DNA of 51,637 nt from a bacterium (GTDB taxonomy: Bacteria; Patescibacteriota; Microgenomatia; UBA8517), in the NCBI GenBank assembly GCA_021790215.1, contig JAJYIG010000002.1:1-51637 (forward strand), read 5' to 3'. A model generated the notes under the pieces. The model saw nothing but the letters and a program-made list of their open reading frames with translations, ran no database searches and had not been told where the DNA came from. The translations under genes were made by a program, and so were the position numbers. Of this stretch, positions 1 to 51,637 are shown in pieces. How positions within the stretch are numbered: position 1 is the first letter of the stretch; every line of letters begins with the position of its first letter.

Positions 1-325
1 TTGCGTAATCTTTTAGTTTATTAGGAAGAGTCAGAATCCTTTTTTCAGGCCTTGGTCCCAAGGCAACACCTCCACCGACAAAAAGGTTGGCTCTGCGGCT
101 ACCGTGACGTGCACCCCCGGTTCCTTTTTGTTTATAGAGTTTTTTGGTAGTCCTATTTACCTCAGATCTTGTTTGCGTCTTCCTTAAACCAACATGTGTC
201 CTTTCTTCGTAGACGTGAATCGCCTGAGCCAAAAGTCCGGGATTCTCTTTTATCTCAAAATCTTTTGGGAGATTGTAATCTTCCAACTTAGCTCCTTTTG
301 CCGAAAAATTCTGTACTTTTGCCAT
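1..325 (-). CDS. rplD: 50S ribosomal protein L4, N-terminal part (gene runs off the window start)
   Basis: It is absent from the ORF track because it is truncated by the window edge. My reverse-strand translation from the ATG at 325-323 gives MAKVQNFSAKGAKLEDYNLPKDFEIKENPGLLAQAIHVYEERTHVGLRKTQTRSEVNRTTKKLYKQKGTGGARHGSRRANLFVGGGVALGPRPEKRILTLPNKLKDYA. The KQKGTGGARHGS...FxGGGxAxGPxP block is the L4 signature. The gene lies directly downstream of L3, as in S10 operons. Confidence 0.9.
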   Translation of the reverse strand, partial: MAKVQNFSAKGAKLEDYNLPKDFEIKENPGLLAQAIHVYEERTHVGLRKTQTRSEVNRTTKKLYKQKGTGGARHGSRRANLFVGGGVALGPRPEKRILTLPNKLKDYA

Positions 326-336
326 ATTATTCTTTA

Positions 337-1116
337 TTATTCTTTAGTTTCCGATTCTGTTGCCTTAGGGGCGGGTGCTCCTACCTCTCCACCTGTTTGA
401 GGAGCAGCTCCCTCAGCCTCGCCTTCCACCATCTGTGCCACAGTTTCTTTTTCAAGTTCTTTCAAACTTCCAGATTTAACTTTTTTAATTGTCAGCAGTG
501 CTCCGGGAGCTCCGGGAACTTGTCCAGAAATTTCAACTTCGTTTGTTTCCGGATTGACAGAAATTACGTGCAAATTTTTTATTGTAGACATAACCCCCCC
601 CATTCTTCCAGCCATTCTCTTACCTTTATAAACTCTTCCGGGAGTCGTGGTTTGCCCGACAGAACCAGGCGCCCTTTCACGATCAGATTGTCCGTGGGTT
701 CTTGGTCCACCTCTAAAGTGGTGTTTTTTAACAACTCCCGCAAAACCCTTGCCTTTAGACACCCCCGAAACCGAGACAATATCTCCCGGATTAAGAACGT
801 CTGAGACCTTTATCTGATCTCCAACATTAAATCCCGGTTCTTTATTTAACCTAACTTCTCTTAAAAATCTTGGAAAATTTTGGCTCTTTGTCTCTGATGT
901 TTGGCTCTTTTTGAAGTGTCCCTGAAGTGGCTTTGAAGTATTTTTTGCGGACTTTGTGGAAAAGGCAAGCTGAACTGCCCAATACCCGTCTTTTTCAATC
1001 CTTTTGACTTGAGTAACTGTACAAGGACCAAGGGTCATCTTTGTCACAGAAATCCTAAAGCCTTCCAGAAAGGCCTGCGAACTTCCCTTTTTTGATCCTA
1101 AGATGGTATTTATCAT
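337..1116 (-). CDS. rplC: 50S ribosomal protein L3, with an acidic Ala/Glu-rich C-terminal extension of about 45 aa
   Basis: This 259-aa ORF carries L3 motifs (GPCTVTQVKRIEKDGYWAVQLAF, FAGVVKKHHFRGGPRTHGQSDRERAPGSVG, RVYKGKRMAGRMG). The tail ...VEGEAEGAAPQTGGEVGAPAPKATESETKE extends beyond the usual L3 end. Confidence 0.95.
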   Translation of the reverse strand: MINTILGSKKGSSQAFLEGFRISVTKMTLGPCTVTQVKRIEKDGYWAVQLAFSTKSAKNTSKPLQGHFKKSQTSETKSQNFPRFLREVRLNKEPGFNVGDQIKVSDVLNPGDIVSVSGVSKGKGFAGVVKKHHFRGGPRTHGQSDRERAPGSVGQTTTPGRVYKGKRMAGRMGGVMSTIKNLHVISVNPETNEVEISGQVPGAPGALLTIKKVKSGSLKELEKETVAQMVEGEAEGAAPQTGGEVGAPAPKATESETKE

Positions 1117-1208
1117 GAGTCTGCGAATGACAAGCTTTTATTCTGCCGGGGGCAGAACTTATCATTTTTGTTCTGAACTTATTGACATTTCAACTTGTCA
1201 TTAAACAA

Positions 1209-1233
1209 CAAAAAAGCGCCTCTGAAAGGCGCC
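1209..1233 (-). terminator. Putative intrinsic terminator about 215 nt downstream of rpsJ
   Basis: The minus strand reads GCGCC-TTTCAGA-GGCGC followed by TTTTTT. The stem is 1216-1220 paired with 1228-1232, and the T-tract is 1210-1215. The stem is short (5 GC pairs), so this call is moderate only. Confidence 0.5.
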
Positions 1234-1446
1234 AATCTTTATTGAGGCATCTCTCAAAGACCCCTAATGTGGCTGAACCTGATCCATAACCACTTCCATG
1301 TGATGCAATTATATCAAATGAGGTCCGAGCTTGCAAGGCAGGGTTACTTTACCAGTTCCTTTACAAATCTGCCCCAAACAACTTTAAGCACTTTTCGGGC
1401 TACACATACAAGAGGGATTATGAAGTGAAGAATAACAAACTGAAAC

Positions 1447-1755
1447 CTACATCTTAATCTCAATAGAGACTCCAGCGGGAAGGTCAAGATTGCCCAGGGA
1501 ATCTACAGTCCGGGGGGAGGGATCAATAATATCAATCATTCTTTTATGAACTAAGATTTCATAATGTTCTTGAGCATCTTTATCCGTAAAAGGAGATTCT
1601 TTAATTGCCATCATGGAGCGTTTTGTGGGGAGAGGAATGGGACCAACTATTTTTGCACCAGTGGCTAAAGCGGTATCAATTATCTTGGCTGCCGCCTCAT
1701 CAATTACCCTATGGTCATAACTCTTGAGTTTTACTCTAAGTCTTCCAGTTGCCAT
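1447..1755 (-). CDS. rpsJ: 30S ribosomal protein S10
   Basis: The 102-aa ORF reads LRVKLKSYDHRVIDEAAAKIIDTALATGAKIVGPIPLPTKR...HKRMIDIIDPSPRTVDSL, a typical S10 sequence. It lies immediately downstream of tuf. Confidence 0.95.
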   Translation of the reverse strand: MATGRLRVKLKSYDHRVIDEAAAKIIDTALATGAKIVGPIPLPTKRSMMAIKESPFTDKDAQEHYEILVHKRMIDIIDPSPRTVDSLGNLDLPAGVSIEIKM

Positions 1756-1781
1756 TCCTATTAATGTGCTAAAACCTTAAC

Positions 1782-2975
1782 TTAAGCGATTATTTTAGTG
1801 ATAACACCATCACCAACCGTGTGTCCACCTTCCCTAATTGCAAATCTAACTCCCTCTTCCATTGCCACTGGCTGGATAAGCTTAATCTTCATCTTAGCAT
1901 TATCTCCGGGCATCACCATCTCAATTCCCTCAGGAAGAGTAGCCTCACCGGTAACATCAGCAGTTCTAATATAAAACTGCGGTTTGTAACCTGTGAAAAA
2001 AGGTGTATGACGTCCACCTTCTTCCTTGCTCAAAATATAAACTTCTGCTTCAAATTCAGTATGAGGAGTAACACTTCCCGCCTTGGCCAAAACTTGACCG
2101 CGCTCTACTTGATCTTTATCAACTCCGCGAAGAAGTACACCAACGTTGTCACCTGCCATAGCCTCATCCAAAGTCTTCCTGAACATTTCAAGACCTGTGG
2201 CTACAGATTTTTGAGTAGGTTTAATTCCAACAATTTCAACTTCCTCATTAACTTTGATTTGACCACGCTCAACCCTTCCGGTAACCACTGTTCCACGACC
2301 TTGAATTGTGAAGACATCTTCAATGGGCATCAGGAAAGGTTTATCTATTTCCCTGACAGGGTCAGGAATATACTCATCAACCGCATCCATAAGGGCCATT
2401 ATCTGCTTTTCTGCCTCCGGATCTCCCTCGACTGCTTTCAGGGCGCTACCGCGAATCACAGGAACCTCGTCTCCTGGATAACCATATTTCTTAAGGAGTT
2501 CCCTAACGTCTGCTTCAACAAGGTCAATAAGCTCAGGATCGTCAACCATATCACATTTGTTAAGAAAAACCACAATTGCAGGTACGTTAACCTGCTTGGC
2601 TAAAATTACATGCTCTCTTGTTTGAGGCATTGGCCCATCCGCTGCAGAGACTACCAAAATTGCTCCGTCCATCTGAGCGGCTCCTGTAATCATGTTCTTG
2701 ATGTAATCAGCGTGACCCGGGGCATCAATATGAGCATAATGCCTCTTCTTGGTTTCATATTCCTGATGAGAAAGATTAATTGTAACTCCTCTTTCTCTTT
2801 CTTCCGGAGCTGAATCAATTTCTTCGTATTTCTTGGCCTTTGCCAAACCTTGCTTGGCCAAAACCATGGTAATAGCGGAAGTTAGCGTGGTCTTACCGTG
2901 ATCAACATGTCCGATAGTACCAATGTTGACGTGCGGTTTAGTCCTTTCGTATTTTTGTTTTGCTTCACCTGCCAT
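1782..2975 (-). CDS. tuf: Elongation factor Tu
   Basis: The 397-aa ORF has [18 protein letters not shown] and NKCD GTPase motifs, with full-length EF-Tu-like sequence. Confidence 0.98.
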
Positions 2976-3038
2976 ATTTGTAAATTATACTTTCTATCTG
3001 TCAAAAAACAAGAGGCTTATTTTGCCTCAGGTAAGCGT

Positions 3039-3068
3039 ATTATAATCAAGGCTAATTTGGCCTGTCAA
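3039..3068 (-). promoter_or_regulatory. Consensus sigma70-type promoter upstream of tuf
   Basis: The minus strand reads TTGACA (3068-3063), an 18-nt spacer, then TATAAT (3044-3039), about 63 nt upstream of the tuf ATG. A short GAGGC-AAAATAA-GCCTC hairpin followed by a T-run lies between the promoter and the ATG. Confidence 0.55.
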
Positions 3069-3094
3069 TAGGTGTTTTTGACGCTTCTTATTGA

Positions 3095-5266
3095 CTAATT
3101 GCCTCTTGCCATCGTAACTTTTCCTGCTTTGGCAATAATGAGATCTGCAAGATTATGTGGAACTTCCTCATAATGACTCGGTTCCATGTAATAAGAAGCC
3201 CTACCTTGAGTCAAAGATCTAAGTTTTGTTGCGTATCCGGAAAGTTCGGACAGAGGTGTCATGGCAAGAACCACTGTCATCATTCCTCGTTTTTCCGTTC
3301 CGGAAATTTGTGAGCGCTTTGAGGAAAGATCCCCAATGACGTCTCCCATAAACTCATCGGGTGTGGAAACTTCAAGTTTCATTACCGGTTCCAGTAAAAT
3401 AGGGTCGGATTTTCGGAAAGCATCCTCCAAAGCCATTGAACCGGCAATTTTGAAAGCAATCTCTGAAGAATCAACTTCGTGGTAGCTCCCATCGTAGACT
3501 ACCGCACGCATATCAACCATAGGAAATCCAGCCAAAACTCCATTTTCCATCTTTTCCTTGATTCCTTTTTCGATAGGAGCTATAAATTCGTTGGGAATTG
3601 CTCCACCTTTGATTTCACTCTTAAACTCAAACCCTTCACCCCTACCCAAAGGCTCAAGCCTAACAAGACAATGTCCATATTGTCCACGACCACCTGTCTG
3701 ACGAATGTATTTTCCTTCTCCCTGACCAATCTTTTTAACGGTTTCTTTATAAGCAACCTGTGGAGCTCCTGTGTTGGCAATTACATTAAATTCTCTCTTC
3801 ATTCTGTCTACCAATACTTCGAGCTGCAGCTCTCCCATACCAGAAATAATAGTTTGTCCCGTCTCAGGGTTACTCTTAATCCTAAAGGTCGGATCCTCAT
3901 CAGAAAGCTTGCTAAGAGCCAGTCCCATCTTTTCCTGATCGCTTTTGGTTGCAGGCTCAATTGCCAAGGAAATAACGGGTTCAGGAAAGCTAATTGATTC
4001 CAAAATAATAGGATGGCCAGGATCACAAATTGTATCCCCTGTGGTTGTGTCTTTTATTCCGACAACCGCCACAATTTCTCCGGCGTAAGCAGTTTCTATC
4101 AGCTCCCTCTGATCCGCATGAAGAAGTACCAACTTTCCAATTCTTTCAGATTTCTGCTCTGTTGAGTTATAAACTGCCTGTCCCGCCGAAAGGCTACCTG
4201 AATAAATCCTGACATACACAAGGCGCCCCACATGAGGATCTGTCATTACCTTAAAAGCAAGTCCACTGAAAGGTGCTTCGTTTTTTCTATCGCGTGAGTC
4301 TTTCTCGCCGGTTTTAGGATTCGTTCCCTCAACCGGGGGCAGATCCAAAGGAGAGGGCAGGTACTCTACTACCCCATCCAAAAGAAGTTGGCTTTCTGCT
4401 GTACGGTTATCTCCACCAAAAACCGGGAAGAATTTACCGGAAACAACGCCTTTTCTGATTGCCTTTTTGATAGTAATTTCATCAAGTTCAACCCCTTCCA
4501 AAAATTTATTAAGAGCCTCATCGTCAAATTCTGCAACAGCCTCTATAAGTTCGCTTCTATACTTTCTGGCAGATTCCAAAAGTTCCGCCGGAATTTCTTC
4601 TTCCATCAAATTGTGATCTTCAACACCCTTATAAGTAAAAGCTTTCATCTTAATAAGATCCACCACACCCTTATGTTCATGTTCAAGTCCTATAGGTATG
4701 GCTACAGGAGCAGCGTTTGCTCCCAATCTTTCGCGAATAGATTTAATTGATCCCTCAAAATCTGCTCCAATAAGGTTCAGTTTATTCAAAACACAAATTC
4801 TTGGAACATTGTATTTGTCTGCCTGTCTCCAAACGGTCTCAGATTGACTTTCAACCCCGGTTCTGCCATCAAAAACCATCAACGCTCCGTCCAAAACCCT
4901 GAGAGAACGTTCAACCTCTGCTGTAAAATCAATATGGCCCGGTGTATCAATGATATTGATTCTGTAATGACCCGCCTCAACTGAAGAATCTTTTTTCAAA
5001 TCCCAGAAAGTAGTAATTGCAGCAGAGACAATGGTAATTCCACGCTCTCTTTCCTGAGCCATCCAATCGGTAACTGTTGTTCCTTCATCAACGGAACCCA
5101 ATTTATAAGTTCTTCCGGTTTCAAAAAGGAGACGCTCTGTTGTAGTAGTCTTACCTGCATCAATATGAGCAATAATGCCTATATTACGGATCTTTTCATA
5201 GGAAACATTACGATCCTTGGTTGAGGTTGTAATTATTGCCGCTTTCTTTTTTTGTACTTCTGCCAT
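3095..5266 (-). CDS. fusA: Elongation factor G
   Basis: The ORF carries AHIDAGKTTTTERLL, DTPGHIDF and NKLN motifs and EF-G domains throughout. The track ORF extends to 5302, but alignment logic favours the internal start MAEVQKKK... at 5266. The upstream 12 codons (MNQAPLAVKITL) are not EF-G-like. Confidence 0.93.
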   Translation of the reverse strand: MAEVQKKKAAIITTSTKDRNVSYEKIRNIGIIAHIDAGKTTTTERLLFETGRTYKLGSVDEGTTVTDWMAQERERGITIVSAAITTFWDLKKDSSVEAGHYRINIIDTPGHIDFTAEVERSLRVLDGALMVFDGRTGVESQSETVWRQADKYNVPRICVLNKLNLIGADFEGSIKSIRERLGANAAPVAIPIGLEHEHKGVVDLIKMKAFTYKGVEDHNLMEEEIPAELLESARKYRSELIEAVAEFDDEALNKFLEGVELDEITIKKAIRKGVVSGKFFPVFGGDNRTAESQLLLDGVVEYLPSPLDLPPVEGTNPKTGEKDSRDRKNEAPFSGLAFKVMTDPHVGRLVYVRIYSGSLSAGQAVYNSTEQKSERIGKLVLLHADQRELIETAYAGEIVAVVGIKDTTTGDTICDPGHPIILESISFPEPVISLAIEPATKSDQEKMGLALSKLSDEDPTFRIKSNPETGQTIISGMGELQLEVLVDRMKREFNVIANTGAPQVAYKETVKKIGQGEGKYIRQTGGRGQYGHCLVRLEPLGRGEGFEFKSEIKGGAIPNEFIAPIEKGIKEKMENGVLAGFPMVDMRAVVYDGSYHEVDSSEIAFKIAGSMALEDAFRKSDPILLEPVMKLEVSTPDEFMGDVIGDLSSKRSQISGTEKRGMMTVVLAMTPLSELSGYATKLRSLTQGRASYYMEPSHYEEVPHNLADLIIAKAGKVTMARGN

Positions 5267-5308
5267 GAGTGTGATTTTAACAGCTAAAGGAGCTTGATTC
5301 AATGATTA

Positions 5309-5644
5309 TTATCGTTGGTGCTCATCCACTCGACACTTTGACCCGGATACTTTTATTGCCGTTTTTTCGTCCAATATGTCGTAGACTTTTGCTACTTTAC
5401 CAGTTTCCATTTCGACTGCTCCTTCGATTCTTGTCAAAAGGAGATCAACTTCAACTCGCTTTCTACAAAATGCACAGCTATCTGAACCTTCCAATCTTCC
5501 CTTAGCCGAAACATGATTGCCAAATTCTGCTGGCCAACTCACGCCGGATGGTGAAATTGCAGCATTAATAGCTTTTTCCATTGCTCTCTCGTAAGCAGCT
5601 TGGAGCTCTGGGCAATGAATATCACACTCTTGTATTTTTCCCAT
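5309..5644 (-). CDS. Hypothetical 111-aa Cys-containing protein (CxxxC ... CxxC), possibly metal-binding
   Basis: The ORF is on the same strand as fusA and ends 6 nt above the extended fusA frame. Cysteines occur at C7/C11 and C57/C60, plus C104. I recognise no confident family. Coding status rests only on length and position. Confidence 0.45.
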   Translation of the reverse strand: MGKIQECDIHCPELQAAYERAMEKAINAAISPSGVSWPAEFGNHVSAKGRLEGSDSCAFCRKRVEVDLLLTRIEGAVEMETGKVAKVYDILDEKTAIKVSGSKCRVDEHQR

Positions 5645-5716
5645 TGTAGACTGGATTTTATCCTCTCCATATCTAAAAGTAAATTATCATCAAAATATGA
5701 TAGTCTAGCCTCAGTC

Positions 5717-5742
5717 AGTACCATAGTTCGAACTATGGTACT
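5717..5742. promoter_or_regulatory. 26-bp perfect palindrome (candidate operator) abutting the TrpR-like gene start
   Basis: AGTACCATAGTTC|GAACTATGGTACT is perfectly self-complementary. It ends where a TATAAAT box (5742-5748) begins, just before the ATG at 5751. It shares the 12-bp core TAGTTCGAACTA with the palindrome at 6192-6219. Confidence 0.6.
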
Positions 5743-5750
5743 ATAAATAT

Positions 5751-6194
5751 ATGGGTAGAATTTCAAAACACTTTATGAATCCAAAGATAGAAAAACGAGT
5801 TTACGAAGTATTTGTCGAGTCGGTTAAAAATACCAAAACCCCAGATGAAGTCATCGACTTTCTGAATGATCTTTTGTCACCTGTCGAAAAAATAATGATG
5901 GCAAAGAGAGTGGCCGCAGCTTTTCTTTTACTTCAAGATAAATACACATATGAAGAAATTTCAAGAACTTTAAAAGTAAGTAGGGGTACTATCGCAAAAA
6001 TTCATGCCGTGTTTGCACTTCAAGGCAATGGTTACAGGAAAATATTGGGAGACATACTTAAAAGAAAGAATGCAAAGGCAGCCGTATCAGAACTTCTAGA
6101 TGCGATAACACCTCTTCCTCCAAAAAGCGCGAATATTGGCGAGTGGAAAAAAGGGAAAATAAAATCTAAGCAGAAAAGGGAAGAACCAATTTAG
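5751..6194 (+). CDS. TrpR-like / YerC-YecD family helix-turn-helix DNA-binding protein
   Basis: The 147-aa ORF reads EVIDFLNDLLSPVEKIMMAKRVAAAFLLLQDKYTYEEISRTLKVSRGTIAKIHAVFALQGNGYRKIL. This follows the YerC/TrpR-related pattern (..L.S..E......R...A..L.....Y..I...TG.S.ATI.R......G..GY). An alternative start is M9 at 5775. It is the only plus-strand gene in the first 41 kb. Confidence 0.6.
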   Translation: MGRISKHFMNPKIEKRVYEVFVESVKNTKTPDEVIDFLNDLLSPVEKIMMAKRVAAAFLLLQDKYTYEEISRTLKVSRGTIAKIHAVFALQGNGYRKILGDILKRKNAKAAVSELLDAITPLPPKSANIGEWKKGKIKSKQKREEPI

Positions 6195-6219
6195 TTCGAT
6201 AGTTCGAACTATCGAACTA
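6192..6219 (+). terminator. 28-bp perfect palindrome overlapping the TrpR-like stop codon, followed by TTTTTG (terminator and/or second operator)
   Basis: TAGTTCGATAGTTC|GAACTATCGAACTA is perfectly self-complementary. The TAG stop is 6192-6194, and a T5 run follows at 6220-6224. It contains the same TAGTTCGAACTA core as 5717-5742, plus an extra TAGTTCGA/TCGAACTA pair. Confidence 0.55.
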
Positions 6220-6310
6220 TTTTTGTCTAGGTAGTCTTAGATTTGTTTTACTTTGTCCAGATAAATCCCTAAAGGAGATCGCTTGAAGCTAATAACGAGA
6301 AAGCCCGAAT

Positions 6311-6790
6311 CTACCACTTAAAATGACTGAATGCCTTGTTGGCTTCAGCAACTCTTTCAACATCCTGACGCTTTTTAACAGAAAGTCCTTCGCCCTTTGA
6401 AGCATCCATTATTTCAGTAGCCAGCTTTTCGGCAAAAGTATGAAAATCTGAATTTGATTTCGAAAGAGATGAAGCAATTAGCCATCTGATAGCAAGAGAT
6501 TCGCGTCTTACTCCTCTTACAATTATAGGAACTTGATATGCAGCCCCTCCAATTCTTCTCGGACGAACTTCCATTGTCGGCTTAATATTTTCCATAGCTT
6601 GGTTAAAAACCTTCATCGGATCTTCGCCGCTTTTTTCCTTAATAATTTCAAAGGCATGGTAAATTTCTTTTCTTACCACCGATTTTTTACCATCACGCAT
6701 ACTCCGATTTATAAGTTTGGTTACCAAACGGTTTCCATAAATCGGATCCGGCTGTATTACCCTTGGTCTAATTGCTCCTTTTCGTGCCAT
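6311..6790 (-). CDS. rpsG: 30S ribosomal protein S7
   Basis: The 159-aa ORF contains DPIYGNRLVTKLINRSMRDGKKS, EVRPRRIGGAAYQVPI and ESLAIRWL, which are classic S7 motifs. Confidence 0.97.
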   Translation of the reverse strand: MARKGAIRPRVIQPDPIYGNRLVTKLINRSMRDGKKSVVRKEIYHAFEIIKEKSGEDPMKVFNQAMENIKPTMEVRPRRIGGAAYQVPIIVRGVRRESLAIRWLIASSLSKSNSDFHTFAEKLATEIMDASKGEGLSVKKRQDVERVAEANKAFSHFKW

Positions 6791-6816
6791 AATTTGACTT
6801 CTTTCTCCGCAAGTAA

Positions 6817-7245
6817 TTAAGCTGCCTTAGCTCCGGTCTGACCGGCCTTTGAGCCATACTTGCTTCTGCCTTTTTGCCTACCGGAAACTCCAGTTGTATC
6901 ATACTTTCCCCTAACAACATGGTATTTTACTCCTGGCAAATCTTTTACACGTCCTCCTCTGACCATAACTATTGAATGCTCCGCCAACTCATGTCCCTCT
7001 CCGGGAATATAGGCTGTAATCTCCTGCTTATTAGAAAGCCGGACTCTTGCAACTTTTCTTAATGCAGAGTTTGGTTTTTTGGGAGTCATTGTCCTTACAG
7101 TCAAAACTACTCCCCTTTTAAAGGATGAGTGGCTATCAGAAAATTTTCTATCTTTGGCATTAAACCATCTCTTTAGGGCTGTGGTTTTTGTCTTTTTAAT
7201 GACTCTTTTTCTTCCGTGTCTGACTAGTTGATTGATTGTTGGCAT
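6817..7245 (-). CDS. rpsL: 30S ribosomal protein S12
   Basis: The 142-aa ORF contains [30 protein letters not shown] and [17 protein letters not shown], which are S12 motifs. It has a short basic C-terminal extension. Confidence 0.97.
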
Positions 7246-7250
7246 ATCTT

Positions 7251-10200
7251 TTAATTTTGTGGCGTAACTGCACTATCGGGTGCGATAGGAATAAGTCTAC
7301 CAATTATTACATTCTCCTTTAAGCCCACAAGCATATCTTCACGGCCAAGAAGTGAAGCCTCGGTCAAAACATCTGTCGTCTGCTCAAAGGAAGCGGCTGA
7401 AAGCCAGCTATCCGTGCAAAGAGCACGCCTTGTTATACCCAAAACAACCTGTTGTGCACTGGCAGGTTCTCCTCCAGCTGCCAGAACTTTCTCGTTTTCT
7501 TCTTCAAATGTGGCTCTACTTGCAAGGTCTCCAGGCAAAAACGGAGTGTCACCGGTTGTCACGATCCTCACCTCGTCACTCATTTTTCTTACAATCACTT
7601 CAAAATGCTTATCATTGATTGGAATTCCCTGAGATTCATAAACTTTCTGAACTTCGGCAACAAGATATTCCTGTGCAGCTCTTAACCCTTTAATCGAAAG
7701 AATATCTTTAATGTCCAATGCCCCTTTAGCAAGAGCCCTCCCAGCTTCAATTACGTCTTTATCTTTAATATCAAGTTCCAGAGTCTTGGGAATTATATAC
7801 TCCTTTTCTTCCTTGGGAGTGCCTTTAGAAGTAATTGTCACTTTCCACCCGGCTTCACTTTCAGTCACCCTTGCCTTCCCACCAACTTCTGAAAGTGCCG
7901 AAACAACTTTTGGTAGTCTTGCTTCAACTAATTCTTCAACCCTGGGAAGTCCTTGAGTAACATCAACTCCGATAACTCCGGCTGCGTGCTTAGTCCTAAG
8001 AGTAAGCTGGGTTCCGGGTTCTCCAATGGATTGAGCTGCAATTACCCCAACTGGAGTTCCTACCTCAACCAAATTCTTAGTTCCAAGATCCCACCCGTAA
8101 CATTTAGCACAAAGCCCATATCTGGCCTGGCAGGTAAGTGGAGATCTAATAATAACGAATGCAACACCACTTTCGTCAATCTTCTTTGCTGTAACTTCGT
8201 CAATGATATTCCCTGCCTCAACCAAAATGGTCTTATCATCCGGAGCGGTAACATCCTTGGCAGCAAATCTTCCGACAATTCTATTTGCAAATACCTGAGG
8301 TCTTGTTTCCTTTCTCACTTCATAACCTTCTTTTGCCCCACAATCGTCCTGTCGGATAATGACATCATGGGCAACATCAACCAACCTTCTTGTGAGGTAT
8401 CCTGCATCAGCAGTCTTAATTGCGGTATCAGTTAGACCTTTTCTTGAACCACGACTACTTGTGACATATTCAAACACGGAAAGGCCTTCCCTGAAATTAC
8501 TTTTAATGGGAAGCTCAACAATTTTACCGAGCGGATCAACTACCAAACCTCTAATTGCAGCCAGCTGCTTAACTTGATCTCTTGAAGCTCTACCAACCTT
8601 TGCATCAATAACAACTCTGATGGGGTTTGTTGGTTCCATTTCGTTCCAGGTTTTATCAGCCAAGTCTTCTGAAACTTCAATCCAGACTTCCTGAGTCAGA
8701 CGCCTCTTTTCCTCCGCGGTAATAAGACCCTGATCGAAGTTGTCTTCTATCTCTGAGACTCTTGCATCTGCTTCCTCCAAAACCTTTGCTTTTCCGGGAT
8801 AAACCTTTGCATCAAAAATTCCGAAAGAAATTCCGGAAATAGTTCCGCCATAAAACCCTAGATCCTTAATGTCATCAACAAGTTGAACCACCCGCTCTTT
8901 GGAAACTGTACCAAAAGCTTTAACAAATAGGGATTTGATTACGGAAGATGTTACTGCCTCATTAATAAAGTCAAAGTTTTCCGGTAAAACTTCATTGAAA
9001 AGAAGACGCCCTGCTGTCGTTTCGACAATCTCTCTGCCAAGTCTTACCTTTACCTTTTGCCTGATATCAACTTTTCCTGCCTGGAATGCAAATATCACCT
9101 CGTCTTTATCGGAGAAAATAGTTGGATTAACCGGCAAGCGGGTATCCGCAGCTGTCAGGTAATAAACTCCAAGTGCAATCTCCTTGCTAGAAGGAGTTGC
9201 AGCAGGTCCGCCGTCACTGGGTTTAAGTAAGTTATTCGTGGGAAGCATCAAAGTCCTTGCTTCTTCAACAGCTTTCTCGGAAAGCGGAACGTGTACTGCC
9301 ATTTGGTCTCCATCAAAGTCCGCGTTAAAGCCTCCACAAACCGCAGGATGAAGCCTTATTGCGCTTCCTTCAACCAAAACCGGATAAAACGACTGAATTG
9401 AAAGTTTATGAAGAGTCGGTGCGCGGTTAAGAAGAACCGGATGATCTTTAGTAATTTCTTCCAGGATATCAAATACTTCCGGAGGACGCCTGTCAAGCAT
9501 GTTTTTGGCACTTTTGACGTTGGGTGCAATCCCCCTGGCAATCATCTCCCTAAGAACAAACGGCTTAAACATTTCAAGAGCCATGTCTTTAGGAAGTCCG
9601 CACTGAGTAAGTTTAAGTTCTGGTCCAACAACAATGACGCTTCTTCCTGAGTAGTCAACACGCTTCCCTAGAAGGTTTTGTCTAAATCTTCCCTGTTTTC
9701 CACGAAGCATATCTGATAAAGAGCGAAGTGGCTGTCTGCCACGGGATTTTCTGGTTGCTTTACGCTGAGATGCATCAATCAAAGAATCAACAGCTTCCTG
9801 AAGCATTCTTTTCTCATTTCTGAGAATTATTTCCGGCGCACCAAGCGAAATTAAGTGCTTAAGACGATTATTTCTATTGATGACTCTCCTGTAAAGATCG
9901 TTCAGGTCGCTTGTAGCAAAACGTCCACCGGAAAGTTGAACCATGGGTCTAAGGTCGGGTGGAAGTACCGGCAAAACCTTAAGGATCATCCAGGAAGGAT
10001 TAACCTTAGCCCGCTTAAGACCATCTACCAACTTGAGTCTTTTAACAAACTTTATATATTTTGAGCTGCCTCCTTTAATCGAACCTATTTCTTCCCTCAA
10101 AGACTTTGACAACTCCTCCAGATTAACTTTTTCAATGGCACTAAGAACTGCATCTGCCCCCATTTTGGCAGTGAAAAACTCAGTAGCACCATGCTCGTAA

Positions 10201-10970
10201 AGTTCATCAAATTCCTCCTCACTTAAAATACTTAAAAGGCGAAGACCTTTGGCAACAGCCGTAAGATTATCAAACAGTTCGTTTGTTTTTGCTATGGTAG
10301 CTTTTTCTTCTTCTCCCAAAGCTGCTTGTTTCTTCCTAAGGTTGAGCTCTATTTCAGATGTAGCCAATGAGGCTTGCTCTTTATCCTTAATTTTAGTAGT
10401 AATCTTTTCTTTTGCTTCTTTTTCCTCAATCTTAAGAGCATCGCGCCTAGACTTAAAATCGACTGCTATTTCATCCAACTTTCCTTCCTTGTCCTTCTGA
10501 ATGTTTTTAACAGCATCTTTCTTCTTTTCCTCATCAACATTGGTTACCAAATACCTGGCAAAGTAAATAACTTGTTCAATACCTCTCGGGGGAACACCCA
10601 AAAGAAGTGAAATCTTGCTTGGAGCACCTTTGAAAAACCAAACATGGGCGGTCGGGGTAGCAAGAGTAATGTGCCCCATTCTTTCCCTCCTCACTCTGCT
10701 TTGTGTAACCTCAACTCCGCATTTATCGCAAATCACACCCTTATACCTGATTCTTTTATACTTTCCACAATAACACTCCCAATCCTTGGTAGGTCCAAAA
10801 ATTCTCTCGTCAAAAAGTCCGTCTTTTTCCGGTTTTAAAGTTCTGTAATTTATTGTTTCCGGCTTAAGAATTTCACCACGGCTCCAAGCCCGAATTTGCT
10901 CGGGTGACGCCAGCTTAATAAGTAAGCTCTTAAAATCTGTTAAATCTTTTAGATCTGCTAATTCGTTCAT
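7251..10970 (-). CDS. rpoC: DNA-directed RNA polymerase subunit beta'
   Basis: The 1239-aa ORF has the zinc-binding [23 protein letters not shown] and the catalytic [12 protein letters not shown] motif. Confidence 0.98.
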
Positions 10971-10999
10971 AATTCGTATTTTTTTTGTAACTGTTTAGT

Positions 11000-13900
11000 T
11001 TACGGCGTAACCTCCTCAATTTCCATCGGACTTTTTTCGGAAACTATCTCGGCAGAATTGGCAACAATTTCTGCGCCGGCAGCTTCTGCCAAAGCCTCTC
11101 CTTCTTTTATCTCTTCAATTTCTTCTTTAGCCAAGATCGCTCCCTTAGGGTCAATTGCAAGGCCCAAAGAGTTCAATTCTCTAACCAAAACTTTAAAACT
11201 TTCCGGAATGGTTGATTCAGGAATATCCGTTCCCTTAACAATAGCTTCAAACGCCTTAGCACGACCCAAGACATCATCGCTTTTAATAGTAAGCATCTCC
11301 TGTAAAGTGTGGCTTGCACGGTGAGCTTCAAGTGCCCAAACTTCCATTTCCCCGAGTCTTTGGCCTCCCATCTGAGCTTTACCTCCCAAAGGTTGCTGTG
11401 TAACAAGCGAGTATGGTCCGGTTGATCGTGCATGAGTCTTATCCTCAACCATGTGGATGAGCTTCATGATATAAGAAACTCCCACCACAGTGTCTTCCTC
11501 AAATGGTTCTCCGGTTCTTCCATCGTAAAGTCTGGTCTTTCCATTAACAGGAAGTCCAGCTTCTTTAAGTTGCTCTGCGATAAAATCTGCGCCGATCTTA
11601 TCAAAAACGGGTAGGGCTCCTTTTTCGCCTTTTGCTTTAAGAGCCCAGCCAAGATGGGCTTCCATAAGTTGTCCCAAGTTCATACGAGAAATAACGGAAA
11701 GGGGAGAAATAAGAATGTCTACGGGAGTTCCATCGCTCATGTATGGCATATCGGAAATCGGCATGATTTTTGCAACAACTCCTTTATTTCCATGGCGTCC
11801 TGCAACTTTATCTCCTACCGTAATCTTTCTAATTTGTGCGACCCTTACAATAACTTTCTTGATTACTCCCGGACCAAGCTCATCACCTTTGTCCCTATCC
11901 AAAGTCTGAATATCAACTACGATTCCGCGTTCACCATGGGGAATTCTAAGAGATGTATCTCTCACTTCTCTTGCTTTTTCACCAAAAATCGCCCTGAGAA
12001 GTCTCTCTTCTGATGTAAGTTCCGTTTCTCCTTTAGGAGCAATTTTACCAACAAGAATGTCATTGGGGCCTACCTCTGCACCAATCATTACTATTCCGTC
12101 GCCGCTAAGATTAGCCAACTCCACCTCAGATACGTTGGGAATATCGTTGGTAATTTCTTCCGGACCGAGTTTGGTATCCACCACTTCAGCTTCGTATTCC
12201 TCAATATGAATTGATGTCAGAAGATCATCCTTAACAAGTCTATCTGAAATTAGAATGGCATCCTCAAAACCGTACCCCAAAAAGCTTGTGTAGGCAATTA
12301 CCAAATTACGACCCAAACCAAGTTCCCCGTTTTCGCTTGCCGGCCCGTCAATTAAAAGATCTCCCTCTTTAACAACCTGTCCGGAAACCACTCTAACTAT
12401 CTGATTGTAGCAGGTGGAATGCGCTGTCCTCTTGAATTTACTAAGGTAATAGACTTCTTTTTTGCCGCCTTCAGTTAGTTCTATATCTTCCGCTCCGTTT
12501 CCATTCCCGTTTTCAATCTTTTTATCAAGTTTTACAATAACTTTTTCGCCATCAACATACTCAATAGTTCCTGCATGCCTGGCCCTGATTACCCTCTGCA
12601 TTCCGGAAGAAATCACTCCTTCCATTCCGGTTCCAACAATTGGAGATTCCGGATTGACCAGAGGCACAGCTTGGCATTGCATGTTGCTTCCCATAAGGGC
12701 TCTATTTCCTTCGTCGTTGGCAAGGAATGGAATAAGGGAAGCTGAAGCTCCCACAACTTCTCTCGGAGTTATATCGATATATTCCACCAAATCAGCCGTA
12801 CCCTCTATGAATTTACCTTTATACCTAAGAGGAACACGTTTGTCTGTAATAAATCCGTCAGCATCAACACTAATGCCGGAGTGGGTAATATAGTGCTCCT
12901 CCTCATCATCAGCAGTAAGATACACAATTTCATCGGTCACTTTCGCCTTTTTGCCAATTTTTTCCACCTTTTTGTATGGAGCCTGAACAAAGCCAAAATC
13001 ATCGACCTTGGCATACAAAGCAAGATAAGTTACAAGTCCGATATTCGGTCCTTCCGGGGATCTAACTGGATCAATTCTTCCGTATTGCGAAGCATTAACG
13101 TCACGGATAGAAAAGCTTGCTCTTTCCCTGTTTATTCCTCCCGTACCAAGAACGGAAACTCTGCGAAGATTGTCAACTTCAGAAAGAGGATTTGTATCAT
13201 CCAAAATAGTTGAAAGCTGGTTGCTCCTGAAAAACTCATTGAGTGAGGCTATAAGAGGGCGGGCATTTATAAGAGTTGCAGGAAGCGGTTTATCATCGGG
13301 GGAGATTAAGCTCATTTTCTCCTTAACGCTTCTTTCCAATCTAAGAAGTCCTACTCTGAAAGCGTTAACTGCAACCAATTCCCCAACCCTTCTTAGCCTA
13401 CGATTACTAAGATGATCGATATCATCAATCCTTCCATTCCCATTCTGAAGTCCAATAAGATAATTTATGGCAGCTACAACATCCTGCTTGGTCAAAACCC
13501 AATTCTGCTTCTCGTTGGGAATATTAATTCCAAGGCGCTTATTTATCTTAAATCTACCGACTTTTCCAAGATCATACCTTCTTCCGTCGGTAAACAAACT
13601 TGCAAAAAGTCCTTCGGCATTTTCCAAGACAGCTGGCTCGCCGGGCCTCATTTTCCTATAAATCTCTATTAAAGCTTCTTCTCTTGTCTTTGTAGAATCC
13701 TTAGCGATAGTCGCTGCAATATATTTATGGTCCTGATCTCTATCAACCTCTGCAAAAGCGGTGACGATTTCCTGATCGGATACCGCACCCAGGGCTCTAA
13801 GGAAAGTTGTCGCCAAAATCTTTCTGCGTCTGTCAATCCTGGCATAAATTAGATCTCCTCTGGTTACCTCGAATTCAAGCCATGTTCCATGAAGGGGTCT

Positions 13901-14374
13901 GATTTCTGCTTTATAAAGCACACGGCCACTTGAAGGGTCTAACTCACCGGAAAAATAAGCACCCGGAGAACGCACAATTTGATTAATTACCGCCCTTTCA
14001 ATTCCGTTAACGATGAAGGTCCCCGAAGTGGTCATTTGGGGAATATCCCCAAGAAATACATCCTGAGTAACTTCTTTTCCTGTTCTTTTGTTAACTAGAG
14101 TGGCGCGGATTTTTACTGGAGAGGCATAAGTAATCCCCTTTTTCTGGGCAATTCTTGGGGGGACTGTGGGAGAACCTAATGAATGCTCACCCAAAGAAAG
14201 CTGCCAATTTTTACCTGTGAAATCCTCAATAGGGGAAATGCCTTCCAATTCCTGCGCTATTCCTTCACCTAAAAACCACTGCCAACTTTCTCTTTGAACC
14301 TCACTCAGATTAATTTCTGGTAAATTTTTCTCTTCTTTACCAAAATTTATGCGGAATGGTTTTTTTAGTGACAT
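11000..14374 (-). CDS. rpoB: DNA-directed RNA polymerase subunit beta
   Basis: The 1124-aa ORF contains GRHGNKGVVAKI, PYSLVTQQPLGGKAQMGGQRLGEMEVWALEA and other motifs. It lies 29 nt upstream of rpoC. Confidence 0.98.
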   Translation of the reverse strand: MSLKKPFRINFGKEEKNLPEINLSEVQRESWQWFLGEGIAQELEGISPIEDFTGKNWQLSLGEHSLGSPTVPPRIAQKKGITYASPVKIRATLVNKRTGKEVTQDVFLGDIPQMTTSGTFIVNGIERAVINQIVRSPGAYFSGELDPSSGRVLYKAEIRPLHGTWLEFEVTRGDLIYARIDRRRKILATTFLRALGAVSDQEIVTAFAEVDRDQDHKYIAATIAKDSTKTREEALIEIYRKMRPGEPAVLENAEGLFASLFTDGRRYDLGKVGRFKINKRLGINIPNEKQNWVLTKQDVVAAINYLIGLQNGNGRIDDIDHLSNRRLRRVGELVAVNAFRVGLLRLERSVKEKMSLISPDDKPLPATLINARPLIASLNEFFRSNQLSTILDDTNPLSEVDNLRRVSVLGTGGINRERASFSIRDVNASQYGRIDPVRSPEGPNIGLVTYLALYAKVDDFGFVQAPYKKVEKIGKKAKVTDEIVYLTADDEEEHYITHSGISVDADGFITDKRVPLRYKGKFIEGTADLVEYIDITPREVVGASASLIPFLANDEGNRALMGSNMQCQAVPLVNPESPIVGTGMEGVISSGMQRVIRARHAGTIEYVDGEKVIVKLDKKIENGNGNGAEDIELTEGGKKEVYYLSKFKRTAHSTCYNQIVRVVSGQVVKEGDLLIDGPASENGELGLGRNLVIAYTSFLGYGFEDAILISDRLVKDDLLTSIHIEEYEAEVVDTKLGPEEITNDIPNVSEVELANLSGDGIVMIGAEVGPNDILVGKIAPKGETELTSEERLLRAIFGEKAREVRDTSLRIPHGERGIVVDIQTLDRDKGDELGPGVIKKVIVRVAQIRKITVGDKVAGRHGNKGVVAKIMPISDMPYMSDGTPVDILISPLSVISRMNLGQLMEAHLGWALKAKGEKGALPVFDKIGADFIAEQLKEAGLPVNGKTRLYDGRTGEPFEEDTVVGVSYIMKLIHMVEDKTHARSTGPYSLVTQQPLGGKAQMGGQRLGEMEVWALEAHRASHTLQEMLTIKSDDVLGRAKAFEAIVKGTDIPESTIPESFKVLVRELNSLGLAIDPKGAILAKEEIEEIKEGEALAEAAGAEIVANSAEIVSEKSPMEIEEVTP

Positions 14375-14457
14375 TAGCTTCAGTTGAATAAAAACAATAA
14401 AAGCCCGTCCAAAGGTGAAACAGGACGAGCGTACCTCTTACGTACGCCTAAATCCGC

Positions 14458-14485
14458 ATTATATTATCTAAAAAACTTCTGTCAA
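14458..14485 (-). promoter_or_regulatory. Consensus sigma70-type promoter upstream of rpoB, followed by a hairpin-rich leader
   Basis: The minus strand reads TTGACA (14485-14480), a 16-nt spacer, then TATAAT (14463-14458). The roughly 80-nt leader contains GCGTAC/GTACGC (14429-14447) and CGTCC/GGACG (14406-14427) hairpins. On the minus strand the second hairpin is followed by GGCTTTTATTGTTTTT. Confidence 0.55.
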
Positions 14486-14507
14486 GCCCCAAACCAACGA
14501 AAAAAGA

Positions 14508-15461
14508 CTACTGGCTTAGGTATTTCTTAATATTCACATTATGCTCAGCAAGGGTAGTTGCATAGTGGATTTGACCGGAAGAATCATGGATATAGTACCA
14601 ATAGTCCGTTTGAACGGGACTAAAGGCTGCCTTGAGGGATGAAAGCCCAGGATTACTGATTGGGGTTGGCGGCAAGCCTGCATTTTTGTAAGTATTAAAG
14701 GGTGAGTCAACTTCCAAATCACCAGCCGATAAAATAGGCCACCAATTTTTTGATGTTCCTATTGCATACTGGATAGTTGCATCGACCTGTAACGGCATGC
14801 CCGCATTCAACCTTTTGATTAAAATCCCCGCCACAACCGGGCGTTCCGCATCGGTCCTGGTCTCTCTTTCAATTATCGAGGCCAGAATAACGGCTTGGTT
14901 AAACGAAAGTCCAGAAGTATTTGCCGGGAGAGTTGCAGTTCTACTTTTGAATGTATCTGTCATCTTTTGAACAATAGCGGAAGGCGATGCGTCGGCAGGA
15001 ATAAGATAAGTGTCCGGAAAAAGATATCCTTCATCCCCTTTTGAATCCAGCAGGAATTTGGTGACAAAAGAGTGGTCTTTTCCCAAACTGGTTGCAAACT
15101 TTTGCGCAATCTCCTCTCTCCTTAGCCCTTCAGGAATCGTCACTCGGACCTCTTCGGATCCCGTAAGAAGTACATTAATTGTCTGAAAAAGTGAAAGCGA
15201 GGGCGAAAGACTGAATTGTCCTGACTGGATCTTCCCTCCACGACCGTCCAATTTTAAATATATCCTAAAAACCAATTCGTTTCTAATGAGCCCCGATGAT
15301 TCAAGATTTTTGCCAATTTCTGAAGCGGATGAACCCTTGGCAATTGTAAAATTAACAAAATCTTTACTTTCCGACACTGGCAGAGCATTTGTATAAAACC
15401 AGACAGCTATCCCGGCAATTATCAAAATAAAGAGCATGGGTAAAAACACCAATCTTTTCAT
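14508..15461 (-). CDS. mltG: Endolytic murein transglycosylase MltG (YceG family)
   Basis: The 317-aa ORF has an N-terminal TM helix. It contains ASIIERETRTDAERPVVAGILIKRLNAGMPLQVDATIQYA and NTYKNAGLPPTPISNPG, which are YceG-family motifs. Confidence 0.85.
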   Translation of the reverse strand: MKRLVFLPMLFILIIAGIAVWFYTNALPVSESKDFVNFTIAKGSSASEIGKNLESSGLIRNELVFRIYLKLDGRGGKIQSGQFSLSPSLSLFQTINVLLTGSEEVRVTIPEGLRREEIAQKFATSLGKDHSFVTKFLLDSKGDEGYLFPDTYLIPADASPSAIVQKMTDTFKSRTATLPANTSGLSFNQAVILASIIERETRTDAERPVVAGILIKRLNAGMPLQVDATIQYAIGTSKNWWPILSAGDLEVDSPFNTYKNAGLPPTPISNPGLSSLKAAFSPVQTDYWYYIHDSSGQIHYATTLAEHNVNIKKYLSQ

Positions 15462-15547
15462 AACAAATTAGTATACCAGATTCTGAAAATTGGCTACCTT
15501 CGCCCAAGAACGACAACTAATACCAGGTAATGATTTTGAGAGTTGCG

Positions 15548-15760
15548 TTAAACTTCCTCAAGAAGAGCTCTTCTATACTTACCATTCTTTTCAATAAATA
15601 TCCTTCCGCATTTGCAAGTTACCTGATGTCCAAACTTTGTTTGTTTACTCTTTCCTTCGGCAAGAGGGGTACCACACCCCACACACCTCCCCTGAGAAAG
15701 AAGCCAAGCCTGAATCGGAGCAATTACATTCTTAAACATTCTGATTAAAGTATACCACAA
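15548..15760 (-). CDS. Small hypothetical protein with zinc-ribbon-like CxxC...CxC
   Basis: The 70-aa ORF contains CVGCGTPL...CKCG and sits between ruvX and mltG on the same strand. I recognise no family. Confidence 0.45.
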   Translation of the reverse strand: MWYTLIRMFKNVIAPIQAWLLSQGRCVGCGTPLAEGKSKQTKFGHQVTCKCGRIFIEKNGKYRRALLEEV

Positions 15761-15784
15761 AATTTAGATTTCAAGCCCAAATAA

Positions 15785-16168
15785 TTACCTGGAATCCAAA
15801 TAATTTTGAAGCATGATGGAAGCAGCATAGGCATCTTCCATCCTTTTTCTTTTTGATCTTTTAATTCCTGCCTCGATTGAAAAAGTTTGAGCATCTTTGG
15901 AGGTTAAAGTTTCATCAAAAGTTTCTACAGGAACACTCAATTCCTTCTCAAGTTTCTTGGTAAACTTTTCGATCTCTTCACCTATTTTCCCCTCCGAAAT
16001 TCCAACCACAACTTTCTCAAACTTCTCTTCCTCTACGATTTTCTTTATTTGCCCACAAAGGGACCCGGGATCCTGGTATCGAATCACCTTCAAAGGTTCT
16101 GCAAGATTTCCTTCACCAATAGCAAGTCCAACCTTGCTTCTTCCATAATCAACTCCCAATATTTTCAT
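15785..16168 (-). CDS. ruvX: Putative pre-16S rRNA nuclease / Holliday junction resolvase-like protein YqgF
   Basis: MKILGVDYGRSKVGLAIGEG... is a typical YqgF N-terminus. I prefer the internal start at 16168 over the track start at 16189, which would overlap the sortase gene. Confidence 0.8.
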   Translation of the reverse strand: MKILGVDYGRSKVGLAIGEGNLAEPLKVIRYQDPGSLCGQIKKIVEEEKFEKVVVGISEGKIGEEIEKFTKKLEKELSVPVETFDETLTSKDAQTFSIEAGIKRSKRKRMEDAYAASIMLQNYLDSR

Positions 16169-16169
16169 A

Positions 16170-16868
16170 TCAGTTTGTGGGTGGTACAACTCTGGCTCTC
16201 ACAATGAGTCTCTTGGGATTGGTTGGATCCCCAGGCGGGACACAGGTTACAAGCGTCAAAAAAGAATCGGAATAGTCCTGATCCAAAACCTGGATATCAG
16301 TTGGATACACTTCAAACATTTCTTCAACCCGATAAACGTAAGAAACTCCGTCATAGTTCACATCAATCTCATCCCCTTTTTGTAGAGTTGGGAGGAGAGA
16401 AAATATGGAAATATAATTTTTGGGATTGTAAAAGATGGGCAAGACAGAGTGTCCGAAAATTACAGAATTGCCGCGTTTCCCGGGTAGGGCTGTTCCGGGA
16501 TATTGAACCAGGCTTTTATTTAGATCTCTTCCACCGATGGCGACAGTAGCATTATCAATCCTGAGCTTTGGAACAGAAATAGTAAAATATTTTACCTGTG
16601 TTGAAATAAAGTCACCTTCGCCGGCTGCTCCCGGAAACCAAGTGCTGGCATCTGTATAATCAATATTATTAGTGCCAGTAATTGTGTTGGAAACAGTGCT
16701 TTGTACACTTTTTTCTGTAACCCCGGTCAAAGGGGATACAAATTTTGTATAGTTTTTAGAATAAATCGAATTGTAAGAAACAATAGGATAAATTACCCCA
16801 GTTAGAATCACTACTCCGGAAATTCCGGAAATTACCGCTGCAATACGCAAAACAGTCTTCTGGTTCAT
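16170..16868 (-). CDS. Sortase-family transpeptidase
   Basis: The 232-aa ORF has an N-terminal TM anchor, a catalytic-type His (VIFGHS), the TLVTC active-site Cys motif and a downstream Arg (LIVRARV). Confidence 0.85.
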   Translation of the reverse strand: MNQKTVLRIAAVISGISGVVILTGVIYPIVSYNSIYSKNYTKFVSPLTGVTEKSVQSTVSNTITGTNNIDYTDASTWFPGAAGEGDFISTQVKYFTISVPKLRIDNATVAIGGRDLNKSLVQYPGTALPGKRGNSVIFGHSVLPIFYNPKNYISIFSLLPTLQKGDEIDVNYDGVSYVYRVEEMFEVYPTDIQVLDQDYSDSFLTLVTCVPPGDPTNPKRLIVRARVVPPTN

Positions 16869-16948
16869 TCCACTATTCTAACTGATAAGATCCAGTAGCG
16901 TAAATGCCATTAATCTCAAAATGATAAATTAGCCAGAAACTTGTTATT

Positions 16949-19135
16949 CTATTCGGAAGTAATATCTATGGAGATATTCTTACTAACCCTGGGAAGAGTT
17001 CCAAATGGCCCAGGAAAGTGAGGGTTAATGCTTACATTGGCATGATCAAAACCCGGAATCGAATTCAAATAATTTTTGGCTACTGTCACAGTCTTGCCAG
17101 AAATATTATTAATTATTAGGTTATTATCAACTTGCGGCAGGAAGTTGGCACCAATTGTTACACTATAAACATAATTTCCACCCTGTTGACTCACAAATGT
17201 AAATTTATAGTCTACCTGGTCTCCCGGCAAATTATATCCAGGTGGGGATTTACCTTTCAAAACACTTTGCGCATATTGCAAAAGTTTTGATTTATCTGCA
17301 GCAATACCGGTTGTAGTAAGACTCAAGGATAATTTGAGACTATCTGCCTGATCTCCAATTTTGTGATCAAAGGCTTGATTGGTAATGTTTGTCGTAGCAA
17401 GACTATTAACAAAAATTTGGTCTGGTGCCACCTTGCCTGTGATGTCGTTAATGGCATTTTGGGAAAGTTCATTTTTCAAATCATTTTCCAAACTGGTTTG
17501 GTCATCCGTGCTAACAGCGGCGATTTCCTGGCTGCTTCCTCCAGAAAAATCAGCTGTTGAAGTTGCTGCAACAAGTGATCTCGAATAATTCCCAACACTG
17601 AAGACTTCGCCTTTTGCTAGATTATATTGAGATCCGATATCTCCCGCTGTTACATTTACATTTGCCGTTCCGGGCGAACCCGGAAGAAGCTGCCCCGAAA
17701 TGGAAGCTTCCGAATCTGTAACAAACCTTAAACCCCCGGAAGAAATCAAAACCGTTCCGGAAGCCAAATTTATTGGGGATCCGTTACCGTTTGCTATCTG
17801 AACACTTCCCGCAGCCTTATTCCCAATTAATTTCGTTCCTGAAGTTGCTTTCGTTTTATCACCTGAAACCTGATCGGTAATAACCTGAGCTGGAATAATT
17901 CCAGAGCCGATATCAAAGGTGCCATTTGGGCTAAAAGAAACTTGAACCGTTTGTTCAAACCTTTTTGGCGTTACAAAAACAGTAATCTTAGCTTTCGGGA
18001 AAAACCACCAAAAAATTCCGGCTGCCACAAGTGCTAAGACAAAAACGCCAAGTGCTATCCAAATTCCATTCCCTTCTGACTTCGGCTGGGAAATCTGATT
18101 ATTGAAAGATTTGGGAGAAAAAATCTTACTAGAAAAAGAATGAAGAACATCTTTTGTTTTTTGAATGTAATTACTGGACATCGGATGAGAAATTGGTTCC
18201 GGCATGACCGGAATAACATTTTGAACCTCGCTGCCTAAAGAAGAAACATCCTCACCTACACTGAAACCCAGCTCCTCCGCGCTTGATTCTTTTGTAAGGG
18301 GTTCATTATCTATCCGTTCCTTTTCTTCCTGAATTGGAGAAACTTCTTCCGGAGTACTCTCCATTGATCTAACTTGAGAGACGTTCCCAATCTCCGCAGC
18401 ACCTGCAAGCGAAACTGACAGAACTTTTCGATCCGGGCTTAATATCTCAGCCTTCGGCGTATGCAAAAATTTTATCTTTTCCATATTATCCCAGGATGCC
18501 TGAATCAAAGACTGTTTGGCTTCTTCCAATTCGCCTTCTTTACCGTTATAGACAATAAACCGCGACGGAAGCGGAACTGCCCCTTCAAATCTAGACAACC
18601 CTTCAGTCATGTCGTCAATCAGAGAAACACTTCTTGAAACCTGAGTTGTTCCAACCAGATTTCCCATTTTAAAAACAGATATTTCTAAAGACTCTCTCCC
18701 AAGCCCTAACACAATGGAACTCATTGGAGCTCCTTCTTCAGATTTATAAAGATGTGCAATAGCCTCAGGTAAAACCACAAAACCAACAGGCGTTAATGAA
18801 AGTTCTGTACAAAGCTTTTTGATTTTTGCCAGATATTCCTCAGCAATTTCCCCCTCCTTTACCCAAGAAGAACAAACACCAAAAACAGTTTTATCCGGCT
18901 CTTTGTAATTCTCAGGAAGCATCTGAACCGCCGAAGAAAGCGCCGCATCCGTAGCACCAACTAGTTCATCGTCACTCTCCCATGCTGCTCCGGGACTGAC
19001 ACTGACAACTTCAGCCGCACTCTCACCTATATACCAAATACCAGCTTGAACCCAGTCTTCTTCTATAACAAGCGACCAATAAAGTTCAGGTGGGTTGTCT
19101 CTATCTGCCAAAAAATCTTTAAGATTCATTTTCAA
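16949..19135 (-). CDS. Large bitopic membrane protein: cytoplasmic domain with a degenerate FtsA/PilM-like (actin-fold) pattern, one TM helix, and an extracytoplasmic domain of about 350 aa
   Basis: This is a 728-aa ORF. The N-terminal segment LSLTPVGFVVLPEAIAHLYKSEEGAPMSSIVLGLGRESLEISVFKMGNLVGTTQVSRSV follows the FtsA/PilM pattern (E..A.a......vvDiGggtT.i.v...G.l), but the phosphate-binding glycines are altered. The TM helix is IWIALGVFVLALVAAGIFWWFF, near residue 360. The C-terminal part is Ser/Thr/Gly-rich and looks beta-rich. Assignment of the fold is inference. Confidence 0.5.
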   Translation of the reverse strand: MKMNLKDFLADRDNPPELYWSLVIEEDWVQAGIWYIGESAAEVVSVSPGAAWESDDELVGATDAALSSAVQMLPENYKEPDKTVFGVCSSWVKEGEIAEEYLAKIKKLCTELSLTPVGFVVLPEAIAHLYKSEEGAPMSSIVLGLGRESLEISVFKMGNLVGTTQVSRSVSLIDDMTEGLSRFEGAVPLPSRFIVYNGKEGELEEAKQSLIQASWDNMEKIKFLHTPKAEILSPDRKVLSVSLAGAAEIGNVSQVRSMESTPEEVSPIQEEKERIDNEPLTKESSAEELGFSVGEDVSSLGSEVQNVIPVMPEPISHPMSSNYIQKTKDVLHSFSSKIFSPKSFNNQISQPKSEGNGIWIALGVFVLALVAAGIFWWFFPKAKITVFVTPKRFEQTVQVSFSPNGTFDIGSGIIPAQVITDQVSGDKTKATSGTKLIGNKAAGSVQIANGNGSPINLASGTVLISSGGLRFVTDSEASISGQLLPGSPGTANVNVTAGDIGSQYNLAKGEVFSVGNYSRSLVAATSTADFSGGSSQEIAAVSTDDQTSLENDLKNELSQNAINDITGKVAPDQIFVNSLATTNITNQAFDHKIGDQADSLKLSLSLTTTGIAADKSKLLQYAQSVLKGKSPPGYNLPGDQVDYKFTFVSQQGGNYVYSVTIGANFLPQVDNNLIINNISGKTVTVAKNYLNSIPGFDHANVSINPHFPGPFGTLPRVSKNISIDITSE

Positions 19136-19169
19136 GGACAGCGTATAGAAAACTATCGCAACACTATTT

Positions 19170-20987
19170 CTAAGTTGTCAGTGTTGCGTAAATTCGGATC
19201 ACTCCCGATCCGATTTTTTCTTGCTTAATTATTCTAACATGTCCTACCTCGCCGGAGTGCCCAACGTGCGGTCCACCACAAACTTCTTTGGAAAACCAAT
19301 CTCTTTTAGGATTACCAATTGCGTAAACTTTAACTTTCTCACCGTACTTTTCAGCAAAAAAATGTAGTGCTCCACTCTTAATCGCTTCGGGCAAACTCAT
19401 CACTTCAAAACTTACCGGGAGGTCTTCGTCTATTTTTTCATTTATCAAATTCTCAACATTTTTAAGCTCATCATCCGTGAGTTTGGACGGATGAGAAAAA
19501 TCAAACCGCAGTTTCTCAGAAGTAATGTGACTTCCTTTTTGTCCGACATGTTCACCTAAAATTTGCCTTAAAGCCGCGTGGAGAAGATGTGTAGCTGTGT
19601 GAAGTTTAGTCACCTCTGCATTAGATTTGCTTTCTAAACCACCCTTAAAAATACCTGCTGAGGTGGTTCTACTTAATTCTTTATGCTTTTCAAACTCAGA
19701 GGCAAAGGCATTTTTTTCTTCAGTGGAAAAATTTACGCCGTTCTGACCCAAAATCTCGATTGTTAGTTCAAGAGGAAATCCCTCCGTTTGATATAGATCA
19801 AAAGCAAATTTGCCGTTTATATCTTCTCCTTTGGAGACTGCAAAAGTTAGTCTGGCCAAGCCTCTTTTCAGAGCGGATTCAAACCTCACAGCTTCGCTCG
19901 ACAAATTTTCCTCAACAAACTGCCAGTTTTTATCAATATTTGGGTAATAATTCCGAAGGTCCTCCGCTACATGGGAAATTGCTCCTCCTGAGATACCGGC
20001 ACCAAGCAAATGAAAATGAAACATCGCACGTCTAATAAGGCGCCTTAAAACATAGCTTTGAAGTTTATTGCCGGGAATTATTCCTTCCGCAAGGAGGTTG
20101 CAGGAAGCCCTCAAATGATCCGCAATAATTCTAAAACTCCTGTCGCGTCCCGGATCCGCCCCATAATTTACCCCCACCTCTTCCTCAATTTTTTTAATGA
20201 TTCCGGAAAAAAGATCAATCTTAAAAATATCGGGATTTTCCCCGAGAGCCGCTGCGATTCTTTCTAAACCCCCTCCAAAATCAACATTTTTTTGCGGAAG
20301 CTCAACAAGTTTCCCATTCTTAGTCTTTTGATACTGCATAAAAACTGAGTTGCCGATTTCTAGGAATTTGCCGCAGTCGCAATTCGGATGACAAAACTTG
20401 CCAAATTTAGGGTCATGAGGAATATCCGGAAATTCGTAAAATATTTCGCTGTCGGGTCCTCCAATTTCTCCCTCTGGCATGGTGTCCGGAAAAGTACCAT
20501 TTCTCGCCCACCAATTCTTTTCAACCCCATAAAAATGAATGTGGTTTTCGGACACCCCAAGACTTTTCCAAATCTCCAAAGATTCCGAGTCTTTCGGTAC
20601 TTCAGAATTGCCCTCGAAAACGGTTACGTGAAGTCTTTTCGGATCAAATTCCATCTCTTTTGTAAAAAACTCCCAAACCCACGCCAGCTGTTCTTTCTTA
20701 AAATAATCACCCAAACTCCAATTACCAAGCATCTCAAAAAATGTATCGTGTCTTTTATCTCCAACCTCATCCAAATCCTGTAAACGAAGGGATGGTTGGA
20801 TGTCTACCAATCGAGTTCCTTCGGGATGTTTTTGACCCTTAAGATAAGGTACTAATTGCTGCATTCCACTTGAAGTAAAAAGAGTCGTCGGGTCGTTTTC
20901 CAAAACCAGAGGAGACGGGTCAATAATTTTGTGGCCCTTCTTAACAAAAAAATCAAGATATTTTTGTCTAATTTCAGATGTGGTCAT
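19170..20987 (-). CDS. alaS: Alanine--tRNA ligase, short form (catalytic, tRNA-binding and editing domains; no C-Ala domain)
   Basis: The 605-aa ORF has an AlaRS N-terminus (EIRQKYLDFFVKKGHKIIDPSPLV..., FEMLGNWSLGDYFK). It also has editing-site motifs (HTATHLLHAALRQILG, CGGPHV). It ends shortly after the editing domain. Confidence 0.9.
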   Translation of the reverse strand: MTTSEIRQKYLDFFVKKGHKIIDPSPLVLENDPTTLFTSSGMQQLVPYLKGQKHPEGTRLVDIQPSLRLQDLDEVGDKRHDTFFEMLGNWSLGDYFKKEQLAWVWEFFTKEMEFDPKRLHVTVFEGNSEVPKDSESLEIWKSLGVSENHIHFYGVEKNWWARNGTFPDTMPEGEIGGPDSEIFYEFPDIPHDPKFGKFCHPNCDCGKFLEIGNSVFMQYQKTKNGKLVELPQKNVDFGGGLERIAAALGENPDIFKIDLFSGIIKKIEEEVGVNYGADPGRDRSFRIIADHLRASCNLLAEGIIPGNKLQSYVLRRLIRRAMFHFHLLGAGISGGAISHVAEDLRNYYPNIDKNWQFVEENLSSEAVRFESALKRGLARLTFAVSKGEDINGKFAFDLYQTEGFPLELTIEILGQNGVNFSTEEKNAFASEFEKHKELSRTTSAGIFKGGLESKSNAEVTKLHTATHLLHAALRQILGEHVGQKGSHITSEKLRFDFSHPSKLTDDELKNVENLINEKIDEDLPVSFEVMSLPEAIKSGALHFFAEKYGEKVKVYAIGNPKRDWFSKEVCGGPHVGHSGEVGHVRIIKQEKIGSGVIRIYATLTT

Positions 20988-21038
20988 GCCTAAGTATAAT
21001 ACAATTTGAGGTCTAATGTGGGAATCTAAACCTAATTT

Positions 21039-21275
21039 CTAACTCCCTCCATGAGTTTCCAATTTCTTCCCTTTATGGAGGATTTCCAGAACAGAAGTTA
21101 GCTTTTCCGGCCGGATTAAGCCTCCACCCAAAATTGCATCCTCCAAAATCGAATTGAGCCTTTTAATGGCACGCCTCAAATCAATAATAATAAGCATTAC
21201 TTGCATACCAACTATTACCAGTAGGAGTGTCAGGCTGATAACCACTATTACTAACAATGTTTGAACGGAATCCAT
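21039..21275 (-). CDS. Small membrane protein (N-terminal TM helix plus short helical tail)
   Basis: The 78-aa ORF contains TLLVIVVISLTLLLVIVGMQVMLIII followed by a charged helix. It is tightly packed downstream of the RodZ-like gene. Confidence 0.5.
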   Translation of the reverse strand: MDSVQTLLVIVVISLTLLLVIVGMQVMLIIIDLRRAIKRLNSILEDAILGGGLIRPEKLTSVLEILHKGKKLETHGGS

Positions 21276-21283
21276 TTTAGTTA

Positions 21284-21913
21284 TTATTTATTTGTAACCG
21301 TGATATCTCTTTTTACTTCTGTTATTTTACCAGATCTACTGGTAGCAATAACATCTATTTCTTTTGTATCCTGGGAAACCCCGAGACTCACGGAAAATTT
21401 GCCATCTTGGTTAACTATTATCGGCTGGTCATTCACTGTTATTTTTGCATCGTAATCCGTTGAGCCAAAAACCAATACGGATACGCCTGCTATCTGTTGA
21501 CTTTCTTGGGGACTATCAACCTCAAGAGCCGGAGGGGAAATAAATCTCTTGTACTGGAATCCCAAATAACTCAAGATCGCAAAAACAACCACCACTATCC
21601 CGATTGTGAAAGTCAGTTTCGGACTCCAGAAAAACTTTCTACCCACGTCCGGTTTAGGGTTAATATTAACTAAACTTTTTGGGGGATAATCACGTTTGAG
21701 AACGGCAACAGCATTTTTTTCGTTAAGCTCCAGTACTCCGGCCAAACTTTTTACAAAACCCAAAACGGTTGAGAATGGCGGGAGTGCCTGCCACCTTTCT
21801 TTTTCTATTGCCTCAATAAAATTTTTCTTTATTTTGGTAATTTCCTCGAGGTCATCAAAAGAATAATTTTTTGCAATGCGGGCAGATCTTATTATTTGTC
21901 CAATCGTCTTCAT
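21284..21913 (-). CDS. RodZ-like HTH (XRE-type) membrane protein
   Basis: The 209-aa ORF has the N-terminal sequence IGQIIRSARIAKNYSFDDLEEITKIKKNFIEAIEKERWQALP, a RodZ/HTH_25 pattern. It also has a central TM helix and a C-terminal beta-rich domain. Confidence 0.65.
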   Translation of the reverse strand: MKTIGQIIRSARIAKNYSFDDLEEITKIKKNFIEAIEKERWQALPPFSTVLGFVKSLAGVLELNEKNAVAVLKRDYPPKSLVNINPKPDVGRKFFWSPKLTFTIGIVVVVFAILSYLGFQYKRFISPPALEVDSPQESQQIAGVSVLVFGSTDYDAKITVNDQPIIVNQDGKFSVSLGVSQDTKEIDVIATSRSGKITEVKRDITVTNK

Positions 21914-21949
21914 TTGTTTTCGTTGTCCCGAACTCGCTTCAGGATTTTA

Positions 21950-24073
21950 CTATTGTTGTGTGGGTTGATTTCCAAAACTCGCGAGAAACTCCTCTGCATT
22001 TTGTACCAAAACCTCTCGGGGTTTACTGCTTCCATCGCTTGGACTTATGACACCGGCCTCCTCAAGCTGGTCGATAATTCTGGCAGCTCTTGCATAACCA
22101 ATAGAAAGTCTCCGCTGCAAAAGCGATGCCGACGCCCTATCATATTGGCAGACTACTGTAACGGCATTCTTAAAAAGTTCGTCTGTATTTCCTCCGACTC
22201 CGGGAACTGTTATTGTTCCGGGCTTAGCCATTGTTGTAACTTCCTCGGTATACTGAGGAGTCACTCCCTGATTTCTGAGAAAATTAACTAAGGCTGTAAC
22301 CTCCTTGTCATTTACAAAAGCTCCCTGAATTCTCATCGGCTTCGCCTGTTCGGGAGGCAAATAAAGCATATCCCCTTTCCCCAAAAGCTTCTCTGCTCCT
22401 TGAGTATCCAATATAACACGAGAGTCAATCTGGGAGGCTACAGCAAATGCAATACGTGAAGGAATATTGGCTTTGATAAGACCTGTAATAACATCTACCG
22501 AAGGTCTTTGAGTGGCAAGAACCATATGGATTCCTGTAGCCCTGCTCATCTGTGCAATTCTTGTGATGGAATCTTCCACCTCAACCGGTGAAAAAAGCAT
22601 GATATCCGCAAGTTCATCAATAAAAAGAACTATATAAGGGAGTGCCTGAAAACCTGTCGTTTCATTATACGAATCAATGTTCCTGGCTCCTGCTTCTGCA
22701 AAAAGTTTATAACGTCTATCCATTTCCGCCATAATCCAACGAAGAGCATTAACCACTTTTTCAGGTTCAACAATTACAGGAGAAAGAAGATGCGGAATGC
22801 CGTTATAGTGAGTTAATTCCACCCTTTTAGGGTCAACCAGAATAAGCTTGACCTCACTTGGCGAAGCACGAAAGAGAAGAGAGTTAAGGAAGGCATTTAT
22901 ACAAACACTTTTTCCGGATCCAGTTTGACCAGCTATAAGGATATGGGGCATCCTGGCAATATCGGCCACAATCGGCTTTCCTGAAACATCCAACCCCAAA
23001 GAAACCACAAGCTTGGATTTTGCACTGCGCATCTCATCAGATTCCATCATCTTCCTTAGAGGTACAAACTCTGCAGATCTATTTGGTAGTTCAATTCCTA
23101 CCAAACTCCTTCCTGGAATAGGAGCTTCGATCCTGATGGTTCCCGTCGGAGCGGCTAGAGCCAGTGCTAAATCGCGCTCAAGCGCTGTAATCTTACTAAG
23201 TTTGGTGCCAAGTGCTACCTCCAACGCGTATTGGGTAACAGCAGGACCAAGATTAACCTCAACCACCCTCGCAGTAATTCCAAAAGATTCCAGAGTCTTC
23301 TCAATGATATCGGCATTGCCTTTAATATCTCCTCTTTCCGCCTTCCCAGTTTCCACATCAGAAAGAAGGTCAAGACTCGGATATTTCCAGATAAGATCCT
23401 GCCCGGGAATATTACTTACGAGCTTTTGTTCCAAAGGTTCTTTTGCCTCAATTGGTGTATTTACACCAGCATCAAGAGGTTGTTTGCCGGAACTGGGTCT
23501 TTGAAAAATATTTCCGCCGGATACCTTCATCTGAGCTTTAGAAAGACCTGCACCCCCAATTTTTATACGATTATCACTTTTTATATAACCACGGGCTGAC
23601 CCAAACATTGTTGTTAAAAATTTATAAACCTGATCAAATGACGTATCAAAAAGAACAATCAGGCCAACAAGTGCGATGCCAAGGAATATTATTGCTGCAC
23701 CGACCTGGGTGATTAGTACAGCAATCGAATCCCAAATCCCAATTCCGACCACTCCCGCTCTCCCCAATGCAGATAATGATATAAAAAAAAGTAGACCCCC
23801 AACAATCACATTGGGTCGGCCCAAGATAAACTTAACCTTAGAAAGAAGAAAGGCAAAAGATAGGAAAATAAAAGGCAGAAAAAATGAAGCCCAGGAAAAA
23901 TATTTCAAAAGCAGATTATTAAAATCTAAAAGGGCGGCTCCCTGCCGGGAAAAAGAAATTAGGATTAGCCCGGCAACGGCAAAAAAGAATATTTGAGAGA
24001 TGGAAAACACCGTACCCTTTTTGAGTTTTAGCCTAAAAGCCCGTTTTGTAAATCTCTTTCTTTTTTTTGCCAT
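21950..24073 (-). CDS. ftsK: DNA translocase FtsK/SpoIIIE
   Basis: The 707-aa ORF has N-terminal TM helices, Walker A (IAGQTGSGKSVCIN), Walker B (LFIDELADIM) and a C-terminal gamma-like winged helix (ASASLLQRRLSIGYARAARIIDQLEEAGVI). Confidence 0.93.
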   Translation of the reverse strand: MAKKRKRFTKRAFRLKLKKGTVFSISQIFFFAVAGLILISFSRQGAALLDFNNLLLKYFSWASFFLPFIFLSFAFLLSKVKFILGRPNVIVGGLLFFISLSALGRAGVVGIGIWDSIAVLITQVGAAIIFLGIALVGLIVLFDTSFDQVYKFLTTMFGSARGYIKSDNRIKIGGAGLSKAQMKVSGGNIFQRPSSGKQPLDAGVNTPIEAKEPLEQKLVSNIPGQDLIWKYPSLDLLSDVETGKAERGDIKGNADIIEKTLESFGITARVVEVNLGPAVTQYALEVALGTKLSKITALERDLALALAAPTGTIRIEAPIPGRSLVGIELPNRSAEFVPLRKMMESDEMRSAKSKLVVSLGLDVSGKPIVADIARMPHILIAGQTGSGKSVCINAFLNSLLFRASPSEVKLILVDPKRVELTHYNGIPHLLSPVIVEPEKVVNALRWIMAEMDRRYKLFAEAGARNIDSYNETTGFQALPYIVLFIDELADIMLFSPVEVEDSITRIAQMSRATGIHMVLATQRPSVDVITGLIKANIPSRIAFAVASQIDSRVILDTQGAEKLLGKGDMLYLPPEQAKPMRIQGAFVNDKEVTALVNFLRNQGVTPQYTEEVTTMAKPGTITVPGVGGNTDELFKNAVTVVCQYDRASASLLQRRLSIGYARAARIIDQLEEAGVISPSDGSSKPREVLVQNAEEFLASFGNQPTQQ

Positions 24074-24130
24074 GGACAGTTCAATTATAACGTATTCCGA
24101 AAAATCGCAGGCAGTGAGTAGATAAAAAAA

Positions 24131-25807
24131 TTAAATCTTTACTACTACCGGCAGGATCATCGGTCTCCTCCTGGTCTTATCATAAAAATACTTCTCTAAA
24201 AACTTTATTACCTCGGCTTTTATACTAGACTTGTCGTTTAGTCTGTTCCTCTTCATCGCCTCAGCTAAAGCCTTTGAAGCTTCAGTCAGCACCTCCCCAT
24301 ATTTCTGTTCAAACACGAACCCACGACTGACCGTCTCGGGTTGGCCCAAAAGCCTTCCGTTTTGATCAATCTCTATCCCCACAACAACAACCCCTTCTTT
24401 GCCCAAGATGGTCCTGTCTTCCAAAACAACTTTTCCGATATCACCGATTCCGTAGCCGTGAACTAAAACTTCTTTGACCGGAATTTTTTCACCCCGGGCT
24501 GCATTTCCATTCTCAAAGACAACACTCTCCCCGGGCTTAAGTCTAAAAACATTTTCCCTTCTGTTGCCTAATGACACAACTAGCTTCTCATAAGAAAGCA
24601 TGTATCTGATTGTTCCTCCTGTAGGAATAAAATATTTAGGTTTTACGATCTTGAAAAGCTCTTTGATATCTTCTTGGCCGCCGTGTCCGGAAACGTGCAA
24701 ACCCTCATTCAAATCGTAATAGTGTACATCAACCCCCTTATCCGTCAATTGATCAACAATAAGATCTTCGCTTTCTTTGGAATAGGCCGGGCCGGGGTCT
24801 GCCGAAAAAATAAATGTGTCACCTGGGTTTATTTTTACCCTGTCATGCTCATCAAAAGCGAGTCTATATACAGAGCTTCCAATTTGTCCGTAACAACCCG
24901 CAATAATATACATTATTTGGTTCGGCCTAAATTCCTCCGCCTCTTTGAAATCAATTATCTGATTGGGTAAATATTTCAGATAACCCAGGTTATATGCTAT
25001 CTCAATTTTGCTCTGTACGGATCTCCCAACCAATACAACTTTTCTACCGACTCTTTGTGCCACATTAATCATTTGTTGAAATCTGCCAATACTGGAAGAA
25101 ATGGCTGTCATATAAACAGCCTGTCTTGAATCTTTTATAATCTTAAACATGTTTTCCTCTATCCCCACACCGCTCGGAGTAAATCCCGGCTCGTTTGATC
25201 CCAGACAGTCTGACATCAAGCAAAGAATATTCCCCTGAGCAGCTAAGCTTTTGGCTTTGGGTATATCAAAAGACATTCCATCAACCGAAGTTTGATCCAT
25301 CTTGTGTTCTGCCACATGGAAAATCCTTCCCTGAGAAGTATCGATTGCAAAACCAACAGTATCCGGAACGGAATGGGTTACGCGGAAAGGGTTGATTCTG
25401 AATGGACCAATATTAAAAACATCCTTGTCCGGATTAAAAGTATTTATATGATAATTCCTTACCCTGTAATCTTTGAATTTTACTTTCAAAAATTCTGTAA
25501 CTATGGGGGTACACCAAATGGGCGCATTTACCTCTTTGAGTAAAAAAGGTAGTGCACCAACATGGTCATCGTGTCCTTGGGAAAGAAGAATTCCCCTGAG
25601 TTTATTTTTGTTGCGTATAATGTAGGAAAAATCCGGAAGAACAAGCTCCACACCCGGCATTTCCAAATCGGGAAATCCCACCCCACAATCAACTATCATC
25701 ATGTCGTTACCTGATTCGTAAACGTAAAGATTTTCGGTAACATCCGTAGTACCGGAAAGGGCAATAAATTTTAAACTATTTTTTTGATTATTCATTTTGT
25801 CAGTCAA
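24131..25807 (-). CDS. rnj: Ribonuclease J (metallo-beta-lactamase / beta-CASP)
   Basis: The 558-aa ORF contains MIVDCGVGFPD...GVELVLPDFSYI and the SQGHDDHVGALP motif, with RNase J architecture. Confidence 0.88.
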   Translation of the reverse strand: MTDKMNNQKNSLKFIALSGTTDVTENLYVYESGNDMMIVDCGVGFPDLEMPGVELVLPDFSYIIRNKNKLRGILLSQGHDDHVGALPFLLKEVNAPIWCTPIVTEFLKVKFKDYRVRNYHINTFNPDKDVFNIGPFRINPFRVTHSVPDTVGFAIDTSQGRIFHVAEHKMDQTSVDGMSFDIPKAKSLAAQGNILCLMSDCLGSNEPGFTPSGVGIEENMFKIIKDSRQAVYMTAISSSIGRFQQMINVAQRVGRKVVLVGRSVQSKIEIAYNLGYLKYLPNQIIDFKEAEEFRPNQIMYIIAGCYGQIGSSVYRLAFDEHDRVKINPGDTFIFSADPGPAYSKESEDLIVDQLTDKGVDVHYYDLNEGLHVSGHGGQEDIKELFKIVKPKYFIPTGGTIRYMLSYEKLVVSLGNRRENVFRLKPGESVVFENGNAARGEKIPVKEVLVHGYGIGDIGKVVLEDRTILGKEGVVVVGIEIDQNGRLLGQPETVSRGFVFEQKYGEVLTEASKALAEAMKRNRLNDKSSIKAEVIKFLEKYFYDKTRRRPMILPVVVKI

Positions 25808-25808
25808 C

Positions 25809-26447
25809 TTAAACCAAAGACATCTGTTCCGGAGTTTTACCAGAGTCCTTCTCAGACGTTTTATTCTTTTTCTCTTCCTGAGCCTGCTTCAAAATTTCCG
25901 AAAGCTTTTTAAAATCCTCTTTGAAAAGGAACATTACATTACCATTCCGTAGTGCCGCGGCCGGATGATACATCGGAACTACAGTAATTTCTTTGCCGTT
26001 CCAGTTTACCTTATGAGTGTTCCCATGAATAGAGGAAATGTATGTCCCCGGCAAAAATTTCCCCATTGAAAAGCGCCCGAGGGTGACGATAATTTTCGGA
26101 TCAATAATTTTTATAATCTCATCAAGATATTTTCCGTAGGCAGCAATTTCTGAAGGTTCAGGATCTCTATTTTCCGGAGGTCGGTGATGAACAACATTTG
26201 TTATGTAAACACTTTCCCTCGCCAGACTAATCACACGAAGAACTTGATCCAACAGTTTTCCCGCGTTACCCACAAAGGGTTCCCCCTTCACGTCTTCCCA
26301 ATAACCCGGCCCTTCCCCGATAAATAAAATCTCAGTTTCCGGATTTCCGACACCAAAAACAAGCCTCGTTGCCCCTTTCTTCAGGGGAAGCGAATCGTCT
26401 GCCTCCATCTTTTTCTTGAGTTCTTGTAATTTTTCAGTTTTGTTCAT
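25809..26447 (-). CDS. Uracil-DNA glycosylase, family 4
   Basis: The 212-aa ORF contains GEGPGYWEDVKGEPFVGNAGKLLDQVL and a HPAAALR-type C-terminal motif. Confidence 0.85.
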   Translation of the reverse strand: MNKTEKLQELKKKMEADDSLPLKKGATRLVFGVGNPETEILFIGEGPGYWEDVKGEPFVGNAGKLLDQVLRVISLARESVYITNVVHHRPPENRDPEPSEIAAYGKYLDEIIKIIDPKIIVTLGRFSMGKFLPGTYISSIHGNTHKVNWNGKEITVVPMYHPAAALRNGNVMFLFKEDFKKLSEILKQAQEEKKNKTSEKDSGKTPEQMSLV

Positions 26448-26916
26448 CGTTGATAAATTCTATTTTACCAGACTCGGTATCGTAAACGGCAAAGTTAATC
26501 CCTTGGACAATTGCGCCGGGTCGGATAATTTTAATCTGCGTTTGACTACTCTCATATTTAGAATGCAAATGTCCGCAAAAAATTACGTCCAATTTTTCCC
26601 CTATAAAATATTTTTTAATATCCGACGGTCTATGTGTCACCCCAATTTTTCTCCCCCCAAGCTCAAATTCCAAGAAGTCTTCTGCAAATCTTTTACCTTT
26701 AACCTTTAACCTGTCACCAACCTCCGGTCTTACGTCCGCATTTCCCAAAACTGCATAAAGAGGAATTCTGGATGAAAGTACCATATCAACTGTCTCAAGA
26801 GTATTCCAATCTCCGCAATGAATTATCGCTTTTGCTCCGATTTTTTTAGCAAAACCCATAACATGTTTGAGGTTTGCAATGTGTCCGTGGGAATCAGAGA
26901 TTATCAATATCTTCAC
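26434..26916 (-). CDS. YfcE/MJ0936-family metallophosphoesterase
   Basis: The 160-aa ORF contains MKILIISDSHGH, HCGDW and FCGHLH metal-ligand motifs. Its stop overlaps the UDG start by 14 nt. Confidence 0.8.
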   Translation of the reverse strand: MKILIISDSHGHIANLKHVMGFAKKIGAKAIIHCGDWNTLETVDMVLSSRIPLYAVLGNADVRPEVGDRLKVKGKRFAEDFLEFELGGRKIGVTHRPSDIKKYFIGEKLDVIFCGHLHSKYESSQTQIKIIRPGAIVQGINFAVYDTESGKIEFINDEQN

Positions 26917-26928
26917 TCGTCAATTGTA

Positions 26929-27975
26929 CTACTGGGGCAAAAATTGTTTTACATTTTCCGATGTAATATGCGCAGATTGAGTTTTCCCTTCAACAATCAT
27001 CTTTGCAACTTTTCTGACAATTCCATCAATAGTACGCTCCAGGGTTCTAATTCCTGCATCATAACCCAAAGGACGGACTATATTTGCCCAAACATCGTCA
27101 TCGATCACTAAAGATCCTTCCGGAAGTCCGGCAGACTTAACCGATGCCGGCAAAACATATTTTTGTGCAATCGTAATTTTCTCCTGATCGGTATAGGAAG
27201 GCATGGCAATCGGCTCCAATCTATCCATCACAGCTGTGGCAATATTTGTGGTGTTATTTGCAGTTGCTATAAAAAGCGCTTCGGAAAGATCAAAAGGAAA
27301 ATCGATGTAATAATCCGTAAAGGCATGGTTTTGTTTAGGATCCAGGAGTTCCACTAAAACACCCATTATTGAGCTCCTCCCTTGGTCGGTCACCCTGTCA
27401 ATCTCATCAAGTAAAATCACCGGATTTTTACTTTGGCAGGTTCGGAGAGCTTTTATAATTTTCCCCGGCTCTGCCTCCGGATGCATTCTGCTTTGGCCTC
27501 TCAGATCCAGTGGATCCCCCATACCTCCGAATGGAATCCTGGCAATGGGACGACCCAAAGCTTCAGCTATAGAAAAGGCGATTGTTGTTTTTCCGGTTCC
27601 CACAAGTCCGACGAAACAAAGAATTGGGGCTCTATAAATATCCGCCCCTTCACCTTTTTCTTCTTTTAACTTCATAACGGAAATGTATTCCAAAACTCTT
27701 TCTTTTATGTCTGCTAATCCAAAATGGTTAGTGTCCAAAATTTTTTTGGCATTAACCAAGTCTAAAGTATCCTTGCTTCTTTTATCCCAAGGAAGGTCCG
27801 TAATCCAATCGACATAACGTTCCATACTGTCAAATTCGGGTAAAAACGATGGAGAATTGGTAAGCTTGGTTAATTGAGTAAGACGAACCGTTACAATTTC
27901 TCGGAGTTTTTCGGGCAAATCAATAGTTTTAACTCTTTCAAGCAGTTTTGTAATTTCCTGGGCAGCAGATTCCAT
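26929..27975 (-). CDS. Stand-alone Lon-type AAA+ ATPase module (no LAN N-domain, no S16 protease domain)
   Basis: The 348-aa ORF matches the LonA ATPase region: HFGLADIKERVLEYISV, Walker A GLVGTGKTT, Walker B VILLDEIDR, LLDPKQNHAFTDYYIDFPFDLSEALFIATAN, and MDRLEPIAMPSYTDQEKITIAQKYV. The ORF stops where the Lon protease domain would begin. Confidence 0.75.
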   Translation of the reverse strand: MESAAQEITKLLERVKTIDLPEKLREIVTVRLTQLTKLTNSPSFLPEFDSMERYVDWITDLPWDKRSKDTLDLVNAKKILDTNHFGLADIKERVLEYISVMKLKEEKGEGADIYRAPILCFVGLVGTGKTTIAFSIAEALGRPIARIPFGGMGDPLDLRGQSRMHPEAEPGKIIKALRTCQSKNPVILLDEIDRVTDQGRSSIMGVLVELLDPKQNHAFTDYYIDFPFDLSEALFIATANNTTNIATAVMDRLEPIAMPSYTDQEKITIAQKYVLPASVKSAGLPEGSLVIDDDVWANIVRPLGYDAGIRTLERTIDGIVRKVAKMIVEGKTQSAHITSENVKQFLPQ

Positions 27976-28012
27976 ATGATTGTAAAGGTCAATTTACTTT
28001 AACACGAAGAGC

Positions 28013-30373
28013 TTACCTATTGAAGTCTTTCTTTGAATCATCAACAAGTCTTGATGTCGGGAAATGGGGTCCACTACTTCTTTCTCCGCCACGATCGTCT
28101 CTTCCAAATCCGCCCCTGTCTCCGCTTCGACTGAATCCACCGGACCTGCCGCCTCCAAACCCTCCCCGACTTCCACCTCGACTGAATCCACCGGACCTGC
28201 CGCCTCCAAACCCTCCGCGTCCACCGCGGTCTCCACCCCTAAATCCTCCCCTGGAGAATCCTCCTCTGGGTCTTTCTTCTTTTGGTTTATCTTTTGACGG
28301 ATCCATGTTCATGGACAGATTGATTCTTCCTTGCTCATCAATTTCCTTTACCCTAACCTGAACTTTTTGTCCGATTTGAACCACATCTGCTGCGTCTCTA
28401 ACATACTCTTCCCTGCCCATATCGGAAACGTGCACCATTCCGTCTTTTCCGGGCAAAATATTTACGAAGGCTCCGAAAGGCATCAATCTTACAACTTCTC
28501 CCTCATAAATTTCCCCTACCTTAACTTCCTTGGCAAATCCTTCAACCCAGGTTATGGCTTTTTGCATTGCTTCTTCGTCAACCCCAGAAATACTTACGGT
28601 TCCATCATCTGCTGTGTCAAATTCACAACCAGTATCTGCCGAAAGCTTCTTAATATTACGTCCGGAAGGTCCAATAAATTCCCCAATTTTGTCAACTGGG
28701 ATTTTTACAACCTTAATTTTCGGAGCAAATGCCGAAACCTGCGAACGAGGTGAGCTAATAGCTTCCATTAGTGTTTTCATAACCTCTGCCCTTGCTGCTT
28801 TTGATTGTTCAAGTGCCTTAGCCAATATTTCGCCGGTCAGATTTAATGTTTTAACATCAAGTTGAAGTGCGGTAATTCCTTTTTCCGTTCCAGCAACTTT
28901 GAAATCCATATCGCCATTAAAATCTTCTATCCCCATAATGTCGGAAAGAACTGCAAAGTTTTTGGCATCCTCAATAATAAGTCCCATCGCAATTCCGGCG
29001 ACCGGTGACTTAATGGGAACTCCTGCATCCATGAGAGAAAGGGTTGACCCACAAACAGAAGCCATCGATGTTGAACCATTAGAACTCATAACCTCCGAGA
29101 CAACCCTAATTGCATAAGGAAATTCATCAATAGAAGGGATAACAGGAACTAGCGCTCTTTCAGCCAATGCTCCATGGCCAATTTCTCTCCTACCAGGATT
29201 TCCAAATTTTCCGGTCTCACCTGTGGCATAAGGAGGCATATTGTATTGATGCATATAGTGTTTCTCCACCTCTCCTTCAGCAGATTCCAGAAGTTGTCCC
29301 ATCTTGGAAGCACCTAGGGTTGCAATCGAAAGCACATGTGTTTGTCCTCTCTTGAAAAATCCTGAACCATGAACTCTTGGTAAATATCCTATCTGAGCTG
29401 ACAATTTTCTAAGTTCAGTTAATTTTCTTCCGTCAGGTCGGATTCCTTTTTTGAGAATCATCTCGCGGATAAAATCTTTCTTGAGATGATCAACTATATC
29501 CAAAACAAATTTCTTTTCATCTTCCTTTTCAAATTTAGCTTTAATGGCTTCGATAAATTCACCATATTCATCGCTTGGTCCTTCATGAAGTGCCATATTT
29601 TTGACCAGATTTGGCATCTGATCACCCACCAACTTTTTAACCTCGCGCTCAAGTTCTATGGATGGTTTTTCTTCTTTAAATGTATCTCTTTGGACACCAA
29701 CTTCCAATGCAAGTTCCTCAATTAATTTTAAAACTGCCTTGCTCTCAGCTTGTGCAAACTCAATTCCCTTTACAATTTGTCCTTCGGTTACCTCTTTGGC
29801 CCCAGCCTCTACCATAAGGACCGCTTCTTTTGTCGAAGAAACTGTTAAGTCCATTTGAGACTCTTCCATATCTGGATTTGTCGGGTTTATCTTATATTCA
29901 TCGTTAACGAGTCCAACCGTCAAAGGCGCCACTGGTCCTTTCCAGGGAAGCGGGCTTAGATGAACCGCCGCAGAAGCAGCAATTGCCCCTACGATTACTG
30001 GGTCGTTCACCATATCAACAGAAAGTACTGTCACAATCACCTGAACCTCTTTTTTATAGGTTTTTGGAAATAGAGGCCTAATAGATCTATCTATAAGCCT
30101 TGCTGAAAGAATTTCCTCATCTGTGGGACGTCCTTCTCTTTTTACCCAACGACTACCTTTGATTCTTCCTCCGGCATAAAGTTTTTCCTGATATTCAACA
30201 GTAAGAGGAAAATAATCCATTTCCATTCTAAGTGGAGCTGACGTAACAGTTGCCAATACAACTGTGTCACCATATCTGGCCATCACTGCACCAGAAGCCT
30301 GTTCGGCAAGTTCACCTGTGGTAAGAGTTAACTTTCTTCCTCCTAAATCTATACTTTTTTCTACTTTTTTCAT
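28013..30373 (-). CDS. pnp: Polyribonucleotide nucleotidyltransferase (PNPase) with an RGG/GGF-rich C-terminal tail
   Basis: The 786-aa ORF has two RNase PH domains, KH and S1 (GEIYEGEVVRLMPFGAFVNILPGKDGMVHVSDM). A tail of about 90 aa follows, reading RPRGGFSRGGFRGGDRGGRGGFGGGRSGGFSRGGSRGGFGGGRSGGFSRSGDRGGFGRDDRGG. Confidence 0.95.
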   Translation of the reverse strand: MKKVEKSIDLGGRKLTLTTGELAEQASGAVMARYGDTVVLATVTSAPLRMEMDYFPLTVEYQEKLYAGGRIKGSRWVKREGRPTDEEILSARLIDRSIRPLFPKTYKKEVQVIVTVLSVDMVNDPVIVGAIAASAAVHLSPLPWKGPVAPLTVGLVNDEYKINPTNPDMEESQMDLTVSSTKEAVLMVEAGAKEVTEGQIVKGIEFAQAESKAVLKLIEELALEVGVQRDTFKEEKPSIELEREVKKLVGDQMPNLVKNMALHEGPSDEYGEFIEAIKAKFEKEDEKKFVLDIVDHLKKDFIREMILKKGIRPDGRKLTELRKLSAQIGYLPRVHGSGFFKRGQTHVLSIATLGASKMGQLLESAEGEVEKHYMHQYNMPPYATGETGKFGNPGRREIGHGALAERALVPVIPSIDEFPYAIRVVSEVMSSNGSTSMASVCGSTLSLMDAGVPIKSPVAGIAMGLIIEDAKNFAVLSDIMGIEDFNGDMDFKVAGTEKGITALQLDVKTLNLTGEILAKALEQSKAARAEVMKTLMEAISSPRSQVSAFAPKIKVVKIPVDKIGEFIGPSGRNIKKLSADTGCEFDTADDGTVSISGVDEEAMQKAITWVEGFAKEVKVGEIYEGEVVRLMPFGAFVNILPGKDGMVHVSDMGREEYVRDAADVVQIGQKVQVRVKEIDEQGRINLSMNMDPSKDKPKEERPRGGFSRGGFRGGDRGGRGGFGGGRSGGFSRGGSRGGFGGGRSGGFSRSGDRGGFGRDDRGGERSSGPHFPTSRLVDDSKKDFNR
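28128..28216 (-). repeat. Coding tandem duplication (51-bp period) in the PNPase RGG tail
   Basis: The 38-nt string CGACTGAATCCACCGGACCTGCCGCCTCCAAACCCTCC occurs at 28128-28165 and again at 28179-28216. It encodes a repeated GGFGGGRSGGFSR unit. Confidence 0.9.
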
Positions 30374-30520
30374 TAATTTGTAATTGAAGTTTGAGAATTG
30401 AACTTTTATGTTCCGTCCGGGAATTTAAAAGTTGAGTTCTGAAGTCTGATTCTTCTTTTTCTAAATATCAGACGTCATTTCCAATTTCAAATCCCTTGCA
30501 ATCTCAAACTTTCAAAGAAC

Positions 30521-30790
30521 TTACTTTTCTAATTTTAAGCCTTCAATAAGCTTTTTATATCTTTCCTCGTCTCTTTTTCTGAGATACGAAAGAAGTCTTC
30601 TTCTTTTTGCTACCATGGACAGCAAACCCCTTCTTGAATGAATATCCTTTTTATGTTCACTAAGGTGCTTAACTAATTTGTCTATTTGTACTGAAAGAAG
30701 CGCAATTTGAACTTCGGGAGATCCTGTATCGCCTTTTTCCCTTGCAAACTTCTTAATTATTTCCAGTTTCTCGTCTGTAGCTAGTGCCAT
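30521..30790 (-). CDS. rpsO: 30S ribosomal protein S15
   Basis: The 89-aa ORF contains [51 protein letters not shown], a classic S15 sequence. It lies upstream of pnp, as in many bacteria. Confidence 0.96.
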
Positions 30791-30895
30791 ATGAGCGTCA
30801 TGTAGAACAAAGTGAGGCTATCTCAAGCCAGACCTTGTAAACATCTTGTGTATGATACCAAATTAAATCCTAAATCGCAAATACCAAAATAGGGG

Positions 30896-31792
30896 TTAAC
30901 TTACGTTGGTCCCTTTATATACCTTGGGTTGGAGCCAGTCCGAAGGGGGGTTAACATCCTCTTCTTTCTCCTCTGTTCCTTCAACATCTTTCGGAATTTT
31001 CACTTCTTGAGACTTTTGGATCGGTTGGGGCATGGGTTTACCCGGAATTGATCCCGGGGGAAAACTTGACGGACTAAGTTTTATCCTTGGTGTTCTTTGT
31101 CCTCCGCTTCTAAGAAGCGAGGCAAAGATTTCAAAAGTTTCGGGTGTAATATCGCTTCCTGCAAAATTGCTGGTACCCTCCTCTATTCCCATTACCAGAT
31201 TTGTAGCGATATCGGGATCGATCTCCAGACCTCCCTCTCTAAGAATTTTTGCCGTAAGTTCTGATATAGAGGCGCCTGGGGCTGCAAAGGACATTACCTC
31301 GCGCTTAGATTCAAGAGTACGAATACCGATGTGAGCCACCTTTGGCGTAGAAAATTCAGGATCAGACAAAATCGGGAAACTCGCATCGTTAACCCCTCCG
31401 ACCAAAATTACCAAATCAAATAATGCTCCTTCATATCCCAAATCCAATTGTTTCTTTTCCGGAGCAGCTAACCCATTTTTAGGAACTACTGTGAGCTTAA
31501 ACTCGCCATTTTCGATATCATAACTAACCTTATCAATATTAGTAGCATCGTAACCTGTAAATCTAATCGCCAGGTTCTTATTTCCAACCTCCTGAGATAT
31601 TTTATTAACACCGATAAGACGGTTAAATCCTACCGTCATTGGGGAAGGTGAATAAATTAAGGCTTTGTCACGAAGGGATAAATAGAGAGAAAGTCCGGCA
31701 GCCACCTCATCAAACCTTGGATTTGTAGGCAAAACGACAAGAATCGAGGCGGCAGATTCGGTAAATGAAGCAAAATTGTTATCCATTTTCAC
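30896..31792 (-). CDS. Degenerate DHH-domain-like protein (NrnA-like fold, catalytic motifs not conserved) with a Pro-rich tail
   Basis: This is a 298-aa ORF. ILVVLPTNPRFDEVAAGLSLYLSL occupies the position of the NrnA motif (hxxPDGDAxGSxLAL). GASISELTAKILREGGLEIDPDIATNLVMGIEEGTSNFAGSDITPETFEIFASLLRSGG parallels the NrnA segment ...A.LiyaGIvgDTGrF...nTt..tl..aa.L. The Asp/His motifs are replaced and no DHHA1 domain is present. Its start overlaps the infB stop (ATGA). Confidence 0.45.
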   Translation of the reverse strand: MKMDNNFASFTESAASILVVLPTNPRFDEVAAGLSLYLSLRDKALIYSPSPMTVGFNRLIGVNKISQEVGNKNLAIRFTGYDATNIDKVSYDIENGEFKLTVVPKNGLAAPEKKQLDLGYEGALFDLVILVGGVNDASFPILSDPEFSTPKVAHIGIRTLESKREVMSFAAPGASISELTAKILREGGLEIDPDIATNLVMGIEEGTSNFAGSDITPETFEIFASLLRSGGQRTPRIKLSPSSFPPGSIPGKPMPQPIQKSQEVKIPKDVEGTEEKEEDVNPPSDWLQPKVYKGTNVS

Positions 31793-33201
31793 TTGGAGAC
31801 CGATAGTAACACATCATGCACCTGGAAATCAAGTTGGGGGTCAAGAATTACCCCAAATTCTTCTGCGGGGCCTACAGAGGTTACTTCCAATTTTTGCTTC
31901 CTGAGGGAAATTGCTTTTGCCTTCCCGATTTCTTTTTCGTCTCGGCTCAAAACTAAAGAGTCGCCTTTTGCTATCCTTCCAAAGGTAACCTTACACCCAG
32001 CAACCTTCTTATGATCAAATGGAAAACTAGCCAATATTTCGGCTCTTCCAAGAATCTGCTTTTTCCCTTCCTTCAAGATTTCCTCAAGCCTCTGTAAAAG
32101 CTCATAAATAATCTCAAAACGTTCCGTTCTAACTTTTTCTGCCTCGGCAAGCTTAAAAACATCCATAGGAATTTTCGATTCAAACGCAAAAATATATGCA
32201 TTGCCAGTTTTCGCATTTATCACATCAGAGCTGGTTACGTCACCCACACCGCTATCGACCACTACAATTTTTGGCGGAAGAGAATTTATTATTGCCTCGA
32301 GTGATCCAGCATTTTCAGCTTTTAAGATTAAGGGGATTTCATCATCTTTTAACCTTCTCAAATCAAAAACACCCCGTGCCTTCGGAGCTTCTTTGATAAT
32401 TTTGTGAGGACTTTGAGAAATTAAGGCTCCAACAGGAGGAACCTGGGTAAAACCAAAAATTTTTGCAGGGAACCCCGGCAAGACTTCTTTGATAGATTTG
32501 CCTTTATCATCAAAAAGTGCCCTAACCTTACATTCGTTTTCCTCTACATAAACGGTCTCACCGACCTTAATGCAACCCTGCCTAACAACAACTGATGCTG
32601 TAGGGCCTATTTTATCTTTTCCGGATTCAATTACTACAGCTTCAAGTTCTTCAGCAGAGTCTCCTTTAAGTTCGGCAACTTCAGACATCAAAACCAAAAT
32701 CTCGATCAAATCCGTCACTCCAGTATTTGTCTTTGCCGAAACTGAAACGAAAGGGATTTGGCCACCCCGACCTTCAAAAAACACCTCTTCTTTTTCAAGT
32801 TCACCCTGAAGTCTTTCGGGACTAACTCCGGCAACATCAGCCTTGGTTCCGGCAACTACAAAGGGTAATTCCGAATCTTTAATAATCTGCAGGGCTTCTT
32901 TTGTTTGGGGTTGGACCCCATCATCCTGAGCTACAACAAGAATTGCTATATCTGCAACTTTTGCACCACGGCTTCTCATTTTTCCAAAAGCCGCGTGGCC
33001 TGGGGTATCAATAAAGGTAATTTTTTTACCTTCCTTTGTTTCTACCACTGAAGCTCCAATTGCCTGTGTGATTCCTCCTGCCTCCCTGGAGGCCACATTA
33101 GTTTTTCTAATCGCATCCAAAAGAGTGGTTTTTCCATGATCAACATGCCCCAAAACCACCACAATTGGTGGTCGTGTTTGTAAATTTGTATTAGTCTCCA
33201 T
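31789..33201 (-). CDS. infB: Translation initiation factor IF-2, minimal form (G domain to C2 only)
   Basis: The 470-aa ORF contains [49 protein letters not shown] and GTKAD. The G domain begins at about residue 10, so the long N-terminal region is absent. Confidence 0.93.
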   Translation of the reverse strand: METNTNLQTRPPIVVVLGHVDHGKTTLLDAIRKTNVASREAGGITQAIGASVVETKEGKKITFIDTPGHAAFGKMRSRGAKVADIAILVVAQDDGVQPQTKEALQIIKDSELPFVVAGTKADVAGVSPERLQGELEKEEVFFEGRGGQIPFVSVSAKTNTGVTDLIEILVLMSEVAELKGDSAEELEAVVIESGKDKIGPTASVVVRQGCIKVGETVYVEENECKVRALFDDKGKSIKEVLPGFPAKIFGFTQVPPVGALISQSPHKIIKEAPKARGVFDLRRLKDDEIPLILKAENAGSLEAIINSLPPKIVVVDSGVGDVTSSDVINAKTGNAYIFAFESKIPMDVFKLAEAEKVRTERFEIIYELLQRLEEILKEGKKQILGRAEILASFPFDHKKVAGCKVTFGRIAKGDSLVLSRDEKEIGKAKAISLRKQKLEVTSVGPAEEFGVILDPQLDFQVHDVLLSVSK

Positions 33202-33302
33202 AATTTATTCGGAAGACTGATGTCGAAATTCTGAAGCCTGACTATCGAAGTTCGAAAAAAGATAAAATTCTCATAGTTTAATCAAATTTCCAACTTCCAT
33301 CT

Positions 33303-34490
33303 TCATTTTTCGCTATCTGACTTCTGTTCTCCGTTATCAGCTTTCACTTCTACTTCCTCTGATTTTTGTTCCGAACCTGTATCCTCCGTAACTTCTTCTT
33401 TCTTTTCGGCCTTTTCAAGCTTGGTTTCAGGCTTCTCAACTTCTACCTCCTTCAGCTCGTCGGAAGCTTCGCCGGAGGCGGCTTCTCCTTCACCTTTTAC
33501 TTCTGAAGTTTCTCCGTTACCTTCAACTTCGATTCTGTAACCGGTTAATTTTGCGGTAAGGCGGACATTTTGTCCATCTTTACCAATCGCCATCGAAAGT
33601 TGGTCCTCGGGTGCAGTTACTGTGGCCAACTTTAGATCTTCATTAATCTTAACTGTTAAATCTTCCGCAGGTGAGAGGGAAGATTTAATTAGTTCCGAGG
33701 TCTCTTCACTCCAAGGAATTACATCAACTCTTTCTCCGCCAATCTCATTGGTAACAGCCTGAACCCTAACACCCTTTTGTCCAACACAGCTTCCAACCGG
33801 GTCAACTCCGCTTTGTGCCGAAAACACGGCAACTTTGGTCCTTATTCCGGCTTCTCTGGCAATGGCCCTGATCTCAACTGCGTTAGAACCTATTTCCGGG
33901 ACCTCCCTGGCAAAAAGCTTTGCTACAAAATCGGGTGCGGAGCGGGAAAGAAAAATTTCCTTACCCCTCGGAGTTTCATTAATAGCCTTGATAAGAAAAG
34001 TAAGTCTTTGGTTAAGATTAAGTCTTTCGTTGGGGATTCTGTCCTCCGCAAGCATTATTGCCTCTGTTCTCCCAAGGTCTACCCTAACATTCGACCCGTC
34101 AAACCTAAGAATCAAACCTGAAACAAGTGATCCAACTTTCTCCTGAAACTCTTCCATGATTGCACCCTTTTCAGCCTCTCTAATCTTCTGATGAATTACC
34201 TGCTTTGCGGTTTGGGCTGCAATACGGCCAAATCCAGGAGGAGTAACATCTTTACGCTCTTCAGGTTTTTCCAAAGGCCAGGCAAAAATCCTGGTTTCAC
34301 CATTTATTGGTTCGATAACTGCATCGTACTCAAAAGCTTCGACATCCTCACCGCGTTCCACCGCATCCCTTTTGTAAGCAGCAATAATTGCCTGCTTAAT
34401 TGTATCGAGAATCACATCAGGATCGAGCCCTCTTTCCTGGGCTATCGCTTTTAGAGCCTGTGCAAATTCTGTTCTGGGTGTGTTATTCAT
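33303..34490 (-). CDS. nusA: Transcription termination/antitermination factor NusA, with an acidic C-terminal tail
   Basis: The 395-aa ORF has an N-terminal domain, S1 and two KH domains (GVDPVGSCVGQKGVRVQAVTNEIGGERVDVIPW; SMAIGKDGQNVRLTAKLTGYRIEV). A Glu/Lys-rich tail follows. Confidence 0.93.
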   Translation of the reverse strand: MNNTPRTEFAQALKAIAQERGLDPDVILDTIKQAIIAAYKRDAVERGEDVEAFEYDAVIEPINGETRIFAWPLEKPEERKDVTPPGFGRIAAQTAKQVIHQKIREAEKGAIMEEFQEKVGSLVSGLILRFDGSNVRVDLGRTEAIMLAEDRIPNERLNLNQRLTFLIKAINETPRGKEIFLSRSAPDFVAKLFAREVPEIGSNAVEIRAIAREAGIRTKVAVFSAQSGVDPVGSCVGQKGVRVQAVTNEIGGERVDVIPWSEETSELIKSSLSPAEDLTVKINEDLKLATVTAPEDQLSMAIGKDGQNVRLTAKLTGYRIEVEGNGETSEVKGEGEAASGEASDELKEVEVEKPETKLEKAEKKEEVTEDTGSEQKSEEVEVKADNGEQKSDSEK

Positions 34491-34498
34491 ATCTTTGT

Positions 34499-34526
34499 AA
34501 AAAAAAGGTGGGCACCAGTCCCACCT
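34499..34526 (-). terminator. Strong intrinsic-terminator-like hairpin ending 8 nt upstream of the nusA ATG
   Basis: The minus strand reads AGGTGGG-ACTGGTG-CCCACCT (34526-34506) followed by T8 (34506-34499). The nusA ATG is at 34490-34488. Confidence 0.65.
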
Positions 34527-34583
34527 CTATTCCTCAAATTCTGTGTAATTTTAATCTACGTGCTCACGGAAGTCAAACAAAAT

Positions 34584-35130
34584 CTATTTAGTTACTATTG
34601 CACAAACCCTTTTATCCGGAAATGCTTTTCCACCTTCTTCAACAGCCCCTTCGGTGGATAAAAATACTTCAGCATTCAAACCAAGACTGTCAAAAATATC
34701 ACGTGCCTGTTTGATTGTAGAAATTTCGCTCACATCATCCCCAGGAATGGGATCACCAAAATACACATTGTCTATATAAAGTTTTCCTCCAGACTTTAAA
34801 ACCCTCATTGATTCTTTGAGGAAGTCTTTATAGAATTCCAAGCTTTTAGCCTATTGCGACGCCGCATGAACATCCAAGATAACGTCTGCAGATTCAGATT
34901 TCAGAGGCATTTGCTGTCCAAACGTTTCTATTGTTCTCTCCTTGTCGGGTAAACCACTAACTCTAAAAGAAGATTCCTCTTCCGTTAGCGACCTAAAGGT
35001 ATTATGTGTATTTGGCACCTGGTGAATTGCTGTATTTGAATGTATGCTGGGATCAATTCACGATATTTATCTAAACCCCTATTGCAACTCTTAAAGTTGC
35101 TGAATATTCCGTACCGTCAACCCCTTCCAT
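34584..35130 (-). pseudogene. Remnant of a class I SAM-dependent methyltransferase (disrupted frame, N-terminal SAM motif missing)
   Basis: The track ORF 34584-34841 (TTG start) encodes the C-terminal part, ...LKESMRVLKSGGKLYIDNVYFGDP.... The same frame continues upstream as ...RVSGLPDKERTIETFGQQMPLKSESADVILDVHAASQ, then an in-frame TAG at 34853-34851, and it is closed by a TGA at 35060-35058. A further fragment, MEGVDGTEYSATLRVAIGV* (from 35130), lies in another frame. No GxGxG motif-I segment remains. Confidence 0.55.
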
Positions 35131-35132
35131 GT

Positions 35133-36017
35133 TTATAGTCCTTCCTCCTTCATCTCCTCAATTAGATTCTTCTGATCTCTGTTCAGTTTTTCCGGAGTCC
35201 GGATGTTTATTCTTACATATTCATCCCCCTTGCCCCTGCCGTGGAGGTGAGGCGCACCTCGCTCCCTTAGGCGCATCATCGTTCCGGATTGAGTACCCGG
35301 GCGAACTCTAATTTTCACATCTTCATCAATTGTCGGAACTTTAATTTCGCCTCCCAAAACTGCTAAAGAAAAGGGGATCCCGACTGCTACATAAATATCG
35401 TCATCCTGTCTTTCAAAAATTTTATCTGGTCTAACACTGACAGAAAGTCTAAAATCACCAAAATCAATTGTGGCTCCTTCATAAATCCCTGCCGGAATTT
35501 TAATTTTTCTTTTCTTGCCGCCAATACTGACTTCTTTACTGACCCCTTTGACCGCTTCCATAAAGTCAATTTGAATAGAATATCTGGGAACCTGCCTGGC
35601 TCGTGCTCCTCCGAAAGGATTTCCGCCGCCAAAAAATTGTTCAAAAATATCAAACGGGTCTCCAAAATCCATGTTTCCAAAAGGGTTTCCGCTACCACCG
35701 GTTGTATATGTATAAGTGAATGGGCCAGATTGACCCCCAAATCCTCCTGCAAAGGGATTACCACCACCCGAAGCTCCTCCTCCCGGGGCAAAAGCAGCAT
35801 GCCCAAACTGATCATAAGCGGATTTTTTTTGAGGATCGGAAAGAACTTGGTAAGCCTCGTTTATTTCCTTAAACTTTTTTTCTGCTGCTTCTTTATCATC
35901 CTTATGCCTATCCGGATGCCACGCCAAGGCCTGCTTGCGGTAAGCCTTTTTTATTTCATCCGTCGAAGCACTTTTGCCTACTCCCAGGATTTCGTAGTAA
36001 TCCGTATTTGTAGCCAT
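35133..36017 (-). CDS. dnaJ: J-domain co-chaperone of DnaJ class II / CbpA type (no Cys-rich zinc-finger domain)
   Basis: The 294-aa ORF has a J domain ([33 protein letters not shown]), a G/F-rich region and C-terminal substrate-binding domains. It has no CxxCxGxG repeats; no Cys is visible in that region. Confidence 0.88.
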
Positions 36018-36027
36018 GAAATGAAGC

Positions 36028-37941
36028 TTACTCTACCACTTCGCCTTCTTCAACCTTTTCGTCCTTTTTCTTTTCTTCTCCGTCACTTTCCTTCTTGCTT
36101 TCTCCCTCGGAAGGCTCGGGACCTGCGGCGCCCTTGGCACCTTCTGCATACATTGCCTGCCCAATCTGACTTAAAGTATCTGACAAATCTTTTGTTGCCG
36201 TTTCAATATCTTCCTTACCGGAATCTTCTTTAGCCGCAACCTCTTTAACCTTCTTAACTTTCTCTTCGACCTGCTCCTTAATCTTTGAATCGACCTTGTC
36301 TCCCGCATCTTTAATGGCTTTTTCGGCCGTTGCCACCATGGCATCTGCATTATTCTTGGCTTTAATTACTTCAGCCTTCTTTTCATCCTCGGCTTTATGC
36401 TTCTCGGCCTCTTCCTGCATCCTTTTAACTTCATCATCGGAAAGCCCCACCGCACCGGTAATCTTGATATTCTGAGTTTTGCTGGTTGCTTTATCTTTTG
36501 CGGTTACGGTTAAGATTCCACTGACATCCATATCGAAAGTGACCTCAACCTGAGGAACACCACGCGGCGCAGGAGGAATTCCATCAAGAATAAATGTGCC
36601 CAGAGTTTTATTATCAGCACTCATCGGCCTCTCACCCTGAGTTACGACAATCTGAACTTGAGTCTGGTTATCAGAAGCTGTTGAAAAAATCTCGGTTTTA
36701 CTGGTTGGAACTGTGGTATTTCTCGGAATCATTGGGGTTGCAACCCCTCCCAAGGTTTCGATTGCCAAAGTAAGAGGGGTAACATCGAGCAGCAAGATAT
36801 CTTTGACCTCCCCACCCAAAACTCCGCCTTGGATTGCAGCACCAACAGCCACAACCTCATCGGGGTTAACCGACTGATTCGGATCTTTACCAAAGAAGTT
36901 CTTAACTGTTTCAACGACCTTGGGCATGCGAGTCATACCTCCCACCATAATTACTTCATCGACATCGTGCGGATCAAGTTTTGCATCCTTAAGACAATTC
37001 TCAACCGGTTTGATTGTTTTTTGGATAAGCTCGTCAACCAAGCTTTCCATCTTGGCACGGGTCAACTTCATTGTTAAGTGCAAGGGTTGCCCGTCTTTTT
37101 GAGTAATGTAGGGCTGGTTTATTTCAACCTCGTTTGCTGCGGAAAGCTCAATCTTGGCTTTTTCTGCAGCGTCCCTTACTCTTTGATATGCCTGTGTATC
37201 AGCTTTGAGATCAACTCCGTTTTCTTTTTTAAATTCAGAGACGATGTAATCAACTATGACTGCATCAAAGTCGTCTCCTCCAAGATGAGTGTCCCCGTTT
37301 GTGGCTTTAACTTCGATAACACCATCACCAATTTCAAGAATCGAAATATCAAATGTTCCACCCCCGAGATCATAAACTGCAATTTTCTCTGCATTCTTTT
37401 TATCCATGCCATAAGCAAGTGCTGCTGCGGTTGGCTCATTAATAATCCTTTCAACTTTAAGTCCTGCGATTTCTCCGGCCTGTTTTGTGGCCTGTCTTTG
37501 CGCATCGTCAAAATATGCCGGTACAGTAATAACTGCCTGGTCAACTTTTTCACCTATGTGAGCTTCGGCATCCTTTTTAAGTTTCATTAGAACCCTGGCG
37601 CCTATTTCCTGAGGAGTATAGTTCTTGCCTTCGATTTCGATATCGGCCATTCCGTTTTTGCCATCCACAATTTTGTAAGGAACCATTTCGATTGTCCTTT
37701 TAACTTCCTTATCGGAGAATCTTCTACCCATCAGGCGTTTTGCAGAATAGATCGTGTTTTTGGCATTAAGAATCATTTGCCTTTTGGCAACATCCCCGAC
37801 TAAATTTTTAACCGGCTCAACAACAGAGGGAGTTGTGTTTTTACCAGTATCAATTGCCGAGATAACAACGGGGCGACCTGCCTCCATTACGGCAACGCAT
37901 GAATTTGTAGTTCCTAAATCTATTCCAATAATTTTTCCCAT
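36028..37941 (-). CDS. dnaK: Molecular chaperone DnaK (Hsp70)
   Basis: The 637-aa ORF contains [25 protein letters not shown] and VGGMTRMP, with full Hsp70 architecture. Confidence 0.98.
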
Positions 37942-37953
37942 AACTTCTTTTTA

Positions 37954-37978
37954 GAGTTGACATATTTTATGTCAACTC
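37954..37978. promoter_or_regulatory. 10-bp inverted repeat 12 nt upstream of the dnaK start codon
   Basis: GAGTTGACAT-ATTTT-ATGTCAACTC spans 37954-37978, and the dnaK ATG is at 37941-37939. Each arm contains TTGACA. No T-run follows on the minus strand, so it is not a classical terminator. Confidence 0.45.
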
Positions 37979-38077
37979 GGCAAACCTATAAATAACTGTT
38001 ATATAAAATTCATCCCCTGAGATTTTTTGAATCGTTTAATCTCTACTGACAGAATTTTATATTATATCTTTTGACTT

Positions 38078-38545
38078 CTAATTACTTACCTTGTATACCT
38101 TAACTTTTGCTGGTCTAATTATGAATGATTCGTCTCTAATTTTCCAGCCTGTTTGAATTACTTCTGCAACAGTATTTTCTGTTCCTCCTGCAACCATTTC
38201 TGTAACTTCTTCTTCCAGAGGATTAAACTCATCCCCAACCCCAATTATAATTTCTTCAACCCCCAAATCATACAAAGACTTTTTAAATTCTCCAATTACT
38301 ATTTCAAGACCCGCATCTTGTAAGTGTTTTTGTGCCTCTAGAATCATATCAAACACCGGCAAAAGTTTCAAAACCATTTTTGATGCTGCGATTTTCTCCC
38401 AAGCTGCTTTTTCGGATTCAACTCTTTTACTTAAATTATCATAATCCGCCAAAGCTCTTGCCAACATTCCCTTAACACTCTCCAATTCCTCATGTACTTT
38501 ATCCTGTGCTTTTTCTTTTTCTTCCCGCTTTTTACCTTTCACCAT
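38078..38545 (-). CDS. grpE: Nucleotide exchange factor GrpE (short form)
   Basis: The 155-aa ORF has a coiled-coil N-terminus (LARALADYDNLSKRVESEK) and a C-terminal beta domain (VIQTGWKIRDESFIIRPAKVKV). It sits between hrcA and dnaK. Confidence 0.88.
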   Translation of the reverse strand: MVKGKKREEKEKAQDKVHEELESVKGMLARALADYDNLSKRVESEKAAWEKIAASKMVLKLLPVFDMILEAQKHLQDAGLEIVIGEFKKSLYDLGVEEIIIGVGDEFNPLEEEVTEMVAGGTENTVAEVIQTGWKIRDESFIIRPAKVKVYKVSN

Positions 38546-38547
38546 AT

Positions 38548-39294
38548 TTATTGATTAGCTACCTCCTCAATTAGATTACCAAAATATCTTAAGATTGGAA
38601 TAATTGTTCCATAATTTACCCTGGCCGGCCCGATTACCCCCAAAGCGCCGAGTTTGCCCTTGATATTAAAGTGTGTGGCAATAATACCTGTCGCGGCAAG
38701 TTCCGGAATTCCCAACTCTTCACCAAAAAGTACTTCCAGAGGGGAAGGAGCTTCGATTCCGAAAAATAACCTATCGAGTTTATCAAGTTCATCAAAAATC
38801 GAAAAAAGATTTTGACAAACCTGAACATCAGCAAATTCCGGATTCTGGAAAATATAGCTATGTCCCGCTTGCCAAAACCTATCCTTCTTGTCTTTAAGGG
38901 CTGCAACTGCAAGAGATTTTGTTCTGTTAGCAAGGGCGTGAGTAGCCTCATTCATTAATCTATCAACATCATCACGACTATCCCAAACTTCCTCTTTTGC
39001 TTTGACTTCATCAACTAAACTCATCTTTTTCTCATCCATTAGTTGATCTATATAAAACTTCATCGCCAGGGGACTGGGGATTCTACCGGCTGAAGCGTGT
39101 GGTTGTCTCAAGTATCCCGCTCTTGTTAAAGCGACCATTTCATTTCTGATTGTTGCAGGTGAAACTCCGAGGTTATATTTTTTGTCCATTGCCTCGCTTC
39201 CCACGGGTTCAGCTGTCGCGATGTACTCGTCAATAATTGTCTTAAGAATTCGCGTCTGCCTTGCAGTTAATCCGTCAGTCATAGTTCGATTCAC
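38548..39294 (-). CDS. hrcA: Heat-inducible transcription repressor HrcA (short form)
   Basis: The 248-aa ORF contains LTARQTRILKTIIDEYIATAEPVGSEAM...VSPATIRNEMVALTRAGYLRQPHASAGRIPS, the typical HrcA winged-helix N-terminus. A CIRCE element lies immediately upstream. Confidence 0.88.
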   Translation of the reverse strand: MNRTMTDGLTARQTRILKTIIDEYIATAEPVGSEAMDKKYNLGVSPATIRNEMVALTRAGYLRQPHASAGRIPSPLAMKFYIDQLMDEKKMSLVDEVKAKEEVWDSRDDVDRLMNEATHALANRTKSLAVAALKDKKDRFWQAGHSYIFQNPEFADVQVCQNLFSIFDELDKLDRLFFGIEAPSPLEVLFGEELGIPELAATGIIATHFNIKGKLGALGVIGPARVNYGTIIPILRYFGNLIEEVANQ

Positions 39295-39334
39295 TTTGTT
39301 CGCTCACCACTTAGTACTTAGCGAGGTCAAAGTA

Positions 39335-39371
39335 TTAGCAGTAATGTACATCGAGTGCTAATTGATGTCAA
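39335..39371 (-). promoter_or_regulatory. CIRCE operator overlapping a sigma70-type promoter for hrcA-grpE-dnaK-dnaJ
   Basis: The minus strand reads TTGACA (39371-39366), a 17-nt spacer, then TACATT (39348-39343). Embedded in it is TTAGCACTC-GATGTACAT-TACTGCTAA (39361-39335). The CIRCE consensus is TTAGCACTC-N9-GAGTGCTAA; one arm matches perfectly and the other has 2 mismatches. Confidence 0.75.
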
Positions 39372-39387
39372 GACCCTTTTTGCCAAC

Positions 39388-41106
39388 TCACTCTTCCCCT
39401 GTGGTTGGGCTTATAGGCTCCTGTTCCTTTTGAGAAATCTCAGGAAGAATCTTTTTCTGAATTATTTTCTTGGTAACTATCAGGAAATATTTTGCCTCAG
39501 GAATCCGCAAAATAAGTGATGCCCCCAAGTAAACCAATATTCCGACCACAAAAGCTACAAAAGTTAAGATAATAACATTAAGAGTGTAGCGCGTATCCAA
39601 AACAAAGTTCTGGAATGGAATATTGGAGAGGACTTCGCTTCTGGTCAAAAAAGAAAGTCTTTTTATCCAGACAGAAGCGTCAAAAAATTTAATAAGGAAA
39701 AACATGGACATTCCGGAAATTACCACTGCAGTCAAAATTTTAGCTAGATGTGTAAAGAAACCTTTGTTAATTATGCCACCAACGCGCTTATGAATTAAAA
39801 TTGTTAAGATAATCGCCTCAACATAGGTGCTTAAAGAAAACGCCGCTGCGAGAGCCCAAACCGGAAGATGAAGGCCGTAAATAAGGAAAAAGTCTCCCAA
39901 CACAAGAACGGCCAGCCCGATAAAGGAAATCTTCACAGGAGTTACGGTATCGTGAAGAGCAAAAAAGGCCCTGGCAAGAATTGACATAAGGGTTTGGGTA
40001 ACAATTCCAATAGCAAAAACGGACAGGGTAGCGCCTGTTTGGACTGTTGCATCCCAATCAAAAATTTTAGTTCCATATACAAGACGTACTATAGGGATCC
40101 TCAGAACTATTAATGCAGCTGATACCGGCAAACTCAAGAATATTGCTTGGAAGATAGCCACATTGAGGATTCTTCTGAACTTAGATGGCTTATCGTCAAC
40201 ACCCGAAAGAAGTGGTAAAACAGCCTTGGCAAGAGATGTCCCAAAAAGTGTAACCGGCAAAACCTGCAGAGTATTGGCAAAGGTAAAGTAAGTGTATGAT
40301 GCCTGTGATATTATCGAAGAAAGGAATAGTTCAACAGTTGAACCTACCTGATTGAAAGCCAAATCAATAACTCTAGGGAGGGCAAGATGCCCGATTCTTT
40401 TAACACCCTCGTCAACCTTGAGATCCCAAACAAATCTGAAACCGAGCTTTCTGGAAAGAGGAAACTGAACTAAAAAGTGACATGCTGCGCCAATTACAAC
40501 CCCGAAAACCGGCCCCATAAGCCCAAAGTGTGGAGAAAAAAATATTGTACCCAAAATTATTCCGAGATTATAAAAAAGTGGGGCAAGAGCAGGAACAAGA
40601 AACCTTCTCAAAGATTCCAAAACTCCGGTTAAGACATAACTAACTACAAAGAAGCCCTGCGCTGCGAAAAGAATTCGGGCCAAAGTTGCAATCTCGGCCG
40701 TTTCCCCATCTGTGAATCCCGGAGCAATAACAGAATAGATTTGAGGTGCCCAGATTCCCATAATTATCGCCGCCGCCACAAAAATCAAAACACCTATAGC
40801 AACAACTCTGCCTGCAATCTCCCATGCCCTCTCCTTTCCTTCTTTCAGCGCTTTGGTAAAAACTGGAATAAAGGCGGAGGAAAATGTTCCAAAAACTAAA
40901 ACCTGGAAGATGGAGTCCGGCAATCTGAACGCTGCAAAGAAAAGCGAAAGTTCATCAGGAGTAAAAAAGTAAGCCAGAACCCTTTGACGAACAAGTCCCA
41001 AAACGCTACTGGCAATAATCATTATCATAATGAGAGTTGCCGCGGAAAGGACAGTGTTCTGCTGGGAATTTAAAATTTTTTTACCCCGTGTAATAATGCC
41101 TTCCAT
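39388..41106 (-). CDS. murJ: Lipid II flippase MurJ (MviN family)
   Basis: The 572-aa polytopic membrane ORF has an N-terminal MurJ pattern (SSVLGLVRQRVLAYFFTPDELSLFFAAFRLPDSIFQVLVFGTFSSAFIPVFTK). Confidence 0.85.
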   Translation of the reverse strand: MEGIITRGKKILNSQQNTVLSAATLIMIMIIASSVLGLVRQRVLAYFFTPDELSLFFAAFRLPDSIFQVLVFGTFSSAFIPVFTKALKEGKERAWEIAGRVVAIGVLIFVAAAIIMGIWAPQIYSVIAPGFTDGETAEIATLARILFAAQGFFVVSYVLTGVLESLRRFLVPALAPLFYNLGIILGTIFFSPHFGLMGPVFGVVIGAACHFLVQFPLSRKLGFRFVWDLKVDEGVKRIGHLALPRVIDLAFNQVGSTVELFLSSIISQASYTYFTFANTLQVLPVTLFGTSLAKAVLPLLSGVDDKPSKFRRILNVAIFQAIFLSLPVSAALIVLRIPIVRLVYGTKIFDWDATVQTGATLSVFAIGIVTQTLMSILARAFFALHDTVTPVKISFIGLAVLVLGDFFLIYGLHLPVWALAAAFSLSTYVEAIILTILIHKRVGGIINKGFFTHLAKILTAVVISGMSMFFLIKFFDASVWIKRLSFLTRSEVLSNIPFQNFVLDTRYTLNVIILTFVAFVVGILVYLGASLILRIPEAKYFLIVTKKIIQKKILPEISQKEQEPISPTTGEE

Positions 41107-41239
41107 ATTCTGATAGAATTCTCCGAATTATATGACAGCGTCAATTTACCCACTTGCTACGCAAGATTCGATCTTGACTGTTGTCATTGATATTCTAACT
41201 ACTTTACCGTATACTAACAATCTAGAATTTTATATTGTT

Positions 41240-41536
41240 ATGCCAGTAACCAAAACAGCCAAAAGAGCCTTACGGGGTTCCAAAAACAAAGAGTCTGTGA
41301 ACAGCCTTATTATGACAAAACTTGAAATTGCCATAAGGGGAGCCAGAAAAAATAAAACCTCACAAAAGATCATTTCCGCAATTTCTCTTACGGATAGGGC
41401 AGCCAAAAAGAAAGTCATTCATAAAAACAAGGCAGCAAGAATTAAGGCTCAACTGGCCAAATTGCTTGTGAAGAAATCTGAAAGTCAAAGTTCCAAAAAA
41501 AATAAGAAAACTACTAGCCGTAAAGTGGCTAAATAA
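41240..41536 (+). CDS. rpsT: 30S ribosomal protein S20
   Basis: The internal start MPVTKTAKRALRGSKNKESVN... at 41240 gives a 98-aa basic protein typical of S20. The track ORF start at 41132 would add a non-S20 leader. Confidence 0.85.
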   Translation: MPVTKTAKRALRGSKNKESVNSLIMTKLEIAIRGARKNKTSQKIISAISLTDRAAKKKVIHKNKAARIKAQLAKLLVKKSESQSSKKNKKTTSRKVAK

Positions 41537-41672
41537 TCAGATCTCTCCGGTGTCATATCCGAAAATTTTTTGAATCTTCTGAGCGTCCCAATACTCTGAT
41601 CTTCCGACCGGACTTTTCATATGCTATATTGTGAGTAGAAACGATTATCGGAAATCGTTAGCTAATTTGCAT

Positions 41673-42206
41673 ATGCCCAAAACAAAATCCATCAACCTTT
41701 TGCCTCAAGATGAATTTGATGCTTCAGTTATCGGTCGTGTTCTCCATTGGGCAATGGGAACTTTCCGCATTATCGTAATAGTTACAGAAATGATAGTTAT
41801 GGGAGCATTTATATCCCGCTTCTGGCTTGACGCACAAAATTCTGCTGTAAGTAATAATATTAAAGTCAAAGCAGCACAGATTTCTGCTCAAGCTACACAA
41901 GAAAAGCAGTTCAGAGAAATTCAGTCAAAAGTAAACGTTTATAAGGCAATAGCAACTGGCACCCAACCTTCACAAATAATCGACAACGTCACTTCAAATC
42001 TTCCTCCCGATGTGACCCTGACGGGAGTTTCCATATCTGCAAATTCTGTCCAAATAAAAGGCTCTTCTCCGTCGGATCAGGAAATAGCACAATTTATAGC
42101 CAATCTAAAAGCAGAAACACTGTTCAAGACAGTTGACTTGAATCAAGTAAGTTTGTCGCAAAGTGGCACAATACAAACAGTTTTTATAATTCAAATTACA
42201 TACTAA
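41673..42206 (+). CDS. PilN-like type IV pilus alignment-complex protein
   Basis: MPKTKSINLLPQDEF... carries the PilN N-terminal INLLP motif, which is the PilM-binding peptide. One TM helix follows (FRIIVIVTEMIVMGAFISRFW), then a coiled coil and a small C-terminal domain. I prefer the ATG at 41673 to the GTG at 41631. Confidence 0.6.
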   Translation: MPKTKSINLLPQDEFDASVIGRVLHWAMGTFRIIVIVTEMIVMGAFISRFWLDAQNSAVSNNIKVKAAQISAQATQEKQFREIQSKVNVYKAIATGTQPSQIIDNVTSNLPPDVTLTGVSISANSVQIKGSSPSDQEIAQFIANLKAETLFKTVDLNQVSLSQSGTIQTVFIIQITY

Positions 42207-42208
42207 AA

Positions 42209-42862
42209 ATGGCACTTGGTTGGAGAGGATCATACTTAAGATATAAAAGTTTTTTCTTAAACATTTCCGAGCTTTACAAAAAGCGTGCGGATTTCAGGGC
42301 TTTTCTGGAAATAGTCCTCTCTATTTCTACCGTAATAATATTTTTACTCTTCGCACTAAAACCAACAGCAGTAACTATTATCACCCTCTTGCAGGATATT
42401 AAACAAAAAAATGAAACTCTTTCTGCATTGACTCTGAAAGAAAACAACTTACAAACCGCAGAAGCACTTTTGGTACAAAATCAATCTTATCTTCCAGATA
42501 TTGATAATGCCGTACCGACCGCGGCTTCCCCTGATCTTTTGGTAAAACAAATTGAAGGACTTGCCGCCAAAGATTCTGTAAATATTATTGGAGCATCTGT
42601 CAACCAGGTTACAATCCTGGGAACACTACCCCAAAAAAGTAGCACAGTTGGAGCCAAGACTCCGCCAGGAAATACAAATAAAATGCCTTTCTCCGTAAGT
42701 ATCAGGGGAAGCTATTCAAACCTAATGATGTTTATAACAGATTTTGAAAACCTGAGAGTCATAACAGAGATAAACGATCTGGAAATTAGCTCTTCCGCAA
42801 CCGATAAAGGCAGAGTTATAGTAGCTGTAATTTCCGGATGGGAGCCGTTCGTGGGGAATTAA
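42209..42862 (+). CDS. PilO-like membrane protein
   Basis: The 217-aa ORF starts 2 nt after the PilN-like stop. It has a basic N-terminus, a TM helix (ISTVIIFLLFALKPTAVTIITLL), a coiled coil (QDIKQKNETLSALTLKENNLQTAEALL) and a ferredoxin-like-sized C-terminal domain. This is PilO architecture. Assignment is by architecture and position only. Confidence 0.5.
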   Translation: MALGWRGSYLRYKSFFLNISELYKKRADFRAFLEIVLSISTVIIFLLFALKPTAVTIITLLQDIKQKNETLSALTLKENNLQTAEALLVQNQSYLPDIDNAVPTAASPDLLVKQIEGLAAKDSVNIIGASVNQVTILGTLPQKSSTVGAKTPPGNTNKMPFSVSIRGSYSNLMMFITDFENLRVITEINDLEISSSATDKGRVIVAVISGWEPFVGN

Positions 42863-42870
42863 AAAATGAT

Positions 42871-43209
42871 ATGAACAAAAACAAACTGCCAAGCACAATA
42901 TTGATATTGATATTAACTCTGTTTACTGTAATCTTTTGGGTTTTATTTAGCATCTATAGGGCTATAACAGTAAAACCTGTTCCAACAGTACCGGATCAAG
43001 TTTCTGCGTCTTTAAATCCCACTCTGGATCAAAATTCGATAAATAAAATCGAATCAAATATTTTTTTCAATGATTCACAAATTCCGGACAACGTTTTGAT
43101 TGCCCCAACTCCGGGATCTCAACCGACAACAGCACCTTCATTACCGACTCCGGTGGCAACACCAACGGGTAGCGCAAGTTCGAGTGCAAATCCCAACCCT
43201 AGTCCGTAA
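42871..43209 (+). CDS. Small signal-anchored protein with a Pro/Thr/Ser-rich tail
   Basis: MNKNKLPSTILILILTLFTVIFWVLFSIY... is followed by ...APTPGSQPTTAPSLPTPVATPTGSASSSANPNPSP. I prefer the ATG at 42871 to the track start at 42838, which overlaps the previous gene. Confidence 0.5.
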   Translation: MNKNKLPSTILILILTLFTVIFWVLFSIYRAITVKPVPTVPDQVSASLNPTLDQNSINKIESNIFFNDSQIPDNVLIAPTPGSQPTTAPSLPTPVATPTGSASSSANPNPSP

Positions 43210-43236
43210 GAATGAATATTATTCGGAAGAAAGGTC

Positions 43237-44631
43237 ATGATTAAAATAAGCAAAATCCCAACAATCCTAGGTATTCTAATTCTCCTTGCCGGAGTTATAG
43301 CTGGTGTGTATTTCCTCAATCGTGCGCAGATTTTCAATGCCGGCGCTTCTCCCACTGTAACACCCAAAGACATCAGGATGAGTAACATTACTGATACTTC
43401 GGCAACAATTTCGTGGATAACAGCAGACCAAACTTCAGATTTCGTCTTTTGGGGAACTTCTCAAGGATCACTGGGCAAGGTTGGTAACGAAAGTACGTCG
43501 GACCAGAAATACTTTACCCACAGCATCACCTTGACAGGCCTAAGTCCTAGTACAACTTACTTCTACAAAATAAACTCAAATGGAGGCAATTTTGACAACA
43601 ACGGCATCCCTTGGCAATTTACAACAGGGCCAGCTATTACTGAAGGTCAAAACTCGATTACCGTTTCGGGGTCGGTAATCACTTCTTCAGGAGCACCTTC
43701 AAAAAGAGCCATTGTTTATATAACAATCGATGGTTATGTACTTTCAACTCTCACTTCAGACGGAGGAAATTTTGTCTTGCAACTTGGATCGGCAAGGACA
43801 TCGGACCTTACTGCCTTTGCACAAATAGACCCTTCCCAAACCACCCTATCCATCTCCGTTGAGGGGGAGAGTGGGAACACAGCAACTGCACAAGTTTACC
43901 CACAATCCGCAAATCCAGTTCCACCTCTTATCTTGGGACAATCTCAGGACTTCCGCAGTTTACCGCCAAACCAAACCGGCCAAAATCCCAATGCTAGTTT
44001 GAACTTACCACAAGGATCCTCTCAGGAATCAAAATTCAATGTCTCGACTTCTTCTGCTACCCCAACATCCACAAGTGTTATCCTGGAAAGTATCCAGCAG
44101 GGGGAAACTATCACTACAAATCAACCTCAATTTTTCGGCAAGGGTCCGGGGAGAGAGAAGATAACTATAACAATTCATTCCGAAAATCCAATCAGTGAAA
44201 GTCTCATGATTCCACAAAGTGGTTCGTGGAGCTGGAGCGTTCCCACACCACTCTCAGCAGGGTCCCACACTATTACAATCTCCTGGATAGACGCCTCGGG
44301 AATCACTAGAAGTCTAACCAGAGATTTTGTAGTCCAGGCAGGAGAGATTCCAGCCTTTACCGCATCTCAATCAAGCCAAATTCAGACACCGACTCCGGCA
44401 CCAACTACAGCTCCAACCCCAACTCCGACCACGGCTGCAATCGCAGCGGCTCTACCAACAATTGCACCAACCTCAACACCAGTTGAAATTTCTCCGACAC
44501 CCATAGCCTCCCCCGCAAGTCTCCCTGTAACAGGAGACTTGACTCCCACTATTTTCCTCTCCATAATGGGATTAATAATAATTGTCTTTAGCTTTATTGT
44601 CTGGAAATCAGCTGAGAATCAAAATGCCTAA
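43237..44631 (+). CDS. LPXTG-anchored multidomain surface protein (FN3-like, CarboxypepD_reg-like and Ig-like domains, PT linker)
   Basis: This 464-aa ORF has a GAAAGG ribosome-binding site upstream. Its N-terminal anchor is KIPTILGILILLAGVIAGVYF. The FN3/purple-acid-phosphatase-N pattern is ISWITADQTSDFVFWG...THSITLTGLSPSTTYFYKI. The beta-sandwich pattern is VSGSVITSSGAPSKRAIVYITIDGYVLSTLTSDGGNFVL. The C-terminal sorting signal is LPVTG (44521-44535) followed by a hydrophobic stretch and then KSAENQNA. Confidence 0.8.
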   Translation: MIKISKIPTILGILILLAGVIAGVYFLNRAQIFNAGASPTVTPKDIRMSNITDTSATISWITADQTSDFVFWGTSQGSLGKVGNESTSDQKYFTHSITLTGLSPSTTYFYKINSNGGNFDNNGIPWQFTTGPAITEGQNSITVSGSVITSSGAPSKRAIVYITIDGYVLSTLTSDGGNFVLQLGSARTSDLTAFAQIDPSQTTLSISVEGESGNTATAQVYPQSANPVPPLILGQSQDFRSLPPNQTGQNPNASLNLPQGSSQESKFNVSTSSATPTSTSVILESIQQGETITTNQPQFFGKGPGREKITITIHSENPISESLMIPQSGSWSWSVPTPLSAGSHTITISWIDASGITRSLTRDFVVQAGEIPAFTASQSSQIQTPTPAPTTAPTPTPTTAAIAAALPTIAPTSTPVEISPTPIASPASLPVTGDLTPTIFLSIMGLIIIVFSFIVWKSAENQNA

Positions 44632-46243
44632 TCAAAACCAATCTGACCCAAAAAGCCAGTCAGCTGTCCCTGAAACCACCACTCCGCAAACCCAATTACC
44701 AAATAAATCGGTCAGTCAACCATCCGGATTTATTCCTCCTGTAATTTCGCCGCAATCCGATCTTCCCCCACTTCCCCCAGATTTTCAGAATATGCCTAAT
44801 GCATCAAATTCCACATCTCCCAGCCTGCAAATTTCGGAAACACCCACTCCTCAAACGAACGTGCCCGAGTCGCTTTCAACCCCGGAACCCACTTCTGAGC
44901 AGACAGCTAATAGTTCAGATGTTCAACAACCAATAGCGACAGATACGGGATCAGCTGCTCCTCCTCCCAACATTCCTCCGATGACAACAGGGCATAAAAA
45001 GAAATTTGGAACAGTAAAAGTTGTTGCTACAATCTTGGGACTATTTTTACTTATCGGAGGAGTTGGGGCTGGGGTGATTCTAACCCAACAACAACAATTG
45101 TTCCAACAAAGAGCTAGAGTAATTGAGTGCACCCCAGGGGCGACAAATTCTTGCACAGTAGGCAGTAGTTGTGCCGGAACTCAAACCTGTACTTCAACCG
45201 GCAGCTGGGGATCTTGTGTCAAAAATGATTCCACCTGCGGAACTGGATTAACTGAATGCATCCCAGGGCACATAAATTCTTGCACAGCAGACAGTGGTTG
45301 TGCCGGAACTAAAACCTGTACTTCAACCGGCAGTTGGGGATCTTGTGTCAAAAATTTTTCCACCTGCGGAACTACTGGTGGAGGTGGAACAACCACTAGC
45401 TGCTCAGGTACATGCCGAAGCGCTCAATGTTTAAATGGCGAAACCCCAACTTCCGGAAGTTGCGGTGGAGGAACACAAGTTTGCTGCAAACCAATCTCAC
45501 TACCAACTTGTCCCAATACAGACTGTGATATACCTTCCACAACGGGTGGAGCTGTCCAGTGCGTGCTAAGCACAAATCCCGGCGGTAACCCAACATACTG
45601 TTGCCCCTCTTCAAATCCAGTTTACAACTCAGCCATTAAAACATGTGGTCCAATAAGCGGAGTGCCAACCTGCAGTCTCACTGGAAATGAGATATGTGTA
45701 GGTAATGTGGTAACTGGATCCTGTTACCAAGGGGGTCAGGGTGGAGCATACGCCTGCTACAAGCTCAATGGAAATCCTGGAAAGGAAGTTGGGGGTGCCA
45801 GTATAGCTAGTAGCAAATGTACATGCCCAGCACCTTACACATGGGGTCCCGTCAACGAGAATGGTGGCACATGGTGCTTTAATACAAATGTCTCATGTAA
45901 CGGCCAAGCTCCATATGCTGAAAGGTGCTCTTTGCAACCGAAACAATGCAGTACGGTACCTCCAACTTCCAATGGGGCCTACTGCACAAGTGTCAGCACC
46001 TATGATACAAGCTGGAATGTCCTTTCGGCATCCGGAAAGTCTAGCCTTAAAACTGGTAATCAACTTTACTTCTGTGTAGCTGGTGCGAATATGAACTCAG
46101 CCAGTTTCACTGTAAACAATAATGTAGTAGCTAGCCCTGCAACTACTAAAAGGCCTGGATCAACTGATATTTGTCAGCTCTACACAATTACAACTAATGA
46201 TTTTAATAGCAAGTCGTTAAGTGTCTCGGCCAAAGTACAATAA
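44624..46243 (+). CDS. Cys-rich membrane-anchored protein (disordered P/S/T/Q-rich N-terminal region, one TM helix, ectodomain of about 380 aa with more than 30 Cys)
   Basis: The ATG at 44624 overlaps the previous stop (ATGCCTAA). The TM helix is VVATILGLFLLIGGVGAGVIL. The ectodomain has repeated Cys modules (CxPGxxNSCTxxSxCAGTxTCTSTGSWGSCVKNxSTCGT, twice) and further CxxC/CC motifs. I recognise no family. Confidence 0.7.
   Translation: MPNQNQSDPKSQSAVPETTTPQTQLPNKSVSQPSGFIPPVISPQSDLPPLPPDFQNMPNASNSTSPSLQISETPTPQTNVPESLSTPEPTSEQTANSSDVQQPIATDTGSAAPPPNIPPMTTGHKKKFGTVKVVATILGLFLLIGGVGAGVILTQQQQLFQQRARVIECTPGATNSCTVGSSCAGTQTCTSTGSWGSCVKNDSTCGTGLTECIPGHINSCTADSGCAGTKTCTSTGSWGSCVKNFSTCGTTGGGGTTTSCSGTCRSAQCLNGETPTSGSCGGGTQVCCKPISLPTCPNTDCDIPSTTGGAVQCVLSTNPGGNPTYCCPSSNPVYNSAIKTCGPISGVPTCSLTGNEICVGNVVTGSCYQGGQGGAYACYKLNGNPGKEVGGASIASSKCTCPAPYTWGPVNENGGTWCFNTNVSCNGQAPYAERCSLQPKQCSTVPPTSNGAYCTSVSTYDTSWNVLSASGKSSLKTGNQLYFCVAGANMNSASFTVNNNVVASPATTKRPGSTDICQLYTITTNDFNSKSLSVSAKVQ
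45128..45373 (+). repeat. Tandem in-frame duplication (129-bp period) encoding a 6-Cys module
   Basis: Copy 1 is 45128-45244 and copy 2 is 45257-45373, separated by a 12-nt linker. I count 12 mismatches over 117 aligned nt. Confidence 0.9.
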
Positions 46244-46247
46244 AAAT

Positions 46248-46877
46248 ATGGGAAAAGTTACCAAAAGTAAATTCGGAACAATAATAATAATTATTGTGAC
46301 CCTCATTCTAGCAGGGGTTGCGATATTTACCGCCATTAGGCTTTATCAGTTAGGTCAACAGCCGGTTGCACCCAATGTTCCGTCAAGCCAGCCCAAAGCA
46401 GCAGCAGAAAATAGCACCTGCCAACTGAGTTTCAGTTTGGCTACTGCCACCCCAACTGCAACAGCCAGTCCAACAGCCAGTCCAACAGCCAGTCCGACAG
46501 CCAGTCCAACAGCCAGTCCAACAGCCAGTCCAACTGCTACACCCACAGCTCCTCCTGGAGCCACTGCCACGCCAACTGTCACCGCCACCCCAACTGCACC
46601 TCCCGGAGCTCCGAATGCTTGTGGCGGAACATGCGGAAGTAATATCAACTGCGGAAGTGGACTCTATTGCAACACAACCGTTGGCCTCTGTAGAAACCCG
46701 GCTTGCCCGAATCAAACGGATTGTAATTGCCCGGGATCAACTAATGCACCAACTCCAACATCAACCTCTGTGGCAGCAGCACCGAGCCTTCCAAGTTCAG
46801 GAACAGATTGGCCGTCAATCGTAGGCATCTCTATTGGTATACTGACAATTCTAGGAAGCCTAATCCTAGCACTATAG
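46248..46877 (+). CDS. Signal-anchored PT-repeat protein with a compact 8-Cys domain and a C-terminal LPSSG-plus-hydrophobic segment
   Basis: MGKVTKSKFGTIIIIIVTLILAGVAIFTAI... is followed by (TASP)x6 and APPGA repeats. Next come CGGTCGSNINCGSGLYCNTTVGLCRNPACPNQTDCNCPG and then LPSSG (46788-46802) with WPSIVGISIGILTILGSLILAL. I prefer the ATG at 46248 to the GTG at 46221. Confidence 0.7.
   Translation: MGKVTKSKFGTIIIIIVTLILAGVAIFTAIRLYQLGQQPVAPNVPSSQPKAAAENSTCQLSFSLATATPTATASPTASPTASPTASPTASPTASPTATPTAPPGATATPTVTATPTAPPGAPNACGGTCGSNINCGSGLYCNTTVGLCRNPACPNQTDCNCPGSTNAPTPTSTSVAAAPSLPSSGTDWPSIVGISIGILTILGSLILAL
46461..46532 (+). repeat. Six tandem copies of the 12-bp unit ACAGCCAGTCCA (one copy ends in G), coding (TASP)6
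   Basis: Read directly from the sequence at 46461-46532. The repeat is in frame within the 46248-46877 CDS. Confidence 0.95.
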
Positions 46878-46970
46878 ATGTTTTTCCTACCCCCCAAAAG
46901 GACTGAGTCATCTAGTTCTAACACAAAATGGTTTGGTTATTGCCAATTACAAAGAGATGAAGGCAGGTAG

Positions 46971-49445
46971 TTATCTCCACGAAGTGAACCAATAATAACT
47001 ACGATCAAGCCAAAGTGGGATCCGAAACCCGGCCCAATGTGGACAGTAATAAACAAAAATCAAAAGTGCAATTACAAAAAACGGAAGCACAAGCTCTTTG
47101 TTTTTCCTAAGAATATAACCTATTGCAATTGCCAAAAAGGGAACTGCCGGAAGGTAATGATATAAAAACATAATTCTCGGGGAAAGGGCCCACGGTGCAA
47201 ACATTACAAAATAGGAAAAGACGATTAACCCCAGCCTTTTATTTTTCTCCCGATATGCATAAAGAAGGCAAATTAGAATACATACAAATCCAAACCAAAA
47301 AATAACAGGGTTTCCCATTGCATAAATCCTCGCTACCATTCCACCTACGTCATTACTGGTATAAAGATATATCGGGCGAATAAGAAGCGGCCAGCTCCAC
47401 CACTGGGAGCTGTATGGATGAGTCGCAACAAGCCTTGTATGATACCACCACATTTGTTCCTGCATCCCCCACCAGATTGAAAAATTATGCCCTGTCAAAA
47501 ACATATCAAAATAGCTTCCGATATAGACCGCCGGAACTATAATAAAAAACCAGTAGAAAGTTTTCCAAATCTTACCCCAAATCTTCCTCCACGGCGTTCT
47601 TTGAAGAAAAATCATTAATAGAATCGGTGCCGCCCAGGTAGCTGACCATTTTGAAGCAAGTGCGAATCCAAAACTCAAAGCCGACAGAAAATTCCTTTTC
47701 TTGAGAAAAAGGTAGATGGAAAGAAGAGCAAAGAAAAGAATGTAGCTGTCATTCATACCGATCCTGCTCATCACCAAGGCAAGTCCGTCCAAACTAAATG
47801 CGGCCGCAGAAAAAAGTCCTACCACCTCGTCCTCAAAAATTAATTTAGCTAAAAGATAAACTAAAAATACAGACCCTACTCCAAGAATGGCTCCGGGAAT
47901 TCTCCAGCCAAACGAATTCTGTCCAAATATTATCATTCCAAGGGCCATTCCGAGTTTGGCAATAGGCGGATGCGTCCATTCATAGGCAAACCCGGGAGGA
48001 GGAGTGTTCCACCACTCCCAGGCTTTTGCTGCATCGGCACTGAGAATTACTTTTGCAGTAAAAGCGTGATAGACCTCATCAAAATACATTGTCGGGGGAG
48101 AACTTAAATCAAAAACACGGGTAATAAAGGCAAACGCCATAATTACATAAAGAACTACGCGGGCATTTTTTCCAAGAAAACCGGGTTTGGGAAACTTTTC
48201 TTTTTTTGATTTAGTCATCTGGTCTCCAAAATGCGGCCGGACAACGGGTTTGCCCAAAATTGCTTGTACTTTTTTCCAACTCAATTTCAAATTTTTGGTT
48301 AGTGCATAAAAGATAAGGGCAACAAATCCTACATTTAAAAATGACAAAAGCTTAACAGTAAAATCTGAAAAAACCTGCAGGAAGTCCTGGGAAATCCACT
48401 GGTAGGAATAATAAAGATTTAGTATATATGTCAGAGAAAAACCGACCAAGGGGATCGTAAATAAAGGTTCTTCGATAGCCACAATTGTTAGAGGTGCAAA
48501 GATGGGCAGAAGGTGTCTCTCGTGCATTCTGGTAAAGAAAACAAAGCTCCCTGCAAAAATAAAGGTAAGAAGAAGGTATGGCGCATTCTTGGTCTTCCAA
48601 AGTTTAAAACTCAAAAATATTGTTGAAATCAAAACCAGTAGGTAGCCGAGAATCTGGAAGAACACGCTGTCCTTCTTCCAAAAGCCAAAAAGTCCCCAGA
48701 AATTAAACGCATTAATCGAAGTATACGGATATTGATTAAGAGAAATTCCCAAACGTCCGTAAATAAAACTAATTAAGTTTCCGTGATTCCAAAAAGGTAC
48801 GAAGTCTAAAGCAAATATGACAAGCCCCAACGCCATGTACGTAAGAATCTTTCTTAAGTCCCATTTGTTTTTGAGCATCAAAAAGGCAATTACCGGAAAA
48901 GCGAATGCTGTTTGGGGTTTAATAAGAGTTCCGAAAGCAAGAATAAAAGCTGAGGCTAGAGGTTGAGAGTCCAAAATATAAATTGCCAAAATCGAAGTTA
49001 GGGCTGTTAGGGAGTCCACTTGTCCCCACAAGGAAGAATTTGCCCAAACCGCAGGATTAAAAAGATAGATTGATGCTCCAATTAGCCCCAATTTTTCGTT
49101 CCGCCGGATGGCAGGCAGGTTTTTAATGATGATTTTGTAGATAAAGAGTCCCGTGGCCAGGTCTGAAATTATCGCAGGTAATTTATAAAGGACTTCCTGG
49201 GGAATGACCCCGGTATTTAATTTGCCCAAGAACCACAAAACATAAAGATATCCCGGGAGATAATCGCTCCAACCATTATAAAAGGTCTTCAAACCATCCT
49301 TGACCAGAATCGAACTCCAGGCAATAAAAGTGCCTTGATCAAGCCATAAGGCTCCAAAAAAAGACAGAAAGATCCTGAGAAGAAGAGCCAAAAGCAAAAC
49401 AAAAATTATATTTTTATTTTTCTCAAAGAATTTCATATACTTCAC
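46971..49445 (-). CDS. Two-module GT-C membrane glycosyltransferase (N-terminal mannosyltransferase-like module fused to a Pmt/GT39-like module)
   Basis: This is an 824-aa polytopic ORF. The C-terminal half contains MYFDEVYHAFTAKV...EWTHPPIAKLGMALGMIIFGQNSFGWRIPGAILGV, the pattern of bacterial protein O-mannosyltransferase (PMT_2) proteins. The N-terminal half (about 400 aa) is a second multi-TM module with WSDYLPGYLYVLWFLG, resembling GT-C mannosyltransferases. Confidence 0.7.
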   Translation of the reverse strand: MKYMKFFEKNKNIIFVLLLALLLRIFLSFFGALWLDQGTFIAWSSILVKDGLKTFYNGWSDYLPGYLYVLWFLGKLNTGVIPQEVLYKLPAIISDLATGLFIYKIIIKNLPAIRRNEKLGLIGASIYLFNPAVWANSSLWGQVDSLTALTSILAIYILDSQPLASAFILAFGTLIKPQTAFAFPVIAFLMLKNKWDLRKILTYMALGLVIFALDFVPFWNHGNLISFIYGRLGISLNQYPYTSINAFNFWGLFGFWKKDSVFFQILGYLLVLISTIFLSFKLWKTKNAPYLLLTFIFAGSFVFFTRMHERHLLPIFAPLTIVAIEEPLFTIPLVGFSLTYILNLYYSYQWISQDFLQVFSDFTVKLLSFLNVGFVALIFYALTKNLKLSWKKVQAILGKPVVRPHFGDQMTKSKKEKFPKPGFLGKNARVVLYVIMAFAFITRVFDLSSPPTMYFDEVYHAFTAKVILSADAAKAWEWWNTPPPGFAYEWTHPPIAKLGMALGMIIFGQNSFGWRIPGAILGVGSVFLVYLLAKLIFEDEVVGLFSAAAFSLDGLALVMSRIGMNDSYILFFALLSIYLFLKKRNFLSALSFGFALASKWSATWAAPILLMIFLQRTPWRKIWGKIWKTFYWFFIIVPAVYIGSYFDMFLTGHNFSIWWGMQEQMWWYHTRLVATHPYSSQWWSWPLLIRPIYLYTSNDVGGMVARIYAMGNPVIFWFGFVCILICLLYAYREKNKRLGLIVFSYFVMFAPWALSPRIMFLYHYLPAVPFLAIAIGYILRKNKELVLPFFVIALLIFVYYCPHWAGFRIPLWLDRSYYWFTSWR

Positions 49446-49501
49446 AGATTATCTATATTTCTAAATTTAGGAAAAAGGTCTCGCAAAATATATAATTAGC
49501 C

Positions 49502-50680
49502 ATGGCCCATTTCTTAAAACAAAAAATCTCCCAAAAAACTCAACTTCTCCTTTTGGCAGCTATAACTTTTGTAGTTTATCTTTTAAGTTCAGGGGGAGCA
49601 ACCCCCTACAATTATTTTATCAGGCTCTCTGCCGCTTTTTTACATGGAAAATATTACCTTGAGGTAAATCCACCCTGGTTAAACGAACTTGTTCCGATTG
49701 CGGCAGGAAAATTTGCGGTTGTCTACCCGCCAGCCCCGGCAATAGTTGCAATTCCTTTTGTCTTAATCTTTGGTGTAAATTTTCAGCAGCAAATATTGTC
49801 CCAAATAATGGGAGTTTTAGCGGCTTTTATCTGGGGAATTATCACCTATCAAAAATCCAAAAATAAAGTTACTTCTATCTGGATCTTTCTCCTTGCTGCT
49901 CTCGGTAACATTGTCTGGTATATGTCCACAAACGGTTCGGTATGGTACCTGGGACAGGTTTCAGCCTACCTATTTCTTACTTTAACCATCTACGAATCAC
50001 TAAACAAAAAAAGACCGCTTATACTCGCACTCTTTTTTGGTCTGGCATTTCTTTCAAGATTACAAACCGTCCTTGCCATTCCTCTAATCTTTTATTTAAA
50101 TAGAGAAAAATTTAGAAGCATAAAAAAACTATTTTTATTCGGCCTAGGTTTTGGGTTTTTCGGAATAATTTATGCCATTTATAACTACCTGCGCTTTGGT
50201 TCGGTCTTTCAAACCGGATATGATCTTATACCCGGAGTCTTGAAAGAGCCCTGGTTTCAAAAAGGCATATTCAGTATTACTTATATCCCGAGGCACCTAA
50301 AAGTAATTTTTACCTCACTTCCAAAATTCTTAAACGGATTCCCATATTTGGAGCCCTCTTGGGGCGGGCTTGCAATTTGGATTACAACCCCGGCATTTAT
50401 TTATGCTCTTTTTGCCGGATTCCGGAAAAAGGAGGTAATTTTTTCCTGGACCTCAATTATCCTAATTGCACTTGTGGATTTCAGTCACGGTTCAACAGGA
50501 TTTGCACAATTCGGCTACAGATTTGCGGTTGACTTTTATCCGCTAATTTTTTTCCTAGTAGTTGAGGCAATCTCCAAGAAAAAAATCACATGGCACCATT
50601 GGCTTTTACTTTCTATTTCTATCCTGGTCAACTTCTGGGGAGTAATTTGGATTAATAAATTTGGATGGGTAAGTTTTTAA
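49502..50680 (+). CDS. GT-C-type polytopic membrane glycosyltransferase (ArnT/PMT_2-like)
   Basis: The 392-aa ORF has about 10 predicted TM helices. Its N-terminal loop reads PYNYFIRLSAAFLHGKYYLE.. and is followed by VVYPPAPAI. It is divergent from the fused GT gene. The family call rests on architecture and is tentative. Confidence 0.5.
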   Translation: MAHFLKQKISQKTQLLLLAAITFVVYLLSSGGATPYNYFIRLSAAFLHGKYYLEVNPPWLNELVPIAAGKFAVVYPPAPAIVAIPFVLIFGVNFQQQILSQIMGVLAAFIWGIITYQKSKNKVTSIWIFLLAALGNIVWYMSTNGSVWYLGQVSAYLFLTLTIYESLNKKRPLILALFFGLAFLSRLQTVLAIPLIFYLNREKFRSIKKLFLFGLGFGFFGIIYAIYNYLRFGSVFQTGYDLIPGVLKEPWFQKGIFSITYIPRHLKVIFTSLPKFLNGFPYLEPSWGGLAIWITTPAFIYALFAGFRKKEVIFSWTSIILIALVDFSHGSTGFAQFGYRFAVDFYPLIFFLVVEAISKKKITWHHWLLLSISILVNFWGVIWINKFGWVSF

Positions 50681-51637
50681 ATGAATAAAAACCTAAAAAA
50701 ATTACTCCTAATCCTGATAGTCAGTAGGATACTTTTACTTTTTATAACTTTTGCAGCCGGGTACTTTTTCGGCGAAGTAAACGTTATCAATTTTTTAACT
50801 AAATACGGGCTTAGGTGGGACGGCAATAGTTACATAAAGATTTCGGAATACGGATATTTTAAATATTCCACCTTCATTGTATTTCCTCCCATTTATCCGC
50901 TAGTTATAAGACCGCTTGGGCTACTTCTTAATAACTTTCCTCTAGCAGGATTGATTATGTCTAACATCTTTTTTATCTTAGGGTCACTCATTTTCTATAA
51001 ACTCCTTCTTTTAGATTATTCAGAGAAATTTTCCTTCTACACAGTGTTTCTCATATCGATATTTCCAACCTCATATTTCTTCTCAGTTACCTATCCCGAA
51101 TCCCTATTTTTCCTGATTTTCAGTGCAACTTTCTTACTTGCCCGAACTAAAAGGACAAAAATTTCCTATGCCGTATCATACTTTGCACCGTTAACCAGAC
51201 CCTTCGGACTGAGCATTTACCCGTCTCTTTTTGCGGGCTGGATTTCGGATAAGAATAAGAAATTTTCAAATCTTTTAATTCTTATCTTTTCAGGAGCCGC
51301 AGCCACCGCAACATATCTTCTGATAAATTTCATTGTGTTTAAAGATCCTTTCGCCTTTCAGCATATATTGCAAACCACCTGGCAAAAATCTTTTGCCCCG
51401 CCCTGGACGGGAATCGTTGCAAGCTGGAAAAGGGGACTATTTTCGCCGCCTTCCGATTATAAAATTTTGGTTGGATATGCGGAAGCTTTTGCCTCAACAA
51501 TTGCTTGGATTGCCGTAATCCTATCCCTGACTGTTAAAAAATTGAGGTTGAGAGTTGATTACCTAACTTATCTTGTAATCGGAGTGATCCTTTTCACCTC
51601 AACCGGATTTATATTAAGCGCGCCTCGATACCTTCTT
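50681..51637 (+). CDS. PIG-V/Gpi18-like mannosyltransferase-family membrane protein (3' end beyond the window)
   Basis: It is absent from the ORF track because there is no stop in the window. The ATG at 50681 immediately follows the previous TAA. The frame stays open for 319 codons: MNKNLKKLLLILIVSRILLLFITFAAGYFFGE...LRWDGNSYIKISEYGY...FPPIYPLVIRPLG.... The WDGxxYxxIxxxGY motif plus multiple TM helices is characteristic of this GT-C family. Confidence 0.6.
   Translation, partial: MNKNLKKLLLILIVSRILLLFITFAAGYFFGEVNVINFLTKYGLRWDGNSYIKISEYGYFKYSTFIVFPPIYPLVIRPLGLLLNNFPLAGLIMSNIFFILGSLIFYKLLLLDYSEKFSFYTVFLISIFPTSYFFSVTYPESLFFLIFSATFLLARTKRTKISYAVSYFAPLTRPFGLSIYPSLFAGWISDKNKKFSNLLILIFSGAAATATYLLINFIVFKDPFAFQHILQTTWQKSFAPPWTGIVASWKRGLFSPPSDYKILVGYAEAFASTIAWIAVILSLTVKKLRLRVDYLTYLVIGVILFTSTGFILSAPRYLL

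Follow-up and report, generated by a model that had tools for sequence, protein, structure and literature searches.

How a PilN–PilO pair came to head a group of surface-protein genes in Candidatus Woesebacteria, apart from the genes of any pilus motor, is the question raised by this locus. In the window (the whole 51.6-kb stretch of DNA that was analyzed), rpsT is followed in the ORF list by six tightly packed plus-strand genes, which encode PilN, PilO, and four proteins termed here G3, G4, G5, and G6. When the start codons backed by orthologues are used, the gaps from PilN to G6 are, in order, +2, +8, +27, −8, and +4 nt, and no internal terminator signal within the six-gene cassette rises above chance. 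The layout is operon-like, as a preliminary description of this DNA had proposed from co-directional genes spaced by −8 to +27 nt, and the spacings of 2–8 nt together with the 8-nt overlap suggest translational coupling. The INLLP, LPVTG, Cys-rich, and Pro/Thr-rich stretches claimed for the products were all found in the sequence, and a Pfam scan of every large ORF of the window agrees with the claim that genes for a pilus motor, platform, peptidase, PilM, or pilin are absent from it.

PilN (177 aa; 41673..42206, plus strand) has a cytoplasmic peptide (MPKTKSINLLPQDEF), one transmembrane (TM) helix, and a periplasmic PilN domain, and the gene caller of the public assemblies picks the identical start. 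The protein scores 45.4 bits against PF05137 (cut-off 22.8), and its family profile matches Myxococcus xanthus PilN (PDB 3jc8_Na, E = 1.5e-6). PilO (217 aa; 42209..42862, plus strand) has a conserved 30-aa cytoplasmic N-terminus, one TM helix, a coiled coil, and a PilO domain; it scores 26.1 bits against PF04350 (cut-off 22), 28 of the 46 orthologues scanned one by one have this Pfam match, and the family profile matches M. xanthus PilO (PDB 3jc8_Oa, E = 1.4e-6). With both Pfam scores above the curated cut-offs and both profiles matching chains of the Myxococcus pilus machine, the first two products are identified by sequence as PilN and PilO, as had been suggested. The best-conserved part of PilN is the PilM-docking peptide and the neighboring TM helix: in 27 homologues of 54–87% identity, INLLPQEEF and the adjoining helix are invariant or nearly so, with INLLP, E14, F15, and much of the helix strictly invariant. 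Structural work in Thermus and Pseudomonas has established that INLLP-type PilN peptides bind PilM. Conservation of this peptide and helix implies that a PilM-type partner of PilN is retained.

G3 is a small bitopic protein (112 aa; 42871..43209, plus strand) with a K-L-P motif, a TM helix, a conserved PLxPxLD...IExRxFF stretch, and a Pro/Thr-rich tail, as read from an alignment of 41 orthologues; it has no Pfam or PDB relative. G4 (43237..44631, plus strand) is a secreted multi-domain beta-sandwich protein with a Pro/Thr stalk followed by LPVTG, a hydrophobic segment, and a charged tail, which together make up a sortase sorting signal, and most G4 orthologues have [L/I/V]Px[T/S]G, then a helix, then W[K/R]. 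It had been described as an FN3/Ig-type LPVTG protein; LPVTG is confirmed, and the domains are more precisely Pur_ac_phosph_N (1.9e-12)/fn3 (1.6e-5) and Big_13 (3.9e-9), with CarboxypepD_reg below the cut-off. G5 (44624..46243, plus strand) is bitopic: a disordered cytoplasmic tail of ~130 aa leads into KKKFG and a TM helix, beyond which lie a Cys-rich region of variable sequence and, at the C-terminus, a conserved Ig-like beta-sandwich. The tail carries the peptide DLPPLPPDFQN, conserved in an alignment of 40 orthologues. In the AlphaFold model of G5, the helix spans residues 132–154 and is followed by Cys-rich beta modules, and the C-terminal ~90 residues have pLDDT >90; G5 has no Pfam match, and its fold has no informative counterpart in the PDB (best E = 0.095). 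The N-terminal helix (ILAGVAIFTAIRLYQ) of G6 (46248..46877, plus strand) is its best-conserved part (column identity 0.87); the protein also contains a Pro/Thr repeat and a small Cys-rich module, and LPSSG precedes a hydrophobic end at its C-terminus. A strict pattern of LPx[S/A]G...PT plus a hydrophobic stretch ending in LLLAL, with the charged tail absent, occurs in 41 of 43 G6 orthologues, and the two others carry LTAAG or LPDAG.

Sortase-type sorting signals are thus recognizable in G4 and G6, and G3 and G5 are bitopic; the earlier link to sortase substrates holds, with two such products instead of one. No sequence or fold link between G3–G6 and known pilus components was found in Pfam or, for G3 and G5, in PDB searches. 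In PilN, G5, and G6, conservation peaks in the TM segments, in contrast to cleaved signal peptides, and in G3, G5, and G6 it is higher in the TM helix than in the outer parts of the protein; the middles of G5 and G6 vary in sequence and are rich in Cys.

In all four downstream proteins, basic residues precede a Gly or Pro, which is followed by a long hydrophobic helix. The motif K-φ-[G/P]-[S/T] is found in 54 of 118 G3, G4, and G6 orthologues versus 2 of 83 other N-terminal-TM proteins from the same loci (one of the two being a G6 orthologue that BLAST missed), and is therefore more frequent in cassette proteins than expected by chance. The proposal that all four share the same N-terminus is upheld in this respect for G3, G4, and G6, but not for G5, the TM helix of which lies at about residue 130 behind the cytoplasmic tail and is therefore not an N-terminal signal. 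Together with helix conservation, the occurrence of one juxtamembrane motif in several cassette proteins points to a partner or route in common.

The whole gene arrangement is conserved across the ultra-small bacteria of Candidatus Woesebacteria. In species loci with enough downstream sequence, the cassette is kept at the same position (44 of 44), so that lack of conservation in relatives is no longer an objection to the preliminary description. PilO is present in 44 of these loci, G6 in 43, G3 in 42, G5 in 40, and G4, which is absent from some deep branches, in 38, and all six genes occur in order in 31. Gene order from infB to the PMT genes is kept across the lineage and the whole ~50-kb neighborhood is syntenic; conserved adjacency alone is therefore weak evidence that the genes are functionally coupled. 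Deep branches have lost the downstream flank (PMT, GT) but keep the cassette together. This PilN subfamily occurs in 54 species, in which no PilT- or PilM-like gene and no prepilin-type N-terminus was found within 10 kb of the cassette by a search that covered PilT, PilM, and prepilins with hand-written seed sequences.

The reading favored here, with moderate confidence, is that PilN and PilO form the split-off alignment module of a machine that builds type IV filaments (pili, competence pili, or both), and that this module shares a transcript with envelope partners specific to monoderms. The genes for the motor, the platform, PilM, and the pilins would lie elsewhere in Candidatus Woesebacteria genomes, and G3–G6 would be the four lineage-specific envelope proteins encoded on the shared transcript. 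PilN would dock a cytoplasmic PilM via the conserved INLLP peptide and pair with PilO in the membrane, the unusually conserved TM helices of G3, G5, and G6 may pack against this pair, and G4 and G6 would be fixed to peptidoglycan by sortase. The module would thus be tied to the wall, and might mark or line the site of filament passage. PilP, PilQ, and TsaP have this wall-crossing role in diderm bacteria. The lineage appears to have no counterpart of these proteins, and G3–G6 are good candidates for the missing machine-to-wall link in bacteria that have no outer membrane.

The only sortase of the window (16170..16868, minus strand; PF04203, 4.1e-25; TIGR01076, 49.2 bits, cut-off 39.35) is likely to act on the sorting signals of G4 and G6. 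A PMT-type glycosyltransferase gene (46971..49445, minus strand; PMT_4TMC, PMT_2, and PMT matches) is convergent with the operon and adjoins the cassette in 32 of the 44 species loci, and the Pro/Thr stalks may be glycosylated by such neighboring enzymes. PilB/T, PilC, PilM, PilN, PilO, PilD, and pilins are reported to be widespread in the radiation, with PilQ absent and sortase present in nearly all Microgenomates (PMC6744442). In a complete Microgenomates genome (Ch65), the single pilus locus lists PilA, minor pilins, PilD, PilB, PilT, PilC, and PilM, with PilN and PilO unlisted (PMC7143001); PilM without PilN and PilO in the locus as described fits a split arrangement.

The preliminary description had instead linked the pair with sortase substrates and not with a pilus. 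In a pilus-independent display platform of this kind, which is judged unlikely, a PilN–PilO scaffold would organize secretion, sortase anchoring, or assembly of G3–G6, and an actin-like protein of 728 aa would replace PilM. In line with this, neither a PilM gene nor one for a pilus motor was detected close to the cassette in the relatives, and sortase substrates make up two of the four downstream products. The 728-aa protein (16949..19135, minus strand) has a cytoplasmic actin-like (ASKHA) domain, a TM helix, and a Baseplate_J-like outer domain; its actin-like fold, claimed previously, is borne out by an AlphaFold model (mean pLDDT 78.8) and by Foldseek matches to PPX/GppA, PilM (5eoy, 1.3e-6), FtsA, and phage baseplate proteins. 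Its gene adjoins the sortase gene, and the pair is conserved on the contig that carries the cassette, ~25 kb away from it. However, PPX/GppA match the fold as well as PilM does, PilM and GspL Pfam matches are absent from the family even in distant members, and the family (8453 cluster representatives) is far broader than the PilN subfamily. In PilM, the 1C subdomain forms the groove for the PilN peptide, whereas the actin-like domain of the 728-aa protein is a minimal two-lobe core with no 1C-type insertion, judging from the order of secondary-structure elements in the model. The 728-aa protein, which has neither a 1C subdomain nor a PilM Pfam match and is itself membrane-anchored, is accordingly unlikely to stand in for PilM, and its membership of the cassette system is uncertain. 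Moreover, independence from a pilus does not follow from the lack of pilus genes in the window, as the PilM-docking peptide is conserved and pilus genes are reported to be common in the radiation (PMC6744442).

A second alternative, rated rather improbable, is a type II secretion-like use, in which a short filament pushes proteins through the wall and G3–G6 are cargo rather than structural parts. There is precedent in Clostridium perfringens, for which such a piston has been proposed and in which secretion of the matrix proteins BsaA and BsaC is reduced when pilN or pilO is mutated (PMC11580942), and the variable, Cys-rich middles of G5 and G6 are as expected for exposed surface proteins under diversifying pressure. 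However, the stronger conservation of the TM helices of G3, G5, and G6 fits resident membrane partners, not cargo, the cytoplasmic tail of G5 carries a conserved peptide, and the C. perfringens cargo genes lie outside the pilMNO operon. It is similarly improbable that functional coupling is absent and that pilN–pilO and the four surface-protein genes merely share a stable syntenic segment, and perhaps a promoter. The lineage-wide order from infB to PMT does make conserved order the rule here and not a property of the cassette, but the close spacing and overlap, the cohesion of the cassette where its flank is lost, and the shared motif and helices all speak for coupling. That G3–G6 are non-canonical pilin-like subunits with a new kind of class III signal peptide is very improbable: their basic stretch, Gly/Pro, and long hydrophobic helix are reminiscent of one, and genes after pilO encode minor pilins in Clostridia (PMC11580942), but Pro replaces Gly before the helix in G3 and G4, Glu at +5 is absent, the G5 helix lies ~130 residues from the N-terminus and is followed in the model by Cys-rich beta modules with no pilin head, and G4 and G6 terminate in sortase signals.

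The Woesebacteria cassette resembles the type IVa PilM–PilN–PilO(–PilP–PilQ) subcomplex of Pseudomonas, Myxococcus, and Thermus in the INLLP of PilN, in the position of PilO directly after it, in the single helix and periplasmic domain of each, and in the further envelope genes downstream in the same operon. It differs in that upstream pilM is absent, that PilP and the secretin are absent (as expected where there is no outer membrane), and that the proteins encoded downstream are bitopic or anchored by sortase and are not detectably related to PilP, PilQ, or TsaP. The pilM-pilN-pilO-cpe2280-cpe2279-... operon of C. perfringens also belongs to a monoderm cell, and several small genes for proteins with an N-terminal hydrophobic helix follow pilN–pilO, which affect export of surface matrix proteins (PMC11580942). 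In Clostridium, by contrast, this locus also includes pilM and the motor genes, and what follows pilO has been named minor pilins; the corresponding Woesebacteria products lack prepilin signals, and LPXTG-type signals are present on two of them. Saccharibacteria TM7x (loci 1 and 2) and Microgenomates Ch65 belong to the same radiation and likewise have no secretin; TM7x keeps pilM-pilN-pilO together with pilB and pilC (PMC12206443), unlike the Woesebacteria cassette, and a link to sortase substrates is not described for either (PMC12206443, PMC7143001).

GspL and GspM of type II secretion have PilN/PilO-like folds, and the 728-aa protein is similar to GspL in the fusion of an actin-like cytoplasmic domain to a helix and an outer domain; however, that outer domain is Baseplate_J-like, there is no GspL match in Pfam, and PilO is below the cut-off for T2SSM_b (17.9 vs 21.7 bits). 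In Gram-positive cocci, the YSIRK motif directs the site of secretion and anchoring. The Woesebacteria motif differs from YSIRK-G/S in being K-φ-G/P-S/T and in occurring also in G3 and G5, both of which lack a sorting signal, and G6 differs from YSIRK-G/S proteins in its missing positively charged tail. In both cases, a conserved motif that opens an N-terminal hydrophobic segment is common to a subset of secreted proteins, and is found together with a C-terminal LPXTG-type signal.

The window belongs to a genome of Candidatus Woesebacteria (Microgenomates, Patescibacteria). Its first 41 kb consist of housekeeping genes on the minus strand, as assigned from ORFs and Pfam matches. They include genes for translation and transcription (rplC, tuf, fusA, rpsG, rpsL, rpoC, rpoB), together with yceG, ruvX, the genes for a sortase and a 728-aa membrane protein, alaS, ftsK, the RNase J gene, pnp, infB, nusA, dnaJ, dnaK, grpE, hrcA and murJ. 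Past the strand flip, rpsT (41132–41536) directly precedes a cassette of six plus-strand genes, namely pilN (41673–42206), pilO (42209–42862), G3 (42871–43209), G4 (43237–44631), G5 (44624–46243) and G6 (46248–46877). With the start codons backed by orthologues and public gene calls, the intergenic gaps are, in gene order, +2, +8, +27, −8 and +4 nt. Terminator-like sites in a consensus scan occur at the chance rate (6 found, 5.8 expected), and an Rfam scan of the window gave no match. A Pfam scan of the window ORFs found no gene for a pilus motor, platform, peptidase, PilM or pilin anywhere in the window. GC skew is negative across the whole window (between about −0.06 and −0.24 over the first 48 kb) despite the flip of the coding strand at about 41 kb, at which the sign of the AT skew switches; strong compositional strand disparity is reported for another Microgenomates genome (PMC7143001).

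The first product has a periplasmic PilN domain (PF05137, 45.4 bits; curated cut-off, 22.8). In the structure of the Myxococcus pilus machine, a profile of 27 homologues matches PilN (chain 3jc8_Na) at E = 1.5e-6. The N-terminus of the product, MPKTKSINLLPQDEF, contains the cytoplasmic INLLP peptide, followed by one transmembrane helix. An INLLP-type peptide of PilN binds PilM according to structural work on the Thermus and Pseudomonas proteins. The N-terminal part is the best-conserved region of the protein: I7, N8, L9, L10, P11, E14, F15 and much of the next helix are invariant among the 27 homologues (54–87% identity). Detectable homologues number 374, all of about 177 aa. The upstream neighbour of pilN is rpsT, not pilM. 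The second product has a PilO domain (PF04350, 26.1 bits; cut-off, 22) preceded by one helix and a coiled coil, and a profile of 46 orthologues matches the PilO chain of the same machine (3jc8_Oa, E = 1.4e-6); when each orthologue is scanned alone, PF04350 is matched in 28 of the 46. For GspL and GspM of type II secretion, no T2SSM or T2SSL Pfam match exceeds its cut-off; T2SSM_b scores 17.9 bits (cut-off, 21.7) and the GspM NCBIfam model 15 (cut-off, 60). In the 30-residue cytoplasmic N-terminus of PilO (42209–42300), W5, Y9, R11, Y12, Y23 and D28 are invariant or nearly so, and the constancy of these aromatic and charged residues points to a contact in the cytoplasm for PilO as well as for PilN.

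G3 and G5 encode bitopic proteins, and the products of G4 and G6 carry sortase-type C-terminal signals. G3 (112 aa) begins with K-L-P and one helix, after which come 35 conserved residues (PLxPxLD...IExRxFF) and a tail rich in Pro/Thr; it has no relative in Pfam, and its profile finds only chance matches to single-helix proteins in the PDB. G4 contains a fibronectin-III-like domain (Pfam Pur_ac_phosph_N, 1.9e-12; fn3, 1.6e-5) and an Ig-like one (Big_13, 3.9e-9), and CarboxypepD_reg is matched weakly between them. The domains are followed by a Pro/Thr stalk and then by LPVTG, a hydrophobic stretch and a tail of charged residues (LPVTG-DLTPTIFLSIMGLIIIVFSFIVW-KSAENQNA), which together make a three-part sortase sorting signal, and [L/I/V]Px[T/S]G is kept in most G4 orthologues. 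G6 has, besides a very conserved N-terminal helix (ILAGVAIFTAIRLYQ), a run of Pro/Thr repeats as well as a small module rich in Cys, and its C-terminus in the window reads LPSSG...PS before a hydrophobic end. Under a strict pattern, 41 of 43 G6 orthologues have LPx[S/A]G...PT and a hydrophobic stretch ending in LLLAL, where the charged tail that completes the usual three-part signal is missing. G6 is therefore a predicted second sortase-type substrate, though one that lacks this tail. An assembly of G4 and G6 into a sortase-built pilus of the Gram-positive type was rejected, as no YPK motif was seen on reading the two proteins and the sortase gene lies 25 kb away.

G5 has a disordered N-terminal tail of about 130 residues with the conserved peptide DLPPLPPDFQN, then KKKFG and a helix, a Cys-rich region of variable sequence and a C-terminal domain that is conserved. 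From the placement of KKKFG and the helix, the positive-inside rule predicts that the tail is cytoplasmic, and a tail of this length ahead of the helix rules out an N-terminally anchored secreted protein. In an AlphaFold model, the helix spans residues 132–154 and the last ~90 residues are folded with high confidence (pLDDT above 90) into a beta-sandwich, for which Foldseek finds only generic Ig-like matches in the PDB (best E, 0.095). The proline-rich peptide of the tail (window 44624–45010), as (Q)xDLPPLPPDFQN, is conserved in most orthologues and resembles a short motif by which some cytoplasmic partner might dock. The middle parts of G5 and G6 differ strongly among species. In the window, G5 contains a Cys-rich module twice (45130–45440; about 47 residues each, C.PG..NSCT..S.CAGT.TCTSTGSWGSCVKN.STCG) that is absent from most orthologues, and the C-terminus of this G5 is without the IHHxTLGW ending usual in the family.

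The helices of the four proteins tend to begin with a motif of the form K-phi-G/P-S/T, where phi is a hydrophobic residue. A strict version, [K/R]-[F/I/L/V/M]-[G/P]-[S/T/G/N] at the helix start, is present in 29/41 orthologues of G4, 14/33 of G3 and 11/44 of G6, but in only 2 of 83 other N-terminal-helix proteins of the same loci, one of which is a G6 orthologue missed by BLAST; KKKFG is retained in at least 90% of G5 sequences. Within the window, a looser pattern picks out G3, G5 and G6 only, and G4 has a close variant, KISKIPT, outside that pattern. Conservation of the helix block reaches 0.87 and 0.77 in G6 against 0.2–0.6 elsewhere in the protein, and 0.62–0.79 in G5 against 0.05–0.3 in its variable region. 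Cleaved signal peptides are usually not more conserved than the outer parts of their proteins; in G5 and G6 the helices are, and these helices therefore more likely make specific membrane contacts.

The cassette recurs across the lineage. Contigs of relatives (76–983 kb) have the same order, with murJ, then rpsT-pilN-pilO-small gene-FN3/Big_13 gene-variable genes, then a PMT-type glycosyltransferase gene, which in the window is convergent with the cassette end. With each species represented by one genome, 54 loci were found, and all those with a named lineage are from Woesebacteria or Microgenomates. Of these loci, 44 extend for 5.5 kb or more beyond pilN on its downstream side; among them, PilO is present in 44, G6 in 43, G3 in 42, G5 in 40 and G4 in 38; all six genes stand in order in 31 of the 44, and the five without G4 in 36. 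G4 is missing from several deep branches, and the core of the cassette is thus PilN, PilO, G3, G5 and G6. The PMT gene adjoins the cassette in 32/44 species, with more glycosyltransferase genes beyond it in the window (46971–50680) and a LytR_cpsA_psr gene as well in the flanks of relatives (loci L004–L008). The Pro/Thr-rich stalks of G3–G6 look like natural targets for O-glycosylation. In one species (locus L061, 8645–9948), rpsT and pilN are separated by an insertion of two genes in tandem, whose products open with M..(N/R)KGFTPI and continue with a hydrophobic helix and then a Pro/Thr linker. Their start is reminiscent of a prepilin leader, yet Glu5 and the long pilin helix are lacking. A protein of this locus that starts KGFTPI was the one weak hit of the search for pilus genes around the cassette; it is not pilin-like, its linker coming straight after the helix.

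What these genes encode, how they are laid out, which of their products bear sorting signals and how far they are conserved are matters of observation. The reading that we favour, at somewhat better than even, is that the locus encodes the alignment module (PilN/PilO) of a machine for type IV filaments, which in this lineage lies apart from the remaining pilus genes and is transcribed together with envelope partners specific to monoderm cells. PilN would bind a cytoplasmic PilM and pair in the membrane with PilO, and the helices of G3, G5 and G6 would join the pair there. G4 and G6 would be linked to peptidoglycan by sortase, tying the machine to the wall where the filament passes, and the Pro/Thr stalks may be glycosylated by the neighbouring PMT enzymes.

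A platform for protein display that is independent of any pilus is an unlikely alternative. All ORFs of 62 loci from 54 species were searched with three approximate seeds, namely the Pseudomonas PilT and PilM sequences and a pilin N-terminus; within 10 kb of the cassette, neither a relative of PilT or PilM nor an N-terminus of the prepilin type was found. The PilM-docking peptide of PilN stands on the other side. Were the genomes to lack pilus genes altogether, PilN/PilO would have been re-used for surface-protein assembly, which has not previously been described.

A more specific departure from pilus function involves the 728-aa protein (16949–19135, minus strand), which the preliminary description had called actin-like and had named as a possible partner of the INLLP peptide. 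The fold is borne out. An AlphaFold model from 38 homologues (mean pLDDT, 78.8) has two beta3-alpha-beta-alpha-beta-alpha lobes (residues 15–255), a disordered linker, a helix (354–376) and an outer domain rich in beta strands. In Foldseek searches, PPX/GppA, PilM (5eoy, 1.3e-6), FtsA and EutJ match the N-terminal domain, and phage baseplate proteins the C-terminal one. By sequence, the only Pfam match is Baseplate_J at residues 437–537, and the N-terminal 258 residues match nothing in Pfam (E up to 10) or the PDB; on reading, the sequence shows no clear DxG phosphate motif of the usual kind. The identification as PilM was rejected on the features compared. There is no PilM_2 match, and the modelled actin-like domain is a minimal core without an inserted subdomain. 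In PilM, the inserted 1C subdomain forms the groove for the PilN peptide. Moreover, PilM is soluble and cytoplasmic, whereas the 728-aa protein is membrane-anchored and fused to an outer Baseplate_J-like domain, and its fold is actin-like but not specifically PilM-like. The family has 8453 cluster representatives in a search of 1.84 billion; the best 150 matches are full-length family members only, and Pfam finds no PilM domain in ten of the more distant listed members. It is annotated only as 'baseplate J/gp47 family'. The gene lies directly upstream of the only sortase gene of the window (16170–19135 for the two, minus strand), a pairing conserved in relatives; the sortase scores 51.4 bits for class C and 51.0 for class E, both far under the cut-offs. 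The protein is a possible partner of the PilN/PilO system. That PilN and PilO no longer serve a pilus, and form with this protein, the sortase and G3–G6 a new envelope machine that positions adhesin-like proteins and fixes them covalently between membrane and wall of an episymbiotic cell, with K-phi-G/P-S/T as the targeting signal, is doubtful.

Equally improbable is a secretion piston with G3–G6 as its cargo, which would follow by analogy with Clostridium perfringens (PMC11580942). Mere co-location of the cassette genes carries a similarly low probability. The entire 50-kb region is syntenic throughout the lineage, so conserved order alone is no proof of functional coupling. In deep branches, the downstream PMT flank is lost with the cassette still together. 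That G3–G6 are non-canonical pilins is scarcely credible, prepilin-type processing being rejected on account of Pro at −1 in G3 and G4, the lack of Glu5 and the internal position of the helix in G5.

To our knowledge, the passage of type IV filaments through the wall of bacteria without an outer membrane, and their anchoring in it, is poorly understood, and we know of no replacement for PilP, PilQ and TsaP in such bacteria. The operon supplies four specific candidates, of which two are bitopic, with helices that are unusually conserved, and two are predicted to be anchored by sortase. Host attachment and DNA uptake by ultra-small episymbionts are attributed to pili, so that envelope parts of the pilus bear directly on their lifestyle. 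Full-text literature searches found no description of PilN/PilO with a sortase/LPXTG arrangement in Patescibacteria; its core consists of known parts, whereas the partners are new, and the arrangement is conserved across the lineage.

According to a survey of the radiation, PilB/T, PilC, PilM, PilN, PilO, PilD and pilins are widespread in it, PilQ is not found, and sortase is near-ubiquitous in Microgenomates (PMC6744442). The closed genome of another Microgenomates bacterium is described as having a single pilus locus with PilA, minor pilins, PilD, PilB, PilT, PilC and PilM, in the description of which PilN and PilO do not appear (PMC7143001), and a split of this kind would look exactly like the Woesebacteria cassette. 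This locus, the wide distribution of pilus genes and the invariance of the PilM-docking peptide are indirect evidence that favours a pilus encoded elsewhere in the same genome. Such a split is not universal, because Saccharibacteria keep pilM-pilN-pilO with pilB and pilC (PMC12206443).
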